64,000 nucleotides of DNA from the IMG/VR virus record IMGVR_UViG_3300025584_000449, positions 115,903-179,902 of that record. One strand, 5' to 3'. Below the pieces are notes generated by a model. It saw nothing but the letters and a program-made list of their open reading frames with translations, was not told the DNA's origin and made no database searches. This document shows positions 1 to 64,000 of this stretch, in pieces. How positions within the stretch are numbered: position 1 is the stretch's first letter; each line of letters opens with the position of its first letter. Source of the stretch: a virus. Made by a program: the position numbers and the translations under genes.

Positions 1-2
1 TA

Positions 3-458
3 GTGGAAAATGCTACAGTAACTCAGAATAAACAGCTACAGCAGTTATTTGAAATTGGATCTCGCGCACCATACTTTATTCCAGGGCGTACTTTCGTACA
101 AGCCGGGCTTACTAGAGTTCTATTTGATGGTAAGTCGTTATTAAGGGCTCTTTACGAGAATCTTGGTACTACAGAGTATGATGCAATTACAAATCCAGAT
201 GATATGCCCGGTGCAGACTTTGATGCGTCTGACCCTGAATTAGGCGAAGAGTTCTTCATTAACCTAGCATCATCGTTCTTCAATAAGCCGTTAGGTTTAG
301 GATTTGTTATACATGATAAAGAGAATGAATCATGGGGTGGTTTCTACTTGGAAGAGTGTTATATCCAAAATCACCAGTTTAGTGTTGCCGCGAACCAGAC
401 TATTCTTTTAGAGAATGCTGGCTTACGTGCATCAAGAGTTGTACCTATTAAACTTTAG
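3..458 (+). CDS. Virion structural protein, possibly tail tube-like; 5' end probably lies outside the window
   Basis: ORF is open to the window edge. The beta-rich C-terminus (GGFYLEECYIQNHQFSVAANQTILLEN...RVVPI) resembles the ends of large-myophage tube proteins as recalled, not searched. Confidence 0.4.
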   Translation: MENATVTQNKQLQQLFEIGSRAPYFIPGRTFVQAGLTRVLFDGKSLLRALYENLGTTEYDAITNPDDMPGADFDASDPELGEEFFINLASSFFNKPLGLGFVIHDKENESWGGFYLEECYIQNHQFSVAANQTILLENAGLRASRVVPIKL

Positions 459-483
459 TAGTTAGAGATTTAAATTTTAGGCT

Positions 484-517
484 AAAAAAAGAGAGGCACA
501 AATGTGTCTCTCTTTTT
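484..517. terminator. Bidirectional rho-independent terminator between convergent genes
   Basis: A7-GAGAGGCAC-aaat-GTGTCTCTC-T5: a 9-bp stem with one G-U pair, flanked by A and T tracts. Confidence 0.85.
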
Positions 518-519
518 CT

Positions 520-806
520 TTATTTAAAAGTGTCGTCTTTTCCCCACCTGTCTTTACGCAACAGTAAAGTTATTATTGCGTAATTAGCGAGGTCTGCTAA
601 TGAGTCGTCTATGCTTTCATCGCTTACTTCAGCTTCTTGATTATCCCACATTAGTTGTTTTAGTCTATTTATTTATCAGACATTCTAACAAAACAGCCCT
701 TCTCTCCAAGTATCTCAATATTGGCTGAGCCGTAGTCGTGGTTTTTCTTCTTCGCTAAGCTGTATAGCTTTTTCTGCATATCCTCAAAATGACTTAGTGA
801 ATCCAA
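520..806 (-). pseudogene. DUF1599/Nmad1-like (nucleotide modification-associated) gene broken by a 1-nt deletion; not in the ORF track
   Basis: First frame reads (M)DSLSHFEDMQKKLYSLAKKKNHDYGSANIEILGEKGCFVRMSDK* with TAA at 671-669. The -1 frame continues INRLKQLMWDNQEAEVSDESIDDSLADLANYAIITLLLRKDRWGKDDTFK*. KNxDYG, VRxxDKxxRL and DESIxDxLxDLANYAI are typical of this family. Confidence 0.75.
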
Positions 807-1297
807 CAGTCTCCGATCACAGGTTCTACTTCCATAGGCACTGACGGAGCATAATGATTAAACGCTTTTATCATTTCTAATGATAACATGCCCGCGACTT
901 CATCAACTTCATCCTTATGTACTTCTAATAAAATTTCGTCGTGAACTGCGTTGATTATCATAGCATCATATTTGTTATCTCTAATTGATTCACTCGTTTT
1001 CCATAAAGCTCGTTTAGTAACACTAGAACCAGTACCCTGGAATGGTAAGTTTTTAGCAATGTTCATAGCATGGCTATGATGTTTTGGATTATCAAAATCC
1101 ATTGAACTTAAATCTCTTCGTCTACCATCAAGCGGGCTAAATGCGTATCTTAAATCTTCTGCACTGTCGGTAAAATCTTTAATTAGTTTAGCGATTTTAG
1201 GGAAGGTTAAGAAGTAAGATCTTAATAAGCCAGATGCTTCAGGTATTGAAATTTTTAGAACAGCTGATAATCTCTTAGCACCCATTCCGTAAATAAC
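794..1297 (-). CDS. polA: Family A DNA polymerase, exon 2 (C-terminal polymerase domain)
   Basis: Begins VIYGMGAKRLS, which completes motif B. Contains AKNLPFQGT and motif C (AVHDEILLE). Confidence 0.93.
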   Translation of the reverse strand, partial: VIYGMGAKRLSAVLKISIPEASGLLRSYFLTFPKIAKLIKDFTDSAEDLRYAFSPLDGRRRDLSSMDFDNPKHHSHAMNIAKNLPFQGTGSSVTKRALWKTSESIRDNKYDAMIINAVHDEILLEVHKDEVDEVAGMLSLEMIKAFNHYAPSVPMEVEPVIGDCWIH

Positions 1298-1839
1298 CAG
1301 GAACCCTCTGGTTTACCAGAGGCCCGGACTATCCCTTTATGTAACGACCTGTTACTTGGTCTCGTGTGCAATGGTGTTTTTGATGACATTTCTTACATAG
1401 AACTTCTAAATTTTCTATATTATTATTTTGTCGATTATGATCTTTATGATGAGTCAGGATATTTTTTTCTGACTCACATCGATTACAAGTTTTACCATAA
1501 TATTCAAAAGCCCGTAAACTAAAATTTCTTATTCCGTTTTTATACATGTGGTTATCTTTTCCTGATTGATTACCACCAGAACCACTATATGGTTTTTTAA
1601 TTAAACCTTTTTTAATTCTCCACGCGTGAGAGTTAAATGCGTTTCTACATTTATCTGAACAGAATTTTTGTCTACGTTTTGGAAGTACATTGTCACACTT
1701 TTTACATACTCGTCGTCTAGTCTCTACACTTTCCTGCTTCTTCAGGCTTAGCTCGGGATTGCCACCACCATTATGTGCTGAGGTTTCCCCGAATTTGGCG
1801 AGTTTGTTTTCGGCATTATTTATTTTATTCATTATTCAT
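1298..1839 (-). mobile_element. Group I self-splicing intron (542 nt) in polA
   Basis: 5' splice site follows the U of TTCGGT and the intron ends in G. The IGS TAAATAATGCCGAA (1822-1809) pairs over 14 bp with the spliced junction. P4 TTCGGG/CCCGAG, P6a CCTG/CAGG, P7 GAGACTA/TAGTCC, P8 TATGTAA/TTACATA and P9 CCTCTGG/CCAGAGG are all present. Splicing restores KAINFGVIYGMG. Confidence 0.95.
1329..1832 (-). CDS. Intron-encoded HNH homing endonuclease with Cys-rich zinc-binding motifs
   Basis: CKKC...FCSDKC, CNRC...THHKDHNRQNNNIENLEVLCKKCHQKHH. Lies inside the intron. Confidence 0.9.
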   Translation of the reverse strand: MNKINNAENKLAKFGETSAHNGGGNPELSLKKQESVETRRRVCKKCDNVLPKRRQKFCSDKCRNAFNSHAWRIKKGLIKKPYSGSGGNQSGKDNHMYKNGIRNFSLRAFEYYGKTCNRCESEKNILTHHKDHNRQNNNIENLEVLCKKCHQKHHCTRDQVTGRYIKG

Positions 1840-3093
1840 ACCGAAATTGATGGCTTTAGCGGCATCACGCTCTTCTTTAGTAATACTATCATAGTTTCTA
1901 TTGAACAGGATAGCGGCACAGTAGGCATGCAAATCTTTTCCAGTTCTCAAACATTCAATAAACTTATCTTCTTCACTCATATGAGCTAGTAGTCTAAGTT
2001 CCTGATTTGCGAAGTCCGCTGCGACTATTCTATAGTCTAGATCTTGTGCTGTAAAAGCAGCACGATATACAGCACCTGCTGGTATATTCTGCATATTAGG
2101 TTTGGTACTGGCATATCTACCAGAGTCTGTGTTACCTAATTGCCAGAAACTAGAATGAACTCTACCTGTTACAGAGTTTACATTATTATCTAGAAATTCC
2201 TGTCCGTATGTAGTAACTAATTTCTTTCGTTTTCTGTACTCTAGTAATAGTTTAATTACTGCATGATTTTGTTTTTCAAGTTCTTGTTTATTAGTAGAGG
2301 TTAATGTTACATTACATATCTTAGGCAATAATTCCAACATTTGTTTAGGAGAATCATAATTTACCGTAGGTGACCCAAAAAGATCTACTGAGCAGTGTGG
2401 AGCGAACGCTTCATCCAGCTCAACCTTTAAATCAATAGCGGCCTTTAATGCTATATCTTTTAAGGCAAGCCATCTTTTTCTATCTAAGTGTATACCATTC
2501 AATTCTAACTCAGCCGTAGCCCGCACAGTAGAATTTTCTAAATGGGCTAGTTTACTCATATCTCTTTGTCTGATAAACTTGTCCAATTTAGTATGCAGCG
2601 GTAATAAGTATTTAACGTCATCACCAGCATACTTAATTTGTTCCTCTGAAAATTGATCACCAAACTTCATACCTACGAAGCTTTTCTGTAAATCCTTAGA
2701 GACAGTCTCTCCAAGATATTTATCTACTACTGCGTCAAAACTATGTTTTGGTATGTTTTTACCCTGTGTCAACAAGTAATCTGCTAATAATGTGTCTTTC
2801 ATATTTAAAAGATCAATGTCAAAATTAGCCCTGGTCATAACATAGTCAAACTTAGAGTTGTGTGCTACTTTAGCAGTATCAGGCTTTGCTAGTAATTCTA
2901 GAACAGGAAATATACTAGTACCAAGTCTCGCAACATCTAGTACATACTGAGTATGCTCGGTGCCTATTTGTATTAGAAGTACTTCATTCGTATGAGGATC
3001 TAGTCCATTAGTTTCTACATCATACCCGATTATACCTCTAGTTTTTATAAACCTCTCTACTATTGGCACATCTTCTGGTTTTGAAATAAACAT
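1840..3093 (-). CDS. polA: Family A DNA polymerase, exon 1 (3'-5' exonuclease and N-terminal polymerase domain); spliced product 585 aa, no 5'-3' exonuclease
   Basis: ExoI YDVETNG, ExoII HNSKFD, ExoIII YAGDD, GRYASTKPNMQNIP, motif A ADFANQELRLLAH, motif B RDAAKAINFG. Confidence 0.95.
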
Positions 3094-3909
3094 TTAATCT
3101 TCTTGCATATGTATTTGTAATTTAGTTTTGCGATGATTCATCTGCAACTTTTCAATTACTTGTTTTTTAATTTGTCTTATACGTTCTCTAGTTAATCCAA
3201 AATCATCACCGACTTCTTCTAATGTATAATTACGTATCTCTCCGATACCAAAGTACATTTTAATTATCTGCTGTTCACGTTCGGTAAAATCTTTTAAAAT
3301 ATCTAGAATATCATCCGTTAAATATTCACGCTCAACATCTGTGCTAGGAGGGTCATCTGAGCTAGGAATTATTTCATGGATGTTTGTTCCTTCTTCTGTT
3401 TTCTTATCAATGTCTACATAGTGAAACAATAATGAATTTATATCATCGAAGATTTCATGTTGTTGTAGTTCATGATGTAGTTCATCAAAAGATGGGTCTC
3501 TGCCTAAAGTTTGTTCTAAACTACTTTTGATTTTATTTATCTTACCAACTAGGCCGATCTTGTTAGCCGGTAATCTAATAAGTCTTGCATTTTCATGAAT
3601 AGCATTAATAATAGATTGTCTAATCCACCACACCGCATAAGTAATAAACTTAAACGATTTAGATGTATCAAACCTATCTAACGCTTTCATAAGTCCTAAA
3701 TTACCCTCACCAATTAAGTCTTCTAATTGAATACCTTGGCCTTGATACTGTTTAGCGACACTTACAACAAAACGCAAATTAGCAGTGATTAGTTTATTCT
3801 TTGCATGTTCGTTTCCAGCTTGTGCTTTTCTTGCAAGTTCTAATTCTTCTTCTTTAGTCAGAACTTTATTGTTTTTGATTTCGTTTAAATATTGCGTTAA
3901 GGCTGACAT
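3094..3909 (-). CDS. RNA polymerase sigma-70 factor, RpoD/RpoS-like, lacking region 1.1
   Basis: Region 2 ANLRFVVSVAKQY...DLIGEGNLGL...FITYAVWWIRQSI; region 4 YTLEEVGDDFGLTRERIRQI. Confidence 0.95.
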   Translation of the reverse strand: MSALTQYLNEIKNNKVLTKEEELELARKAQAGNEHAKNKLITANLRFVVSVAKQYQGQGIQLEDLIGEGNLGLMKALDRFDTSKSFKFITYAVWWIRQSIINAIHENARLIRLPANKIGLVGKINKIKSSLEQTLGRDPSFDELHHELQQHEIFDDINSLLFHYVDIDKKTEEGTNIHEIIPSSDDPPSTDVEREYLTDDILDILKDFTEREQQIIKMYFGIGEIRNYTLEEVGDDFGLTRERIRQIKKQVIEKLQMNHRKTKLQIHMQED

Positions 3910-3933
3910 TAAGTTCTTTCTATTTTAATATAT

Positions 3934-3963
3934 AAAAAAGAGGAGCCATTTCTGACTCCTCTT
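3934..3963 (-). terminator. Rho-independent terminator downstream of the holin-like gene
   Basis: Minus strand GAGGAGTCA-GAAA-TGGCTCCTC-T6. Confidence 0.8.
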
Positions 3964-3986
3964 CATGGGCCTATAGGTTGTTTATT

Positions 3987-4262
3987 TTACTTTCTCTTCT
4001 TAGTAACTTCAGGCTTTCCGCCATTAGTAGCAGCTTTATGAGCACTATATAGCATAGTACCACCGCCACCTAGTAAGAACGCATCAGTAAGCAGCGCTTG
4101 CATTTGTACGCCTTGTTCTGATCCCCAGATACCGGCAACTAATGCGCCAAGTGCAAATGGGATTAAAGGCCACAATCTCTTAGGAACAGCGCTTTTTACA
4201 TAGTTAGTAACAATAGGAATACCAACCACGGCAATCGCATAAATTGAGTCAAAGTCTAACAT
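3987..4262 (-). CDS. Holin-like small membrane protein
   Basis: 91 aa with two to three hydrophobic segments and a basic C-terminus (VTKKRK). Has its own predicted promoter and terminator. Confidence 0.55.
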   Translation of the reverse strand: MLDFDSIYAIAVVGIPIVTNYVKSAVPKRLWPLIPFALGALVAGIWGSEQGVQMQALLTDAFLLGGGGTMLYSAHKAATNGGKPEVTKKRK

Positions 4263-4331
4263 AATTTGTTATTTTCCAATATGTTATAAGTTCGTTACCT
4301 ACAGGTAACGTAGGAAGTTATTTCCTTAATC

Positions 4332-4360
4332 AATATAGTATATTATACTTGATTAGTCAA
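4332..4360 (-). promoter_or_regulatory. Sigma70-type promoter for the holin-like gene
   Basis: TTGACT-N17-TATATT. Confidence 0.65.
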
Positions 4361-4361
4361 G

Positions 4362-4958
4362 TTAAAAATTAAAAGAAAATACGGGTGGACTAGTGTCAAA
4401 TCTATGCCAATTAAGGATATACTGAGATCCTATCACAGCCACAATTTTATTTCCTTGTTGGATGATATCATTATCTAGCTCAAACTGTAGCTGACAACTT
4501 CCATCTTCCGCATCCTCTGGACCTAATGTATCTAACATTTTTTCCAAAGTATTCTTTTCAGATGTAGTAAAGGCAGCTATTGTTCTACCTTCTGATCTTA
4601 AATCGATCCAATGGGTTCGACTATAAACATGACAATATTCAAATAAGAGCCGCCTGAACTTTGGGTTGTCCACGGCACTTACAATACAATCATATCCGTA
4701 TAAATCTCTTTCATCTGTAATTCTTTTTTCTAAAGCTTTAAACCCATATCTAGCATGTAATACTGCTGCTTTAGGGTCCATTATATCTTCGTCTTCAAAA
4801 TTTTGATAAGAAATATTTTTTGCTTCTACGTGGTCATCGTCTGCTATAGTTATTTCTACGTTACTGTCAGGTAATTGTTCCCAACAAATTAAGTCGTATA
4901 AATTAGCAGCAAGCCAACTTCCTATTCCACCAGCACCTACAATTAATATTTTTTTCAA
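4362..4958 (-). CDS. ThiF/MoeB/E1-like adenylyltransferase (minimal, 198 aa)
   Basis: GAGGIGS nucleotide-binding loop, DDDHVEAKNISYQ, PKA, SAVDN, candidate catalytic Cys in DGSCQ. TTG start overlaps the JAB stop codon. Confidence 0.88.
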   Translation of the reverse strand: MKKILIVGAGGIGSWLAANLYDLICWEQLPDSNVEITIADDDHVEAKNISYQNFEDEDIMDPKAAVLHARYGFKALEKRITDERDLYGYDCIVSAVDNPKFRRLLFEYCHVYSRTHWIDLRSEGRTIAAFTTSEKNTLEKMLDTLGPEDAEDGSCQLQFELDNDIIQQGNKIVAVIGSQYILNWHRFDTSPPVFSFNF

Positions 4959-5410
4959 GTTACTAGTTCTCTTTCATCTATGTCATGACATATAGCTGGT
5001 ACCCACATAAGATGTTCCCGATCACCATTATAATAGTAAACACCAAAGGTCTTATATTTAGGAGAATATATAATGTATATTCCCTTATAACCGGCCTCTC
5101 GAACGTCTGTTATTGAGGGATATGGTTTGTTATTAGGATGTGTATGGTACACCCCTATAAAATCATACTTAGCATCATCGTTATAATGAGTGGTCTCTTT
5201 TATAACATTTAACCATTCTTCTGGGTGAGGCTGGTAATCTTCTTTACCATTGAGTCCTGCTATTACATTGGTAAGTGGTATAAACTTTTCTATGTGCCAT
5301 TCGTTTTTGATTTTAGTGCCGATAAAAGCCCCGCACACCTCGTGCACGGGGCTTGAATCGCCATATATTTTTAACTCCTGAACTATCTCAGGAGTAATGA
5401 AAACTTCCAT
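4955..5410 (-). CDS. JAB/MPN+ (JAMM) metallo-isopeptidase
   Basis: N-terminal EVCG glutamate and an exact HxH-x7-S-x2-D motif (HTHPNNKPYPSITD). Confidence 0.92.
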   Translation of the reverse strand: MEVFITPEIVQELKIYGDSSPVHEVCGAFIGTKIKNEWHIEKFIPLTNVIAGLNGKEDYQPHPEEWLNVIKETTHYNDDAKYDFIGVYHTHPNNKPYPSITDVREAGYKGIYIIYSPKYKTFGVYYYNGDREHLMWVPAICHDIDERELVT

Positions 5411-5634
5411 TAGCCACCAATTAGTGTGTTAGCTAAAGTGATGTCTTCAGCATTTAAAAGATCTTCAATGCCCACAGTGTCAGGATTAACCTGACGGCCA
5501 TCTACATAAGCCCACTTACTGTTGTTTGTGCATTGCTCTTGCAACTCTGCAAGGGCCTCTGCACCAGTGCCTTGAAACTCTGTGTGACCTTCAGCGGATA
5601 CGATCTTTAATGTGATTTCTTTTTCTTTTGCCAT
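5410..5634 (-). CDS. Ubiquitin-like (beta-grasp) protein with C-terminal diglycine
   Basis: 74 aa ending TLIGG*. Predicted strand-strand-helix-strand pattern (ITLKIVS, HTEF, AEALAELQEQC, WAYVDG, ITL). Adjacent to JAB and E1 genes. Confidence 0.8.
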   Translation of the reverse strand: MAKEKEITLKIVSAEGHTEFQGTGAEALAELQEQCTNNSKWAYVDGRQVNPDTVGIEDLLNAEDITLANTLIGG

Positions 5635-5649
5635 AGTTTTTCTCTTTAT

Positions 5650-8028
5650 TTAAAGTGTAGTTATTTCTTTTGCTACTAAGTCATCGTTGTGTAGTGCATA
5701 TAATCTATTTACTAGCCTATCCATACCAACTTGAGCAGCATTTCCTTTATCAACAATACAAATATACTTTCCAGAATTGTAGTCAAAGACCTTGCAATCA
5801 TTGTGATTATTAGAGTCAGGCTCTAATGATCCTTTTTCAACAAAGTAAGTTCTTATTTTGCCTTTTATTTTATACCCTTTGACTCTTCCTCTAGTGGTGT
5901 CTTTTGTTTCCTCTGTTAATTTAAATAACTTAATGGTGTCAGTTAGTAGTTCCTGACTCTTCTTTAAAGCTTCAACATAAGCTTTTCGTCCAGCAGTTAT
6001 AATATCTTTAACATCGTCTACGGTTACACCCTCTACTATTTTTTCATTAAGTAGTAGATCTACCACATCTAAAATACTTCTTTTATTTGATATTGTCAAG
6101 AATCTATTTGTATTACGAATTCTGTATGAGTTCCCATCTAGAACCATAGAGGTTGTACGACCTTTTCTAGTAATCGGGAATTTTATAGAGAATTGATTGT
6201 AATTATTATGTCCTGGAGATGACCCCATTACATCACTTACTCCACTAATATTAATACCACGGTGCAGTAATTTATGTAATTTTAACGAACATTTTCTAAC
6301 CGAGTCTAGGAAATAATCGAAGTCCTCCTGGGTCTCAAAGCACAAAGCTCGCTCGAGACATTCATCAACTTCATTCTTATTAATACGATTTTCATTAATG
6401 TAGTATCTTGTAGAGGTCACACCTCTTGTAGAGGTGGATGATTTTATCTCAAGATTAAAATTAACGTTACCTATTGTACCAGCGGTGCTCTTACTACCCA
6501 GACTTAAATAACTTAAAAATGTTGCGTAAACAAGATCCCAGTCAATGGAATTAGGATCTGTGTTTCTTAACATCTTATCAAATACATCATTAAGCCATCT
6601 GTCGTGCCCTGTATAGGTATTCTTATCAATAGAAAGTGTTTGTCCTGCGTAACTAATAGAGTCCTCAGTTATATCAATACCGTTTAATTTAGTTTTCTTT
6701 ATTGTTTCTAAATTATTAATAACTTTGGTTATCTTCTTAGTCATTATGTTTTTACTTTGAACTACTTTTTGAGTGCGTTCTTCTTTTTTCATGTGCAGTC
6801 TCAAGATAGTATTCAAAGTACCATTATCTAAAACAACAACTCTATCTTCACTAGCCTTTGTCTTTAGATAATTTTCGATTATTACTTTATTAAGCATAAC
6901 CGGGGCAGGGTCTGTTAATACAGCTTCACCCAGCGTTAGTAATGGGTCATCATTACCTCTATTTGCCACAGTACCATCAGGACCAAGCTTGTAATATACT
7001 AAGTGTCCAGCATCAGCGTAGTCATACCAAGAACTAGTTGCTTCTACTTTAAACCAACTAAAGTAATCTCCTGCACAAAATTCTGCTGCGTTATGAATTC
7101 GTGGAGTGTTGTAATAAGGAAATGTACTTGAGCTACCGACTACACAATATCTAGTGTTATGATGTTCATATACTGAATGTATGTATCTAAACTTGTTATT
7201 TTCTTTTAATAACTCTAGTTGCTCAGGAGTAGGCTCTTTAGTAGTAATCTTATCAAAGTTTGTTGTATAAGATTCTTTTAAAAATAAATCTATCTCATTT
7301 ATCTTTAATCCAGAAGCGTTAGAATTATATCCACGCCTGCTGCTTAAGAGCCAATTACCAAAACTATTTATTGGCAGAGTTGAGTCTTTGCCAAAATAAA
7401 AGTTTTTTGTATAAGATAGAGCAACCTGTGCATTACTAAAATGACAGGTACCCAATAACTGAAATTTATTATTGTTCTCTCCGTACCCTCTGTTTCTATC
7501 TAGAAATGAGTTATAACTGGAGAATCGTTCTTGAATTTTACTTATCTTTTCAAGATCAGCTAGATCTGTATCCTTTAATGAATCAATAATAAAGGTGTCT
7601 TTATCAGTAATAATAGGACAGTTACTTCCATAGTTATTAGTCTTTGTCAATGAATAAAAGAATTTTATCTTTCCTTTAGGTATCATCTTATTTATACTTT
7701 TAACTTGCTCTTCTGGCAAAGTTTCAAAAAGTTCACCTATGTCTTGATTAATTTCTTTTGCCCAATCGTAATTAGCTATAGCAGTTGTTACGTCACCCTG
7801 TGAAGTAAAGTTATAGTCATTATCCAGTAAAAACTGATGGTAAGCTAACATTTTTCCTGTATTAAATAAAAACCCTATATGACTTCTTAAACTACTATCC
7901 CCAGACTGTAATACTGGGCTTGACTTAAACTTAAACGAGGTCTTTTTAAGTAAGTCATAGTCTGCTTCTTCAAATCCTAGATCATATAATGCGTTTATTA
8001 CTTTTAATCTACCGGACGGTATTCTCAT
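5650..8028 (-). CDS. Large hypothetical protein (792 aa) heading the Ubl-JAB-E1 cassette
   Basis: Long ORF ending 15 nt before the Ubl start. No family recognised. Confidence 0.6.
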   Translation of the reverse strand: MRIPSGRLKVINALYDLGFEEADYDLLKKTSFKFKSSPVLQSGDSSLRSHIGFLFNTGKMLAYHQFLLDNDYNFTSQGDVTTAIANYDWAKEINQDIGELFETLPEEQVKSINKMIPKGKIKFFYSLTKTNNYGSNCPIITDKDTFIIDSLKDTDLADLEKISKIQERFSSYNSFLDRNRGYGENNNKFQLLGTCHFSNAQVALSYTKNFYFGKDSTLPINSFGNWLLSSRRGYNSNASGLKINEIDLFLKESYTTNFDKITTKEPTPEQLELLKENNKFRYIHSVYEHHNTRYCVVGSSSTFPYYNTPRIHNAAEFCAGDYFSWFKVEATSSWYDYADAGHLVYYKLGPDGTVANRGNDDPLLTLGEAVLTDPAPVMLNKVIIENYLKTKASEDRVVVLDNGTLNTILRLHMKKEERTQKVVQSKNIMTKKITKVINNLETIKKTKLNGIDITEDSISYAGQTLSIDKNTYTGHDRWLNDVFDKMLRNTDPNSIDWDLVYATFLSYLSLGSKSTAGTIGNVNFNLEIKSSTSTRGVTSTRYYINENRINKNEVDECLERALCFETQEDFDYFLDSVRKCSLKLHKLLHRGINISGVSDVMGSSPGHNNYNQFSIKFPITRKGRTTSMVLDGNSYRIRNTNRFLTISNKRSILDVVDLLLNEKIVEGVTVDDVKDIITAGRKAYVEALKKSQELLTDTIKLFKLTEETKDTTRGRVKGYKIKGKIRTYFVEKGSLEPDSNNHNDCKVFDYNSGKYICIVDKGNAAQVGMDRLVNRLYALHNDDLVAKEITTL

Positions 8029-8047
8029 ATATTTCTTTTTTTCTTTT

Positions 8048-8413
8048 TTAGTTTTTAAGGATACTTAGTACTAAGAATCCATTATCGTCATTATCTGCGT
8101 TTACCTCTTTACCTATTAATTCCTGTAATGAGTTAACTTCGTAGAATTTAATTAATTTCGCTAACCCAGTATAACTGGATAGTTCTCCATCGTCATTTAT
8201 ATTGATCCAAAGTCCTGCTTTTTTAGATTCTCCACGATCCTCTAGAAGAAGGTCACTAATCTTGAACTCTCTTCCTTCTGCATCGCGGACTGTAAAAATG
8301 GCTTTACTGCTAGGACCACTCGGTAAATTAACTTCTTCTTGGTCAATATTTATGACTGTTACTGTCTTATTGGAGCGTCCTACTCCAATGTTTAAAAAAT
8401 CTTTATCGTTCAT
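8048..8413 (-). CDS. Hypothetical protein
   Basis: 121-aa ORF in operon orientation, overlapping the upstream stop. Confidence 0.55.
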   Translation of the reverse strand: MNDKDFLNIGVGRSNKTVTVINIDQEEVNLPSGPSSKAIFTVRDAEGREFKISDLLLEDRGESKKAGLWININDDGELSSYTGLAKLIKFYEVNSLQELIGKEVNADNDDNGFLVLSILKN

Positions 8414-8829
8414 TTATTATTATCGGTTTGATTATTAAAGAAAGGGCCTGCTAATTGCACAGCGTTTTGTCTAGTTGAATTAATGCACGCCATCATAGTG
8501 TCTGCGATAGCTTTAATTAGCTCTGCACCCTGATACTTCTTATGCAAAGTAATAGCTATATTTCTGGTAGTTTCTTCAAGCTCTGCCTGTAGTGCTTGGT
8601 TGCAAACACAGTTCTGAGGAGATCTGCGAGCTTCAAACAGGTCCTGCTTGGTTAACTTTGAAGTAAACTCTGAGTGGCCACATTTGAAACAGGAAGGGTT
8701 CTGATCCCTAACACATGTTTCAATATAATGAATGTGGTCACACTTTTTGCACTTGATGTAACGAATTTTTAGTTCATGCATTGTACGAATTAAGTCCTTT
8801 ATAAATGTAAAAATAAGGGAGAGAAGCAA
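8410..8829 (-). CDS. Hypothetical zinc-ribbon protein; true start may be MHELK
   Basis: CKKC...CFKC...CVC cysteine pattern. Confidence 0.55.
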   Translation of the reverse strand: MLLSLIFTFIKDLIRTMHELKIRYIKCKKCDHIHYIETCVRDQNPSCFKCGHSEFTSKLTKQDLFEARRSPQNCVCNQALQAELEETTRNIAITLHKKYQGAELIKAIADTMMACINSTRQNAVQLAGPFFNNQTDNNK

Positions 8830-8843
8830 TTTGCTTCTCCCCC
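8810..8843 (-). terminator. Rho-independent terminator downstream of the RNR gene
   Basis: Minus strand GGGGGAGAAGC-AAATT-GCTTCTCTCCC-TTATTTTT. Confidence 0.75.
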
Positions 8844-8898
8844 GTTCAATATAAAACTAAGCGATGTCGCCTAGTTATTCTTCTTATACCAAAATAAC

Positions 8899-10860
8899 CT
8901 AAGTTGTTATTGTACAGTTATCTCCATCGCAATATTTCAATCCTTTGCCATCAATATTAATTGAACTGAAGTCTAATTCTTTTAAGTTACTCTTCATTTC
9001 AATATATTGTTCCTTGGTAATAGCTTCGTATGGAGCCTGCTCATATGAATGAGTACCTAACGGTAAGAAAGACGCACTCTTTAAACGAGTTTCATATAAC
9101 TCAAGTGCGCGAGGGAGATCTTTCTTTTCATTCTCTTGAAATGTGATAGTATTACTAACTGCATTGTCCGCCCAGTACTGCTGGTATTGCGCAGTATTTT
9201 CTAACTGTTCCCACAGAGTTACATCATATTTAGATTTCTCATAAAATTGTTCCTCTACTGGGAACTCTACAACTAAGGTTTTCCCACCTGAGTCATATAC
9301 GTCATCTTCAATTTTATATCCAGCTTCCCTTAGTATGGGGATTAGCTCTGAAGTATTAGAGAATCTAATACGTCTAATATAATACTTATTTTCTGGATAA
9401 TGTATACCAGGAGTGGCTCCACATAAAAGAGATACCGTACCAGATGGTTTTACTGTAGTAATTTTCTTACTAGTCGGAATAGCCATCCAGTCAGAGAAGA
9501 TTTTATCAAGCTCTCTTAGATGCTTGTAAGATTCGTCGCTCCATTTTAACATCTCTCTGCGACCATGTTTACGGAACGCCTGTATAATACCTGATTGTGA
9601 TACACCTATGCGTCTGTTCTTAAGCATCTTGGCATTAGTCTCTGGCCAATGTGTTTTAGCTAGAGTCATAGTCTTTGCATATAAATAAGCTAGCTTAAGT
9701 GTGCGTTTATACTCAGCCAAAGTTTCATGATTAGCTGGGAAGGTTTCTACTAGATTACATAGTTCACCTGATTCGAGGAAGATTTCCCCACAAGGATTAA
9801 CACCCATAACAAAAGAATCATCACACCACTCGCCCATACGACCATTCCATCTTGCGTTCTCTAACCACAGATACCCAGGCTCACCTTGTTTTATTGTATT
9901 TTTAGTAGCCTCTGAATAGTCCATGCCTATCGTACAAGCTATAGCATTATTACTTCCATACCTATGTGACTTTAATTTTTCTTCATCATGCTTTAGTTCC
10001 ATATACTCTTTATCTAATGGGTCACCTAAAGCTAGAGCAGCAGAACGTCTTACATTACCAGCTATTACACATTTCGAAATATAGTTTTCTATGTCTACTA
10101 TATCACTAGAAGTAATTTCTTCACCTTCACGGCCTTCAAAATGTTTTTGAATAGTAGTATGTAAAACTATTAATGGTTCTGGGCCACTAGCAGTACCACC
10201 AAATCCTTTAATAGGCTCTCCATAAGCTCTTATTTGATCATACTCAAATGTAGGTAATGGGCCACCATTAAAGTAGGCATTTAGAATTAATCCTACAGAT
10301 TCAACCCACCCTTCTCTAGTATCAGGAATACTATATACTAATCCGTTAGTTATTTCTGGAGTTTGTATCTCTAATTTCCCTGTTCCTAAAGTATCGAATC
10401 CTACTCCCACTCCAAGCATTAACGCGTCCATTATAAATTCATAAATTTCAGGCCCACGTTTAGCTATGTCGTTTGTACTAATCATGGCGCAGTTAAACAA
10501 AGCTGCTGCTGTTTTATTTTCTGCATAATTAGTTCCGTTAGCCCATAGCCCTCTACCGGCAGGTAGAAACCTAAAGTCCCACATTGCCCGGTACATAGCT
10601 TGTGCGGTTCTTTGGGCTTGGACATTATTCCAGCTTAAACTATTTTTTATAATATGCGTTTTTTGCATATTAAATGTACCCTCTACCACACGTCTTAAAG
10701 TATCACAGAATTCTTCTGTTGTCCCATCATCTCTTTTTCTGGCGTAAGTTCGTTTGTATGTTACGTACCCAAGTGGTCCCCACTTAGGTTGACTACCTTT
10801 AAACTCGTCTATAAAAGTGTCAGATAGATAAAAAGCTCTATGCTGAGTCGGTTGAACCAT
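8899..10860 (-). CDS. nrdJ: Class II (adenosylcobalamin-dependent) ribonucleoside-triphosphate reductase, monomeric RTPR type
   Basis: PAGRGLW, LFNC, NPCGEI (thiyl radical Cys), LCNLVE, TTVKPSGTVSLL and C-terminal CDGDNC. Confidence 0.93.
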   Translation of the reverse strand: MVQPTQHRAFYLSDTFIDEFKGSQPKWGPLGYVTYKRTYARKRDDGTTEEFCDTLRRVVEGTFNMQKTHIIKNSLSWNNVQAQRTAQAMYRAMWDFRFLPAGRGLWANGTNYAENKTAAALFNCAMISTNDIAKRGPEIYEFIMDALMLGVGVGFDTLGTGKLEIQTPEITNGLVYSIPDTREGWVESVGLILNAYFNGGPLPTFEYDQIRAYGEPIKGFGGTASGPEPLIVLHTTIQKHFEGREGEEITSSDIVDIENYISKCVIAGNVRRSAALALGDPLDKEYMELKHDEEKLKSHRYGSNNAIACTIGMDYSEATKNTIKQGEPGYLWLENARWNGRMGEWCDDSFVMGVNPCGEIFLESGELCNLVETFPANHETLAEYKRTLKLAYLYAKTMTLAKTHWPETNAKMLKNRRIGVSQSGIIQAFRKHGRREMLKWSDESYKHLRELDKIFSDWMAIPTSKKITTVKPSGTVSLLCGATPGIHYPENKYYIRRIRFSNTSELIPILREAGYKIEDDVYDSGGKTLVVEFPVEEQFYEKSKYDVTLWEQLENTAQYQQYWADNAVSNTITFQENEKKDLPRALELYETRLKSASFLPLGTHSYEQAPYEAITKEQYIEMKSNLKELDFSSINIDGKGLKYCDGDNCTITT

Positions 10861-11287
10861 ATCCCTTTGTTCCCCTATCTGTTTTCGACAATTCGTCTGT
10901 TTCCTTTAAAGTAATTTCGGGAACAGGTAATATAACCATTTGAGCTATACTTTCTCCCTCTTCGATAATAAGTGGATATGGTCCTGTATTATTTAATATA
11001 ATACCTATCTCTCCACGGTATTCAGAGTCTATGACTCCTGCTTTAACTTTTAAAGTGGTAGTTGACCCCAGACCACTTCTATCGTGGAGTTGTCCATACC
11101 ATCCTTTTGGTATTTCTACAGCAATGCCTGTTTGTAAAACTTTAGTCGAATGTCCTGTTAATCTGTATTTATATAATGCACAAAGATCTATACCTGCTGA
11201 GGTGTCATATCCTTTTTGCGGTGCTTTTGCTTTATTATCCAATAACTTATATTTAATTACAAGTTTTTTATTTTTTTGTTCAGCCAT
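10838..11287 (-). CDS. dut: Trimeric dUTPase
   Basis: SAGIDL, RSGLG, GVIDSEYRGEI, RGTKGYGST. Confidence 0.95.
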   Translation of the reverse strand: MAEQKNKKLVIKYKLLDNKAKAPQKGYDTSAGIDLCALYKYRLTGHSTKVLQTGIAVEIPKGWYGQLHDRSGLGSTTTLKVKAGVIDSEYRGEIGIILNNTGPYPLIIEEGESIAQMVILPVPEITLKETDELSKTDRGTKGYGSTDSA

Positions 11288-11566
11288 TTACTTTACTTTC
11301 TTTAATAGCACTACTGCTAAAATTTCTTTTACGTCTAATAACATTGGGTATCTTACACAAGGCCCTATCACTTCTTCTGAAAGTTTAGGATCTTTTGTTT
11401 GATCAAAAGGTATAAGTGTAAATATTCCTTCGTCATTTATATTTGCAAGTTCCCCTACATAGGCAACTGCGATATTTACTTTTAGTACTGGCTGAATTAT
11501 ACAGCCTACATGTTCTTTAGTAATCATAATATATCTTTGAGATACTCGTTGATCTCTACTAACCAT
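11288..11566 (-). CDS. Hypothetical protein; start possibly at MITKEH
   Basis: Small ORF packed between recU and dut. Confidence 0.45.
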   Translation of the reverse strand: MVSRDQRVSQRYIMITKEHVGCIIQPVLKVNIAVAYVGELANINDEGIFTLIPFDQTKDPKLSEEVIGPCVRYPMLLDVKEILAVVLLKKVK

Positions 11567-11979
11567 TCTTTTTTAAATTCGGTAATTGGTATAGACTTTC
11601 TTGTTTCACGTTCCCAGTATCTTATAATAAGATCCATTGGAACTATAAAAGCCTTTGACTCATACAGTGTAGTAAAATGAATTAGAAAAAACGCTACCCC
11701 ACCAAGTTTATTTGCATACTTTAAATACTCGTATTGGTGCTGGTGTATATTTTTTAGTGGAAATGATGTTTTACTTTTAGTTTCTTTAGCATCGTATGCT
11801 ATAAACTTTCCACCTTTTAATATTCCTACAAAATCTACTGTAGACTTTTGTGGGATTGCTCCATGTTTAGTTATAGTTATACCCGTTGGTACTTTTAATA
11901 TTAAAGCTTCGTCTGCTTTTCTATAACTGATGTTTGCTTTATTAGCAGCCTTCTCTAATTCATTACCACGTAGTGCCAT
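11524..11979 (-). CDS. recU: RecU-family Holliday junction resolvase
   Basis: RGNELE, KSTVDFVG, FIAYDAKET, FPLKNIHQHQ, GGVAFFLI. Confidence 0.9.
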   Translation of the reverse strand: MALRGNELEKAANKANISYRKADEALILKVPTGITITKHGAIPQKSTVDFVGILKGGKFIAYDAKETKSKTSFPLKNIHQHQYEYLKYANKLGGVAFFLIHFTTLYESKAFIVPMDLIIRYWERETRKSIPITEFKKEWLVEINEYLKDIL

Positions 11980-12003
11980 ATTAACCCAATTCTTTTATAA
12001 TCA

Positions 12004-12759
12004 TTATTTAGAATGTACTAACTTCCAGCCGTTTTGTACAGCTTTTTCTACACAATTATCTCTAATAATTGTATGATTATTTTTATCTCGGTTAACCCAA
12101 GAACTTACAGAATCGTTCCCTAGTGCGCTTCCATTTAGGCTACCCCAAATACTTCTATCAGTGTCTGGATGTGGTGGAACATATGTTTTAATGCCACCAT
12201 ATTTTTGTGCTGCATACGAGAAATGGATATCTTCGGCATTATCCCAGCTCAAGGGCGCCTCCATCCAAAAATACTTTAACCAATCATATTTAAAAAACCA
12301 GGCGTGTCCTACTAGATCTACTTCTATAGGCTCATTGCTTTTTTGCCCGTTCCAACCAATTTTTCTATGATCCCTATAGTTAGTATTCTTAGTTAAATAT
12401 ATGCCAGTAGTTCCAAGAATACCCTCGTGTGTTTTCATTGTATTAATACAATTCTCAAACCATTTAGGTCCTGGTATTGTATCATCGTCAAAAATACAAA
12501 CGTATTCGGTTCTTGCTAATAACGCATATGCAAACCTACCGATAAATTTAAAGTTATGATTGCACGAAGCAGTTTTAACTCCTGGCAATGCCTTTTGAGC
12601 ATGCTCTGCATTTTCTCCATTATACCACATCATTATATCAGTTGGAGCTATTGTCTGATTTTTAATAGCTTCTAATTGTCTTTCTAAATTTTGTGGACGT
12701 TTCCATCCTGTCAGTATTGCTGTTATTTTCATATCTCTACCTTGTATATGCAAAAACAA
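12004..12759 (-). CDS. GT-A fold glycosyltransferase (GT2-like)
   Basis: ILTGWKRP start, FDDD DxD motif, AEDIHFS. Confidence 0.75.
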   Translation of the reverse strand: MFLHIQGRDMKITAILTGWKRPQNLERQLEAIKNQTIAPTDIMMWYNGENAEHAQKALPGVKTASCNHNFKFIGRFAYALLARTEYVCIFDDDTIPGPKWFENCINTMKTHEGILGTTGIYLTKNTNYRDHRKIGWNGQKSNEPIEVDLVGHAWFFKYDWLKYFWMEAPLSWDNAEDIHFSYAAQKYGGIKTYVPPHPDTDRSIWGSLNGSALGNDSVSSWVNRDKNNHTIIRDNCVEKAVQNGWKLVHSK

Positions 12760-13319
12760 TTTTCAACAGATTCAAAATATAATGATGCTTTTGGAAAAAT
12801 TATTTTTAGATTATCAATAAATGGATAATGGTTATAATCATCTACTAAAATGTAAGTTTCTTTTTTTAACATGGATTTTATTAAATTAAAAGCAAAACTT
12901 CTTCCATTACCGTGTGGGCCATCTAGCAGTATTAAGTCAAAGGGTTGATTCACTAAATCATTATCTTCTATTGAATAAAAACAGTATTTTTGTCTAGTGT
13001 GTTCTTTTAATATTTGTGGAAATTTATTAAATTCTTCAATATTAAAGGATTTTTTATTTTCTATAATGCTGTTATAATATTCTTTGGTTGCTTGTCTTAC
13101 AGGTCTTATAAGAACATTTTCTTCTTTAGCGGAATATGTACTATCACCGTCAAAAGATACATAATTTATATTAAGATCTTTAAGAAAACTTGTACTAACT
13201 CCTGAACCAAATTCTAAAACATTTGTTAATTTTTTATCACGTATTAATATAAAAAGCTGTTCAAAAGCTTCTTTGCATAATGTCCACCCACTATATTCGT
13301 ATTTCTCGTAATTTATCAT
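12729..13319 (-). CDS. Class I SAM-dependent methyltransferase (Methyltransf_24-like)
   Basis: LEFGSGVST, DLILLDGPHG, ILVDDY. Confidence 0.8.
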   Translation of the reverse strand: MINYEKYEYSGWTLCKEAFEQLFILIRDKKLTNVLEFGSGVSTSFLKDLNINYVSFDGDSTYSAKEENVLIRPVRQATKEYYNSIIENKKSFNIEEFNKFPQILKEHTRQKYCFYSIEDNDLVNQPFDLILLDGPHGNGRSFAFNLIKSMLKKETYILVDDYNHYPFIDNLKIIFPKASLYFESVENCFCIYKVEI

Positions 13320-13969
13320 ATACCAGGCTCCTCTAAATTTTCAGATTTAAAAAATTCTTCCCACCCTTTACTTTTTTTAAGTCCTATTCTGACAGCATTA
13401 AAGTAAGGATCTTTTATACTTCTATCTATATAGATGTTGTGATTAGTTGAAAGTAACTTTTTACTTCCTTTTAGCTCAAAATCATGAGGAGAGTATCTTG
13501 GATCCAATGTTTGGTTAAGATGTTTTTTACTCCATATAGACGGCTGCATTGTAATAAGAAATCCACTATTAGCTGATAATTTTTCTAGACCATTAATATC
13601 ACAAGGTTCGTAAGTTTGATTTCCCCCTGGAGAGATCTGAAGTCTATCCATATTATGCTGTTCCATCATCTTTATATAATAGTTGATTTGGTCATTAGAA
13701 TATACATATTTTAAAAAATAGTCTTCTAAAATAAAGAATATATAATCTGTAGGGCAGGCATTAATTCCTTGGAGCATTCTTTCTCCCCAAGCTAATTTCC
13801 CAGGAGTAACGGTTTTAAAATTTGTTTCTGTTATATTTGGAACTTCTAATGTCTCACTTACAAATATATTTTCTGTTGGGTGTGGCCAATATTTATTAAA
13901 ATTTTTTGTAAATGCTTCCCATAAAACAGAATATTGATCGCAAGTACCTATTAATACGCTAAGATTCAT
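13316..13969 (-). CDS. Putative GT-A glycosyltransferase
   Basis: VLIGTCDQY start, YIFFILEDYF (ExD/ED variant), LITMQPSIW. Cluster context. Confidence 0.6.
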   Translation of the reverse strand: MNLSVLIGTCDQYSVLWEAFTKNFNKYWPHPTENIFVSETLEVPNITETNFKTVTPGKLAWGERMLQGINACPTDYIFFILEDYFLKYVYSNDQINYYIKMMEQHNMDRLQISPGGNQTYEPCDINGLEKLSANSGFLITMQPSIWSKKHLNQTLDPRYSPHDFELKGSKKLLSTNHNIYIDRSIKDPYFNAVRIGLKKSKGWEEFFKSENLEEPGI

Positions 13970-14841
13970 TATACCATCTCCACTATTTCATCAATTGTGT
14001 ATTGTGCAACTTCATTAGAATAAGGGCCCTCTTTAAGAATTTTTTCATGCATATTTTCTCCAGGTTGAAGGCCAATAGTAATTATTTTAATATTACTATT
14101 TCCATATTTTTTAATCATAGCTTTTGCTAGATTTCTAACAGATACAGATTTCATAGTAGGGCAATATAGTCTAGAATCTTTTGAATTTTTAAGACATTCA
14201 AATATTAAATCTACAGCTTGTTCTACTGACCAATAAAATCTTGTAGCATTACCATCTGTAATAGTTATTGGTTTATTCTCTTCAATTAATTTTTTCCACT
14301 TACATAAAACAGACCCAGTAGAGTATAAAATGTTACCATATCTTACTAATCTATAGTTTGTATTTGGAAATATTTTCTCATACTGCTCAAATAGTTTTTC
14401 CATAAGAAGTTTAGAAGCACCATAAACTCCAGCAACTTGTGCTGCTTTATCAGTACTAATTCCTAAAATAAAATCTAATTCCATATTTGCGGATTCTTCT
14501 AATAGAATGCTAGAACCTATAACGTTAGAATTTATACATTCTAAAGACTGTATTTCTGCCATACCTACATGCTTAAAAGCAGCAAGATGAAATATGCCAT
14601 TTACGTTCTTTAATGCTTGTATACAAGAAAATCTATTAGAGATATCTCCAGTTAATATTTCAATAGATGGATATTTCATTTTTAATTTAATTAGAGACCC
14701 CTCATTACGAGCTAATACCCTAACCAAACCTCCTTGTTGTAATATTCTATCTATTAAACTGTCGCCAAGAAATCCAGAGCCACCAGTGACTAAGTATAAT
14801 TTATTCTTTTCTATTGTAATGTTGTTCATTTCCAAATACAT
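13969..14841 (-). CDS. NDP-sugar 4,6-dehydratase, CapD/PseB-like (Polysacc_synt_2 extended SDR)
   Basis: TGGSGFLG, HLAAFKHV, STDKA, YGASK, VRYGNILYSTGSV, GLQPGENMHE. Confidence 0.9.
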   Translation of the reverse strand: MYLEMNNITIEKNKLYLVTGGSGFLGDSLIDRILQQGGLVRVLARNEGSLIKLKMKYPSIEILTGDISNRFSCIQALKNVNGIFHLAAFKHVGMAEIQSLECINSNVIGSSILLEESANMELDFILGISTDKAAQVAGVYGASKLLMEKLFEQYEKIFPNTNYRLVRYGNILYSTGSVLCKWKKLIEENKPITITDGNATRFYWSVEQAVDLIFECLKNSKDSRLYCPTMKSVSVRNLAKAMIKKYGNSNIKIITIGLQPGENMHEKILKEGPYSNEVAQYTIDEIVEMV

Positions 14842-15542
14842 TTCTTTTTTAAAGTGTCGGCACCAATTAGATATCCCCTAGTTCCACCACCAAATAATTC
14901 AACATCAAAAGTTGACCCAGCATCGAGATAGGTATTATTAGGGTTAGCTTCGTGTAGCCTATGAGCAAGAATATTTCCAAAAGGCCCTGCACAGAATAAG
15001 AATAAATAATTTTCTAAGTCTTTACTATATTCTATAATTTCTTTTACTAGATCTTTATTATCTAGCCAAGCGTTAGTTCCAACTCTAAAATCTTTTTCAA
15101 CTTTAAATGGTAGTTTATCTAATTTTGCTTTATGATTACAAACCATTATTATTTTATAATCATTAAATAGAGGAACAAGGGTTGATCTGTAATATTTATA
15201 GTTACCATTAACAAAAAGATTAGCCCAAGTTAGGTTTTCAACAGGCTGTTTACTTAGATCTTTCATACTATAAAAGGTATTTCCCATACAACAATAACAC
15301 CCTATGCCAACATAATAATCTGAATGGATATATTGAAAAGATTTTAATAACTCAGCACGCCGTAGCTCATCTTCTATATTATCTGGTTGATATTTAAACT
15401 CTCCATTGGCTTTTCTAGTAAGATCAATATGATCTCCGTCTAAAATTCTCCACTCGCCATCTGCATATTTAGAAAAGGTAAAATGTTTTCCATCTTTTAA
15501 AAATTGTTCGAATTTTTGTAAATCTTGTCTAAAATTTTTCAT
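14826..15542 (-). CDS. Putative GT-D fold (DUF1792-like) glycosyltransferase
   Basis: FSKYADGE (compare RFGDGE), LFCAGP, YLDAGSTFD. Confidence 0.55.
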   Translation of the reverse strand: MKNFRQDLQKFEQFLKDGKHFTFSKYADGEWRILDGDHIDLTRKANGEFKYQPDNIEDELRRAELLKSFQYIHSDYYVGIGCYCCMGNTFYSMKDLSKQPVENLTWANLFVNGNYKYYRSTLVPLFNDYKIIMVCNHKAKLDKLPFKVEKDFRVGTNAWLDNKDLVKEIIEYSKDLENYLFLFCAGPFGNILAHRLHEANPNNTYLDAGSTFDVELFGGGTRGYLIGADTLKKKCIWK

Positions 15543-16480
15543 GATAAAAATACCTTTTTAAAAGTGTTCATAATATTAGTTGGGTTATAATTAGAATAGC
15601 TATTCCAGTTTAGACTAAAATCTATATCTGAGGTTAAAAGTTTTTCTAACTGTTGCGCATTAGAATAATATAATCCCTTATCACCGAGAATTTCGTAATG
15701 AGCTCTATCTCTACCCTGAGTTGAGGTTAATATAGGTTTATTTTTAATTGAAAATTCTCCAACAGCTATTCCAAAACTTTCACCCTGTGACCTTGCATGT
15801 AACATGCAATCACAAGTATTAATGAATTTTACTTTTTCTGACATATCTGTAGTTGGATTTAAAAAGATAACATTTTTTTGTGATGTAAATTTATTTGTAT
15901 TCATAAAAATAAAATAAACATCTTCGGTTTCTAACCTTTTTATAGTTTCTAAAACATACGGAATATTAAAAGTATCTTTTCCACCATATCTTCCAAAAAC
16001 TCTTGCTGTTTTTGGTATATTCAATTCTTCACGTAAATTATTTTGATGGTTTGGTAAATTAATCATGTGTGGCACATAAGGATTTTTTCCATTTGACATT
16101 TTATCTGATAACCATTTAGAAATATATGCATACACATCTCCATGCGGTTGGTAGTATTGAAATACTACGTGTATTCCAGTTTTAACTTTATTGGAGTATA
16201 CTCCATCATTAATTCCAGCTTTTATTGTATATAGAAAATCAATATTTAAGTTTTTAATTATATCTTCAAGTTGTCCGTGCGTCGTATAAGTGAAAACATT
16301 AGTAAAGCGGTTTTTAAATTTAGTAACAGAATCTTCATATGTTAATGATTCTTCAGATAAGTTTTTACAGATAATAAATGATTTGTTATTTAACATAGTT
16401 TCGTTAAAATGTGCATAATCAAAAAGTGCTATCTCTGTCCCACGTTCTGAGAGTTGGTTACTGTGGAATAATATATTCAT
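15539..16480 (-). CDS. GT-B fold glycosyltransferase (group 1/GT4-like)
   Basis: RGTEIALFDYA N-terminus and GESFGIAVGEF (ExFG-x4-E) donor-binding motif. Confidence 0.85.
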   Translation of the reverse strand: MNILFHSNQLSERGTEIALFDYAHFNETMLNNKSFIICKNLSEESLTYEDSVTKFKNRFTNVFTYTTHGQLEDIIKNLNIDFLYTIKAGINDGVYSNKVKTGIHVVFQYYQPHGDVYAYISKWLSDKMSNGKNPYVPHMINLPNHQNNLREELNIPKTARVFGRYGGKDTFNIPYVLETIKRLETEDVYFIFMNTNKFTSQKNVIFLNPTTDMSEKVKFINTCDCMLHARSQGESFGIAVGEFSIKNKPILTSTQGRDRAHYEILGDKGLYYSNAQQLEKLLTSDIDFSLNWNSYSNYNPTNIMNTFKKVFLS

Positions 16481-17244
16481 TGTAATACCTCTGGTAATTT
16501 ACCTGTAAATGGGATTGCTCTTTTCCAGATACTTGGGTTAATTGGGTGTAAGTTTTCTGTATGTATATTCCAATTTAACCATTTATCTTTAAACCAATTA
16601 TCCTGATTAAATTGATGAGTATGTCCCCAAGTACTGATCTTTTCATAACATTCTTTATCTGTTAATACAAATGAAGCATGATAGCAAAGTATGTTAGGAA
16701 TTAAATGTCTTTTGTAATTACCTGGATTTCTACATCTTGCAAATTTTATATTTTTATTTAAATTAATACAAATTTCAGGCTGACCTATAATTATTTTGTT
16801 ATCTTCAGTTTCAACAACGTGTTTAAAATCTTTCCAAAAAGATATCCAATTTACTGTATAAACTTCATGGTTACTGTTGGTTTTTATATATGAAATAATA
16901 TTTTTAAAATGATCTAGAAAATAAAATTCATCAGCGTCATGAGTAATTAAAAAATCTATACCATCTTTTTTTGCGGCACTTACACATGCATTTCTTTGAT
17001 CTTCATCAACATCCCACACCCCTTTTATAAAAGTTATTTTATCGTAATATGGACTGTTTTTTAAACTTTCAGGATTAAAATTATTTATAAATTGTTTTCT
17101 AGCTTCTTTATTATATGACCAAGGAACATCGCTGTATGCTATGTATATCTTATCAACAAATGGGCCAGAATTATTTATATTTTTAATTAACCATTTGTCT
17201 TGATTAAAAACAAGTATATGTGTTGCAAATTTCATTCTATCCAT
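16477..17244 (-). CDS. GT-A glycosyltransferase (GT2-like)
   Basis: VFNQDKW, EDQRN, THDADEFY. Confidence 0.75.
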   Translation of the reverse strand: MDRMKFATHILVFNQDKWLIKNINNSGPFVDKIYIAYSDVPWSYNKEARKQFINNFNPESLKNSPYYDKITFIKGVWDVDEDQRNACVSAAKKDGIDFLITHDADEFYFLDHFKNIISYIKTNSNHEVYTVNWISFWKDFKHVVETEDNKIIIGQPEICINLNKNIKFARCRNPGNYKRHLIPNILCYHASFVLTDKECYEKISTWGHTHQFNQDNWFKDKWLNWNIHTENLHPINPSIWKRAIPFTGKLPEVLQ

Positions 17245-17864
17245 CCTCTTGGTTTTATATGATGTTGATACCCAAGCGAGTCAGGAATATTCATAACATT
17301 TTGGTCTTTTTCAAAAAAATATGGATTTTTACTATAACGTAAAATATAGTTTCCAAAAAATATTTCTGGAGCTGGAGAGCCTCTTAAATCTTTTGGTAAA
17401 TCTTCTATACTGTGTACTTCAGGTATATTACTGACTAAGATTTTTAAAAGGGATTTTTTAATAATAAAAGATTCTAACATTATATAAGGGTTTGTCAAGT
17501 TCCCACACTCTCCATAAATACGTCTTCCTATAAAATCATGGTCTTTAAATATTAATGCTAAAGCAGTATTAAATAAATCAATATCTTTTAAATAGACATC
17601 GTCATGTGAAAATATAATTATTTCTGATGGTTTTTCTAAACCACCTTTTATTGCATGTATACACCCATTCATAGCATCTAATTTATGATTTTTTCTAGTA
17701 ATAAACTCGCTTAATGACGCTGAGTTAGGAACCGTAGGTTTTTTATCATTGTATGCTATATGATGGAGACAATTTGGAAAATAATTAAGTTCAACGTTTA
17801 TTGTATTATTTAAAGTTTTTTCTCTTTTCCAAGCATTATGTGTAAATGTTAATTGTTCATTCAT
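17232..17864 (-). CDS. Putative GT-A glycosyltransferase
   Basis: IIFSHDDVY motif, LESFII, APEIFFG. Cluster context. Confidence 0.5.
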   Translation of the reverse strand: MNEQLTFTHNAWKREKTLNNTINVELNYFPNCLHHIAYNDKKPTVPNSASLSEFITRKNHKLDAMNGCIHAIKGGLEKPSEIIIFSHDDVYLKDIDLFNTALALIFKDHDFIGRRIYGECGNLTNPYIMLESFIIKKSLLKILVSNIPEVHSIEDLPKDLRGSPAPEIFFGNYILRYSKNPYFFEKDQNVMNIPDSLGYQHHIKPRGWIE

Positions 17865-17866
17865 AT

Positions 17867-18607
17867 TTAATCTTTTTCTAAAGAATTAGATTCTTTTATT
17901 ATATGGCTACAATTATTATTAAGATAGCTATCATAATGACAACCATGTCCTTTATTTTTCCAATTACGTTCTACTAATATTTTTCTTTTTCCATGTTCTT
18001 CTGATCTTATAGGATAATGATTTATAACATAGCTAACTCCATCTATTTTAACATTTCTTCCCCATTGAGATTGATTTCTATGCTTCCCTCTTCCCATATT
18101 TCCTGTTAATGATAATAGCCAGCTGCGATTAATCCCTCCCCAGCTACCGGGCGACCTTCTTAAAAAATATTTTTGTCTATCTACACAATTTACAATACTT
18201 GGATCATCTTTTTCAGTAACCCAGTATTCTTTTATTTCTGTTTGTATTACTTTAATACCAGAATTAAAAGAATGTAATAATTCTTCTTGTAGATTTGTAT
18301 TAGATTTGTGTACTAATATTTCATCAGCATCTAACCAAGTTACCCAATCATATAATGGTTGTTTAGAATTTATAAATCTTGAAATTGTATTAAAAAGATT
18401 ATTTGGTCCTTTCCAAAAATGAATTTTATTTCTATCTAAGTACTCGTAGGTTACTCTTTCTTTAAAAGAAGTTATTATTTCTTTTGTGTTATCAGTTGAT
18501 CCGTGATCGAATACATGAACAGAATGTCCAGAATCTAAAAGACATTTAATAGAGTTTTCTAAACAATCACCTTCATTATATCCGTGTATTATGCCGAGCA
18601 GTCTCAT
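17867..18607 (-). CDS. GT2-like glycosyltransferase (Glyco_tranf_2_4-like)
   Basis: YNEGDCLE, FDHGSTDNT, WVTWLDADE, INHYPIRS. Confidence 0.85.
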   Translation of the reverse strand: MRLLGIIHGYNEGDCLENSIKCLLDSGHSVHVFDHGSTDNTKEIITSFKERVTYEYLDRNKIHFWKGPNNLFNTISRFINSKQPLYDWVTWLDADEILVHKSNTNLQEELLHSFNSGIKVIQTEIKEYWVTEKDDPSIVNCVDRQKYFLRRSPGSWGGINRSWLLSLTGNMGRGKHRNQSQWGRNVKIDGVSYVINHYPIRSEEHGKRKILVERNWKNKGHGCHYDSYLNNNCSHIIKESNSLEKD

Positions 18608-18609
18608 AG

Positions 18610-19884
18610 TTATTTCCTTTTTAAGAACGCTAGACTAAATCCACAATCGCTAACGCTATCTTTTAGATGGTGTACCTTTGTAAATTCTGATTTTTCCTTA
18701 TCCCATGCTTGCTTCACTCCAACTCCTGCCCTAATCCTGGCGTAATAATCATGTCCCCATATATATAAATCTTTTGTAGATTTATTTTTAAATACTTGTA
18801 ATTCTTTTCTTACATAATCTTCTGAGTGATCTCCATCTTGACTTATAAAATCAAAATCTAATTCTTGTAGTGAGTCTAAATAATTTAAAGATTCTTCCAC
18901 ATGATGTGTAAAATTATTAGAATGTAGCTTATCTCTATTAAGCCTATCTATGACATCAACTAGATGTAGTTCTCCAAATCCATTTTTTTCAATAGCGGCT
19001 AGCATATGGTTTGTGCTAACTCCAACAAAGTTTCCTATTTCTAATAATTTTTTTGGTTTTGCTAGCCTAATTGCACAATACAGAGCTTTTAACTCACTTT
19101 CCCAGGCTGATCCTGCTGGTTCTTCTGGATACCCTCCATAAGTGTCTTCTCTATATAGTTCTAAAAGATATTCTTTAGATACTTCAAATAAAGAATTAAA
19201 TGCACTATAATAGCTTTGTATAAAATCTATTTCAGGGTTTATTTTATTAAATGGCATATTATATTTTTCCTTATTGGGGGGTCCTCCCCATTTTTTTATA
19301 TAGTAATTTCTATTTTTAGAAAAATTTCTATTTAATTTTGGATCTTTTCTTATTGATGAAGATTTCTGGCTTTTTTTAGGAGTAAGTTTTATTGCAACTC
19401 TTCCTTTATTAATTAAACCGCAGCGCCTGCCATAATCGTTGTCTTCAAAATATGCTGGATAAAATTTTTCATCAAACAGCCCAACAACATTAAAACACTC
19501 CCTAGAAATAAAAAAATTTGAAAACGCACTTCCTAATACTAAATAATTATCACTATGGGGGCCAAATATAGAATTAATCTGCTCTAAAGAGTGTCCAGGT
19601 ATTATGTCATCATTTGTTAGTTGAACATGGGTTATTTCTGGGTTTTTAAATCCCTCATTTAATATATAGTTCCAACTAGCGGCAACTCCAAGATTTTTTC
19701 CTGGGTTGTATATCTCTGTTTTTTCTTTTAAGTTGTCTGGTATTTTTATAGATTGGTTTCCATTATCAACTATAACCAATTTATATAAATCTGGCATCAC
19801 TTTAGATAAATCAGCTAAAGCCTCATTTAGTAAATCTGCCCTATTGATGGTAGGTATTCCCATAAAAATCTTAATTGTGTCCAA
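18610..19884 (-). CDS. GT2 glycosyltransferase fused to a class I SAM methyltransferase
   Basis: N-terminal VDNGN, TNDD, GLFDEKFYPAYFEDNDY. C-terminal LEIGNFVGVST, QDGDHS, WGHD. Confidence 0.85.
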   Translation of the reverse strand: MDTIKIFMGIPTINRADLLNEALADLSKVMPDLYKLVIVDNGNQSIKIPDNLKEKTEIYNPGKNLGVAASWNYILNEGFKNPEITHVQLTNDDIIPGHSLEQINSIFGPHSDNYLVLGSAFSNFFISRECFNVVGLFDEKFYPAYFEDNDYGRRCGLINKGRVAIKLTPKKSQKSSSIRKDPKLNRNFSKNRNYYIKKWGGPPNKEKYNMPFNKINPEIDFIQSYYSAFNSLFEVSKEYLLELYREDTYGGYPEEPAGSAWESELKALYCAIRLAKPKKLLEIGNFVGVSTNHMLAAIEKNGFGELHLVDVIDRLNRDKLHSNNFTHHVEESLNYLDSLQELDFDFISQDGDHSEDYVRKELQVFKNKSTKDLYIWGHDYYARIRAGVGVKQAWDKEKSEFTKVHHLKDSVSDCGFSLAFLKRK

Positions 19885-20578
19885 TGTTTAATTCCTTTAA
19901 ACTATCAGCTTCTATTCCTATAAAATCTTTTGCTGTATCGTAGTAGTCAGTTCTAGCGTATACTCCAGTCCTACCTATATGATTCACTATAGATGGGTTA
20001 GTAGTGCAGACTAAAAGTTTTTCTGAATGGGCTAGTTCACACATTCTATAATCCCATTCATGGGTCTCTCTTTCTATAATTGGAAACGGTCTTCTTAAAT
20101 AAAGTTTAGTATCCATTAAAAAGTTTGCCCCACCAATAGAAAGTTTTAATCTAAGTCCTGTAACTTCTTTTTTTGTTGCGTGATTATTTGTTTCTGTATT
20201 AAATCCAGATAATAGCCCCATATTTGGTAATTTATAATATATGTGATTTAGCGCCTGTACCCAGTTCTTGGCATACACCATATCTGAGTCTGACACAAGA
20301 AAGAATTCTGCGCATGTTTTCTGTTTATTAAACCAATTTCTAATCTGGCCTAACTTACATACTCTCATGCCGACATGTTCTGCTAAAGTAAATTCAGTAC
20401 CACATGTCCACTCTCTTGCTTCATATTCTTTTATAATTGAAGTTGTTTCTTCGTCTGAGCCATCATCTGTCCAAAAAAGTTTAACCCACTCTGGTAAATT
20501 TGAATTAAATAAACTTTCCAAAGAGGGCTTGACAAATTCTGGTCTATTAAAACTTGTTATAAATAAAGGTACATACAT
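19871..20578 (-). CDS. GT2 glycosyltransferase
   Basis: ITSFNRP, DDGSD, SDSDMVY, SIVNHIG. Confidence 0.85.
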   Translation of the reverse strand: MYVPLFITSFNRPEFVKPSLESLFNSNLPEWVKLFWTDDGSDEETTSIIKEYEAREWTCGTEFTLAEHVGMRVCKLGQIRNWFNKQKTCAEFFLVSDSDMVYAKNWVQALNHIYYKLPNMGLLSGFNTETNNHATKKEVTGLRLKLSIGGANFLMDTKLYLRRPFPIIERETHEWDYRMCELAHSEKLLVCTTNPSIVNHIGRTGVYARTDYYDTAKDFIGIEADSLKELNIGHN

Positions 20579-20604
20579 TTTAAGGTAAAGTCCGGTGTAA
20601 AGGT

Positions 20605-20638
20605 AAAAGGGAGTAGCCTATGTGTATAGACTACTCCC
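20605..20638 (-). terminator. Rho-independent terminator after the SSB-like gene, upstream of the glycosyltransferase cluster
   Basis: Minus strand GGGAGTAGTCTAT-ACAC-ATAGGCTACTCCC-TTTT. Confidence 0.85.
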
Positions 20639-20649
20639 CTTATAAATAC

Positions 20650-21123
20650 TTATGAAAAAAGTCCATTCCCTGAGTCAGTCGCGCCAGCATCATTCGTGGC
20701 ACTAGGATCGAGAGCTTGAATTTTCTTTAAGTCATTGCCGGGCTTACCATTAAAAGAAGATGGCTCTAAATAACCATTTACTTTTAGGTTTGCCATTCCT
20801 GCGACAATGTCCTCAATCTCTAGCTCTTCGTCTGTGTCTACTAAAGGCGATTTAGCAGCTCTTAAGAGATTCGCTAACATGCCCTGACCAACTCCATTTT
20901 CAACACCGTCTTTATTAATTATGCCGTAGTTGTTCCATACTTTTCTATTTTTGTATTGGCCATCAAAAACTACAAACGTAACTTTTACTTGAAATGCTCC
21001 AGTTCTTGCTTCCATGTATTCAGCATTTTCAATTTGCAGAGGATACCACGCTTCCGGGAGAGACTCATAGTCTCCATCATTGGATACGTTGGCTTCTGCA
21101 ATCTTCTTCATATTTACTTTCAC
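20650..21123 (-). CDS. DUF669-family ssDNA-binding-like protein
   Basis: DYESLPEAWY, VTFVVFDGQYKNRKVW and an acidic tail ending LFS. Next to a Sak4-like gene. Confidence 0.75.
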   Translation of the reverse strand: MKVNMKKIAEANVSNDGDYESLPEAWYPLQIENAEYMEARTGAFQVKVTFVVFDGQYKNRKVWNNYGIINKDGVENGVGQGMLANLLRAAKSPLVDTDEELEIEDIVAGMANLKVNGYLEPSSFNGKPGNDLKKIQALDPSATNDAGATDSGNGLFS

Positions 21124-21138
21124 TTTTTTATTTCTCCG

Positions 21139-22062
21139 CTATTTCGATAATTCGTCTATAAGTAATTTAGCTTCGTCTGGTTTTAAATCAAGTAGGCTTT
21201 CAATCATGTAGCCTTCACGAAGCTTTTCTGCAACAGTGTCAGAGCTTAACCCTTTATTTTCTATTAATGCACTTAAAGTGACTAGTTGCTCTGCAGTTAT
21301 TCCTGCTGTCTTTATTTTATTGCCTTTAAATTCAATTTCAATTTGTCGTCCTGCAAAATCATCTAGGCTGGTCTGTTGGTTAAATACTACAGGATCTCTT
21401 TCAAGATCTGCATTACCTAGATACTTGACAAACTGTTCATAACTAAACTCAAAAGAATTTGGTAGTGTATTAGTTCTATCTTTAATTGTGGATGCTAACC
21501 TTTTTCCATCCGGTGTTTCTTTTAATTCAAGAACTACGTCGAACATATACGGCAAGTCTTTTGGACCATCTGGCTTTAGACCAACAGGTTTCATAAACTC
21601 ACCAGGTTCTTGGCTATACTCTACACGAGCTCTTGCTGTACAAATAATATTCAAGTCTAATGCTAGTAACTTCTGAATTAGTCCTTTTACATTAGATTTA
21701 AGTAATTTAAAATCAACTGGCTGTAAAGTATAATTCTTGTTATTATTTTTAACCCTCATTCGTCTTAGCTGTGCATCTTGCATCGCCTCGTATACGGCAG
21801 TGAATGGGTCTAAAATTAATGTCTTTACATCACCAGGATCTTTTAAAAGTTCATCAAGAGCTGCATTAATCTCGTCGGGATCATTAGTTTGAATTCTTTC
21901 AAAGTCAAACAACTCGCCATAGAAGTCTGTTCCCTTTTCAGCATCTATCATGGCTGGGCTGGGAAAATGTAAAGATGTTACTGTTTTACCAGAACCACTT
22001 TCCCCGTATATATACATCTTCAATCGTCTAGCTTTTTTGCTAGCTTTTTTAAATAAACTCAT
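21139..22062 (-). CDS. AAA_24/Sak4-like ATPase (ssDNA annealing recombinase)
   Basis: YGESGSGKT Walker A, IDAEKG, LILDP Walker B, YMFDVV, KDRT. Confidence 0.85.
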   Translation of the reverse strand: MSLFKKASKKARRLKMYIYGESGSGKTVTSLHFPSPAMIDAEKGTDFYGELFDFERIQTNDPDEINAALDELLKDPGDVKTLILDPFTAVYEAMQDAQLRRMRVKNNNKNYTLQPVDFKLLKSNVKGLIQKLLALDLNIICTARARVEYSQEPGEFMKPVGLKPDGPKDLPYMFDVVLELKETPDGKRLASTIKDRTNTLPNSFEFSYEQFVKYLGNADLERDPVVFNQQTSLDDFAGRQIEIEFKGNKIKTAGITAEQLVTLSALIENKGLSSDTVAEKLREGYMIESLLDLKPDEAKLLIDELSK

Positions 22063-22716
22063 TTAGTATCTTTTTGGTATATAGGTATAATTTTGTAAAA
22101 TTTGGTATACATCGTAAGTTGCTTGTACATCTTTTAAGCAGTATTCAGCTATCTCATCTATACGACCAGCGGCGAAAGCTTCTGCCACATTAGCTGCTTT
22201 AATCTCGCCGTCTTTAGGTGACTTAACCCCTAAAAATTCACAAGCTAACTCAAGAGACGCTGTTTGGTATCTATCCCAATCTGCCAAAATCTGTTGCACG
22301 TCGAAGTGAGGATACCTTTGGAACCTCTTTGTATCTGCAAACTGTTTATGTGTTGGTTCAATACCGTGGAACATAGATCGCTTCAATATAAAAGGAACAT
22401 CAAAGCCTAGTCCATTGTAATGGACGAACACGCCTTTATGTTTCTTAATGATTTCCCACCATCTAGTTAGAATTTCCTTCTCTGTTCCAACTAAAGAAAT
22501 GGAACCGCTCTCATCGCCGTATACTTTCATTGCTCCTATACAAACGATTTCTCCAAAATAAGGAGAGGTAGCCATTATTCTATTTCTTATACCAATTAAA
22601 TCTTCATTGTCTTTGATTGTAAACTTGTCAAGTTTACGTTGTAAAGTTTCTTCTTGTAAATCGCTCAGCGGTGTTTGCTGAGGGATTGTCTCTATGTCAA
22701 AAATTAATATATTCAT
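22063..22716 (-). CDS. Stand-alone DnaQ-like 3'-5' exonuclease (PolB-exo related)
   Basis: FDIETIP, YNGLGFDVPF, YCLKDV (DEDDy). Confidence 0.88.
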   Translation of the reverse strand: MNILIFDIETIPQQTPLSDLQEETLQRKLDKFTIKDNEDLIGIRNRIMATSPYFGEIVCIGAMKVYGDESGSISLVGTEKEILTRWWEIIKKHKGVFVHYNGLGFDVPFILKRSMFHGIEPTHKQFADTKRFQRYPHFDVQQILADWDRYQTASLELACEFLGVKSPKDGEIKAANVAEAFAAGRIDEIAEYCLKDVQATYDVYQILQNYTYIPKRY

Positions 22717-22721
22717 ACTTT

Positions 22722-22749
22722 AATATAGTAAGATATGCTCAACTGTCAA
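22722..22749 (-). promoter_or_regulatory. Sigma70-type promoter, possibly yielding a leaderless mRNA
   Basis: TTGACA-N16-TATATT-N5-ATG(22716). Confidence 0.65.
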
Positions 22750-23068
22750 GTAGATTGTTGTGCATTTCTACTAATTTATCAAGATAATTTAAATGGTGTA
22801 AGTTACCACATGCTATGATCTCTAGCCTCATATCATGGTTTACAGCAAAGGTTACTATCTTGCTAAATAGTATGTGTGGTAGCACATCAAAGCCCGTAAT
22901 TATCTTTATTACTTCCTTTTCATGAGCTAATAATATACATTCTTCAGAGGCAATATAACGAGATGGACTTCTACTAGACCTTTTTACATAGTCTGGGTCT
23001 TTAATTGCCGTCTGTATACCGTCCTCGTCGATACAATACACAGGACTATAACTATATGCAAGTATCAT
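22739..23068 (-). CDS. Hypothetical protein
   Basis: 109-aa ORF with ATGA overlap to the upstream gene. Confidence 0.5.
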   Translation of the reverse strand: MILAYSYSPVYCIDEDGIQTAIKDPDYVKRSSRSPSRYIASEECILLAHEKEVIKIITGFDVLPHILFSKIVTFAVNHDMRLEIIACGNLHHLNYLDKLVEMHNNLLDS

Positions 23069-23823
23069 ATATCTAACTCTTCGTCTATTGGTGCTATGTA
23101 GAATTTATTAATATATTTAGGAAACTCTTCATCAATAGAAGCTTGTACTAGTTCTGGTGAATTTGTTCTTGCACTTAAGTGGCCAAAGATTACATTATTT
23201 ACTTTTTCTAAATCAACAGATTCTTTAATAAACTCTATAGCTTGTGCAGTACTTAAATGCCCAAAGTTTCCTTTTATTCTATCTTTTAATTCGATTGAGT
23301 AGTCAGCGTATTTTTTTAATTGCTCATCGTCGTAGTCCGCTTCAATAAAGTAACTATCACATTCTTTTAATTTATTTTTTATTAAAGCAGTTACAGCCCC
23401 AGTATCAGTCATATATCCGAAGCGCTTTGACGAAGATATCTCTGTAACTACAAAACCCATACTATATGCTGCGTCATGCTTTGTACTAAAGCCTTCAACT
23501 GTAAAAGTATCATCGATTGTAGTAATATCTCCAGCTTCTATAAACATTATATCCTCTATGGGTATAGATTCAAAATGTTTAGGTCTGGCTTCATATACAT
23601 GTCGATGTAAATATACTTTACATTTAGCTTTCTTATATAAAACATTAACACCTTTTATATGATCGCTATGCTCATGAGTAATAAAAATGGCGCTTATATC
23701 AAAAACGCCATCTTCATAAACTCTTTTTCTTGGAATACCGCAATCAATTAGTATAGAAGTTTTACCAGAGCTAACTCGTGTGCAATTTCCGCTGCTACTA
23801 CTAGCAATGGTCTTAAGTTTCAT
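23065..23823 (-). CDS. Metallo-beta-lactamase fold hydrolase (YycJ/WalJ-like nuclease)
   Basis: SSSSGNC, IDCG, THEHSDH, TKHDA, TDTG, GHLS (twice). Confidence 0.88.
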   Translation of the reverse strand: MKLKTIASSSSGNCTRVSSGKTSILIDCGIPRKRVYEDGVFDISAIFITHEHSDHIKGVNVLYKKAKCKVYLHRHVYEARPKHFESIPIEDIMFIEAGDITTIDDTFTVEGFSTKHDAAYSMGFVVTEISSSKRFGYMTDTGAVTALIKNKLKECDSYFIEADYDDEQLKKYADYSIELKDRIKGNFGHLSTAQAIEFIKESVDLEKVNNVIFGHLSARTNSPELVQASIDEEFPKYINKFYIAPIDEELDI

Positions 23824-23826
23824 TCA

Positions 23827-26562
23827 CTAAATAACTCCTTGGTTAAAAACAATCACATCTATTTTCCTTTTATTAAATATAAGTGATTGTAGTTTCTGAT
23901 CTTTAATATATCCTTTAGTATACATATCAAGCATCATTGCTTTTAAGCTATGGCCTAAAGACATATTCTGTTGCATAAGAGCGCTATTTATTAGTGCGTA
24001 TGCCCTAGAACCTATAATATAAGTATGTTCTGAATTATTTAAATCATTCCATCCTATAATTCTTCCCTTTTCATATTGAGTTAAAGACACTGGAACTGTC
24101 GTATCATCTAAAAGGATTACTGATTCTGTACCAATTAAAAGACTCAACTGCTCAATGAATTTCTCGGACGACATCTCCTCTGCCGATTCTACTGCTTGTT
24201 CTTTTATTTTAGAAAGTAAATACTCTTTAAACTTTTCTTGGTTCTCAGCAGATACTTTTTTCGACCAAAAGAATTCACTAATAAATTTGTAACTTGTCAT
24301 TAACAAACTAATGTTTCTAGTAATACGAGTATCATTCGGTAAGCCTTTTACCTCTTCATAGAATAATGTTTCATATGATTGGAAGGCTCTATCAAATAAT
24401 AATGGATTAGTTTTTAATACATGATGTATATAACGACCAGTTATTCCAGAGAATAGATGACTTACACTTTCTACTTTTCTACCAAGGTCTCTATCTTTCT
24501 TTCCTGGTAGGCAGTTTACTTGAATGCTTCTTGCTAATGTGGAGGCTTCTCCATCTGGAGTATCCTCACCAGTACATGCCAACCAGCCCTTAATAGTAAA
24601 TGTTTTCTGCATTGCCATGTCAGGACGTGCTCTTGATCTGCTTGTATTATCTGCATAAGTCTGCATTAAAGTTAAAGCTTGATCATAGGCTCGACCTAGA
24701 TTACGACGTTTAAAATCATCTATTACATACAGAGCATCTTTAAACAGGTGTCCTATTCTTGATAGCGCTGCAAAGGTAGAGGTCCAACTAGCTAAGTTAG
24801 TGAAGTTTCCATAAAAGTTCTGGAAGAACTTCATTATATAAGACTTACCATCACCAGAGTTACCTCTAACGAAGTAAGTAAATTTAGTGTCTTCTCCAGA
24901 TAAGAACGGAGCTATAATTGGCAGCATAGTGTGGGCTAGTGCTGAATGTGTATAATTCCAATCACTTAAAGAAAGAAGATTATTTAATCCTTGTTTAGCT
25001 TCATTAAATTCTTCGTTGGTTACTTCTATTATATTTAGATATTTTGCTACATCAGCATCTTCTAAATCAAACTCAATCGAGGTATTTTCATGTATGCCTG
25101 TTTTATCAATGATCACTGACGGACTTATATACTTATCAGGATATCTATCTTCCTCTTCATCCTTCCTGTAGCCCATCTGTAATACTACTCGCTTATCTAC
25201 AGTATTACTGTATTTCGCAATACATTGTCTAATTTTAGGTTCGGCATTTATCTTTGTAAAAATACCGTCAATTCCTAATTTGTCTGTTATATGTGATTTG
25301 AATGCGTTGTTATCATGAAAGTCTGATGGAGGCATTTTAAATTCAGCAGCTGCTACACCGTCTGCATCTGTTTTTATAATACCTTTTAGATATGTATATT
25401 CGTCACCCGTTCCATCATCAACAACTACGCGCTCTTGTAAATCAACAATATAATTACACAATCTTTCAAGTGTAGGTGCAGCCCCATCTTCACCTAGATT
25501 TTGTTCATAGTAACTATTCCCACGTCTAATTAAATTATCAAATGGATCTTCTACATTTAATAAAGCCCCTTCACTAAATCCTAGAGCTTTTTTATAGAAA
25601 TATATTGGACTACGTTTTGTACCAATCTCAGCACAAGGTCCAGGACACATACCAGTTTCTTGTAACTTAGCACAAGTTATTGGTTTATACCCGGCCCCTC
25701 CAACGGCACCCTTCATTCGTTGTATATTTTTTTCAGACGTTTCTTTTTTGTAATTACCTAGCTTAGGCAAAATACTATTAAGTAAATACTTCTCACCATC
25801 TTGAGTATCATATTCTGAACTAGCATTAATTAATATGTATGCTAAGTTTAGTCTTTCTTCATTAGTTAATACTCCAGTAGTAAATGCTTTTGTACGTAAG
25901 TTTCTTAATGCTGAACATTTTTCAAAGATAACATCAATGGTATTATGTGCAGCTATTAAACTTTTTATATCCGCATACTCAATAGTTTTTAGATCAACTG
26001 TATCAATAAATTCACTAGCTTTTCCAGAATGCTGGTGCTTTCCTTCTGGCCCTTTTACGAGAGAGCCCATACTTCCTTCACTGACAGACTTTTGTTTAGG
26101 AAATATTTCCCAGTGTAGTCCGTCATTAACTAGTTCTATGTTTTTCATAATACTATGTAATCCAACATACACTGGTGAAGAAGCTACAGGTTCATCAAAG
26201 AAGATCCAAACATGGTATCCTTTAAACCCAGAAAACTCTAGATAGGACGGGATCTCATGCTCTGTTAAAGCTGTTTGGATAAGTTCTGCTTGTTTTCGTA
26301 AATCAGGTAACCAAAGATCAAGATCAAAATTCTCTTGAATAAATATATCTTTATTGATATCTATATCAACAACAGCCCACTTTAATGTGTTCTGTTCTGG
26401 GATAATTTGATATAACCCTATAGTTCCCATACCTTTAAGGTGTCCTGATATAACACGGTCTGTTAAATCTTCATGGACAGGTACATAAGTTCTATTAGGC
26501 GTTTGAATAGCATACACATCTGGCCTATGAACAAAAAGTTTTCTAAAAACGTCTATATTCAT
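23827..26562 (-). CDS. Primase-helicase: AEP primase, Cys-rich PriL-like region and P-loop helicase
   Basis: VVDID, EFSGFKGYHVW (AEP motifs); PITC...CPGPC; GNSGDGKS Walker A and VIDDF Walker B. Confidence 0.85.
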   Translation of the reverse strand: MNIDVFRKLFVHRPDVYAIQTPNRTYVPVHEDLTDRVISGHLKGMGTIGLYQIIPEQNTLKWAVVDIDINKDIFIQENFDLDLWLPDLRKQAELIQTALTEHEIPSYLEFSGFKGYHVWIFFDEPVASSPVYVGLHSIMKNIELVNDGLHWEIFPKQKSVSEGSMGSLVKGPEGKHQHSGKASEFIDTVDLKTIEYADIKSLIAAHNTIDVIFEKCSALRNLRTKAFTTGVLTNEERLNLAYILINASSEYDTQDGEKYLLNSILPKLGNYKKETSEKNIQRMKGAVGGAGYKPITCAKLQETGMCPGPCAEIGTKRSPIYFYKKALGFSEGALLNVEDPFDNLIRRGNSYYEQNLGEDGAAPTLERLCNYIVDLQERVVVDDGTGDEYTYLKGIIKTDADGVAAAEFKMPPSDFHDNNAFKSHITDKLGIDGIFTKINAEPKIRQCIAKYSNTVDKRVVLQMGYRKDEEEDRYPDKYISPSVIIDKTGIHENTSIEFDLEDADVAKYLNIIEVTNEEFNEAKQGLNNLLSLSDWNYTHSALAHTMLPIIAPFLSGEDTKFTYFVRGNSGDGKSYIMKFFQNFYGNFTNLASWTSTFAALSRIGHLFKDALYVIDDFKRRNLGRAYDQALTLMQTYADNTSRSRARPDMAMQKTFTIKGWLACTGEDTPDGEASTLARSIQVNCLPGKKDRDLGRKVESVSHLFSGITGRYIHHVLKTNPLLFDRAFQSYETLFYEEVKGLPNDTRITRNISLLMTSYKFISEFFWSKKVSAENQEKFKEYLLSKIKEQAVESAEEMSSEKFIEQLSLLIGTESVILLDDTTVPVSLTQYEKGRIIGWNDLNNSEHTYIIGSRAYALINSALMQQNMSLGHSLKAMMLDMYTKGYIKDQKLQSLIFNKRKIDVIVFNQGVI

Positions 26563-26954
26563 TTTATTCTAATAACTTCCCATTCAACTTTTTTATTATT
26601 GACTAACTTTTTTATCTTTTGCTGAGTCTGGCTAAGTCTGGCTTTACCAGTTTTAACTTCAACAAAAGTAATACATTCGTCTCCAAATACAATATAATCA
26701 ATAGGGTTACCTAAAAATTGAGCTTGTCTTGGATTATGTTTGAAGTCTTTAGTAAATGGTAGCATCTTTTCAACCATTTGTCCTGTGCGGACTTCTGAAC
26801 TTTTCCTATGGAAATGTTCTTTTTTATTTTGTTCCTGTAGGTCATCAACCTTCAGATCTAACGTCTTCACCAATTGTTTGTATTTTTTTACTTCTACAAA
26901 CCTGATTACCAATAAGACTGTTAGTAATACGATAAGTACTGTAGTCAAGATCAT
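26559..26954 (-). CDS. PD-(D/E)xK endonuclease, Holliday junction resolvase-like (Endonuc_Holl type), with an N-terminal hydrophobic helix
   Basis: SEVRTGQMVEK, FLGNPIDYIVF, FVEVKTG, LSQTQ. Confidence 0.8.
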   Translation of the reverse strand: MILTTVLIVLLTVLLVIRFVEVKKYKQLVKTLDLKVDDLQEQNKKEHFHRKSSEVRTGQMVEKMLPFTKDFKHNPRQAQFLGNPIDYIVFGDECITFVEVKTGKARLSQTQQKIKKLVNNKKVEWEVIRIK

Positions 26955-28465
26955 TGCTGATTCCTTATTCTTTTATCACACATGAAGTTACAGAAAACTC
27001 CGCACTTTAGTTTGCCATTATCAAAGGTTTCAGCCTTGTATTCCTGAATTTCAACTAAAGTTTTAAACAAATGTGTCTTATCTAAAGGACAATCGATCTT
27101 TAAGTGTTGTCGTATTAAGCGTTTAAGATTTTCAGGCTTATTCTTGATAAGGCTATACAGTATCTTATTTTTCAAGTATTGCCTAATATAAGGCAATGCT
27201 GCATCTGGATTGTCCGTTGTATCCTTAATCATACTAATAATCTGATCATTTGGCAAGACTAATTTGAAATCATTTGGAGAAATATTTTCAAGTTCTTTAT
27301 TTATTCTATCTCTTAAATATTCTTCCTTATCCATACTGATACCTGGACGTCCTGTTCCATATCTATCAGCTATACGTAAATCAATGAGATTATGTATATT
27401 TTCTGGGCTAGCCCTATTGATCAATCTTCTAACAGCGGCACTTGATAAACGTCTAGATGCATCAAATAGGTGTAAATTAATTAAAGAAGTTATTTGTCTA
27501 ATAAAATCTTTCTTAAATCCCCATTTAAATAAAATGCGTTCTGCTAGGAAAGAGCTCGCCTTTTCATGTCCATAGAAATGAATCTCATTTTTAGTATTAT
27601 AAGTCATACATTGCGGCTTACCTATATCATGTAATAACGCAGTTGTTCTTATAATCTTACATCTTGGATGAGATAATTTTACAGAGTCTATTGCATACAT
27701 TAGATGTTGATACACATCTAAATTCTTTCTTTTGTTAGTCTGCTCGATTCCAACACATAAAAGAAGTTCTGGAAAGAAATCATCCAGAACTTTTGTAGAC
27801 CTAAGTATGTTAAATACTTTACTAGGTATTTCTACTCTAGTAAAGATTTTATTTACTTCTCTGTATACCTGAGTAGAATGTGTTAATGCTAGTTTGAGTC
27901 TGTAATCCTTTATAGCCTCATGTGTCTTATGCTCTAGCTTCCACCCCGTTCCTAACACTCCTGCTAAAACAGGCCCACGTAATATTCTAATCTTAGATTC
28001 TAGAATTCTATTATATGGGTTTCCTACAAAGCGTATTAGCTTGTTCTCTATATCCTTTTTACCGTTATGATAATCATACCATTTATTTTTTAATGGATCA
28101 AAATAAAGTGCATTGATAGTAAAGTCTCTAGAGTTTGAATCCTCTTTTAAAGAGGTTGTATATTCAAACTTATAGTAAGTATTATCAAGAGTTACTTTCT
28201 TTAGTGGGTATAAATTTATGTATAATCCTTTATACATAATAGTTACGTAAGTTAAAAATGGATCTGAATGTTTGATCTTATTTTTAAACTTAGCTTGTAA
28301 TTCTTGCATGTTAGAAACTACCGCAAAGTCATAACTCATAATAGTTCGGCTTAACTTTAAATCTCTTGCGGTACCACCACAAACATATGATTTTATATCA
28401 TGCAATAATAGATAGCGTGCAATATTTTCTAGCATATTACTTACCACCTTTCCACTTCGCACCAC
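26951..28465 (-). CDS. CCA-adding/poly(A) polymerase-family protein with HD domain; nucleotidyltransferase motifs are degenerate
   Basis: GGTARD, RDFTINALY, IRFVGNP, RILR; HD domain VYQH...LLHDIGKP...GHE...H...D. Confidence 0.85.
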   Translation of the reverse strand: MVRSGKVVSNMLENIARYLLLHDIKSYVCGGTARDLKLSRTIMSYDFAVVSNMQELQAKFKNKIKHSDPFLTYVTIMYKGLYINLYPLKKVTLDNTYYKFEYTTSLKEDSNSRDFTINALYFDPLKNKWYDYHNGKKDIENKLIRFVGNPYNRILESKIRILRGPVLAGVLGTGWKLEHKTHEAIKDYRLKLALTHSTQVYREVNKIFTRVEIPSKVFNILRSTKVLDDFFPELLLCVGIEQTNKRKNLDVYQHLMYAIDSVKLSHPRCKIIRTTALLHDIGKPQCMTYNTKNEIHFYGHEKASSFLAERILFKWGFKKDFIRQITSLINLHLFDASRRLSSAAVRRLINRASPENIHNLIDLRIADRYGTGRPGISMDKEEYLRDRINKELENISPNDFKLVLPNDQIISMIKDTTDNPDAALPYIRQYLKNKILYSLIKNKPENLKRLIRQHLKIDCPLDKTHLFKTLVEIQEYKAETFDNGKLKCGVFCNFMCDKRIRNQQ

Positions 28466-28811
28466 AAAAATCTGTTACATCCTTTATACTTCTAACACGA
28501 GATCTAAGTTTATGGTTTTTACATAGACATGTTATATGAGTATAATCATACTCACCGCTATCACGAGCTATGGTGAGAGATTGTTGTCTTGTCTTACCCT
28601 CTATTTGAGGAACGGTCCAACGTGCTCTTCTACTTTTATCTCGCTCTGCTTTCTTTACGTGCTCTACACAGCACAAACCTCTACGAGCTGACCCATAATA
28701 TACAAAGTATATACAATTACCACAACATTTTACAATTCTATGTCCAGGACGATTTTTTTCTCTTTTTGCTATTTTGTCTTTGTTTTCTAAAATATCGTCT
28801 TCGTCAAACAT
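28437..28811 (-). CDS. Cys-rich hypothetical protein
   Basis: CCGNC, LCC, CLC and FC motifs. Confidence 0.5.
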   Translation of the reverse strand: MFDEDDILENKDKIAKREKNRPGHRIVKCCGNCIYFVYYGSARRGLCCVEHVKKAERDKSRRARWTVPQIEGKTRQQSLTIARDSGEYDYTHITCLCKNHKLRSRVRSIKDVTDFCGAKWKGGK

Positions 28812-28814
28812 GTC

Positions 28815-29822
28815 TTATCCTAATAGGTGTGGTTTTGATTCTGCTATTCCAGCATTGGTTACTTCCATAAATTCTGCACGTTCTTGGAATGATTTAATAT
28901 CAATAGCACCGACATAAGACATTGCTGATCTTAGCCCATACATTAAATCATCTATGATACGTTCTACTTTTCCTTTATACGGAATTTGTTTAGAGTTACC
29001 TTCAATGTTCTTTACCTCTTCGCCTCTAGCTTTTTTAGCTGAGGCCGAGGCGGATCCCCTGTACTCTTTAAATAATACTTCATTCGGCCAAGTTCCTTGA
29101 CGCTTAATATCTCCAGGACTTTCTTTTGTACCAGCTAATAAAGATCCTAAGATTACTGTATCTGCCCCTGCTGCAATAGCTTTTGCAAAGTCACCTGGGG
29201 TTCTAATTCCTCCACATGAAATAATAGGTGTATTTCCAGATACTTTTTTAATCTCCTGTAAAGCCGTAATCTGCGGAACTCCGCAGCCTGTTTTAACTCT
29301 AGTCTCACACAATGAGCCATTGCCCTGACCAACTCTTAAAGCATCGGCTCCCCAAGCTATTAAAGCTTCTGCGGCTTCAGCAGTCGAGATAGACCCAGCA
29401 ATAAATGGTATAGTTGGATATAATGGTTTAAGACGTTTAAGAGCGTTCTCTACCAACATGTGATGTCCGTGTGCTACGTCTATTAATATAACAGTAGCTC
29501 CAGCGTCTATTAGTTTACTAGTGTGTAATCTATAATCTCCTGTTACTCCTATAGTTCCACCAACTCGTCCACATGATTTTTCTATACATGCGACCTGTTC
29601 TTCAATTGGCATAAACCTGTGGATAAATCCAATTCCACCTAAATCTCCTAGTTTATCTGCCATAGCTTGCTCTGTTACAGTATCCATAGGGGATCCAATT
29701 ATTGGTATACGTAGTCCACTAGTACCTGCCAAAATAGTATCAGTATTACATGAATCCCTTGAGTCTATTTTGCTATATCTAGGAATGATGGTTACATCGT
29801 CAAATGTTAATGCTTTTTTCAT
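28815..29822 (-). CDS. IMP dehydrogenase/GMP reductase family enzyme without CBS domains
   Basis: LTFDDV, SPMDTVTE, DVAHGH, GNGSLCETR (catalytic Cys), GGIRTPGD, YRGSAS, GLRSAMSYVG. Confidence 0.92.
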   Translation of the reverse strand: MKKALTFDDVTIIPRYSKIDSRDSCNTDTILAGTSGLRIPIIGSPMDTVTEQAMADKLGDLGGIGFIHRFMPIEEQVACIEKSCGRVGGTIGVTGDYRLHTSKLIDAGATVILIDVAHGHHMLVENALKRLKPLYPTIPFIAGSISTAEAAEALIAWGADALRVGQGNGSLCETRVKTGCGVPQITALQEIKKVSGNTPIISCGGIRTPGDFAKAIAAGADTVILGSLLAGTKESPGDIKRQGTWPNEVLFKEYRGSASASAKKARGEEVKNIEGNSKQIPYKGKVERIIDDLMYGLRSAMSYVGAIDIKSFQERAEFMEVTNAGIAESKPHLLG

Positions 29823-30337
29823 TTGTGCAGTTTACCTTTAATGTGCGTAATTTCATGTTGGCAAATCTTAGCCCAAGGGCCTTGCTTGCCGTAGAATTTA
29901 ATTGTTTGTAGCTCGGGATTATCTAATTCTTGGAATTGGATAGTTGCATTGAGTTTTCTCTTTACATCAAACACCACGTCTGGCTGGCTAAGACACCCCT
30001 CAGTGCTTCTATAAGTTTTACCGTTTGTAACAACTACAGGGTTAATAAACTCTTTCCATCCCCAAGTATCTTTTTCTTCCCCAGGCCATATCATAATTAA
30101 GACAGAGGGACAGGGGGAGTCTTTATCCCAAATTTGATTTGCAGCGATACCAAGACATTGCTCTGTTCCTATATCTGTAGCAGTGTCTTTCATATTAGTA
30201 ACTAGGTCAACTAACTCTTGTGGCCAATACTTATGAGTTGACATTGGCGAGTCAAGAACAGTGTCTACATTTACACATTTAGTTGTTAGTTGCTTTCGAC
30301 CATCTTTATCTGTTGCCAGATTAATTGGTTTGATCAT
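29819..30337 (-). CDS. def: Peptide deformylase
   Basis: CLGIAANQI, EGCLS, QHEITH. Confidence 0.85.
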   Translation of the reverse strand: MIKPINLATDKDGRKQLTTKCVNVDTVLDSPMSTHKYWPQELVDLVTNMKDTATDIGTEQCLGIAANQIWDKDSPCPSVLIMIWPGEEKDTWGWKEFINPVVVTNGKTYRSTEGCLSQPDVVFDVKRKLNATIQFQELDNPELQTIKFYGKQGPWAKICQHEITHIKGKLHK

Positions 30338-31704
30338 AATTTTCTAAGAATCCTTCTTCGTTTTAAGAACTGTCTATGTAGAAGATCGACTTTTTTATCA
30401 TCAAAGTCAACCATTATTGCAGAGTTTTTTCCTTTAGCTTTTCTCATCAATCTGCCAGCAGTTTGTTTAATTTTAATTTCAGACTGCATTGGTCCTGCTA
30501 GAAAAACTATTTCTAAATGAGGGATATTTATTCCAGTACTAAATAACCCATAAGTAGAAATAACTATGTTTTTCTTTTTAAGTAATAAATCTTCCATTAC
30601 TTGTTTTCTATTTTTCTTTGTCATCTTAGAAGTCAATATAACAGAATCTTTAATTTTGTCCTGTAAATATTCAACTTGAGATAGTCTGGAACATAGAATA
30701 CAAATTGGTTTATCTTTATAGTCTTTTAGAGTTTCTAATATTAGATTATTTCTTTCTTCATCTAAACTTAAATCCGACACCATGTCTTGGTATTCGGAGG
30801 TTTGCATAAGAGGAAAATAATAATCAGTTTGAATTTCTCTTAAGTCTGGCTTCATTAAAACTTTTTTTAATCTATCTTTATCAACAACATGAATTCTAGG
30901 ACCAGTAGCAAAGAATATAACATTTGTAAGACCATCTTCTCTTTTAGGAGTAGCCGAGAATCCAAATTTATATTTTGCTTTAAGCTCTGTCATCACATTA
31001 TAATAAGAGTCTGCAGCTATTATATGTGTTTCGTCACAAATGATTTGTCCAAACTTCTCATTTATTAAATCTATTTTACTAAAACCATCATCAGTCTTTA
31101 TAAATGATGCTAGACTTTGTAGTAACCCTACCGTTATAGGTTTTACTTTAAATGTGCCACCGCCGATAAATCCAATAGCATCTTCTGACACATTTAAATA
31201 TTCTGCAATAGCAGCTCTTGTTTGATTTGCTAGTTCCGTGGTGTGAACTAATACTAAAGTATTCTGTCTTCGTCTTAATATAAGTTCAGCAAAAGCTATA
31301 GTCTTGCCAGATCCAGTCATTGCCTCTACTACGCCAACACTTTTTTCCATACAAGCAGAAACTATCTCCTCTTGATAATCTCTTAATTTAAATCCTTTAT
31401 GAGGTTTTAATTTAGAAAAATATGCTTCGGATGTATGGGTTACTCTATTGTCTATTATGTCTGCTTTAGACATTGAGTAGGAAAATGTAGATGTAATATA
31501 TGGCAATGCGCCTATAGGAACTAGTAGTCTGTCTCCGTGGTGCTTATAAAAAGTTAAGTATTTTGTTATCTTGTGAGCATTTAATCCTAGCCTGGTAAGT
31601 TCAATGAGCTTAGGATTAGATATTGTTAAATATCTTTTTATGTGCTCTGTTTGAGATCTTGTCAGGTCAGTAATAATTGCTAAGTTCGTTATATGTATTA
31701 TCAT
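30334..31704 (-). CDS. SF2 DEAD/DEAH helicase (ResIII/UvsW-like)
   Basis: LRDYQ, TGSGKT, DETH, SAT, GINIP, QTAGRLMR. Confidence 0.93.
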   Translation of the reverse strand: MIIHITNLAIITDLTRSQTEHIKRYLTISNPKLIELTRLGLNAHKITKYLTFYKHHGDRLLVPIGALPYITSTFSYSMSKADIIDNRVTHTSEAYFSKLKPHKGFKLRDYQEEIVSACMEKSVGVVEAMTGSGKTIAFAELILRRRQNTLVLVHTTELANQTRAAIAEYLNVSEDAIGFIGGGTFKVKPITVGLLQSLASFIKTDDGFSKIDLINEKFGQIICDETHIIAADSYYNVMTELKAKYKFGFSATPKREDGLTNVIFFATGPRIHVVDKDRLKKVLMKPDLREIQTDYYFPLMQTSEYQDMVSDLSLDEERNNLILETLKDYKDKPICILCSRLSQVEYLQDKIKDSVILTSKMTKKNRKQVMEDLLLKKKNIVISTYGLFSTGINIPHLEIVFLAGPMQSEIKIKQTAGRLMRKAKGKNSAIMVDFDDKKVDLLHRQFLKRRRILRKL

Positions 31705-31710
31705 AAGTAT

Positions 31711-31739
31711 AGTATAAAAAATTGAGCTTTAGATATCAA
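31711..31739 (-). promoter_or_regulatory. Leftward promoter of the replication arm; predicted +1 coincides with the helicase ATG
   Basis: TTGATA-N17-TATACT-N6-ATG(31704). Confidence 0.7.
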
Positions 31740-31784
31740 GAGGTACTGTCATTATATTTCTTATACCAAAATATCATTGTGTAC

Positions 31785-31813
31785 TTGACCTAAGCTTCTT
31801 AGTATACTATATT
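31785..31813 (+). promoter_or_regulatory. Rightward promoter of the tail module
   Basis: TTGACC-N17-TATATT in the divergent intergenic region. Confidence 0.7.
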
Positions 31814-31848
31814 TATATATAACATTTAACTTTAACCGGAAATAACTA

Positions 31849-32259
31849 ATGGGAAAATATTTAGAACAAATCGTAGACATAGGATACGCCACAGAAACCT
31901 TTGAGTTTTTAGGAGGAAAAGCTACTTATACTTTACGTAGTATAAGTGCTGACATACAGCTGGAAGTCGAACATTACATGAAAAGCGTGGATGGTGGAAC
32001 TGCAATAGTACTACACACTTACAGCATTGAGCTACTAGCCAGACTACTGGAAAAATACAATAACGTAGCTGCAGATGATGTAGATAAAAATAGACTGTTA
32101 TTAGGAAATCAGCCAACATCTTTAATTGATAGCCTAGTTGAGAAGTGGCAAGAGTTCGAAAAGCTTGTCGCTAAAGAAGTTACAGGAGAAGAGATTGAGA
32201 ACACTTTTTTCGAGACCGCCTCAACTTCTTCAGACTCAGAGCAAAAGCCAACGGAATAA
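31849..32259 (+). CDS. Tail assembly chaperone (gpG-like)
   Basis: 136-aa acidic protein directly upstream of the tape measure gene, with a slippery site near its 3' end. Confidence 0.75.
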   Translation: MGKYLEQIVDIGYATETFEFLGGKATYTLRSISADIQLEVEHYMKSVDGGTAIVLHTYSIELLARLLEKYNNVAADDVDKNRLLLGNQPTSLIDSLVEKWQEFEKLVAKEVTGEEIENTFFETASTSSDSEQKPTE

Positions 32260-32621
32260 ATCCTGGACCAAAGGGTAGTTTAGAAGAAACTGTAATAATA
32301 CAATATCTATCTAGAGAAGATAATATTGAAAATTTAAGATTTAACTTATTATTACAGTCCAACCTATTAGATGCAAGCAATGCTCAAGATGTTGAGGCTT
32401 TTAATAGAGTATTACAAGAATATAATGATGTAATATCTCTTAAGCCTAAAAAGACTTTCAAGACACAAGAACTAATGAATGATATGAAGAGTTTAAATAA
32501 AAAAGGATTCTTCGGAGTAAAAGTAAAAGCTAAAAAAGCTGGAAAACATATAGAAAGTGATTTTCAAAAGGATGTTTCAGCCCTCGCTAAGGACGTAACT
32601 CATGGCAGAAGAAGTACTTAA
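32205..32621 (+). CDS. -1 frameshift extension of the tail chaperone (gpGT-like, about 257 aa in total); not in the ORF track
   Basis: In-phase heptamer T TTT TTC at 32205-32211. The -1 frame is open from there to TAA at 32619-32621 (RDRLNFFRLRAKANGINPGPKGSLEE...) and fills the 340-nt gap before the tape measure gene. Confidence 0.8.
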   Translation, partial: FFRDRLNFFRLRAKANGINPGPKGSLEETVIIQYLSREDNIENLRFNLLLQSNLLDASNAQDVEAFNRVLQEYNDVISLKPKKTFKTQELMNDMKSLNKKGFFGVKVKAKKAGKHIESDFQKDVSALAKDVTHGRRST

Positions 32622-35600
32622 GTATAAAATTGAAATAGATGATGCAGATTTAGCTAGTCAATTATTTAATATAAGAGACCAAGTTAATGGCGCCTTGATG
32701 GGCGAAGGTGGTGGATTCGGCAGTGGTAGATATATAGCACCACTTAATCAGCTCAATGACTCCATGTCAAAGAAGAGTGTGGTTGATTATATAGCCGACC
32801 TATCAGATAAATTTCAACAAGGATCTGGTAATTTTTCTGCGTCTTTATCAGAATTTCGTGAAGGGGTTGAACATGGAATGCAAATGTTTAACCAAACTCG
32901 TGCTTCTTTAGGACTAACTAATAGCCCTATAATGGATATTCCTTATGGCCCAACAAATCAATATAATCAACTTTTAAACAATATAGGCGAAAGAAGCTTC
33001 TTTAGCTCAGTCGCTGGTGCGGCTGTTGGTGCTGGCTATAACAATGATATGCCAATGTCAAAAGGAGAATATAGACTTAAAAGCTCTCAAGGTATTTTTA
33101 GTGCAAAAGGAATAGCGGAGGGACTTCTTGGAGCCGGAAGTGGTGCTATTGGGTTAGGGGCTGGAGCCATAGCTGGCGCCGCAGCTGGATCGGCAGGCGG
33201 GCCTGTGGGGATTGGCGTTGGTCTTGCTGTTGGGTTGGGCTTAGATTTAGTAGGCAGTACTTTAGCTAAAAATGAGAGACAGGCCATGGATATGGGTGGT
33301 GCTATAAAAGCACTTTCTGGGTCATTTACTGGGCCAGAATTTTCAAGTTCTGATGCAACGAGTGCAGCTAGAAGTATATTAAATACTAGATTTGATAAAG
33401 AACCTTTAATTAAAGGTATCGACTCAGATGAAATTCAAAGAGATATTTTAGGATTTGCTAATGCAGGAGGATACTCTGGAACTAGTTCACCAGATGCTTT
33501 TATAAAAACTACTAAAGATTTAATAAAAAATACTAAAGAAGTAATGGACGCCCTTAGAGTATCTCGAGATGAGGCCGTTAAGTTTATGGCAGGAATGCAG
33601 GGCCTAGGTATAAGTGTAGGCCAATCTGGAGATTATGCGAATACTATTCGTGGAGTTAGTATAGCTACCGGAAGTTCTCCAGAAAGAATGTTAAATTATC
33701 TACAACAAGGTTCTGCCGGATTAGGACAAATGGGAGTCGACGCTATCCCTGCTCAAAGTATGTTACTACAAACGAGAATGCAGGCAGAAGCTTTAAAAGA
33801 AAGCCCATTAGGACGAGAAACTATAAGAAGGTATGGTGGTGTAGAAAATGCTTCTATGGCTATGGCACAACAACAGACTCAATACGCCACCACTCCATTA
33901 GGAATGATGGCTTATGGTGGAATAGAAGCTGGAGCTTTTAATTTTAATGATCAATTTATTGCATTCTCAAATAAGTATAGTGACGACCCTACTAGTTATT
34001 TTGGAGATTTATATACTGCGCCAAATAGAGCTGCTAATATAAATCATTATGCAGCCAATGCCGCAAGAATGGCACCATTTATTGAGCAGTATACAGACTT
34101 TGGTATAACTGATGAAAATACTATGAAGCAGTTCATGCTACAGTCAGGCAGATTCAAAGGCGGTAGGGTTGAAATAGATGCCGCAATGGAAATGTTCAAA
34201 GAGGGGCCTGAACGATATCTTCAAGAGGTAGGTCAATTTGCTGTAGAAAAACAACAGCATGAGATTTTAAGTAATAAAGTTGGGATAGGTACCGGGATAA
34301 AAGCAGATATTAAATCTGGCTGGCATGATATGACATTCGGTATTACAGACACTGTTGGAAGAAGGTTCTTTGGTGGAATAACAAGAGCTATAAAAGGTAA
34401 ACTAGACGATGTTTCAACAAGCCTAGCTGGTCTTGAATCCGTTGAATTTAACACACCAAAGTTATTCTTAGGAGAAGATAGCGAAGAACTGACAGACATA
34501 GAAGAAGATTTCAATAAAATAATGGAGAGTCAGTCCTCAGCTAGTGCATCAAGAACTCTTCAAGTAGGAAAAAGAAATACTTTTTCTGCGATGTTTGCTG
34601 GAGCATATGCTAAAACATATACAGGAGAAGACGCAGAGGAACAAATAGAAGCTATAGAAGAATATAAAAGATTAAAAGAAGATCGATCTGGTGATGATTT
34701 ATTTATAGGCACGAGAGGTGCTGCTAAAGCTCGTAGAGCAATAACAGGCTTGGGAGCGTCGAGTGGAGCATTAGTTGGTTTTTCAGCAAGAGATACTAGA
34801 GCCTTCGAAACTGGAGCTCTATTAAAACAGGATCCGTCAAAGCAGATAGATTATTGGTCTATAAGAGGTTATGGTAAATATTGGGATGAGCTAATCATAG
34901 AAGAAAAAAGAAGAGTAAAAGGACACATGCATAGTGAGAAGGGGAATGAAGAGTTTTTGTTCATGGAAGTCATAAATGAATCAAACCAATCTGACACTAC
35001 TGAGGAAGCCTCTAGAACTTCATTAGCTATTTCCGTATTAGACCAAAGGATAGATGATAAGTTAGGTAAATACGATGACTTTAGTAATGCTTTTGAAAGT
35101 AGAGAAATTGGCGGCGATGATGACTTTAGTGGATTACGAGACATATTAAATGATATGGGCGGCGAAGAACTATTCATGGTTAAAGATGAAGAAGGCTTTA
35201 ATATGAATTGGTGGAACATAGATTTAGAAGCTATGGATAAACTAGCAACTGATGAGAATATAGGAAAGTTAACCACAGGCCAACGAGAGACATACTATAG
35301 ACAGCGAAGAGCTTTAGGCAAGTTCTCAGAAAAATATGGAAAACATAAAGACCTTGCAAAAAGACGAAGCTTTGGACATACTAAATTAAAGTTAGATAAA
35401 ATTAAGGGAGAAATGGGGGGAGGCGAAGTAACTAATGTGTTAAAAGCATTTGCTTCTACTGGTGGAAAATTCTATTTCGATAGCGATAATCCTCTATCTA
35501 TGGAAGACTTTGAAGGTCTTGCAGAACTAAGAGACTCTATGCTATCAGGAGAGTCCACAAGGGCAGAACTCCTAGCAAAAATTAATAATCCTAGCTCTAA

Positions 35601-35763
35601 ATTGTCTGATGAGGCAAAAGAAGCAGCACTAAAAGACTTTGGAGAGAGAACTGAAGTTCAACTTCTTAGCGATACCTACGATATGTGGAATCGCCTTATC
35701 CATCCTGACGGTGGACTAATAGTAACATATAATATAAAACATAGGAAAGATAAATTTAAATAA
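32602..35763 (+). CDS. Tape measure protein
   Basis: 1053 aa, helical, with a Gly/Ala-rich hydrophobic segment. Follows the chaperone frameshift pair. Confidence 0.75.
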   Translation: MAEEVLKYKIEIDDADLASQLFNIRDQVNGALMGEGGGFGSGRYIAPLNQLNDSMSKKSVVDYIADLSDKFQQGSGNFSASLSEFREGVEHGMQMFNQTRASLGLTNSPIMDIPYGPTNQYNQLLNNIGERSFFSSVAGAAVGAGYNNDMPMSKGEYRLKSSQGIFSAKGIAEGLLGAGSGAIGLGAGAIAGAAAGSAGGPVGIGVGLAVGLGLDLVGSTLAKNERQAMDMGGAIKALSGSFTGPEFSSSDATSAARSILNTRFDKEPLIKGIDSDEIQRDILGFANAGGYSGTSSPDAFIKTTKDLIKNTKEVMDALRVSRDEAVKFMAGMQGLGISVGQSGDYANTIRGVSIATGSSPERMLNYLQQGSAGLGQMGVDAIPAQSMLLQTRMQAEALKESPLGRETIRRYGGVENASMAMAQQQTQYATTPLGMMAYGGIEAGAFNFNDQFIAFSNKYSDDPTSYFGDLYTAPNRAANINHYAANAARMAPFIEQYTDFGITDENTMKQFMLQSGRFKGGRVEIDAAMEMFKEGPERYLQEVGQFAVEKQQHEILSNKVGIGTGIKADIKSGWHDMTFGITDTVGRRFFGGITRAIKGKLDDVSTSLAGLESVEFNTPKLFLGEDSEELTDIEEDFNKIMESQSSASASRTLQVGKRNTFSAMFAGAYAKTYTGEDAEEQIEAIEEYKRLKEDRSGDDLFIGTRGAAKARRAITGLGASSGALVGFSARDTRAFETGALLKQDPSKQIDYWSIRGYGKYWDELIIEEKRRVKGHMHSEKGNEEFLFMEVINESNQSDTTEEASRTSLAISVLDQRIDDKLGKYDDFSNAFESREIGGDDDFSGLRDILNDMGGEELFMVKDEEGFNMNWWNIDLEAMDKLATDENIGKLTTGQRETYYRQRRALGKFSEKYGKHKDLAKRRSFGHTKLKLDKIKGEMGGGEVTNVLKAFASTGGKFYFDSDNPLSMEDFEGLAELRDSMLSGESTRAELLAKINNPSSKLSDEAKEAALKDFGERTEVQLLSDTYDMWNRLIHPDGGLIVTYNIKHRKDKFK

Positions 35764-38054
35764 TGGATACTAATGTAGTACATATTGATTGTAAATTATT
35801 TTTAGAGGGAATAGAAATTCCGTTTAGTGGTATTTCTATATCTGAGGGTATTGGCTCTTTTCCACAATGCACTCTAAATTTTCCTGCACAGTCTGGTGCA
35901 ACAAGAATATTACCCGGAACTCTTGTACAAGTGTTTGGGAAAATAATTGATGAATACGGAGATAAGGGTGAGGATTACTTCCTTTTGTTTGAAGGCGAAG
36001 TAGCAGGTATAAATTATAATAGAACTGAAGTTGGCACTAGACAAGCTAATATCCAAGCAGTTTCTTTATTAAGTAAGTGGGCATCAATACATAAATTTGC
36101 TGTCGATTACTTAAGCACTAAAGTACACCAAGCAGATGTATCTTTTTATTTAATTAATAGTGATGCTTTTAATGAGGAGGGTAAGGAAGATTCGGATACA
36201 ACAGAAACCCCGGATAAAGAAATAAAAGATAAAGATTATGAGTTTACAGCAGAGGCAGTTCCTGGACTTCTGCTGCTTTTTCAAAATGCATATAAAGTGT
36301 TTGAAGAGGGCGGCTCTGATGCTAATTTACAACCCCTGTTTCAAAAGTTAATTTCTTACTTTAGTAATTTAGATTTTTATTACGGCCTATTAAATGAACC
36401 ATTAAAGTTTGATAAGACTTTATTTGCATTCCCTAATAAACATGCTGTCTCTTTATTAAAAGTTCATCAATTAAGGAAAGACATGTTAAGTCAAAGTGAA
36501 AACCCTAATGCACTATCCTTATTGAATTTTATACAATTATTTTTAGAGCGCCTTAATTATAGAATTATATTTCCTGCTACCTTTACACAGACTATAAATC
36601 CTGCTACTGGAGAGTCTGTACCAATGCGTGCATACATTGTTCCTAACTTGGACTTTGCACCACCAATAAAAAATAATATTATATTTGCTGATGAAAAAAT
36701 GTCTTATAGTTTTTCTCGTAGCTTTACCACAGAGCCAACAGTATATGTTGCAGAATTAGACGCATTAAGACAATGGACGACGAATACTGGGGTAATCCCT
36801 AAAACCCTAGTTCCTATGGTAATGGTTCCTGGATTAGATTTGGTTGATGGGGATGACGTTAAAAAACCAAAATTAGAATTCACGACGGAAGAAACCTATA
36901 GAGGCCGTAATCGACCAATAAACCAAAATTTAGCTCAAGGTACTTTAGACTTTTTAACTCTATATTCTAAGAGGCCACCACTAGACCCGTTCCAACTTTG
37001 GACTAGCGATGAAGAAGCTGCTGAACAAAAAGCAAAAGCTCAACTTGAATTAAAAAAGAAACTCTATAAAGAAACTTTATTAGAATTCTTTGACGCTAGA
37101 TACGGAAGTAGGTCGTGTTCTGTTAGCACTGAGTTTAACCCCCATCGAATAATAGGATTTCCTGCTCTAATACTAGAGACAGAGGATGATACTCCTAGTG
37201 TTTGTGGGATATTGTCTGGACAAAGAATTACTATAAACTCAGAAGGCGCTGCTTCCTGTCAACTGACAATATCTAAACCTAGATTAATATGGGATGCTCA
37301 GGAAAATATTGATATAGCAGAAGATGCTGGTGAAGATCCTTCTCCACATAAGTTAGATTTAACTTACGATTTAGTTCCGTTTATGAATTCATACTTAGAC
37401 GAAGATTTTTATAAGATTGATAAGATAGGTGTTGAGATTTATCCACTGATTCAACATGGAACACTACATAAAAAAATAGACTCTGCTGAAGCTTCGGAAT
37501 GGGATAAAGATGATACATCATTAAAGGAAAAAGAAAATTTTTATAAAAACTACTTTGTAAATAAAGAAAGGTCTTCCTTTTATGACTCTTCTTTGTTAGA
37601 CTTTATTAGACAGTACGAAACCGGGAAACTAATAGTAAACTTAGAGGAGTTTAAAGTAAAGAAAAATGACTCAGAGGAAATCGCAAATGCTAAGTTAATT
37701 TCCTATAGCATACACGTATTGAAAAATATATATAGTAATGTTTCTAATAAACCAGGATTTAGAAAAATACAAACATCAAGGAATCTTATTACAATGACCG
37801 ATTATTTTAAATTCTTAAATGTTAGTGGAGATGTGCCTGGAACTTTAGACTATAAAGACACAACCGAAGTAGTGAAAATAGAAAATGCAAAAGCTTTAAT
37901 AAATCATAATTTAACTAGCGCAGAGATAGACCCGGATCTTCACGATGAGCTAAAAAAAGTTTATTCAGAAAAACGAAAACAAGCAATAGAAAAAGCCTTT
38001 GGTAAATATTTAAAACAATTCCAACAAGATTTAACCACTATAGTGACGAGGTAA
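35763..38054 (+). CDS. Probable baseplate hub/tail-associated protein
   Basis: Directly after the tape measure gene; beta-rich N-terminus (KLFLEGIEIPF...CTLNFP...LPGTLVQVF). Confidence 0.45.
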   Translation: MDTNVVHIDCKLFLEGIEIPFSGISISEGIGSFPQCTLNFPAQSGATRILPGTLVQVFGKIIDEYGDKGEDYFLLFEGEVAGINYNRTEVGTRQANIQAVSLLSKWASIHKFAVDYLSTKVHQADVSFYLINSDAFNEEGKEDSDTTETPDKEIKDKDYEFTAEAVPGLLLLFQNAYKVFEEGGSDANLQPLFQKLISYFSNLDFYYGLLNEPLKFDKTLFAFPNKHAVSLLKVHQLRKDMLSQSENPNALSLLNFIQLFLERLNYRIIFPATFTQTINPATGESVPMRAYIVPNLDFAPPIKNNIIFADEKMSYSFSRSFTTEPTVYVAELDALRQWTTNTGVIPKTLVPMVMVPGLDLVDGDDVKKPKLEFTTEETYRGRNRPINQNLAQGTLDFLTLYSKRPPLDPFQLWTSDEEAAEQKAKAQLELKKKLYKETLLEFFDARYGSRSCSVSTEFNPHRIIGFPALILETEDDTPSVCGILSGQRITINSEGAASCQLTISKPRLIWDAQENIDIAEDAGEDPSPHKLDLTYDLVPFMNSYLDEDFYKIDKIGVEIYPLIQHGTLHKKIDSAEASEWDKDDTSLKEKENFYKNYFVNKERSSFYDSSLLDFIRQYETGKLIVNLEEFKVKKNDSEEIANAKLISYSIHVLKNIYSNVSNKPGFRKIQTSRNLITMTDYFKFLNVSGDVPGTLDYKDTTEVVKIENAKALINHNLTSAEIDPDLHDELKKVYSEKRKQAIEKAFGKYLKQFQQDLTTIVTR

Positions 38055-38057
38055 TGT

Positions 38058-39203
38058 ATGAGTGATTCTGAAATTTATGGAGCCGGCATTAGGCTCGGAT
38101 ATATAAATGATGGTAGTGAGGGCCTAAACATACCGGCAGTAAATACTGCAGAGAATGTTTTTGATGGCCCATCACCGACATCTTCAAGCTCAACTAGAGG
38201 ACAGATTATTAGTCAACTACGCGGTGTTAGTACTAAGAAAGAATTACCTATACATTTGTCTGAAAAGATTAGCTCAAGTAGTCAGTATGATCTTGCTAAT
38301 TCCGGCGCTGTAATATTTATTAAAGACAAAGCTTCCTCTAATATAAATTATATGACTAATAGGTTTTATTTAAGTGCTCTTGATATAACTCAAAAAGAAA
38401 GAGCACAGATACAGAATACATTTGGTGCTGCATCTGTGGCATTGTTTGGAGACTCTGTTAAAATATATACCTTTTCTGGTACTGCGTTAGAGCATACTAG
38501 TACAAAAGCAAAAGGCGCTCCTTCAGATTATTTTCATGGGTCTTCATTACTAGATCTTTATAATAATCATATGCGGGGAACACAGCTAGTAGACGATGGG
38601 TCAGTGGCTATTATGAGAATAATGAACCACACTATATGGGGCTATCCTTTAACCTTTAATTATAGAAATATAGCTACTGCTGATAAATATATTGAATTTG
38701 GAATGAGCTGGGTAGTAACTAATCATAGTTTAGCTATGGAAAGTTTAGTTACTGATAATCAATTAGAAAATCATTATGATTTATCTAGCTACTATGATAC
38801 CAATAATGAAGACATTACAGCACAAATAGGGGATTTAAAAAACGATATCGATGTGCTTAAGGATACTATAGATATAATTGAAATTTTTATAAACAATGTT
38901 TATTCATATACACCTACCGTAATTACCGAAGAACGAGAAACTATATTTCAAGGTATTGAGCGTGTTGCTAATATGTTAAAAATTAGAATCAGAACTATAC
39001 CACAATTTTTCCCTACAGAAGAAGAGGTTGATTCATATGCTAATAACTTAAAAAATGCAGTAACTGAAGAATTTACAGTATCAAATGCATTACCACATCA
39101 ATCAAAATCAAACGAACACTATATAAGATTAATTCAAATTTATAGATTACTGTTTAACAAATTAATGTTAGTGTATGGTGGAAATCATGCACTGGCTTTT
39201 TAG
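38058..39203 (+). CDS. Virion structural protein (tail/baseplate), function unknown
   Basis: 381-aa ORF inside the tail operon. Confidence 0.45.
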   Translation: MSDSEIYGAGIRLGYINDGSEGLNIPAVNTAENVFDGPSPTSSSSTRGQIISQLRGVSTKKELPIHLSEKISSSSQYDLANSGAVIFIKDKASSNINYMTNRFYLSALDITQKERAQIQNTFGAASVALFGDSVKIYTFSGTALEHTSTKAKGAPSDYFHGSSLLDLYNNHMRGTQLVDDGSVAIMRIMNHTIWGYPLTFNYRNIATADKYIEFGMSWVVTNHSLAMESLVTDNQLENHYDLSSYYDTNNEDITAQIGDLKNDIDVLKDTIDIIEIFINNVYSYTPTVITEERETIFQGIERVANMLKIRIRTIPQFFPTEEEVDSYANNLKNAVTEEFTVSNALPHQSKSNEHYIRLIQIYRLLFNKLMLVYGGNHALAF

Positions 39204-39211
39204 GAGATTAG

Positions 39212-39943
39212 ATGACGCTGCGTGAAAAAGAATTAGAACTATGGAAGCAATATAGAGCTGGTAATAAAATGGCCGGTCAGCAATTAGTTAAATCCTTAAA
39301 GCCCTTAATTAATCAACAGATCGGAAAATATGTTGGTGTAACTCTTCCTAGAGTGGCTATCGATATGGAGGCTACTAAATTAGTATACCAAGCTTTTGAT
39401 ACATATGACCCAGAGAAAGCTCAGTTGAATACCCATGTGACTAACTATCTAAAGAAGTTACAAAGATTTGTTATTAACTATCAGAACGTTGGGCACATTC
39501 CTGAACCACGGGCGATGAAGATAGGTATATATAATTCTATCTATGATAACATAGAATCAGATAAAGGCCGTGAACCAACAATGGCTGAACTGGCTGACGA
39601 AATGAGTTGGCCAATTAAAGAGATCGAGAAACTACAGATAGAGCTGAGACGAGACCTTTCCATTGAACACGGCACTGGTGATGAAGATGATGTCGGAACA
39701 TTCTTTGAGTATACCCCTGACTTAGCTTCTCCAGAACAGTTTAAATTAAGACAAGCTCTGAGCTTTATATACTATGACTCAGACCCAATAGATAAAAAAA
39801 TAATAGAGTATGTTTTTGGCTATGGTGGAAAACCTAAATTAAAAGACAAAGACATATCATTTAAATTAAGATTGTCTTCACAAAAAGTGGCACAGCGAAA
39901 AAAGGATATAGCTGCTAAACTTAGAGATAGCATGAGATATTAA
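39212..39943 (+). CDS. Divergent sigma-70 family factor (FliA/WhiG/SigF-like)
   Basis: ELWKQYRAGN...LVKSLKPLI (region 2.1), FDTYDPEK...THVTNYL (region 2.3-2.4), GREPTMAELADEM (region 3), C-terminal HTH. AGGAG Shine-Dalgarno. Confidence 0.8.
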   Translation: MTLREKELELWKQYRAGNKMAGQQLVKSLKPLINQQIGKYVGVTLPRVAIDMEATKLVYQAFDTYDPEKAQLNTHVTNYLKKLQRFVINYQNVGHIPEPRAMKIGIYNSIYDNIESDKGREPTMAELADEMSWPIKEIEKLQIELRRDLSIEHGTGDEDDVGTFFEYTPDLASPEQFKLRQALSFIYYDSDPIDKKIIEYVFGYGGKPKLKDKDISFKLRLSSQKVAQRKKDIAAKLRDSMRY

Positions 39944-42087
39944 TGGCTACTGATCAAATACTACAACAACCAAATCCTTGTACTACTATTAGAGTTGAGC
40001 ACCAGGTCTCTACTTTTTTAAATAATTTAGCTGAGAGTCTTGGTCTTGATTCCTCTGATGCAGATATTGCTGCACTACTTAGTGAGCTTGGAGATCAACT
40101 ATCTAGAGCGCTGAAGGATTGGAAAGATAAAACAAAGGTGTTCTTAACCGAGGCTGGAGGGTATTCGGCGTTTCTTGCGTTAATATTGCTTGCTGATTTT
40201 TTAGGATTTGACCCAAACGTTTTATTAAATCCTATTGGATACATCAACACTATATTAATGACATCTTTAATGTTCCAATTTGTAGCAATGTATTTAACTC
40301 TAAGCGAAACGCCTTATTATTATTTAATGTATAGAAGTCTAGTTACACTAGAAGAGCAGTTATTAGAAAGACAGGTTGTATTAGATAAAGTTATAGCAAG
40401 CTTAAGGCCTATTATTAGACTAGGTGATTATTTTGCATTCTTGGAAAAACAACTTAAGGGATTAGATTCTAACAATGAGGTATTAAGAGCTATTAGTGAT
40501 CTTAAAAAAGCAAGACACTCTCTTGGATTATCCGTTGGGTTACAATTAAATGATGGCTCTGTCCTAAGTGCTGATTTTGAGCCTCAACTATTTAGATCAA
40601 AATATTTAACATATGCTAGTACTCATTTAGATAATTGTATTAATAACTTACATGGAGATTTCTTCTCACAAGTAAGAGATGCTATTCAAATGAGTGATGA
40701 AGTAAATGTTCCTTTTTCTGAGAACCCGACATTACAATCTTGGGAAGCTTTTGGAGATTACTTTCAAAACAAATTTAAGTTACAGGAAGAGACAGGAGGA
40801 AATGCTTTTGAGCAATCAATACAAGTTCTAGCTCAAGACATCTCTGCGCTGACTACCGCACAACAAATTTATATTATAGCGTCCATAGTGGCTAGTATGT
40901 TAGAGAATCTTATTATGTATCTTCCAGTTCAATACTTAAATATTGGTAAAAATGTATTAGACATTACACGTGATATCTGGGATACAAAAGATATAGGAAA
41001 AGTAACAACTGCTACTGTAGGTGATGTATTATTATCTGATGTACAAACCTTGAGAGATACCAACGCTAGAGTAACCATGGTTGAGCAAATTATTGCACGA
41101 TTTGACATTACCTTTAAATCAGTAAGTCTGCTTGGCCAACAAGCATATACTTTACTATATCCAATTTTAACAGGATTAAAGTCTGTTCAAACAGAAATTG
41201 AAGGACACGTATTAACTGAAAAAGGGCAAAAGATAGTTACAAATATAACTAATACAGAAAGAACTGAATGGATTAAAACCCTACTAAAACATAAAAGTAC
41301 GGTTGACACAATGGTGTCTAATCCATTAAAAGGACAAGCTGGCGGATCATACGGCAACTCAATAAATTCTTTACTGGGCGAAAACAACGCTATAAATAAT
41401 GAAAAACTAGTTGATATAAATACTAACTATCAATGGTTAATTAAATATCTTTCTGGCTCTAGTGAAATAGATGATGTACTATTTGATAATGTAGCTTCTT
41501 TGAAGCAGCCAGCAGATACAGTTGTTGACTTTAGTCAGGACCTTGTAGCTAATTTTTCTCAGAACGTTTACTCTGGAAAATTTAAGAATTTTATGCCATC
41601 ATTTAAAGAAATGTTATATAAATTAAACGAGCAAAGACAAAAAGATATACAAATAATAAATATATCTAAAGTAATAAGAAGAGATTTAGAAACATTGCCT
41701 GGGTTTAATATAATGTTAAATGAAGTAGAAGGCATAAACGATTTATTGAAAGATTCCTGGTTCTCTAATTTATCAGACCAGCTATCAACAGGCAATCTAG
41801 CACTACTAAATGCCGGTCTACAGAGTCTAAGTGAGCTTGGCTGTTTAGGCACTGTCTCCTCTACAAGTAATGTACAAGACTTGCCAATTATAAAAGAAGT
41901 GTTTGGGTATGTCTATGGTGGGAGTAAGTCTGCTTTGAAAAAAGTACAGAACTATTTAGATAGAACTGAAGAAGAGAATAAAACATGTCAAGCTAAAGTA
42001 ACTACAATAACAGATTATATGCAAAAATTAGAAAATTATGCAGCCGTTACTCCAGAAGTTCCTCTTGACATTACCTTACCAACTTAG
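39943..42087 (+). CDS. Hypothetical helical protein with an N-terminal hydrophobic segment
   Basis: 714 aa; hydrophobic stretch AFLALILLADFLG...SLMFQFVAMYL. Confidence 0.5.
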   Translation: MATDQILQQPNPCTTIRVEHQVSTFLNNLAESLGLDSSDADIAALLSELGDQLSRALKDWKDKTKVFLTEAGGYSAFLALILLADFLGFDPNVLLNPIGYINTILMTSLMFQFVAMYLTLSETPYYYLMYRSLVTLEEQLLERQVVLDKVIASLRPIIRLGDYFAFLEKQLKGLDSNNEVLRAISDLKKARHSLGLSVGLQLNDGSVLSADFEPQLFRSKYLTYASTHLDNCINNLHGDFFSQVRDAIQMSDEVNVPFSENPTLQSWEAFGDYFQNKFKLQEETGGNAFEQSIQVLAQDISALTTAQQIYIIASIVASMLENLIMYLPVQYLNIGKNVLDITRDIWDTKDIGKVTTATVGDVLLSDVQTLRDTNARVTMVEQIIARFDITFKSVSLLGQQAYTLLYPILTGLKSVQTEIEGHVLTEKGQKIVTNITNTERTEWIKTLLKHKSTVDTMVSNPLKGQAGGSYGNSINSLLGENNAINNEKLVDINTNYQWLIKYLSGSSEIDDVLFDNVASLKQPADTVVDFSQDLVANFSQNVYSGKFKNFMPSFKEMLYKLNEQRQKDIQIINISKVIRRDLETLPGFNIMLNEVEGINDLLKDSWFSNLSDQLSTGNLALLNAGLQSLSELGCLGTVSSTSNVQDLPIIKEVFGYVYGGSKSALKKVQNYLDRTEEENKTCQAKVTTITDYMQKLENYAAVTPEVPLDITLPT

Positions 42088-42096
42088 GATTTTAAT

Positions 42097-42516
42097 ATGG
42101 CACAGGACGTAAAAATTATAGATGTAGACTCTGATGGGATTCTAACTGTTGTTTTTCCAACAGGAGTAGAAAGAGCTAAATCAAGTTTTAACTTGATTCA
42201 GCGTGTAGCAAAACGTATATTAACATTAGAGGGATCTGATATAGTTAATCCTACAGTGGGTACCAACATACCTGCTATGTTTACTTCTTTGGCTGATAGC
42301 GATAAAGAACATTTATCTGGGGTTTTCCCTATTTATATTAGTGATTTAGAGCAAGAGTTAAAATTAGAACAACTAATTATTCCTAACTTGCCTAAAAGCG
42401 AACAACTTAAGTCATTAGTATTATTAGAGTTAAAGCATTTACCAGAAAGTTTATCGTGGCATTTAAAATTAAGGGTTGACCTACAAGACGGAACCTCCCA
42501 ACTTATCGTAATTTAA
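42097..42516 (+). CDS. Baseplate wedge protein, gp25/GPW-like
   Basis: 139 aa, ILTLEGSDIVNPTVGTNI motif, directly upstream of the baseplate J-like gene. Confidence 0.65.
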   Translation: MAQDVKIIDVDSDGILTVVFPTGVERAKSSFNLIQRVAKRILTLEGSDIVNPTVGTNIPAMFTSLADSDKEHLSGVFPIYISDLEQELKLEQLIIPNLPKSEQLKSLVLLELKHLPESLSWHLKLRVDLQDGTSQLIVI

Positions 42517-42526
42517 GGAAATTAGA

Positions 42527-43819
42527 ATGGCTATAAATATTGTTAATTATATAAGAGAAAGAATTAAAAGTATTGATTCAAGCATAGACACTAGACCAGG
42601 AAGTGTAGTGTCTGATCTTTTAATTAATCCTATAACTTCTATACTATCTTCTTATGGAGAGACCCAAGATGTAATTCTTCGTAATCAGACATTAGAAGAT
42701 TTAAGCTCTATCTCTGAATCTGAGATGGACACTATAGTAACTAATTTTTTAATTACTAGAGAGAATGGGGCGAAGTCTACAGGAACAGTAAAGCTGTATT
42801 TTAATGAACCCAGAACTCTAGCTATTGCAAGAGGCACACAGTTTAGTGATAGTACTGGTACATTAATTTATGAAACTCTAGCTGATTACTCCATTACTAG
42901 AGGTACGATGGAAATTACTCGTGATCAATTTCCATTATATAACACTGAGCCTATACAGATTCAAGGGATACTCGCTGGGTCGGATTATAACCAGCCAGCT
43001 AATGCCATAACAAGGGCACTAACATTACAAGCTACCCCCGCTAAAATAAATAATTCCCAACCTATAGTTTCTGGGGAAGACAAAGAGGACAATGAATCTT
43101 TATTTACTAGACTATTATTAAGCTTTGCTGACTCATCTCTTTCTTCAACTGCCGGAATTAAAAGACAGCTATTATCTAATTTTCTTAATTTGAACGATGT
43201 GGAAGTTGTGGGTGCAGGTGACCCACTAATGCAAAGAGACTTAATGGAAAATTTAAGTCTTGCTGTTCAATTTAAAGAAGAAGATTTTTATTTAGTGCAA
43301 TCAGGACTACACACATATCCATGGAAACAACACATTGCCTATACAGCTAGTATAATAGATACTGACGATAGCGAGATGGTGTCCTTACCAGAGCCTGACG
43401 GATTTACTACAGAGTTCTCACAAGGATTATACGAAGGGTTGTTCTTTAAATCAGACGTATCATATGCACAGCAAGATGAGTATGTTATCTTACAGGAGTT
43501 CTTTGAGGATTTAAATAATCCAGATATTCAACTAGATTTACAAACTGTACTAGCTAGTGGTTATTGGGAAATACATGATGGACTAAACCCTGATAATTCA
43601 ATATTTTATATTGATGAGGTTAATACCCAAGAAGGCTATTTAAGATTAGGTAAAACTCTAGATTATAGTAATTTAGATGATTCTATATTAAATATACCCT
43701 ACTCAACTATAAATACATTATTGTCTTTAGCCACAGAAGCTATCACTGTAGTAACTACAAATAATGAAGAGACTGATTATATACCTGTTTCAGATGATAC
43801 TGAAGTAGATAGCCCATAA
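42527..43819 (+). CDS. Baseplate J-like wedge protein (N-terminal part)
   Basis: DTRPGSVVSDLL, AKSTGTVKLYF, GTQF, YNQPANAI, SGEDKEDNESL. Confidence 0.75.
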   Translation: MAINIVNYIRERIKSIDSSIDTRPGSVVSDLLINPITSILSSYGETQDVILRNQTLEDLSSISESEMDTIVTNFLITRENGAKSTGTVKLYFNEPRTLAIARGTQFSDSTGTLIYETLADYSITRGTMEITRDQFPLYNTEPIQIQGILAGSDYNQPANAITRALTLQATPAKINNSQPIVSGEDKEDNESLFTRLLLSFADSSLSSTAGIKRQLLSNFLNLNDVEVVGAGDPLMQRDLMENLSLAVQFKEEDFYLVQSGLHTYPWKQHIAYTASIIDTDDSEMVSLPEPDGFTTEFSQGLYEGLFFKSDVSYAQQDEYVILQEFFEDLNNPDIQLDLQTVLASGYWEIHDGLNPDNSIFYIDEVNTQEGYLRLGKTLDYSNLDDSILNIPYSTINTLLSLATEAITVVTTNNEETDYIPVSDDTEVDSP

Positions 43820-43828
43820 GGATTAGAT

Positions 43829-45769
43829 ATGCACGGTAATGCTCCATTAGTACAAGTATACCATAATTTATCACAGCTGCTAAATGAAGAAAATCTTAAT
43901 AATTTAGCACCTATTTTTCATAGACCTATAGACCAGCATACAGGTATAAACATTACTGGTAAATTCAGTACTACAGATAATACTGAATTAGGTGAGATGT
44001 CTTATGTTACTGTTATGAGAAATGCCACAACACATTTGCCTCATGATGGTTATGGTCTAGCTTGGCGTAAACAGCCTGAGTTCTTGGTTGATTGTGCAAA
44101 CAATGGAACCGGAGCTACAACAGCGCATCAATTAAAGTTTTATGAAACTTATGGTCTCACACTTAATGCTGCTATTGCAGTTGTAGGAAGTGCTGCAGCT
44201 TTAAAGATACCGGCCAATGGTTATTTAAAATATAATGTTTATTTAGTTGATAATGATATCTTACAAGAAGAGGTTTGGATCAACTATGAACAGTACTGGG
44301 ATCAGACTGGTGGTAAGAACCAGTTCTTACAGGCTGGAAAAGTTTGGATAGAACAAAACACTTGGTACCAATTCAGAATGAATATTCATGCTAAAATGGG
44401 AACTGATATATGGGTATGGGCAGACGGAGACTCACAGGGTGACGCAATTCTAACTCGTGGACAAACTTATCCTCCATATGTTCCTCAAGCTGCTGGAGAG
44501 CATTTCGGGATCTCTATTGCACAGACAAGAAATAATGAATGGTACTATGATAGTTTAGAAATTTGGTCTGAGGAAGAAAAATTCCCCATGCAGGAATTCA
44601 AGCTTACCCCAGATGCAGAATACTTCACTAGTGCCTCAGCCTTTACAGTTAATTATTATGGAGTTGGATATGACCCTGTTGATTATGTTGTTGATGGAAA
44701 TACAGGGAATAGCCGTACAAGAGCTTTTGTAAGAAACTATAGTACAGGAGAATGGGAATATATTGGTGGCCACACTGCCACTATAGATGACATTAGAGAA
44801 GATCAGCTAATTACTAAAAGCTTTACTCCGCTGTCTAACTATCTAGATGCAAACGGTCAAGTAGTTATTGTAGCGCACGCTGCTAACTCAGGACCAGCTC
44901 CTGGATACGGGTATGACTACCAGACAGCAGCCTATGTAAATCCAGTAACAGAGTGGGATTATGATAGAGAGATTTATGTTCCAGTAACAGAAGATTTTTC
45001 AGACAACACAAACCACACTATTAGAACTTATTACGTATCCTTGACTAACATAGACCAGAGCGGAGTTCATAAAGGAAACTCTGTAGATATCTATTGTCAC
45101 GATCCTAGTAATATTAAATATGGAACAGCTACTGGAATAATAGCTGGTAACAATTTATATACATTAACATTTGCTGGTGATATTGGTGGGCCTATTCAAG
45201 AGATTACTGGAGTTAAATTACATTTATCTCAAACAGACTTTGATGAAGATGCTTACTACATTGAAAGTGTTGCTGCAGGATCTGAATTTTCAACGGAAGC
45301 TAATTACAAAATAAATTTCGCAAGTGACGATGATCTAACTGGCGTAGAAGTTGATTTAGTATATAAGTATTGGATCAATGGAGATAATGTCCAAGCATTT
45401 GTTCAAGCAGATGATAATAGATATCCAGGAATGGATTATTTAGTAAAAACTATGCCACCACATATTGTAGTTATAAACTCTTTAGAGTATAGCGGCGGAC
45501 TATCAGAAAACGCAATGAGGGAAAAACTACTTGCATATATAAATGAATACACCTCAACCACATTAACAAAATCTGGTATTATAGCATTACTACAGAATAA
45601 CGGCGCAACTTATGTTGATACTACAGACATAGATATTGACATCAGAGCTTATAGCTCAACTTATATAAAAACGATAACAGCTTTAGAGGATACTTATACA
45701 ATTTCTAGCACCGCTGTTGGAAAATATTATACCGATAAAACTGAGTTACTAGGATTAACCCAACTTTAA
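43829..45769 (+). CDS. Baseplate-associated protein: beta-sandwich region plus a probable baseplate J-like C-terminal part
   Basis: In frame with the previous ORF. GVHKGNSVDIY and a C-terminal wedge-like region (YSGGLSENAMREKLLAYIN). Confidence 0.5.
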   Translation: MHGNAPLVQVYHNLSQLLNEENLNNLAPIFHRPIDQHTGINITGKFSTTDNTELGEMSYVTVMRNATTHLPHDGYGLAWRKQPEFLVDCANNGTGATTAHQLKFYETYGLTLNAAIAVVGSAAALKIPANGYLKYNVYLVDNDILQEEVWINYEQYWDQTGGKNQFLQAGKVWIEQNTWYQFRMNIHAKMGTDIWVWADGDSQGDAILTRGQTYPPYVPQAAGEHFGISIAQTRNNEWYYDSLEIWSEEEKFPMQEFKLTPDAEYFTSASAFTVNYYGVGYDPVDYVVDGNTGNSRTRAFVRNYSTGEWEYIGGHTATIDDIREDQLITKSFTPLSNYLDANGQVVIVAHAANSGPAPGYGYDYQTAAYVNPVTEWDYDREIYVPVTEDFSDNTNHTIRTYYVSLTNIDQSGVHKGNSVDIYCHDPSNIKYGTATGIIAGNNLYTLTFAGDIGGPIQEITGVKLHLSQTDFDEDAYYIESVAAGSEFSTEANYKINFASDDDLTGVEVDLVYKYWINGDNVQAFVQADDNRYPGMDYLVKTMPPHIVVINSLEYSGGLSENAMREKLLAYINEYTSTTLTKSGIIALLQNNGATYVDTTDIDIDIRAYSSTYIKTITALEDTYTISSTAVGKYYTDKTELLGLTQL

Positions 45770-45777
45770 GAGGAAAC

Positions 45778-48700
45778 ATGTTTGGTCCTTCTTTAAATTT
45801 TACTACTGACGAGCTATGGGATTTCTCATCAACTTTCTATAATCTAATGGCCATCGAAGAGAAGGCCAGAGTAGAAACATATTGGACAGCCCTACTTGAG
45901 GGTATGCAGGCTTTATTTTATAATCTATACCAAGTAGATCTAACCAAATCTTTAAAGTACGGCCGTGGATTTTTAGAGTACGGCTATGAGTATTATAATA
46001 TATTCTTTGAAGAAGGCTACGCAGAAATAAGAGATAAAGTAGAAGGAAATATAGTTAGAGTAGTTGCTAGCTCTGATACTGTTTATATAATTACAGACAG
46101 GCGAGTATACAAATCTGATAACTTAGTGTATTGGGATGACATAACTTTTAACTTAAAATCTTCATCTCTATCTCTTAAAGATATACAGATTCCTTATCCT
46201 GATGGAACTAACCCATATCTATTAACCTCTACAGGCATATATAAATTTAACACCACTGAGTGGGTTTTAGTATATGCTTCTACAGAATTTGCTAGGATTA
46301 CTGTAAGGGAGATAGATAAGGCAATAGGTGCTCCTACAACAAGAGTGTGGGACGCAGCACTTGGTGTTTATTCAGACAGTGTAGTTTATTTAGGAGAATT
46401 AAATTATTTAAATGAGTACGTGTTTACTAGCCTAGCAACAGCAACTAATTATGCCGTAAATAGTTTAGATGTTCATGACATTGCTTGGGTAAATGTAGAT
46501 GTATTTGGTGACACGCTACGAACTCAATTAATAGTTGGTAGCTCTAGAACTACAGAGGTCCATAGAGGATTACATATATATTCTACCGAAGACGAAGAGT
46601 GGGACACTATAAATGATTATAGCGGTCCCGAAGATGGGTGTACGTCTGTCTCTAACTACGCAGAGGGCACAGATGATTTCATATTTACAGGAAGTTCGGG
46701 TGGGGGAGATGACGATGCTTGGTATTTTACTAAAGCAGCGGGTGTTCCTAATTTTATGCCAATGCCTTCCCCCAGCATTGGTACTGGAATTACTGAAAGA
46801 ATTTATGATTTCTGTCAAATAACTGATGCCAATAATTTTATATTAACTAATGATAAGATTTATAAATATAATGGTACTGTATGGTCTGACGTAACTCCAT
46901 CTGTTGATGCTTTCTATCCAAGAACAATTAATGTAGTAGGAACTACGTTAATAGTTGGTACCTTAGAAGGTATTTATAAGAGTACGGATTATGGAGTGAC
47001 ATGGACTGAGTTTTCAAGCGGTGCTTACTACTTTGATCTTCCTAATACTGATAGGTTTGATTATTTAAGTATACCAACCCTAAGTGGAGTACTTACTGGC
47101 CAGGTATTAGTAGAGGACGAAGATTACGAGATAGTAAACAACAACGCAATAAAGTTTTTAAAAGAAATAGACTTTGATAATACTTTAGCAGACGCTATTG
47201 AGATAGACCAAGATAATAAAACGTATCATCCTGGTGAGCAGTTCTTAGCCGTTAACTCTTTAGTTTTATTACCAAGTTTAACTAATATATATTTTAAAGG
47301 GTTTGGTTGTGAAGATAACCCTAAAGAAATAATACAACAAAAATTATATACTCCTTATTTAGATGGAGTAACTGAATCTGGTCTTACAAATTATGTTTAT
47401 TCACAATACTGGGCAGACCATTTAAAACGATGGACTCATGGAGTCAATAATAAAATAAGAAGTGCTCCTACTATTAGTAATTTAACAAATTTATATGGAT
47501 TAATAAAAGGCGTTCCTTTTGCTTATGAGGATTGTATTTATACTAGTGGGTGGTCTGATAGTAATTATAATTATGCAGAATTTACAACATCAGGAACTTC
47601 TAATAGTCTTACATATATGGTACAAAATTCTTTAGAATTTTATGATTACAGTAGCGGTGATTCTATAAATCAATTTGATTTAATATGCTCTGGTGTTAGA
47701 ATAATAGATTCTTTAGTTGATCCAGATATAATTTCTGAATTAATTAGTGATGAATATTCTGACTATAGAGAGATAATATTATTAGATGAAACTAATAGAC
47801 TACAATATGCTGGTATTAGTTGTAGTGAGACTTTAGAGACAAAATTTGTTAATGATATAATGCCTTTATGTTTAAAATCTGTGCAAGATAATATTGCTCC
47901 TGAAATAGATAGTGATCAGGACTCTGCATTTTATCCATGGACTGCAACTGCTGGATTAAGTATAGATACTACAGATTATGAAAATGATATCTTAACTTAT
48001 AAATTAAGACATCTATCTCCTACACAAACTTATTATACTGGAAGTGGAATATCAGTAACTATTGATGATGCTATGACAGAAACTCCAGAAGTAGCGTTTG
48101 ATCAGCAGCCCATAGTTACTACCTCTTATAGGTTTTCTATGGAAGTTGATGATCTATATAATAATGAGACTGGACCTTTAAGAGTTTATGTGTCCGGTGT
48201 AAACGACTTTGATAGTTGGGGAGATAATAACTTCTCTATAGCAGATGTAGATATTGAATTTGATAATTTTACACAACACTCCGAATATGTTGGACTATCT
48301 TTAGGAGATGGTATATTATATGATTTTTCGCAACCATTTATAGAAATGGCTTCAGATACAAGTTATATTGCTGATCATTCTTTAGTTGAGGATGATAATG
48401 GAATATTACATATTTTTGGTATTAAAGTAAAGCCTGGAGATGATCATAGTTTTGGTGAGCGGCTTTCTCATTGGACAAGTTCAGTTTCTTCAAATTTAAG
48501 AAATTGGGTAGAACAAGATGATGTTTTAGATGTTAATGACGGCTATGCAGAAGATTGGGAAAACGAACATATATGGGCACCACATGTTATTAGAAATCCT
48601 GTTTCAAGTCCACCAGTTGGTGAAAAATGGGTAATGTCTTATGCTGGAGTAGCATGGACTCCTACAAGCTCAAGACAGCAGCTCGGCTTGGCATTTAGTG

Positions 48701-50094
48701 ATGATTTATATACATGGGTTAGGGCTTCAGGAGTAAACCCATTATTAGATATGGAATCACAGTCCTATTTTATCTGGCCTGAGGCTGCTTGGTCCGCACA
48801 ATGTAGGGATCCACACTTTACCTATAATGAGGATGAAGGTAAATGGTTTCTTACTTTCTCGGCAAAAAAAGACGATGGAGAAGCAGATCCTTGGGATAAT
48901 CCAGGTTGTATAGGAGTTCTTGAATGGCAGGGTAGTGGAAACGATTTTGCTTCTGATTGGGTTTTAGTTTCTGGACAAGAATCATTAATAGTATTTGATA
49001 CTAATGCTGTTCCAGAAGGGCAGTCTATAACTAAAATAGATGATACTTGGCACATGGTTTGGAACTTTAGTGCTACTGGAATGCAGCATCAGTCAAATAC
49101 TTCAGGAATGTGGGGACCTTGGGAAACTAACCCTGTAGATGTCGGATGGGCAGATGATGTTGGATATGCGCCAGAAATTACTTGGGTTAATGGATTATCA
49201 AAATGGATTTTAAGTATGCATCAAGCTTCCTCTAAAAATTATTATATGTTTAGAGAATTAGATTTTGATACTCTTGACGTAAACGGGTCACCAACAATAA
49301 CAGATTTAAATACACTAGATAAATGCCCTGGATCATGGTCTATAACAGATTTAAGTGGAGATGATATAAATAATAATCATCCTTCTTGGTCTGATGATAT
49401 AAATATTAGTATACAGCCAGTAGTATATTACAATGGTCGAAGATATATTAATATGATAGATAATAATTTAAATAATACTCCAGTTGTTTCTGGGCTTAGT
49501 GTGTGGATGGATCAAACGAGATTTGGTACTCCAGTGCAGCCGTATGATCTGCCTTGGGATTCTGAAGTTAATTATAGATACTATACTATTAATGAAGATT
49601 TAGCTCCATATAGTAAATCTGTACTATCTTTAACATCTTCTGGTGATAATAAACCTCCAACTAGTACTCTTACTTATGGAGATTCTACTATATCTGGATA
49701 TTTAACTAGTGAAACATTTACTATAAATAATAATAGAGTTAGCTTTTACCTATCTGCTCCTGAAAATGACTCTGACTTTTTTGTTGCTTTAGTTGATGCT
49801 AATACAGATAAGGTTAGATTATTAACAACAGGAAGTTCGAACCAATCCGAAGGTCCGCAAGACGATAATGGTCAACAGTTTTATTCAGATTATAGTATGG
49901 TGCAAAAGTTATGGGATACTACATCATTAATGGGGCAAGATGTATATGTGGTAATTGCTAAATTGGGACTAGGACATTTTATGTTAAATTATTTACAAGA
50001 ATATCACGAAACAGTTACTGGAAATGATCCAGTTGCCCCAGAACATCCAAGCCTCTTAAGTCAGGCTGTAATAATTACTTCACTTTTACCTTAA
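45778..50094 (+). CDS. Large baseplate/tail protein with a BNR beta-propeller and a GH32/clan GH-J-like five-bladed propeller
   Basis: Asp-box STDYGVTW; ADHS, HIWAPHV, LAFSDDLYTW, CRDPHF, VPEG; C-terminal GYLTSETFTI...WDTTSLMGQ module. Confidence 0.65.
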   Translation: MFGPSLNFTTDELWDFSSTFYNLMAIEEKARVETYWTALLEGMQALFYNLYQVDLTKSLKYGRGFLEYGYEYYNIFFEEGYAEIRDKVEGNIVRVVASSDTVYIITDRRVYKSDNLVYWDDITFNLKSSSLSLKDIQIPYPDGTNPYLLTSTGIYKFNTTEWVLVYASTEFARITVREIDKAIGAPTTRVWDAALGVYSDSVVYLGELNYLNEYVFTSLATATNYAVNSLDVHDIAWVNVDVFGDTLRTQLIVGSSRTTEVHRGLHIYSTEDEEWDTINDYSGPEDGCTSVSNYAEGTDDFIFTGSSGGGDDDAWYFTKAAGVPNFMPMPSPSIGTGITERIYDFCQITDANNFILTNDKIYKYNGTVWSDVTPSVDAFYPRTINVVGTTLIVGTLEGIYKSTDYGVTWTEFSSGAYYFDLPNTDRFDYLSIPTLSGVLTGQVLVEDEDYEIVNNNAIKFLKEIDFDNTLADAIEIDQDNKTYHPGEQFLAVNSLVLLPSLTNIYFKGFGCEDNPKEIIQQKLYTPYLDGVTESGLTNYVYSQYWADHLKRWTHGVNNKIRSAPTISNLTNLYGLIKGVPFAYEDCIYTSGWSDSNYNYAEFTTSGTSNSLTYMVQNSLEFYDYSSGDSINQFDLICSGVRIIDSLVDPDIISELISDEYSDYREIILLDETNRLQYAGISCSETLETKFVNDIMPLCLKSVQDNIAPEIDSDQDSAFYPWTATAGLSIDTTDYENDILTYKLRHLSPTQTYYTGSGISVTIDDAMTETPEVAFDQQPIVTTSYRFSMEVDDLYNNETGPLRVYVSGVNDFDSWGDNNFSIADVDIEFDNFTQHSEYVGLSLGDGILYDFSQPFIEMASDTSYIADHSLVEDDNGILHIFGIKVKPGDDHSFGERLSHWTSSVSSNLRNWVEQDDVLDVNDGYAEDWENEHIWAPHVIRNPVSSPPVGEKWVMSYAGVAWTPTSSRQQLGLAFSDDLYTWVRASGVNPLLDMESQSYFIWPEAAWSAQCRDPHFTYNEDEGKWFLTFSAKKDDGEADPWDNPGCIGVLEWQGSGNDFASDWVLVSGQESLIVFDTNAVPEGQSITKIDDTWHMVWNFSATGMQHQSNTSGMWGPWETNPVDVGWADDVGYAPEITWVNGLSKWILSMHQASSKNYYMFRELDFDTLDVNGSPTITDLNTLDKCPGSWSITDLSGDDINNNHPSWSDDINISIQPVVYYNGRRYINMIDNNLNNTPVVSGLSVWMDQTRFGTPVQPYDLPWDSEVNYRYYTINEDLAPYSKSVLSLTSSGDNKPPTSTLTYGDSTISGYLTSETFTINNNRVSFYLSAPENDSDFFVALVDANTDKVRLLTTGSSNQSEGPQDDNGQQFYSDYSMVQKLWDTTSLMGQDVYVVIAKLGLGHFMLNYLQEYHETVTGNDPVAPEHPSLLSQAVIITSLLP

Positions 50095-50101
50095 ATCCAT
50101 C

Positions 50102-50130
50102 TTGATTTGAAAAAATTTATTGTCTATATT
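50102..50130 (+). promoter_or_regulatory. Promoter upstream of the tail fibre genes
   Basis: TTGATT-N17-TATATT, followed by an AGGAG Shine-Dalgarno before ATG 50162. Confidence 0.6.
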
Positions 50131-50161
50131 TAAAGAGTACAATAACTTAGGAGAATAGATA

Positions 50162-52876
50162 ATGGCAGATATTAGTTTAGTTTCCGGCGTAAACACTCCA
50201 GAAGAGGGACGTCAAATATGGAACACTAATGATACAAATATCAATGATCAGTTAACTACTCATGTTGCTGCAGTTGATAGTACATCTGGACATATAAGTT
50301 CTGGTAGTATTGTTAGTACAGACGCAACACAAACCCTTACAAATAAAACAATTATATCTAGCGGTAATAGTGTTAGTATTATTACTTCTGATATTTATGG
50401 TACATCTTTTATTTTTAATGATGGTGCTGATACTTTTGTTATAGAGCCTACTGATACTGTTATAGTTTCTGGAGGAAATGGTATATCATATGATGTTTCT
50501 GGAGATTCATTATATTCTTATCTAGACCCCACATTAGTAATAAATGATGACTCTGGACAAACACTAGCTGTTGGCACTGATGCTGTCGTAGGCAGTGAGA
50601 TGGTCCGTCTTGGGGGTAATTCTACTGTAACTGGTACATTCCAGGTTGCTAATACTTCTTCTCCTACTTTACAATTAGGTACTTTATCAGGCGGTACGGT
50701 AACCCCAGTAGTTACTGTAACAGATGCTGGAGTATCTACTACTAATACTAATTTTGCAATAGATACTGGTACTGCTTATGCTAACTTAAATGATTTAATG
50801 TATGTTACTGGATCCCAAGTAGGTATTGGAACTTCGAGTCCTTCTAGAACTCTCCATGTTGATGATACTGGAGGTGCCAGAGTAGGAGCCGCTGCGTCTT
50901 ATTTAGATCTAACAACTGGGTCAAGAGTTGAGCTAAAAGCTGATGGAACTTACGATGACCTTAGACTAACCTCAGACTCCGGTAGTGTAGAGATTAATGT
51001 TAGCTCTGGAGTTAACTTTACGATGGACGCAGATGGTTATGCTAGAGTAGGATCTAGCTCCGCACCTATAACTGGGGTAGCCCTAACAATAGACGGAGAT
51101 GTTGTTACCACAGGAGACACCACCTTAACTGGTGATATAAACTTTAATGGTCAGTACTCAATTTATCAAGGCGGAACTAATAGTGAAATAAACTTTAATT
51201 CTACTAACACCGTATTTAGTGGAGATTCAACTACAATATTAACTTTAACTAATGCAACTCAAGCTGCAGCATTTGCTGGAGCTCTAACGGTGGTCGGGGA
51301 TTTAACTGCTACAACGTTTGGCGGCAATCTTGGAGTTCAACTAGATAAAGTAACAAAAATAGATATAGCTTCTGGAATAAACACAGCCACAGTTGAACAG
51401 CTAGGTGGGGCAGACATAGATCTTATAACTAGTGCCCATACATCTACTGCTTATAGAAATGGAATTATAACAACATCACAGTTTATTAGTCTAGATAATA
51501 TGATTGATAAGACAGTAACTATTACCGGAACTGAAAATGAAATAGACGTAAGTTCTGGCAGTGTTGTTCTAGATGATTCTGGGGACGCAACACCAACAAT
51601 AAGTCTAGCTCCTCATGCTGCCACTAGTAGTTTTAGAGGAAGTAGTTATGTAGAGGTTGGAACTGGTAATTCAACTGAAAATGACGGTGTTTATTTTAAA
51701 ATTAATGATTCAAAATTTGCTAGTACTAAGTTTGGATCATTGGTGGCTAGATTTAATAGAAGCTCTGATGACGCGTATGACTATGATCATGAATTCCATT
51801 TCGATTTAGGCGGAGACTCTGATACTGACGAGGGCATCTATAAGGGATTTAAATTTGGATTATGGGGTCTTTACAATACTATGATGCATATCAGTGTTGG
51901 TGAATCTTCTACTTCCGCGAGAGTCGCAATAAATCCACCAAGACCCTCAACAGGGTATGATAAGCCTGGACATACTCTTGACGTACATGGAGACACTTGG
52001 ATTGACGGAGACACGATAATAGAAGGCTCCCTTCTTGTAGAGGGTGAAGACTCTACACTTAATTTAAATAATTTAATATCAAAGGGTATAGAAGTATATA
52101 ATACTTCATCAATAACAAATGGTAATCCTAACGGAGAACTTGGATACTTATTATTCTCATCAAATGCTACATCAGACGAGGCTAGACTTTACCATGATGA
52201 TAGAAGTTTATTTTTAAGAAGTGAAGGCATTACTGATGACAGTCATGCTAAAAAATTAAGACTTGATCTTACTCCTTATGGGAATCAAGGATTTATGAGA
52301 GCTGGTAAATTTCATTTTATAAGTGATTGGGAAGAAGACTATGATGATAATTCTTCAGGTAGTCACGATAATGAAGCACAGGTAATAGTTCCATTTTTAG
52401 GCCCCTCCGATAGAGTAGCTTGTGCATCAAACTCTTATTGGAAAAACAGAGGATTCTTTGGACCAGGGTCTATGGAAATCACTCAATATGAGCCCCCAGC
52501 ATCAAATAGTATAAGTTCTTGGGGTATAGAAGTATCTAATAATATACATCTTAGTAATTATTTTCCAAATGCTAATTCTAATGATTTATTTTATGATAGT
52601 AGGCCTGGATATGTGGATATAGCTTTAGATGCTTTAACAGAGAGTTTAAATTATAGTGGAAAAGATTTTAAATATTTAGAAGCCTTTATTCCCACAAATA
52701 CTTATCAAAATAAGGAAGTCTATGGTTGGTGTTTTATAGACGTAACAGAAGATGTTGTAGCTAGAGCTGATAGAACATTAGCAACTCATATAAGAGTATT
52801 TGCTCAGTTGGGTACAAGAATTAGTTGGACAGCGCATTGGATGAGAAACACATCTGTGGGACCTTATTCAACATAA
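50162..52876 (+). CDS. Tail fibre/spike-like protein
   Basis: Ser/Thr/Gly-rich beta repeats, VGIGTSSPSRTLHV and AINP...PGHTLDV fibre motifs. Confidence 0.65.
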   Translation: MADISLVSGVNTPEEGRQIWNTNDTNINDQLTTHVAAVDSTSGHISSGSIVSTDATQTLTNKTIISSGNSVSIITSDIYGTSFIFNDGADTFVIEPTDTVIVSGGNGISYDVSGDSLYSYLDPTLVINDDSGQTLAVGTDAVVGSEMVRLGGNSTVTGTFQVANTSSPTLQLGTLSGGTVTPVVTVTDAGVSTTNTNFAIDTGTAYANLNDLMYVTGSQVGIGTSSPSRTLHVDDTGGARVGAAASYLDLTTGSRVELKADGTYDDLRLTSDSGSVEINVSSGVNFTMDADGYARVGSSSAPITGVALTIDGDVVTTGDTTLTGDINFNGQYSIYQGGTNSEINFNSTNTVFSGDSTTILTLTNATQAAAFAGALTVVGDLTATTFGGNLGVQLDKVTKIDIASGINTATVEQLGGADIDLITSAHTSTAYRNGIITTSQFISLDNMIDKTVTITGTENEIDVSSGSVVLDDSGDATPTISLAPHAATSSFRGSSYVEVGTGNSTENDGVYFKINDSKFASTKFGSLVARFNRSSDDAYDYDHEFHFDLGGDSDTDEGIYKGFKFGLWGLYNTMMHISVGESSTSARVAINPPRPSTGYDKPGHTLDVHGDTWIDGDTIIEGSLLVEGEDSTLNLNNLISKGIEVYNTSSITNGNPNGELGYLLFSSNATSDEARLYHDDRSLFLRSEGITDDSHAKKLRLDLTPYGNQGFMRAGKFHFISDWEEDYDDNSSGSHDNEAQVIVPFLGPSDRVACASNSYWKNRGFFGPGSMEITQYEPPASNSISSWGIEVSNNIHLSNYFPNANSNDLFYDSRPGYVDIALDALTESLNYSGKDFKYLEAFIPTNTYQNKEVYGWCFIDVTEDVVARADRTLATHIRVFAQLGTRISWTAHWMRNTSVGPYST

Positions 52877-52895
52877 TATAAATTAGGAGACTTAG

Positions 52896-55800
52896 ATGAA
52901 AAAGGTAAAAGTACCATCAAGTACTATTCAAAGTTTAGAAACAATCTTTGATAATCTTGCTGATGCTGTAGGAAATAATATAACGAAGAGAGAAGAGCGT
53001 ACTTATAAAAATCTCGGATTTATATTTAATATGGAAAATGATGTTCCGTCTTCTGATGACTGGAAGATAGAGCTTACTCCTGGACCTTTAGATTCAGGTA
53101 AATTTCGTATTAATGTTGGGTCTTTAGGTACAGCTAAAGGTATATTACCTAATGGAGAATTAATAGGTATTAGTACTACCAAAGATATTACTCTTTCTGA
53201 TTTACAACTTAGCAGCTATTATTTAATCTATGCTGTATGGGATTCGGTTGGAACAGAGCCTGTAACAAGAGCAGACGGTTTTTTATATGATGCCTCTGGC
53301 AGTGCTAATGTTGAAAATACTATTTATTTAGATCGTACAACTATTTCAAGCACAAGGTATACTTCATTAGCGTCTGCACAAGTTGCTGCAGATACTTTAG
53401 GCTATAACACTTTAACTGATAGATTACCATTAGCAATACTTAAGACTGCTAGCTCTGGTCCTGGTGTTCCTTGGGATAATACTGCTTGGGCAACAGGAGT
53501 TACTGCTGAAATTGGTGTTTTAGATCTTAGAGTTGAGGCTAGACAACTACAACTTAATGAAAATTTATTAGACGATTCTACAATTATATTTAAAGATAGA
53601 GATTCTACTGCTTTAAGTGGTGGTGGAATTGATGGTGATATAGACTTTTTACAAACTGTAAATGTTACAGGAGCTATAACTGGAAATTCTAGCCTAGCAA
53701 TTTCTGGCCAAGGTAACCAAGTTCAGATAACACCATCAACTGTAACTGGGTCAGTAGCTGATGGCTTAACAATAACTAATACTGCTGGCGATGTATTTAT
53801 AAAAGATAATATTAGGGTACATGACAGTTATGTCGGAATTGGTATGTCCACTAATCCATTATATACTTTAGATGTTACTGGTACTTTTAACTTAACTGGA
53901 AACGGTCTTATAACAAGAGACTTTACTATAGCTAACTTATTCTACGCAGATAATTCTGATCGTCAGGTCTCTATAGGATCAACTACATTATCAACTGGGT
54001 CAAAAATACATTTAGATGGCAGCACTGAAATAGGTGGAGCATTAAATGTAGATGACTTCATGTATGTAGATGCAACTAATGATAGAGTCGGCCTTGGAAC
54101 AGCCTCTCCAGAAGAGCAGTTACACTTAACTGGAAACATGAAATTTGAAGCCGCCCTTATTGGTACGCCTGCAGAATACCCAGGAGTAAAATGGGCTAAT
54201 GCTAGTGATGTAATATCTAAAATTACTAGTACCGGTACAACAATAACAAATACAATTAATACTGTTGACATTTTAAGTCTAAGTTCTTCGCTTGTACAGA
54301 CAAGTCAGAATTTAAAATTCTCTGCTGATAATAAATCACTGCTATCCTACGGAGGATACCAGATGATAAGCTCTGTCACTGATAGTGAGGGAGATGTTAA
54401 TTTTTATATTGGTGACTCTACAATATCAGATACTTCACACATTAACTTAAGAGCTAATACTCTCGGAGTTAATATAGCTAAATCAGCTATGACCGCTGAT
54501 ATGGAATTTGAAGTAAATGGAGATATTAAGTCTGATAATTTATTCATTGATAGCGCAGGAACTATAGACTTCGAATCTTCAATATCTATTAACCCGACCT
54601 TGGCAAGTCCTCGTACAAGAGGAGATAGACTAGTTACTGGATTAAATCTTGGATATGCAGGTCAAGATATAGATACTGATAGATTATCTCCTGGAATAAA
54701 AAGTCTTGGAATTGAATTGGATGCAACTACAATTTCTGGATCAGCAATTAATTTTTATGTTACGGAAGATGGGACTGAGGACTTTAGCAAATCAAGAGAT
54801 ATAAGATTAAAACTTGAAGATGATAATGTAACTATTGGTTCTAAGATTACTCTTTCTGATAATCAGTTTATAAATAGTAATAGCTATAGTTATTTAACAC
54901 GATTAGCATCATCACACATAGCTATCTCAGAAACTTTAACTACTCCAACCGCCTATATCTCTGATTTAAACTTATCAAGAGATAGCTCAATAAGTACTTC
55001 TGGTTGTGTTTTTGTTAATTGGGATCCGTCTACAGACTCTGTCCCATCTGGACAGCTTAATATAAATACAACATATAATAAACCAGCAATAATATTTAAT
55101 AATAATGATTATTATAATACTGATATATTATTTAAACATAGTGATTCTACAAAATGGATAATGCGTCATGACAATACTTCCAACTTAAAATTACTTTATG
55201 TTAATGAGACTGGTAATTTAAGAGAATCAGTAACTTTTAATCAAAATACTATTTATGCCTCATCTATAGTTTCTGATTCACTAACAGTTAGTGGTGTATC
55301 AATAGGTGATTTTGTTTTCCCTGACGTAGTTGTCGACTCTTTAACAGAGGCTGGTGGGGCTGTTGAAATAACCTCAAGTGGATTATATGCTTCAAAGGCA
55401 AACTTTGGATCTAGTACTTTAGCTGTTGATGGCGGATTACGTACAGTAACTATTGGAAATGCTGGAGGAAGTTCTAGTTTAAATGTAAATGGAAATTCAA
55501 CCTTTAATGATGGATTTGAACTTATAAATTCAGGAACTAATATTACTATCCCAGGAGTTTCTAATACTGACTTTAGAATTGGTGTTGGAACTTATGGATC
55601 TGACTTAGAAGGACTATCAGTTTATGCTTACGATGCTGCAGCTTTAACTACTCCAGTTAAAGCTAGAATTTATGATGTTAATCCTAGAATGGAAGCAGGA
55701 CATTTTAATGTTCCGTTTACAACTAGATTCTACTGGAATTTTTGGGGAACTACTAGAATTGAAGTTGAGGGGGAGTATAAGGTTAGATTTAATATTGATG

Positions 55801-57281
55801 ATATAAGTGCGTCAACATTAAATGCTGCAGAACTTGCACACATGATTGGTAAAAAGCTTAGAGGAAATAATGCTGGAACTCCTTGGGGATCTTACAGTAT
55901 TTTAGGAGTCTCAGTAGACGGAGATGATTTTATATTAACATTAGATAGTTCTTGGGTAGCTGCAAGTATTGGAACAGCTTTAATTTATGATAATTGCGAT
56001 GATTATGTTTGTACTTTATATGAGTTTGCTCCTGGAGAAGATACCTCAAATAATGATAATGCTACCCAGTCAGTTACAACGGTGCCTGCAGGAAATTGTT
56101 TCTTATCTAAACTAGTATATCCAGAACATACTTATAAATTTGAAGTTAAATCGCGCACAGGAATGGACCTTTCGGAAGCAGTTGCTTTACAAGCCGGAAC
56201 TTATGATCCTGACCACGCAGTTGGAGGGCAAGCAGAAGTAACTTATACAGTACCTTGGGAAGCGTCTTTACCTTACTTAACAGATGATGATGCCTCTTTA
56301 ACAGCCACTACTACTCCTTACGGGTTTACATTAAATGCTGGAACAAGTTGGAAAACTTCTGCTGATAGAACTAAGGTAGCTCACTTCTATCATTTCTGCT
56401 ATACTACAGCTTCAACTTTAAACTTTGATGATTTAAGTAGTACACATAATCATAGAATTCAAAAATCTCCATCCTTAGATATCTCTACTTCTGAATCTAA
56501 TGATTATCAAGTCGGTGTGAGGCCTTATCAAAACGGTATGCCTGTAGGATCAGGAATAACCACTTCAATTATGTCTGGTGCTGGCGGTAATTTACCCCCT
56601 GGTCAAGTTATAGCAGATACAGATCTTAATTTAGTTTGCACTTCTGGAACTTCAACAGTTTGGGCTGACAGTGTTGACTGCTTACACGTAGAACACACAG
56701 ATGTAGTTGCAGGAGAAGACTCATACTTACCTAGCAGATTCTTAGACGGGCAAATACTTACAACTGCGGTTAGCGGAAGTGATTCTGACTTTATGATTAC
56801 TACTGACATGCAGTTTGCTGGCTCAACTCGTTACTTAGTATTAGCTCCTGAAAATGCTGGAGATGATCCAGATGTGCCAAGTACCTGGGATACTGGAATA
56901 ACTAAGAGAGGTAGAAGACTTCTTAAGAAACGATTAGCTGCTGACTATGAGATAAATTCAATTACGGTTAACGTTGGACAGTTGGATACTAATGATGATT
57001 CAATTGTATTAGAGACTAACCCACTTGTAATTAGAATTTACCAAGAAGGCTTTGAAAGTTCAGCGGACTCAATTACTATAACGAGCCCATTCACTGATGT
57101 TACTCAAACAGTAAATGTTAGAATACTATCTAGAAAAGAGCCTAGTAGAACTTTAATTATCGACGCTTACGATACTGGAGATACTCCAAATAATGTAACA
57201 GGAATTACCGGACATATAAGTGTGAATGCCTTAGTCTTAACAGATTATATTCCTGAAGAAGCTGCTCCACCAATTAATTAG
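52896..57281 (+). CDS. Large tail fibre-like protein
   Basis: 1461 aa, repeated VGIG/VGLGT..P...L motifs, beta-rich C-terminal domains. Confidence 0.6.
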   Translation: MKKVKVPSSTIQSLETIFDNLADAVGNNITKREERTYKNLGFIFNMENDVPSSDDWKIELTPGPLDSGKFRINVGSLGTAKGILPNGELIGISTTKDITLSDLQLSSYYLIYAVWDSVGTEPVTRADGFLYDASGSANVENTIYLDRTTISSTRYTSLASAQVAADTLGYNTLTDRLPLAILKTASSGPGVPWDNTAWATGVTAEIGVLDLRVEARQLQLNENLLDDSTIIFKDRDSTALSGGGIDGDIDFLQTVNVTGAITGNSSLAISGQGNQVQITPSTVTGSVADGLTITNTAGDVFIKDNIRVHDSYVGIGMSTNPLYTLDVTGTFNLTGNGLITRDFTIANLFYADNSDRQVSIGSTTLSTGSKIHLDGSTEIGGALNVDDFMYVDATNDRVGLGTASPEEQLHLTGNMKFEAALIGTPAEYPGVKWANASDVISKITSTGTTITNTINTVDILSLSSSLVQTSQNLKFSADNKSLLSYGGYQMISSVTDSEGDVNFYIGDSTISDTSHINLRANTLGVNIAKSAMTADMEFEVNGDIKSDNLFIDSAGTIDFESSISINPTLASPRTRGDRLVTGLNLGYAGQDIDTDRLSPGIKSLGIELDATTISGSAINFYVTEDGTEDFSKSRDIRLKLEDDNVTIGSKITLSDNQFINSNSYSYLTRLASSHIAISETLTTPTAYISDLNLSRDSSISTSGCVFVNWDPSTDSVPSGQLNINTTYNKPAIIFNNNDYYNTDILFKHSDSTKWIMRHDNTSNLKLLYVNETGNLRESVTFNQNTIYASSIVSDSLTVSGVSIGDFVFPDVVVDSLTEAGGAVEITSSGLYASKANFGSSTLAVDGGLRTVTIGNAGGSSSLNVNGNSTFNDGFELINSGTNITIPGVSNTDFRIGVGTYGSDLEGLSVYAYDAAALTTPVKARIYDVNPRMEAGHFNVPFTTRFYWNFWGTTRIEVEGEYKVRFNIDDISASTLNAAELAHMIGKKLRGNNAGTPWGSYSILGVSVDGDDFILTLDSSWVAASIGTALIYDNCDDYVCTLYEFAPGEDTSNNDNATQSVTTVPAGNCFLSKLVYPEHTYKFEVKSRTGMDLSEAVALQAGTYDPDHAVGGQAEVTYTVPWEASLPYLTDDDASLTATTTPYGFTLNAGTSWKTSADRTKVAHFYHFCYTTASTLNFDDLSSTHNHRIQKSPSLDISTSESNDYQVGVRPYQNGMPVGSGITTSIMSGAGGNLPPGQVIADTDLNLVCTSGTSTVWADSVDCLHVEHTDVVAGEDSYLPSRFLDGQILTTAVSGSDSDFMITTDMQFAGSTRYLVLAPENAGDDPDVPSTWDTGITKRGRRLLKKRLAADYEINSITVNVGQLDTNDDSIVLETNPLVIRIYQEGFESSADSITITSPFTDVTQTVNVRILSRKEPSRTLIIDAYDTGDTPNNVTGITGHISVNALVLTDYIPEEAAPPIN

Positions 57282-57289
57282 GATGAGTA

Positions 57290-58927
57290 ATGGCAAGCAC
57301 ATATTATGGTCGTTTAACAAATACTTACGGGGGCTCTATAGTAGGAGCCCTCGTAAAAGCATTTGAAGAAGAGAACAATCTTCTTCTTTGTACTACAACC
57401 ACTGATGTACACGGAGACTACACATTAACTAATCTAATACCTTCTGATATATCTGCTGAAGCTATTAGAGTTATAGTTAAATTTTATGGTAGCGACACTA
57501 CTGGATTTAATTATAACACTGGATTAAGATTTCCCCTATACGATATTGCCTTGACCCTGCCCGTAGATCAGGATCTTTACTCTGTACTTGGAAACAAAAT
57601 AGATTTCCAAGTTACTGAAACAGAGTTAGATTCTGATCTAGCTTTTCATAACCCTTCCTTTGCACAAGTAGATCTAACTAATATAGATGTAACTTCTGGT
57701 AATATAAAGAACTTAGAGTTCTATTATAGAGCTACACCTAGTGGGTATAGTACAGATTTCGAGTCAGACTCATCTTGGACATCTCTAGGTATAACAACAG
57801 TTGATTATAACGAAGACACAATTAATGAGACTGTGCAAGTAGTATACGCAAATATTCCAGTAACTTTGTATGAGAATACTTATTATGATTTTAAAGTGAA
57901 AGCTTTAAATCAAAAAGGTAACTTATCTACATTCGAAACTCCTATAGCCTATAGCTCAATACCAGGAACTGTGGTAGTAATAAGTGGTGTAGCAACATTT
58001 ACTACCTCTGATCAAGTAACTTATCCAAATGCTTTTGAAAATATGACAGCTGATGGATACTATTTCGATTTATACGCTGGAACTACTTTAATTTGCTCTA
58101 GGCCTGTGGCAAAATCAGATAATAATAGTATAACCTTTAATGCTGTAGATAATGGTGAAAGTATTGCGTTTACATCAATTAATTCCCTTGCGGGAGACAC
58201 CTCTCATACGTATATTTATGATATAGGGGCTAACATAGTTGGGCAACCATTTAACGGTATAGCTGATTTTGCTGAGATACCTATGGCATTCCAAACAGAA
58301 GTGTTTTTAGAGGATACTTACTATAGTAATGCCAGTCCAACTGTGATAGACGAATACGTAGTTCCAGGAACAACTGTTAAATTAAGATGGTTAAATATGT
58401 ATAGGCTAGATAATACGCACTTAGACACACACTCGTTTATTAACTGGCCACATGTTGATGGAAATGCTAGAGACTTATCAGATAATTTACTAACTAAAGT
58501 AGATACATATAAAATATTTATGTTTGTTAGTGATAGTGGATCAGCTCCTACAAATCATACGTATTCTGCTATAAATAGTAACTTTACTAATAGTACATTT
58601 CCTGCTCCAGCCGCTATAAAGAGTGGAGAAGATGAGGGGGCATCGGGGGATGGTACTAACTCTACAGGTCAATGGTATTTAATAGATGAGATAGCAGCTC
58701 CTAAATTAGTTTGGGATGGAGTAGATGAGAATAAATATATTTATGCAGATATTAATGTTCCAGGGGGAGAAGAAGTTGCTTTCTGGGTAGGATTCTCTTC
58801 TCAATACACAGGAACTAGGACTGAAGAAGTTAACTCTCAAGGCGTTCCTAAAGGAGGGGCAGGGTCCAGGAGAGGAGATAGACCACAAGGTGGTACAGAT
58901 CCCTTCGCTCAAGAAGAAGGCCCGTAA
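57290..58927 (+). CDS. Virion protein with prealbumin-like and FN3-like beta-sandwich domains
   Basis: GALVKAF...TTTTDVHGDYTL; YYDFKVKALNQKG (FN3-like). Confidence 0.5.
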   Translation: MASTYYGRLTNTYGGSIVGALVKAFEEENNLLLCTTTTDVHGDYTLTNLIPSDISAEAIRVIVKFYGSDTTGFNYNTGLRFPLYDIALTLPVDQDLYSVLGNKIDFQVTETELDSDLAFHNPSFAQVDLTNIDVTSGNIKNLEFYYRATPSGYSTDFESDSSWTSLGITTVDYNEDTINETVQVVYANIPVTLYENTYYDFKVKALNQKGNLSTFETPIAYSSIPGTVVVISGVATFTTSDQVTYPNAFENMTADGYYFDLYAGTTLICSRPVAKSDNNSITFNAVDNGESIAFTSINSLAGDTSHTYIYDIGANIVGQPFNGIADFAEIPMAFQTEVFLEDTYYSNASPTVIDEYVVPGTTVKLRWLNMYRLDNTHLDTHSFINWPHVDGNARDLSDNLLTKVDTYKIFMFVSDSGSAPTNHTYSAINSNFTNSTFPAPAAIKSGEDEGASGDGTNSTGQWYLIDEIAAPKLVWDGVDENKYIYADINVPGGEEVAFWVGFSSQYTGTRTEEVNSQGVPKGGAGSRRGDRPQGGTDPFAQEEGP

Positions 58928-59382
58928 TGCCTTTCGAATATAAAGTTACTTATGTTTTTAAATATAAAGGTAGGTTTATTAAAAACATAAAATATTTCCC
59001 TACTCTAACTGCTGCTAAGACGTTTTTAAAAGACAAATCAACGGTAACTACTACATCTACTAGTAGAAAAGAAAGAATAAAAGTATTATGGAAGGACGAA
59101 CCAATGGCTGATGCTGATACCATTAAAGGTGTTCCTGTAAATGATGATGATATAGGAACAGGAAAGGTCTTGATATATGATGGCGCAGAGTTAGTCTATG
59201 CTATAATTACTACTGAAAACATTGAAGCCTTAGCTGCAGACAGAGCCGTTATTACAAATGCTTCTGGTATAATGGAAGCATCCACTATTACCACTGATGA
59301 AATTTTTACATTAAGTGGTATAGCTTCTAATATACAAGATCAATTTTATGATTCTGAATCAGAACTATGGTTTTTAACATGA
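58927..59382 (+). CDS. Short tail fibre-like protein; an internal start at 59104 is likely
   Basis: LAADRAVITNASG...STITTDEIFTLSGIASNIQDQF fibre repeat; GGAAGGA Shine-Dalgarno before ATG 59104. Confidence 0.5.
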   Translation: MPFEYKVTYVFKYKGRFIKNIKYFPTLTAAKTFLKDKSTVTTTSTSRKERIKVLWKDEPMADADTIKGVPVNDDDIGTGKVLIYDGAELVYAIITTENIEALAADRAVITNASGIMEASTITTDEIFTLSGIASNIQDQFYDSESELWFLT

Positions 59383-60197
59383 GTTTAAATAACGGATACA
59401 TAGGAGTAGATAAACGAATAGAAAGAACAGGCGTTCTTTCGTTAGACAAGCATTACCTAGAAAGTTTAGATAGAACTATAGAGACTATATCTACAAGTGG
59501 TCTAGTAGTTTGGCTTGACGCAGATGATTTAGCTTTAGGTACTCTTACTACATGGCCGGATAAAAGTGGACAAGGAAATGATTTTGAACAGACTAATGCA
59601 TCTTATAAACCAGTGGTGGCCTCAGGAATTTGTAATGGGCATAATGGTGTTACATTTACTAGTGATTGGTTAACTTGTATAAATGATGTTGAGATACTTC
59701 CACACTTTAGTTTATTTATGGTGATGAAAATAAATAATGCAATAGACTCAAGAGCTACTAGAATATCTTTTACAGAGAACGGCGGCTCTTATGGTTATTG
59801 GGTTGAACATTATTATACTAAAGCTGATTCTAACCAAGGAAAAGGATTGTTAAGACCATCTGGGTCTAACTATTTAAAAATAGCATTAGTTACTAGCTAT
59901 GAAGCAGATTACCATATTGCTGAAATGCATGTCCATGATGGAACACATGTCCAATCGGCCTCTATATTTATGAATGGTAATTGGATAAATGGTGAGTATA
60001 TGCCAGCTGCTCCAGAGGCACACATGACTCCAGGAAAACCTAGAATAGGATATAGAAATTCTGGTGAAACTGGCGGTTACTTAGATGGAGATATTTGTGA
60101 GGTTATTATATATAATAGATATATTTATAATACTCCAGAATTCTTAGATGTTAGAAATTATCTAGCGAATAAATACGCTATTACTTTAGAAGGATAA
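59367..60197 (+). CDS. Concanavalin A/LamG-like lectin-domain virion protein
   Basis: GLVVWLDAD, WPDKSGQGND, GDICEVIIYNR, YLANKY. Confidence 0.75.
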   Translation: MVFNMSLNNGYIGVDKRIERTGVLSLDKHYLESLDRTIETISTSGLVVWLDADDLALGTLTTWPDKSGQGNDFEQTNASYKPVVASGICNGHNGVTFTSDWLTCINDVEILPHFSLFMVMKINNAIDSRATRISFTENGGSYGYWVEHYYTKADSNQGKGLLRPSGSNYLKIALVTSYEADYHIAEMHVHDGTHVQSASIFMNGNWINGEYMPAAPEAHMTPGKPRIGYRNSGETGGYLDGDICEVIIYNRYIYNTPEFLDVRNYLANKYAITLEG

Positions 60198-60198
60198 A

Positions 60199-60528
60199 AT
60201 GGCAAACACATATAAAAATGCACAGTTGAATTTAACTACTACTAGCAGAACAACATTATATACATGTCCTGCTGCTACTACAGGGTTGGTAAATACGCTA
60301 CATATATCTAATGTAGATGGCACTGATGATTTCTCTATAGACGTTGAAGTATACGATTCATCAGCAGCTACTTATTATTATATTTTATATCAAGGAGTTG
60401 TTCCTCCTGGAGCAGCCTTGAATGCTTTAGATAAGCCTATTGTTTTAGAGGCTAGCGATAGTATACACATGACAGCTAGTGCCGTTAGTGGTCTACACAC
60501 TATAGGGTCAATAATGGAGATTACTTAA
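60199..60528 (+). CDS. Small conserved phage virion protein
   Basis: MANTYKNA...LYTCPA...ISNVDG...IVLEASD...SIMEIT pattern common in environmental phage tail modules, as recalled. Confidence 0.55.
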   Translation: MANTYKNAQLNLTTTSRTTLYTCPAATTGLVNTLHISNVDGTDDFSIDVEVYDSSAATYYYILYQGVVPPGAALNALDKPIVLEASDSIHMTASAVSGLHTIGSIMEIT

Positions 60529-61401
60529 ATGGAAAACGGGTATATTCCTTTACTAACTATAGCGCTGGAAACAGATATTCTTGAGACAGCAGAACAAATG
60601 TTTAGTGATATTATTTGGGCTGACTCAATGGCATATGAGGACTTTACTATAGCCTCTGGACTGTCATTTAATGTTCCAAAATATTTTGCTATACGCCCAG
60701 GTATTGGTCTAGAGGTTAAAGAAATAACTGATAGCGAAGATCCTGCATTATCTGGAATATCTCAATTAATTATAAACTCTAGCAGTTTTGAAGATCTAAG
60801 TCCAACCGATTCTGAACTACTAGAGACAGAAAGTTTTCCTGGTAATGAAATTTCTACAGCCCCTTCAGTTAGCGGAACATATACAGGAACTTACCCAAAA
60901 GATTATAAAGTAATGATAGAAACTGGGAGTGCTGGAGATTATACGTTAGCTACGTATTCTGTCTATGAAGTTCCATTTTTAAGCACTCCAATTACTAGCG
61001 GATTAAGTGTGGACGAGTGGGAAAATATAATACCATTAGCTTCCGGAATAGGAGATGTACAGATCAAATGGGAAGAAAATCCAGGAGATTTTGAGCCTGG
61101 AGACGCATGGATGATAGGCGCAAGAACAGGAAATATACACAACTTTATAGTTGAAACAAATCTAACTGGAGATGGTGCTGATAATGTTACAGTAGATATA
61201 AGTTTAGATGGTGGTTCTAACTATCTAGAGGATATAACATTAAGCAATCAATATTCAGAAGAAGATCCAAATTACGGATGGGCACATACTGGAAATGATT
61301 TAAAATGGAGAATCAACATTCCAGGCGAAGATCAAGTATTTATAAAATACTTTTTCGTATTTACTGGTGACTTTGACGCAGTAACTTATTGGGAGTCTTA
61401 A
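60529..61401 (+). CDS. Acidic virion structural protein
   Basis: 290 aa, beta-rich and acidic, within the tail operon. Confidence 0.5.
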   Translation: MENGYIPLLTIALETDILETAEQMFSDIIWADSMAYEDFTIASGLSFNVPKYFAIRPGIGLEVKEITDSEDPALSGISQLIINSSSFEDLSPTDSELLETESFPGNEISTAPSVSGTYTGTYPKDYKVMIETGSAGDYTLATYSVYEVPFLSTPITSGLSVDEWENIIPLASGIGDVQIKWEENPGDFEPGDAWMIGARTGNIHNFIVETNLTGDGADNVTVDISLDGGSNYLEDITLSNQYSEEDPNYGWAHTGNDLKWRINIPGEDQVFIKYFFVFTGDFDAVTYWES

Positions 61402-61406
61402 TATAA

Positions 61407-64000
61407 ATGCCAATTATTAGACGAGATGATGATAACCGCAAAGTATTTAAAAAGATTGCTGTATCAGAAGACTTAGAAGATTATATCGGCCAAGCTGGTG
61501 ATGGCTCTCCCGGACCTCCTGGAGCAGCTGGTGCTACTGGTATTGATGGAGTTCCTGGACCTGACGGATCTCCTGGTTTTGGCGCGTCATTAATTTCGAA
61601 TCCTAGTTTTGAAAACTTTGATTCTGGAACATTGGCTCCTGATGATTGGAGTGATGACGGAGGAACAGTAGATTTTACTTCTACTGATACTGCATATCTC
61701 GACGGCGATTACTCATTATTAATACAGCCTGTTGCTACAGGTTCAGAATATTTATTTTCTAAAGCTTTCAGAGTGCAGCCATCTTCAGAATATATAATAA
61801 CATTCTTTGGTATGCAGACATCAGATGCTGGTGCCGTATTATTATATATAAATAGTTCTGATAGTTACCCAGCTGGAGGATACGTAACTCCTGCAGAAAC
61901 TATTACTCAAGTAGCTCCTATAGTGTCTGGAGTTGTTGGCACATATAACTATGGTAATATATTAAATAAAACTTCCGTTACACCAGATAATGCTGACTGG
62001 GGTTGGTACACAGCAAAGTTTACCACAGATGCTACTAATATTTCATGGATAAGTTTATGCTTCTTAATAGCTGGATACCCTGCTAGCGCAAAAGTGTGGA
62101 TGGACGATGTAGACTGTCGTAGAAAATTAAATAATGATGACTTAATAACAGACATTGATTTAACATTTCCAAACATTAATAATAGTTTAGACGCATTGGA
62201 TGCTGATGTTCTAGGACTAAATACAAATTTTGGTATTTTAGAAAGCAATGTTATAACAATTAGCGGAAGCGTTGATGAGTTAAACAGTGGTTTTACTAAT
62301 TTAGAAGGAAATATCGCTACGATCAGTGGAAGCGTTGACGGACTGACCAGCAGCTTCAACGACCTAGAAGGAAACGTAGCCACGATCAGTGGAAGCGTTG
62401 ACGGACTGACCAGTAGTTTCAACGACCTAGAAGGAAACGTCGCAACGATCAGCGGAAGCGTTGACGGACTGACCAGTAGCTTCAACGACCTTGAAGGAAA
62501 CGTCGCAACGATCAGTGGAAGCGTTGACGGGCTGACTAGCAACTTCAACGACCTTGAAGGAAACGTCGCAACGATCAGTGGAAGCGTTGACGGGCTGACT
62601 AGTAACTTCAACGACCTAGAAGGAAACGTAGCCACGATCAGTGGAAGCGTTGATGGATTGACCAGCAGCTTCAACGACCTTGAAGGAAACGTAGCCACGA
62701 TCAGCGGAAGCGTTGACGGGCTGACTAGCAACTTCAATGACCTAGAAGGAAACGTAGCCACGATCAGTGGAAGCGTTGACGGGCTGACTAGTAACTTCAA
62801 CGACCTAGAAGGAAACGTAGCCACGATCAGTGGAAGCGTTGACGGGCTGACTAGTAACTTCAACGACCTAGAAGGAAACGTAGCCACGATCAGTGGAAGC
62901 GTTGACGGGTTGACTAGCAACTTCAATGACCTAGAAGGAAACGTCGCAACGATCAGCGGAAGCGTTGACGGACTGACCAGTAGCTTCAACGACCTAGAAG
63001 GAAACGTCGCAACGATCAGCGGAAGCGTTGACGGACTGACCAGTAGCTTCAACGACCTTGAAGGAAACGTTGCCACAATCAGTGGAAGCGTTGACGGATT
63101 AACTAGTAGCTTCAACGACCTAGAAGGAAACGTCGCAACGATCAGCGGGAGCGTTGACGGACTGACCAGTAGCTTCAACGACCTAGAAGGAAACGTCGCA
63201 ACGATCAGCGGAAGCGTTGACGGACTGACCAGTAGCTTCAACGACCTAGAAGGAAACGTCGCAACGATCAGCGGAAGCGTTGACGGGCTGACTAGCAACT
63301 TCAACGACCTTGAAGGAAACGTCGCAACGATCAGCGGAAGCGTTGACGGGCTGACTAGCAACTTCAACGACCTTGAAGGAAACGTCGCAACGATCAGCGG
63401 AAGCGTTGACGGGTTAACTAGTAACTTCAACGATCTTGAAGGAAACATTGTAACAATAAGTGGAAGCATCGACGGACTGAATAGTAACTTTAATAACTTA
63501 GAAGAAAGCTTAATAACAATAAGCGGCAGTGTCGATGGGTTAACAAGTGAAGTATTTGAGTTAAATGAAGCTGTAAGTGGATTAAGTGGGTTTGATGTAG
63601 CAGACGTTTTATCAGATATAGATGATCTTCAAGAAGGTCATAATAATTTATCTACTAGAATAAATAGTACAGATACTAATATTGCGACGATCAGTGGGAA
63701 TGTTGACGGACTAACTGAAAGCTTCAACGATCTTGAAGGAAACGTCGCAACGATCAGTGGAAATGTTGACGGGCTAGCTGGCAGCTTCAACGATCTTGAA
63801 GGAAACGTTGCCACAATCAGTGGAAGCGTTGACGGACTGACCAGTAGCTTCAACGACTTAGAAGGAAACGTTGCCACGATAAGTGGAAGCGTTGACGGAC
63901 TGACCAGTAGCTTCAACGACTTAGAAGGAAACGTTGCCACGATAAGTGGAAGCGTTGACGGACTGACCAGTAGCTTCAACGACCTTGAAGGAAACGTTGC
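61407..64000 (+). CDS. Tail fibre with collagen, carbohydrate-binding-like and coiled-coil repeat segments; at least 864 aa, runs off the window and is not in the ORF track
   Basis: Frame read without a stop from ATG 61407: MPIIRRDDD..., (GXY)8 at 61503-61574, LISNPSFE...VWMDDV domain, then EGNVATISGSVDGLTSSFNDL repeats. Confidence 0.88.
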   Translation, partial: MPIIRRDDDNRKVFKKIAVSEDLEDYIGQAGDGSPGPPGAAGATGIDGVPGPDGSPGFGASLISNPSFENFDSGTLAPDDWSDDGGTVDFTSTDTAYLDGDYSLLIQPVATGSEYLFSKAFRVQPSSEYIITFFGMQTSDAGAVLLYINSSDSYPAGGYVTPAETITQVAPIVSGVVGTYNYGNILNKTSVTPDNADWGWYTAKFTTDATNISWISLCFLIAGYPASAKVWMDDVDCRRKLNNDDLITDIDLTFPNINNSLDALDADVLGLNTNFGILESNVITISGSVDELNSGFTNLEGNIATISGSVDGLTSSFNDLEGNVATISGSVDGLTSSFNDLEGNVATISGSVDGLTSSFNDLEGNVATISGSVDGLTSNFNDLEGNVATISGSVDGLTSNFNDLEGNVATISGSVDGLTSSFNDLEGNVATISGSVDGLTSNFNDLEGNVATISGSVDGLTSNFNDLEGNVATISGSVDGLTSNFNDLEGNVATISGSVDGLTSNFNDLEGNVATISGSVDGLTSSFNDLEGNVATISGSVDGLTSSFNDLEGNVATISGSVDGLTSSFNDLEGNVATISGSVDGLTSSFNDLEGNVATISGSVDGLTSSFNDLEGNVATISGSVDGLTSNFNDLEGNVATISGSVDGLTSNFNDLEGNVATISGSVDGLTSNFNDLEGNIVTISGSIDGLNSNFNNLEESLITISGSVDGLTSEVFELNEAVSGLSGFDVADVLSDIDDLQEGHNNLSTRINSTDTNIATISGNVDGLTESFNDLEGNVATISGNVDGLAGSFNDLEGNVATISGSVDGLTSSFNDLEGNVATISGSVDGLTSSFNDLEGNVATISGSVDGLTSSFNDLEGNV
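62304..63500 (+). repeat. 63-bp coding tandem repeat, array 1 (19 units)
   Basis: GAAGGAAA unit starts every 63 nt from 62304 to 63438. Each unit encodes 21 aa, or three heptads. Confidence 0.95.
63735..64000 (+). repeat. 63-bp coding tandem repeat, array 2 (at least 4 full units, truncated by the window end)
   Basis: Unit starts at 63735, 63798, 63861, 63924 and 63987. Confidence 0.92.

What the first reader, a model, noticed from the sequence alone, without database searches (positions are those of the whole stretch)
4362..5634. Phage-encoded ubiquitin-like conjugation cassette: Ubl(-GG), JAMM protease and E1
Seen: three translationally coupled genes. The 74-aa protein ends LIGG* and its TAA overlaps the next ATG. 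The JAB protein has a perfect E...HxH-x7-S-x2-D motif and its TGA overlaps the next TTG start. The minimal ThiF/E1 has GAGGIGS, AVDN and a free Cys (GSCQ). No thiamine, molybdopterin or tRNA-thiolation genes lie nearby, and the E1 has no rhodanese domain or zinc CxxC pairs. Established: E1-JAB-Ubl sets without sulfur-transfer partners act as protein-conjugation systems (archaeal SAMPs, bacterial Bil and CBASS Cap2/Cap3 anti-phage systems). Inference: a lytic phage carrying its own writer, tag and eraser in its replication arm may tag host or phage proteins, or reverse and decoy host ubiquitin-like defences that modify virion proteins. This is the strongest candidate for an undescribed system in the window. 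Caveat: the usual NLxRQ arginine is replaced by Tyr (NISYQ).
Basis: partly seen in the sequence, partly recalled or inferred. Interest (0 to 1): 0.92.

Follow-up and report, generated by a model that had tools for sequence, protein, structure and literature searches.

The report
Virus-encoded ubiquitin-like tagging module
An uncultured marine phage carries a compact gene set for a ubiquitin-like tag, its activating enzyme, a trimming protease and a large partner with a possible E2-like end; the set recurs in about 190 viral contigs and looks undescribed, but tagging is not shown.

Summary
On the minus strand lie a 74-aa protein ending LIGG (5634-5410), a JAMM/MPN+ peptidase (5410-4955) and a 198-aa minimal ThiF/E1 (4958-4362). 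Their stop and start codons overlap (TAATG, TTGA).

The small protein folds as a beta-grasp (pLDDT 84.6), and its best structural matches are SUMO, NEDD8 and ubiquitin.

All four genes co-occur in 34 of 36 group-1 loci, and in group-2 viruses wherever enough flank is held. Cellular relatives in Poseidoniales archaea carry E1-JAB fusions.

Many Ubl homologues carry 1-4 residues, or a whole ~160-aa domain, after the invariant GG. This implies processing by the JAB peptidase.

The phage record holds no sulfur-transfer genes.

My best reading is a virus-encoded Ubl conjugation system with unknown targets (about 0.55). A sulfur-carrier role is not excluded. The papers I could search do not describe it. 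Other readers in this scan noted the same stretch.

The parts
5650..8028 (-). 792-aa protein ('BIG'): variable N-terminal half and conserved C-terminal core (residues 515-792). It is the fourth conserved component of the module.
   Evidence: No Pfam, NCBIfam, PHROG or PADLOC family. It lies directly upstream of the Ubl in 36 of 36 group-1 loci. hhalign of A3 against the group-2 ~420-aa family A4 gives probability 97.1%, E 5.7e-11, over residues 515-792. A profile of the C-terminal domain finds 641 clusters (50% identity) at E<=1e-3, always at the C-terminus of proteins of ~650-800 aa or ~370-460 aa.
5653..6021 (-). Predicted UBC/UEV/RWD-like (E2-like) C-terminal domain of BIG, residues ~670-792. 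The invariant Cys757 codon is at 5758-5760.
5410..5634 (-). Ubiquitin-like protein, 74 aa, ending in GG (codons 5413-5418) directly before the stop.
4955..5410 (-). JAMM/MPN+ metallopeptidase (JAB), 151 aa. The HxH-x7-S-x2-D motif lies at 5105-5146.
   Evidence: Pfam Prok-JAB 1.4e-13. PDB entry 2kcq, Mov34/MPN, 2.6e-7. The motif is present in 33 of 33 group-1, 44 of 44 group-2 and 21 of 21 group-3 homologues.
4362..4958 (-). Minimal E1-like adenylating enzyme, 198 aa. GxGGIGS lies at 4917-4937 and the Cys155 codon at 4494-4496.
   Evidence: Pfam ThiF 57 bits. The broad profile A6 hits the active adenylation domains of Uba1 (3e-12), UBA3 (7e-12), UBA5 and SAE2 (2e-11). It scores Uba4 at 7e-10, ThiF at 4e-9 and MoeB at 1e-8. 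D40, K63, D97 and R102 are conserved in all 93 distinct sequences; R121 and the SCQ cysteine are conserved wherever the position is aligned.
3937..3964 (-). Terminator-like hairpin that closes the transcription unit. It follows a 91-aa holin-like membrane protein at 3987-4262.
   Evidence: The PHROG holin match is 1.1e-6.
8817..8876 (-). Two terminator-like hairpins after the ribonucleotide reductase-like gene. They mark the upstream boundary of the unit.

Best explanation
This is a virus-encoded ubiquitin-like protein-conjugation module of four genes transcribed together: BIG, Ubl, JAB and E1.

Proposed mechanism:
1. The Ubl is made either mature (GG-stop, as in this phage) or as a precursor with extra residues after GG. 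The JAMM peptidase trims the precursor.
2. The minimal E1 adenylates the C-terminal Gly with ATP. It probably takes the Ubl onto its invariant Cys155.
3. The Ubl passes to the invariant Cys757 in the UBC-like C-terminal domain of BIG. BIG's fast-evolving N-terminal half would choose the target.
4. The JAMM peptidase can also reverse the mark.

What is shown here: the domain identities, the predicted folds, the conserved residues, the co-occurrence, the gene fusions and the absence of sulfur-transfer genes. Every chemical step, and the identity of the targets, is inferred.

The module always lies near the virus's own transcription initiation factor: a sigma-70 in group 1 and a protein with a TFIIB-type zinc ribbon in group 2. 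Host or viral transcription proteins are therefore one candidate target class, but that is a guess.
For: Ubl fold. It is predicted as a beta-grasp, and GG is invariant in 46 homologues.

Precursor forms. Many homologues carry 1-4 residues after GG (GGN, GGK, GGNV, GGNAN and others). In L032 and L035 a ~160-aa domain follows GG. One complete 215-kb genome (G086) has no detectable JAB gene, and its Ubl ends exactly in GG.

JAB. The JAMM motif is intact in 98 of 98 homologues.

E1. The ATP and Mg residues are kept. The SCQ cysteine is conserved in all 91 of 93 distinct E1s where the position is aligned. It lies 58 residues after the Mg-binding Asp. In E. coli MoeB (D130 to C187) and ThiF (D127 to C184) the spacing is 57; those numbers are from my own knowledge. 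The broad E1 profile scores ubiquitin-type E1s about 10 bits above ThiF and MoeB.

BIG. Its core is conserved between two very different viral lineages. Its C-terminal domain repeatedly matches the E2/UEV/RWD fold, with an invariant Cys in the loop after the fourth strand.

Co-occurrence. 34 of 36 group-1 loci carry all four genes. Group-2 losses are explained by cut flanks, or by a Ubl lying further away. In contigs binned to Micrarchaeota and Methanoperedens the order is BIG, E1, then a protein ending in GG.

Fusions. E1-JAB and Ubl-E1 fusions occur in Poseidoniales.

No sulfur-transfer partners. The phage record has no rhodanese, cysteine desulfurase or PP-loop thiolase gene.

Transcription unit. 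Stop and start codons overlap, and terminator-like hairpins bracket the genes.

Against: The E1 lacks the canonical Arg of NLxRQ (it has Tyr) and the N-terminal Arg-finger region. It has no UFD-like domain to recruit an E2. Its C-terminal half, including Cys155, cannot be aligned to any solved E1 by sequence.

Beta-grasp, GG, a JAB peptidase and GG+X precursors all occur in sulfur-carrier pathways too. TtuB and MoaD are among the fold matches.

The record is 89% complete, and host enzymes could supply sulfur.

There are no expression or biochemical data.
Confidence: 0.55

Rival explanations
1. Sulfur-carrier pathway. The E1 adenylates the Ubl, and host persulfide donors convert it to a thiocarboxylate. 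The conserved core of BIG, with its invariant cysteines, is the sulfur-accepting or sulfur-inserting enzyme. It would make a thiolated nucleotide, cofactor or metabolite for the virus. JAB only matures the carrier, as QbsD does for QbsE and Mec+ for CysO.
For: The E1 is a minimal ThiF/MoeB-type enzyme. Its best NCBIfam rows are PRTRC_ThiF and ThiF. TtuB and MoaD are among the fold matches of the Ubl. GG+X precursors with a JAB peptidase are known in sulfur-carrier systems (my own knowledge). BIG has no sequence link to E2 enzymes and carries further conserved Cys and His residues: C563, C580 and H585.
Against: The phage record has no rhodanese, cysteine desulfurase or PP-loop thiolase. No member of the module has a domain of any known sulfur-acceptor family (ThiG, MoaE, CysM, TtuA). 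The C-terminal domain of BIG matches the UBC/UEV/RWD fold, not a known sulfurtransferase. All ThiF, MoeB and UbaA equivalog models score far below their cut-offs.
Confidence: 0.2
2. Single-substrate or self-directed ligation. The Ubl is attached to only one partner, either BIG itself or the neighbouring transcription factor. Alternatively the E1 activates the Ubl C-terminus for a non-protein acceptor, as in MccB-like chemistry. In this reading the UBC-like domain of BIG is a non-catalytic Ubl-binding module of UEV/RWD type.
For: The best fold matches include the non-catalytic UEV and RWD domains (Vps23, Tsg101, GCN2) as often as true E2s. MccB is among the E1 sequence matches. The module keeps tight, conserved linkage to one large protein and to a sigma or TFIIB-like gene.
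Against: An invariant Cys in the loop where E2s carry their catalytic Cys is not expected in a purely binding UEV/RWD module. The Ubl is a folded 70-90-aa domain, not a short MccA-like peptide.
Confidence: 0.13
3. Counter-defence only. The JAB strips host Bil-type or CBASS-type conjugates, and the Ubl with its E1 acts as a decoy or competitor for host ubiquitin-like immunity. No viral conjugation to targets would take place.
For: The JAB and E1 give weak matches to CBASS Cap3-type JAB models (5.5e-9) and Cap2 E1-E2 models (2.3e-5) in PADLOC. Bacterial Bil systems tag phage tail proteins (bioRxiv 10.1101/2023.09.04.556158).
Against: One complete genome keeps Ubl, E1 and BIG but has no detectable JAB. 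The JAB therefore cannot be the sole effector. A related triad sits in an ordinary chromosomal context in Poseidoniales. Strict conservation of E1 Cys155 and BIG Cys757 implies catalysis by the viral proteins themselves.
Confidence: 0.07

Closest known systems
Bacterial Bil (BilABCD) operons, the E1-E2-JAB-Ubl operons predicted by Iyer et al. 2006 (PMC1779556; bioRxiv 10.1101/2023.09.04.556158; PMC10557695)
   Same: The parts list has the same four roles: a Ubl with a conserved C-terminal Gly, an E1, a JAB peptidase and a candidate E2. Some BilA homologues also carry short overhangs after the Gly. A bacterial E1-E2-Ubl complex (8tyz_B) is among the fold matches of the Ubl.
   Different: This module is encoded by viruses, not by a bacterial defence island. 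The E1 has only ~198 aa and has Tyr in place of the canonical Arg. The E2-like domain is the tail of a 650-800-aa protein (or a ~420-aa one) of no known family, and it is recognisable only by predicted fold. The Ubl has a single beta-grasp domain. The targets are unknown.
Archaeal SAMP / UbaA / HvJAMM1 sampylation (PMC4443979, PMC4895103)
   Same: It has a small beta-grasp protein ending in GG, a ThiF-type E1 and a JAMM protease. The best NCBIfam row for the JAB is the haloarchaeal desampylase (6.8e-17). Relatives of the E1 and JAB lie in archaeal (Poseidoniales) chromosomes.
   Different: SAMP systems work without an E2 and double as sulfur carriers. Here the UbaA model scores 20 bits against a cut-off of 450, and the desampylase model 61.6 against 130. 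A fourth conserved protein is also present.
Type II CBASS Cap2 (E2-E1 fusion) and Cap3 (JAB) (PMC10097602)
   Different: No CD-NTase or effector family turned up among the neighbouring genes I scanned; I ran no dedicated CD-NTase search. A free-standing Ubl is the thing activated, not the C-terminus of an enzyme. Cap3 scores 24 bits against a cut-off of 200.
Bub pathway (BubA/B/CD) (PMC11601596)
   Different: Bub works through oxyesters (Ser) and its E1 lacks a catalytic Cys. Here both candidate catalytic residues are invariant Cys. Bub also adds a serine protease (BubE) that has no counterpart here.
PRTRC cassette (TIGR03736 PRTRC ThiF and partners), including the copy annotated in Acinetobacter phage vB_AbaM_ME3
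   Same: PRTRC_ThiF is the best NCBIfam row for the E1 (9.4e-13). ME3, a cultured jumbo phage, carries a ThiF gene, a 'PRTRC system protein A' and a 72-aa ORF directly after ThiF.
   Different: The E1 scores 48 bits against a cut-off of 144.75, so it is not a member. The ME3 ThiF has ~350 aa, and only residues 3-106 of the window's E1 align to it at 37% identity. No ParB-related partner was seen here. No GenBank phage encodes BIG or its group-2 counterpart.
Lambda/T1 tail assembly proteins TAPI (Ubl) and TAPK (JAB plus NlpC/P60) (PMC1779556)
   Same: This is a phage-encoded beta-grasp protein paired with a JAB peptidase. PHROG 'tail protein' families give weak JAB hits (5.6e-8).
   Different: That system has no E1 and sits in the tail module. 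Here the genes lie among replication and transcription genes (RNR-like, dUTPase-like, PolA, sigma) and include an E1.

Membership tests
ThiF/MoeB/E1 superfamily (Pfam PF00899) | Score above the Pfam gathering cut-off | tested here: met
   57.2 bits against 28.1. The profile hits solved E1 adenylation domains down to 3e-12.
ThiF/MoeB/E1 superfamily (Pfam PF00899) | Nucleotide-binding GxGxxG, ribose-binding Asp, conserved Lys and Mg-binding Asp | tested here: met
   G8xG10G11xG13, D40, K63 and D97 are conserved in all 93 distinct sequences, apart from one gap and one substitution in the glycine motif.
ThiF/MoeB/E1 superfamily (Pfam PF00899) | Arg of the NLxRQ motif (ATP phosphate contact) | tested here: not met
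   Tyr51 in 69 of 70 group-1, group-2 and archaeal-contig sequences; His in 21 of 23 group-3 sequences. In the PDB alignments NLkyQ aligns to NLNRQ.
Sulfur-carrier E1s (ThiF TIGR02356, MoeB NF006444, UbaA NF047750) | Score above the NCBIfam equivalog cut-off | tested here: not met
   35.3 against 275; 16.4 against 449; 20 against 450.
Sulfur-carrier pathways in general | A linked rhodanese, desulfurase or sulfur-acceptor enzyme | tested here: not met
   Rhodanese, Aminotran_5 and ATP_bind_3 are not found in the 179.9-kb record. The one weak ATP_bind_3 hit is a reverse transcriptase. The record is 89% complete, and host genes could not be examined.
PRTRC system (TIGR03736) | Score above the cut-off of 144.75 bits | tested here: not met
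   48 bits.
JAMM/MPN+ peptidases (Pfam PF14464 Prok-JAB) | Score above the cut-off, plus Glu and the HxH-x(n)-S-xx-D zinc site | tested here: met
   51.1 bits against 25. E24 and H89/H91/S99/D102 are present. The HxH...S..D motif is found in 98 of 98 homologues.
Desampylase (NF041370) and CBASS Cap3 (NF050170) | Score above the equivalog cut-off | tested here: not met
   61.6 against 130; 24 against 200.
Ubiquitin-like beta-grasp modifiers and carriers | Beta-grasp fold | tested here: met
Ubiquitin-like beta-grasp modifiers and carriers | C-terminal Gly-Gly, exposed or exposable | tested here: met
   G73 and G74 are invariant in 46 sequences. The gene here ends in GG followed by the stop.
E2 / UBC superfold | UBC-like fold (helix, four-stranded sheet, Cys loop, helices) | tested here: inconclusive
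E2 / UBC superfold | Catalytic Cys in the loop after strand 4; HPN motif upstream | tested here: inconclusive
   The invariant Cys757 sits at that position in the model. There is no HPN motif. Pfam UQ_con gave no match, but its control rang in no genome.
Bil-type E1-E2-JAB-Ubl systems | ATP-dependent formation of Ubl-protein conjugates | not testable with these tools
   This needs biochemistry.
Type II CBASS | A CD-NTase and an effector next to Cap2 and Cap3 | not tested
   The neighbouring ORFs scanned show no such family. I ran no dedicated CD-NTase search.

The most novel reading that the evidence does not exclude
Viruses of both bacteria and archaea (large marine phages with their own sigma factor, and ~95-kb probable Poseidoniales viruses) carry a complete ubiquitination-like machine of their own. 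It would comprise a pro-Ubl, a ~190-aa E1, a deconjugating JAMM protease and a new family of giant E2-like proteins whose variable N-terminal half picks the targets. The viruses would use it to tag host proteins, perhaps the transcription apparatus, during takeover. That would be the viral mirror image of the bacterial Bil and CBASS ubiquitin-like defences.
Probability: 0.35. Interest if true: 0.9.

Novelty: new variant of a known kind. Interest (0 to 1): 0.78.

Why it matters
Ubiquitin-like conjugation in prokaryotes has so far been shown as a host tool (SAMP, Bil, CBASS Cap2, Bub), mostly directed against phages. A viral module with the same logic would mean that prokaryotic viruses also use Ubl tagging. 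Eukaryotic viruses are already known to exploit the ubiquitin system.

The module is conserved in hundreds of marine viral contigs and has cellular relatives in abundant marine archaea.

It offers three practical things. The first is a very small E1 (~190 aa, with Tyr in place of the canonical Arg) that would define the minimal requirements for Ubl activation. The second is a candidate new E2-like family of at least 641 sequence clusters. The third is a four-gene system that can be expressed and tested in the laboratory.

If it turns out to be a sulfur carrier instead, it would point to an unknown thiolated product made by viruses.

Tried and rejected
- Complex prediction with E1, Ubl and BIG 500-792: no verdict. 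The score was 0.76, but the control with the E1 replaced scored 0.72. I do not use it as evidence either way, and the single job is spent.
- The look-up of sequencing runs: only marine DNA metagenomes hold the stretch and no RNA holder is listed. Nothing can be said about expression, so I did not run read laying.
- Foldseek of the BIG model against the PDB: nothing significant. BFVD returned only three unnamed uncultured-virus proteins of 416-452 aa.
- ESM Atlas on BIG 500-792: no usable hit.
- Profile of the BIG C-terminal domain against PDB sequences: no E2 and nothing significant.
- Pfam scan of 40 C-terminal domains: only a recurrent sub-threshold DUF7737 match, in 6 of 40, best 3e-4, 16-21 bits against a cut-off of 27. 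DUF7737 is the C-terminal domain of 1716-aa DUF5724-DUF4132 proteins of unknown function, so it adds no function.
- Pfam UQ_con in the phage's own genome: no match, but the control rang nowhere, so this is uninformative.
- GenBank phages: no record encodes BIG or the group-2 ~420-aa protein. Only distant ThiF genes are present.
- hhalign of the group-2 TFIIB-ribbon protein against the sigma factor: not significant (E 0.023, probability 2%). The group-2 ~390-aa protein upstream of the Ubl shows no relation to BIG.
- Search for longer fused forms of the E1: it found E1-JAB fusions and two unrelated E1 proteins with long tails, but no BIG-E1 fusion.
- Chaperonin search to name the group-2 viruses: it hit only bacterial phages and was not decisive. 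The magrovirus papers do not mention ubiquitin, ThiF or JAB.
- Literature searches for a phage-encoded E1, Ubl and JAB found no description. The library is incomplete, so this is not proof of novelty.
- Promoter scan: no more hits than in shuffled sequence.
Full report
Observation.
The window is the last 64 kb of a 179.9-kb IMG/VR virus record that CheckV rates 89% complete. The stretch is held only by marine metagenomes.

On the minus strand lie three genes:
- A 74-aa ORF (5634-5410) ending LIGG then TAA.
- A 151-aa ORF (5410-4955).
- A 198-aa ORF (4958-4362) with a TTG start.

The 151-aa protein is a JAMM/MPN+ peptidase: Prok-JAB at 1.4e-13, with E24 and HTH-x7-S-x2-D at residues 89-102. The 198-aa protein is a ThiF/E1-type adenylating enzyme at 57 bits. 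It has GAGGIGS, VDN, NISYQ and GSCQ, no CxxC pair and no rhodanese domain. Homologues begin at the same MKKIL, so the TTG start is sound. Terminator-like hairpins at 8876-8817 and 3964-3937 bracket one minus-strand unit. That unit also holds a 792-aa gene (8028-5650), which ends 15 nt before the Ubl gene.

The small protein.

Distribution.
The E1 belongs to a tight family of ~195-204-aa proteins; 138 relatives scored E<=1e-3, many on contigs of 146-204 kb. A profile scan of IMG/VR found 191 viral contigs, and I fetched 80 loci. They fall into two groups.

Group 1 has 36 loci on contigs of up to 215 kb. These are relatives of this phage and keep the order BIG, Ubl, JAB, E1, sigma-70. Of the 36, 34 carry all four module genes.

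Group 2 has 45 loci. Two complete genomes measure 94.6 and 96.8 kb. The layout is a ~390-aa protein, the Ubl, a ~420-aa protein, a ~280-aa protein with a TFIIB-type zinc ribbon (sub-threshold, 1.6e-5), the E1, and then a JAMM peptidase, with a GroEL gene nearby. Missing parts in group 2 are explained by cut flanks or by a Ubl lying slightly further away.

A scan of one genome per prokaryotic species added further cases:
- A misbinned group-1 phage.
- Contigs binned to Micrarchaeota and Methanoperedens with BIG, E1 and then a protein ending in GG.
- About twenty Poseidoniales (marine group II archaea) contigs with Ubl (GG plus 1-2 residues), E1 and JAB. The E1 is often fused to the JAB (393-443 aa), or the Ubl to the E1. 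One of these sits next to an ORF that looks like methylmalonyl-CoA mutase, judged by eye and not scanned, so it is probably a chromosomal context.

The E1-JAB fusion clusters are large, with 222 and 192 member sequences. Given the genome size, the chaperonin, the TFIIB ribbon and these relatives, the group-2 viruses are probably Poseidoniales viruses. I could not prove this.

Evidence for processing.
The GG is invariant, but many homologues continue past it with 1-4 residues (N, K, C, Q, NV, DY, SL, NQ, NAN, AAQE). In L032 and L035 the Ubl is followed after GG by a ~160-aa domain. One complete 215-kb group-1 genome has no detectable JAB, and its Ubl ends exactly in GG. Together with the E1-JAB fusions, this ties the JAMM peptidase to exposure of the GG end. 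It may also deconjugate.

The E1.
Across 93 distinct sequences from all groups the following are essentially invariant: GxGGIGS, D40, D42, K63, D97, R102, D119, R121 and the S-C-Q motif (Cys155). The canonical Arg of NLxRQ is Tyr in the viral groups and His in the Poseidoniales group. The change is therefore a property of the clade, not a lesion.

A broad profile (A6) aligns residues 2-106 to solved E1s. The ubiquitin-type adenylation domains score best: Uba1 3e-12, UBA3 7e-12, UBA5 and SAE2 2e-11. Uba4 (7e-10), MccB, Cap2, ThiF (4e-9) and MoeB (1e-8) follow. The margin is about 10 bits, so it is only a hint.

The C-terminal half, including Cys155, aligns to nothing solved. Cys155 lies 58 residues after the Mg-binding Asp. 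In E. coli MoeB and ThiF the loop Cys lies 57 residues after it; those numbers are from my own knowledge. Every equivalog model (ThiF, MoeB, UbaA, PRTRC) scores far below its cut-off.

The fourth component.
BIG has no family in any library. Its N-terminal half is variable and poorly modelled. Residues ~400-790 are conserved and modelled at pLDDT mostly 76-94. C563, S581, H585, C757, R775, N781, D782 and T791 are invariant, and C580 is nearly so.

The BFVD search returned three uncultured-virus proteins of 416-452 aa. This led me to the group-2 ~420-aa family. Profile-profile comparison confirms homology over BIG 515-792, with probability 97.1% and E 5.7e-11; an independent build gave 94.7%. 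The module therefore has four conserved genes in two very different viral lineages. A profile of the C-terminal domain finds 641 clusters at 50% identity (452 at E<=1e-10). The domain always sits at the C-terminus of proteins of ~650-800 aa or ~370-460 aa.

In the model, residues 670-792 form a long helix, four strands, a loop carrying Cys757, and two helices. In the search that does not depend on Foldseek, about half of the 50 best rows map to residues 681-791 and belong to the UBC superfold. They include the Vps23 and Tsg101 UEV domains, E2S, Ubc9, Ubc8, UBE2E1, Ube2W, UBE2F, Ubc13/Mms2, chain D of the BubCD-BubB-BubA entry 9eav, residues 9-152 of Cap2, and RWD domains. The local sequence also recalls the E2 active-site loop as I remember it: G-x-Y-I-C-I-V-D-K in group 1 and G-P-I-C-I-D-N-M in group 2.

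Sulfur carrier or conjugation?
The phage record has no rhodanese, no cysteine desulfurase and no PP-loop thiolase. The one weak PP-loop hit is a reverse transcriptase. No module protein resembles a known sulfur acceptor. These points, the UBC-like domain, the two invariant cysteines and the viral setting favour conjugation. On the other side, JAB-processed GG+X carriers exist in sulfur pathways, host enzymes could supply sulfur, and nothing chemical has been measured.

I put conjugation at 0.55, a sulfur carrier at 0.20, a single-substrate or non-catalytic variant at 0.13 and a pure counter-defence role at 0.07.

Comparison with known systems.
In logic the module is closest to the bacterial Bil operons (Ubl, E1, E2, JAB) and to archaeal sampylation. 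It shares features with Bub (precursor fusions, a peptidase fused to the E1) and with Cap2/Cap3 (weak HMM matches). It is a member of none of these by their curated models. Cultured phages have only distant analogues: a PRTRC-like ThiF cassette in Acinetobacter phage ME3 and ThiF genes in large Bacillus phages. None encodes BIG.

I found no paper that describes a virus-encoded E1, Ubl and JAB module. Iyer et al. 2006 discuss only the E1-less TAPI/TAPK pair of lambdoid tails. The literature library is incomplete.

Earlier notes of this scan on the same genome had already suggested that the 792-aa protein might be an E2/E3-like partner with a Cys module at its end. I tested that idea here, and it is partly borne out.

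Verdict.
I class it as a new variant of a known kind, with interest 0.78.

Noticed in passing
L032:4756-5463 and L035:4704-5420: In two related phages the Ubl domain ends ...GG and runs on in frame into a ~160-aa domain of no known family. The whole protein has 235-238 aa and ends ALRI. It looks like a natural Ubl-fusion precursor.
   Followed up: partly
G086 (record of L031/L025), Ubl at G086:C1:148938-149153: This complete 215-kb group-1 genome keeps BIG, Ubl and E1 but has no detectable JAB gene. The Ubl abuts the E1 and ends exactly in GG.
   Followed up: partly
L104-L107, L110 (E1-JAB fusions); L088, L102 (Ubl-E1 fusions); L093, L110: Poseidoniales (marine group II archaea) contigs carry a related Ubl-E1-JAB triad with various fusions and no BIG-like gene. 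One copy lies next to an ORF that looks like methylmalonyl-CoA mutase (judged by eye, not scanned), so it is probably a chromosomal context. The direction of transfer between host and virus is open.
   Followed up: partly
L085:4869-9142 and L086:4830-8140: Contigs binned to Micrarchaeota and to Methanoperedens BLZ2 carry a 710-aa BIG homologue that overlaps the start of a 195-aa E1. A protein ending in GG lies just downstream, as the next ORF in L086 and about 1.2 kb away in L085.
   Followed up: no
G000:C1 about 24,100-25,030 (outside the window; L149:1237-2160): A 307-aa reverse transcriptase (RVT_1, 1.9e-25) sits next to a VWA-domain protein in the same phage genome. It may belong to a diversity-generating retroelement.
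   Followed up: no
window 794-3093: The DNA polymerase I gene is split into ORFs 1825-3093 and 794-1285 by an inserted 167-aa HNH-type ORF (1329-1832). Earlier notes of this scan read this as a group I intron.
   Followed up: no
window 8048-8829: A 121-aa ORF is conserved directly upstream of BIG in group-1 loci; the homologue in L002 is at 1810-2220. A 139-aa Cys-rich ORF also lies here, and its annotated start is overlapped by a terminator-like hairpin (8843-8817), so its real start is probably further in. Either ORF could belong to the same transcription unit.
   Followed up: no
window 3987-4262: A 91-aa membrane protein with a holin PHROG match (1.1e-6) lies between the E1 and the sigma factor, inside the terminator-bounded unit. 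It is conserved only in L016 and L017.
   Followed up: no
L082 (KU935715.1, Acinetobacter phage vB_AbaM_ME3, record positions 135746-140101): This cultured jumbo phage carries a PRTRC-like set: 'PRTRC system protein A', a ~350-aa ThiF and a 72-aa ORF directly after it. It may be a separate, unstudied phage E1/Ubl cassette.
   Followed up: no
BIG C-terminal domains of L019, L021, L025, L026, L035 and L054: These give a recurrent sub-threshold match (16-21 bits against a cut-off of 27) to Pfam DUF7737. That domain is the C-terminal domain of giant DUF5724-DUF4132 proteins, for example L151:7330-12480. The match covers the strands and the Cys loop.
   Followed up: partly
P0273 (1116 aa) and P0275 (1035 aa): These metagenomic proteins have an N-terminal E1 domain related to this family, fused to long repeat-rich tails that are unrelated to BIG.
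   Followed up: no
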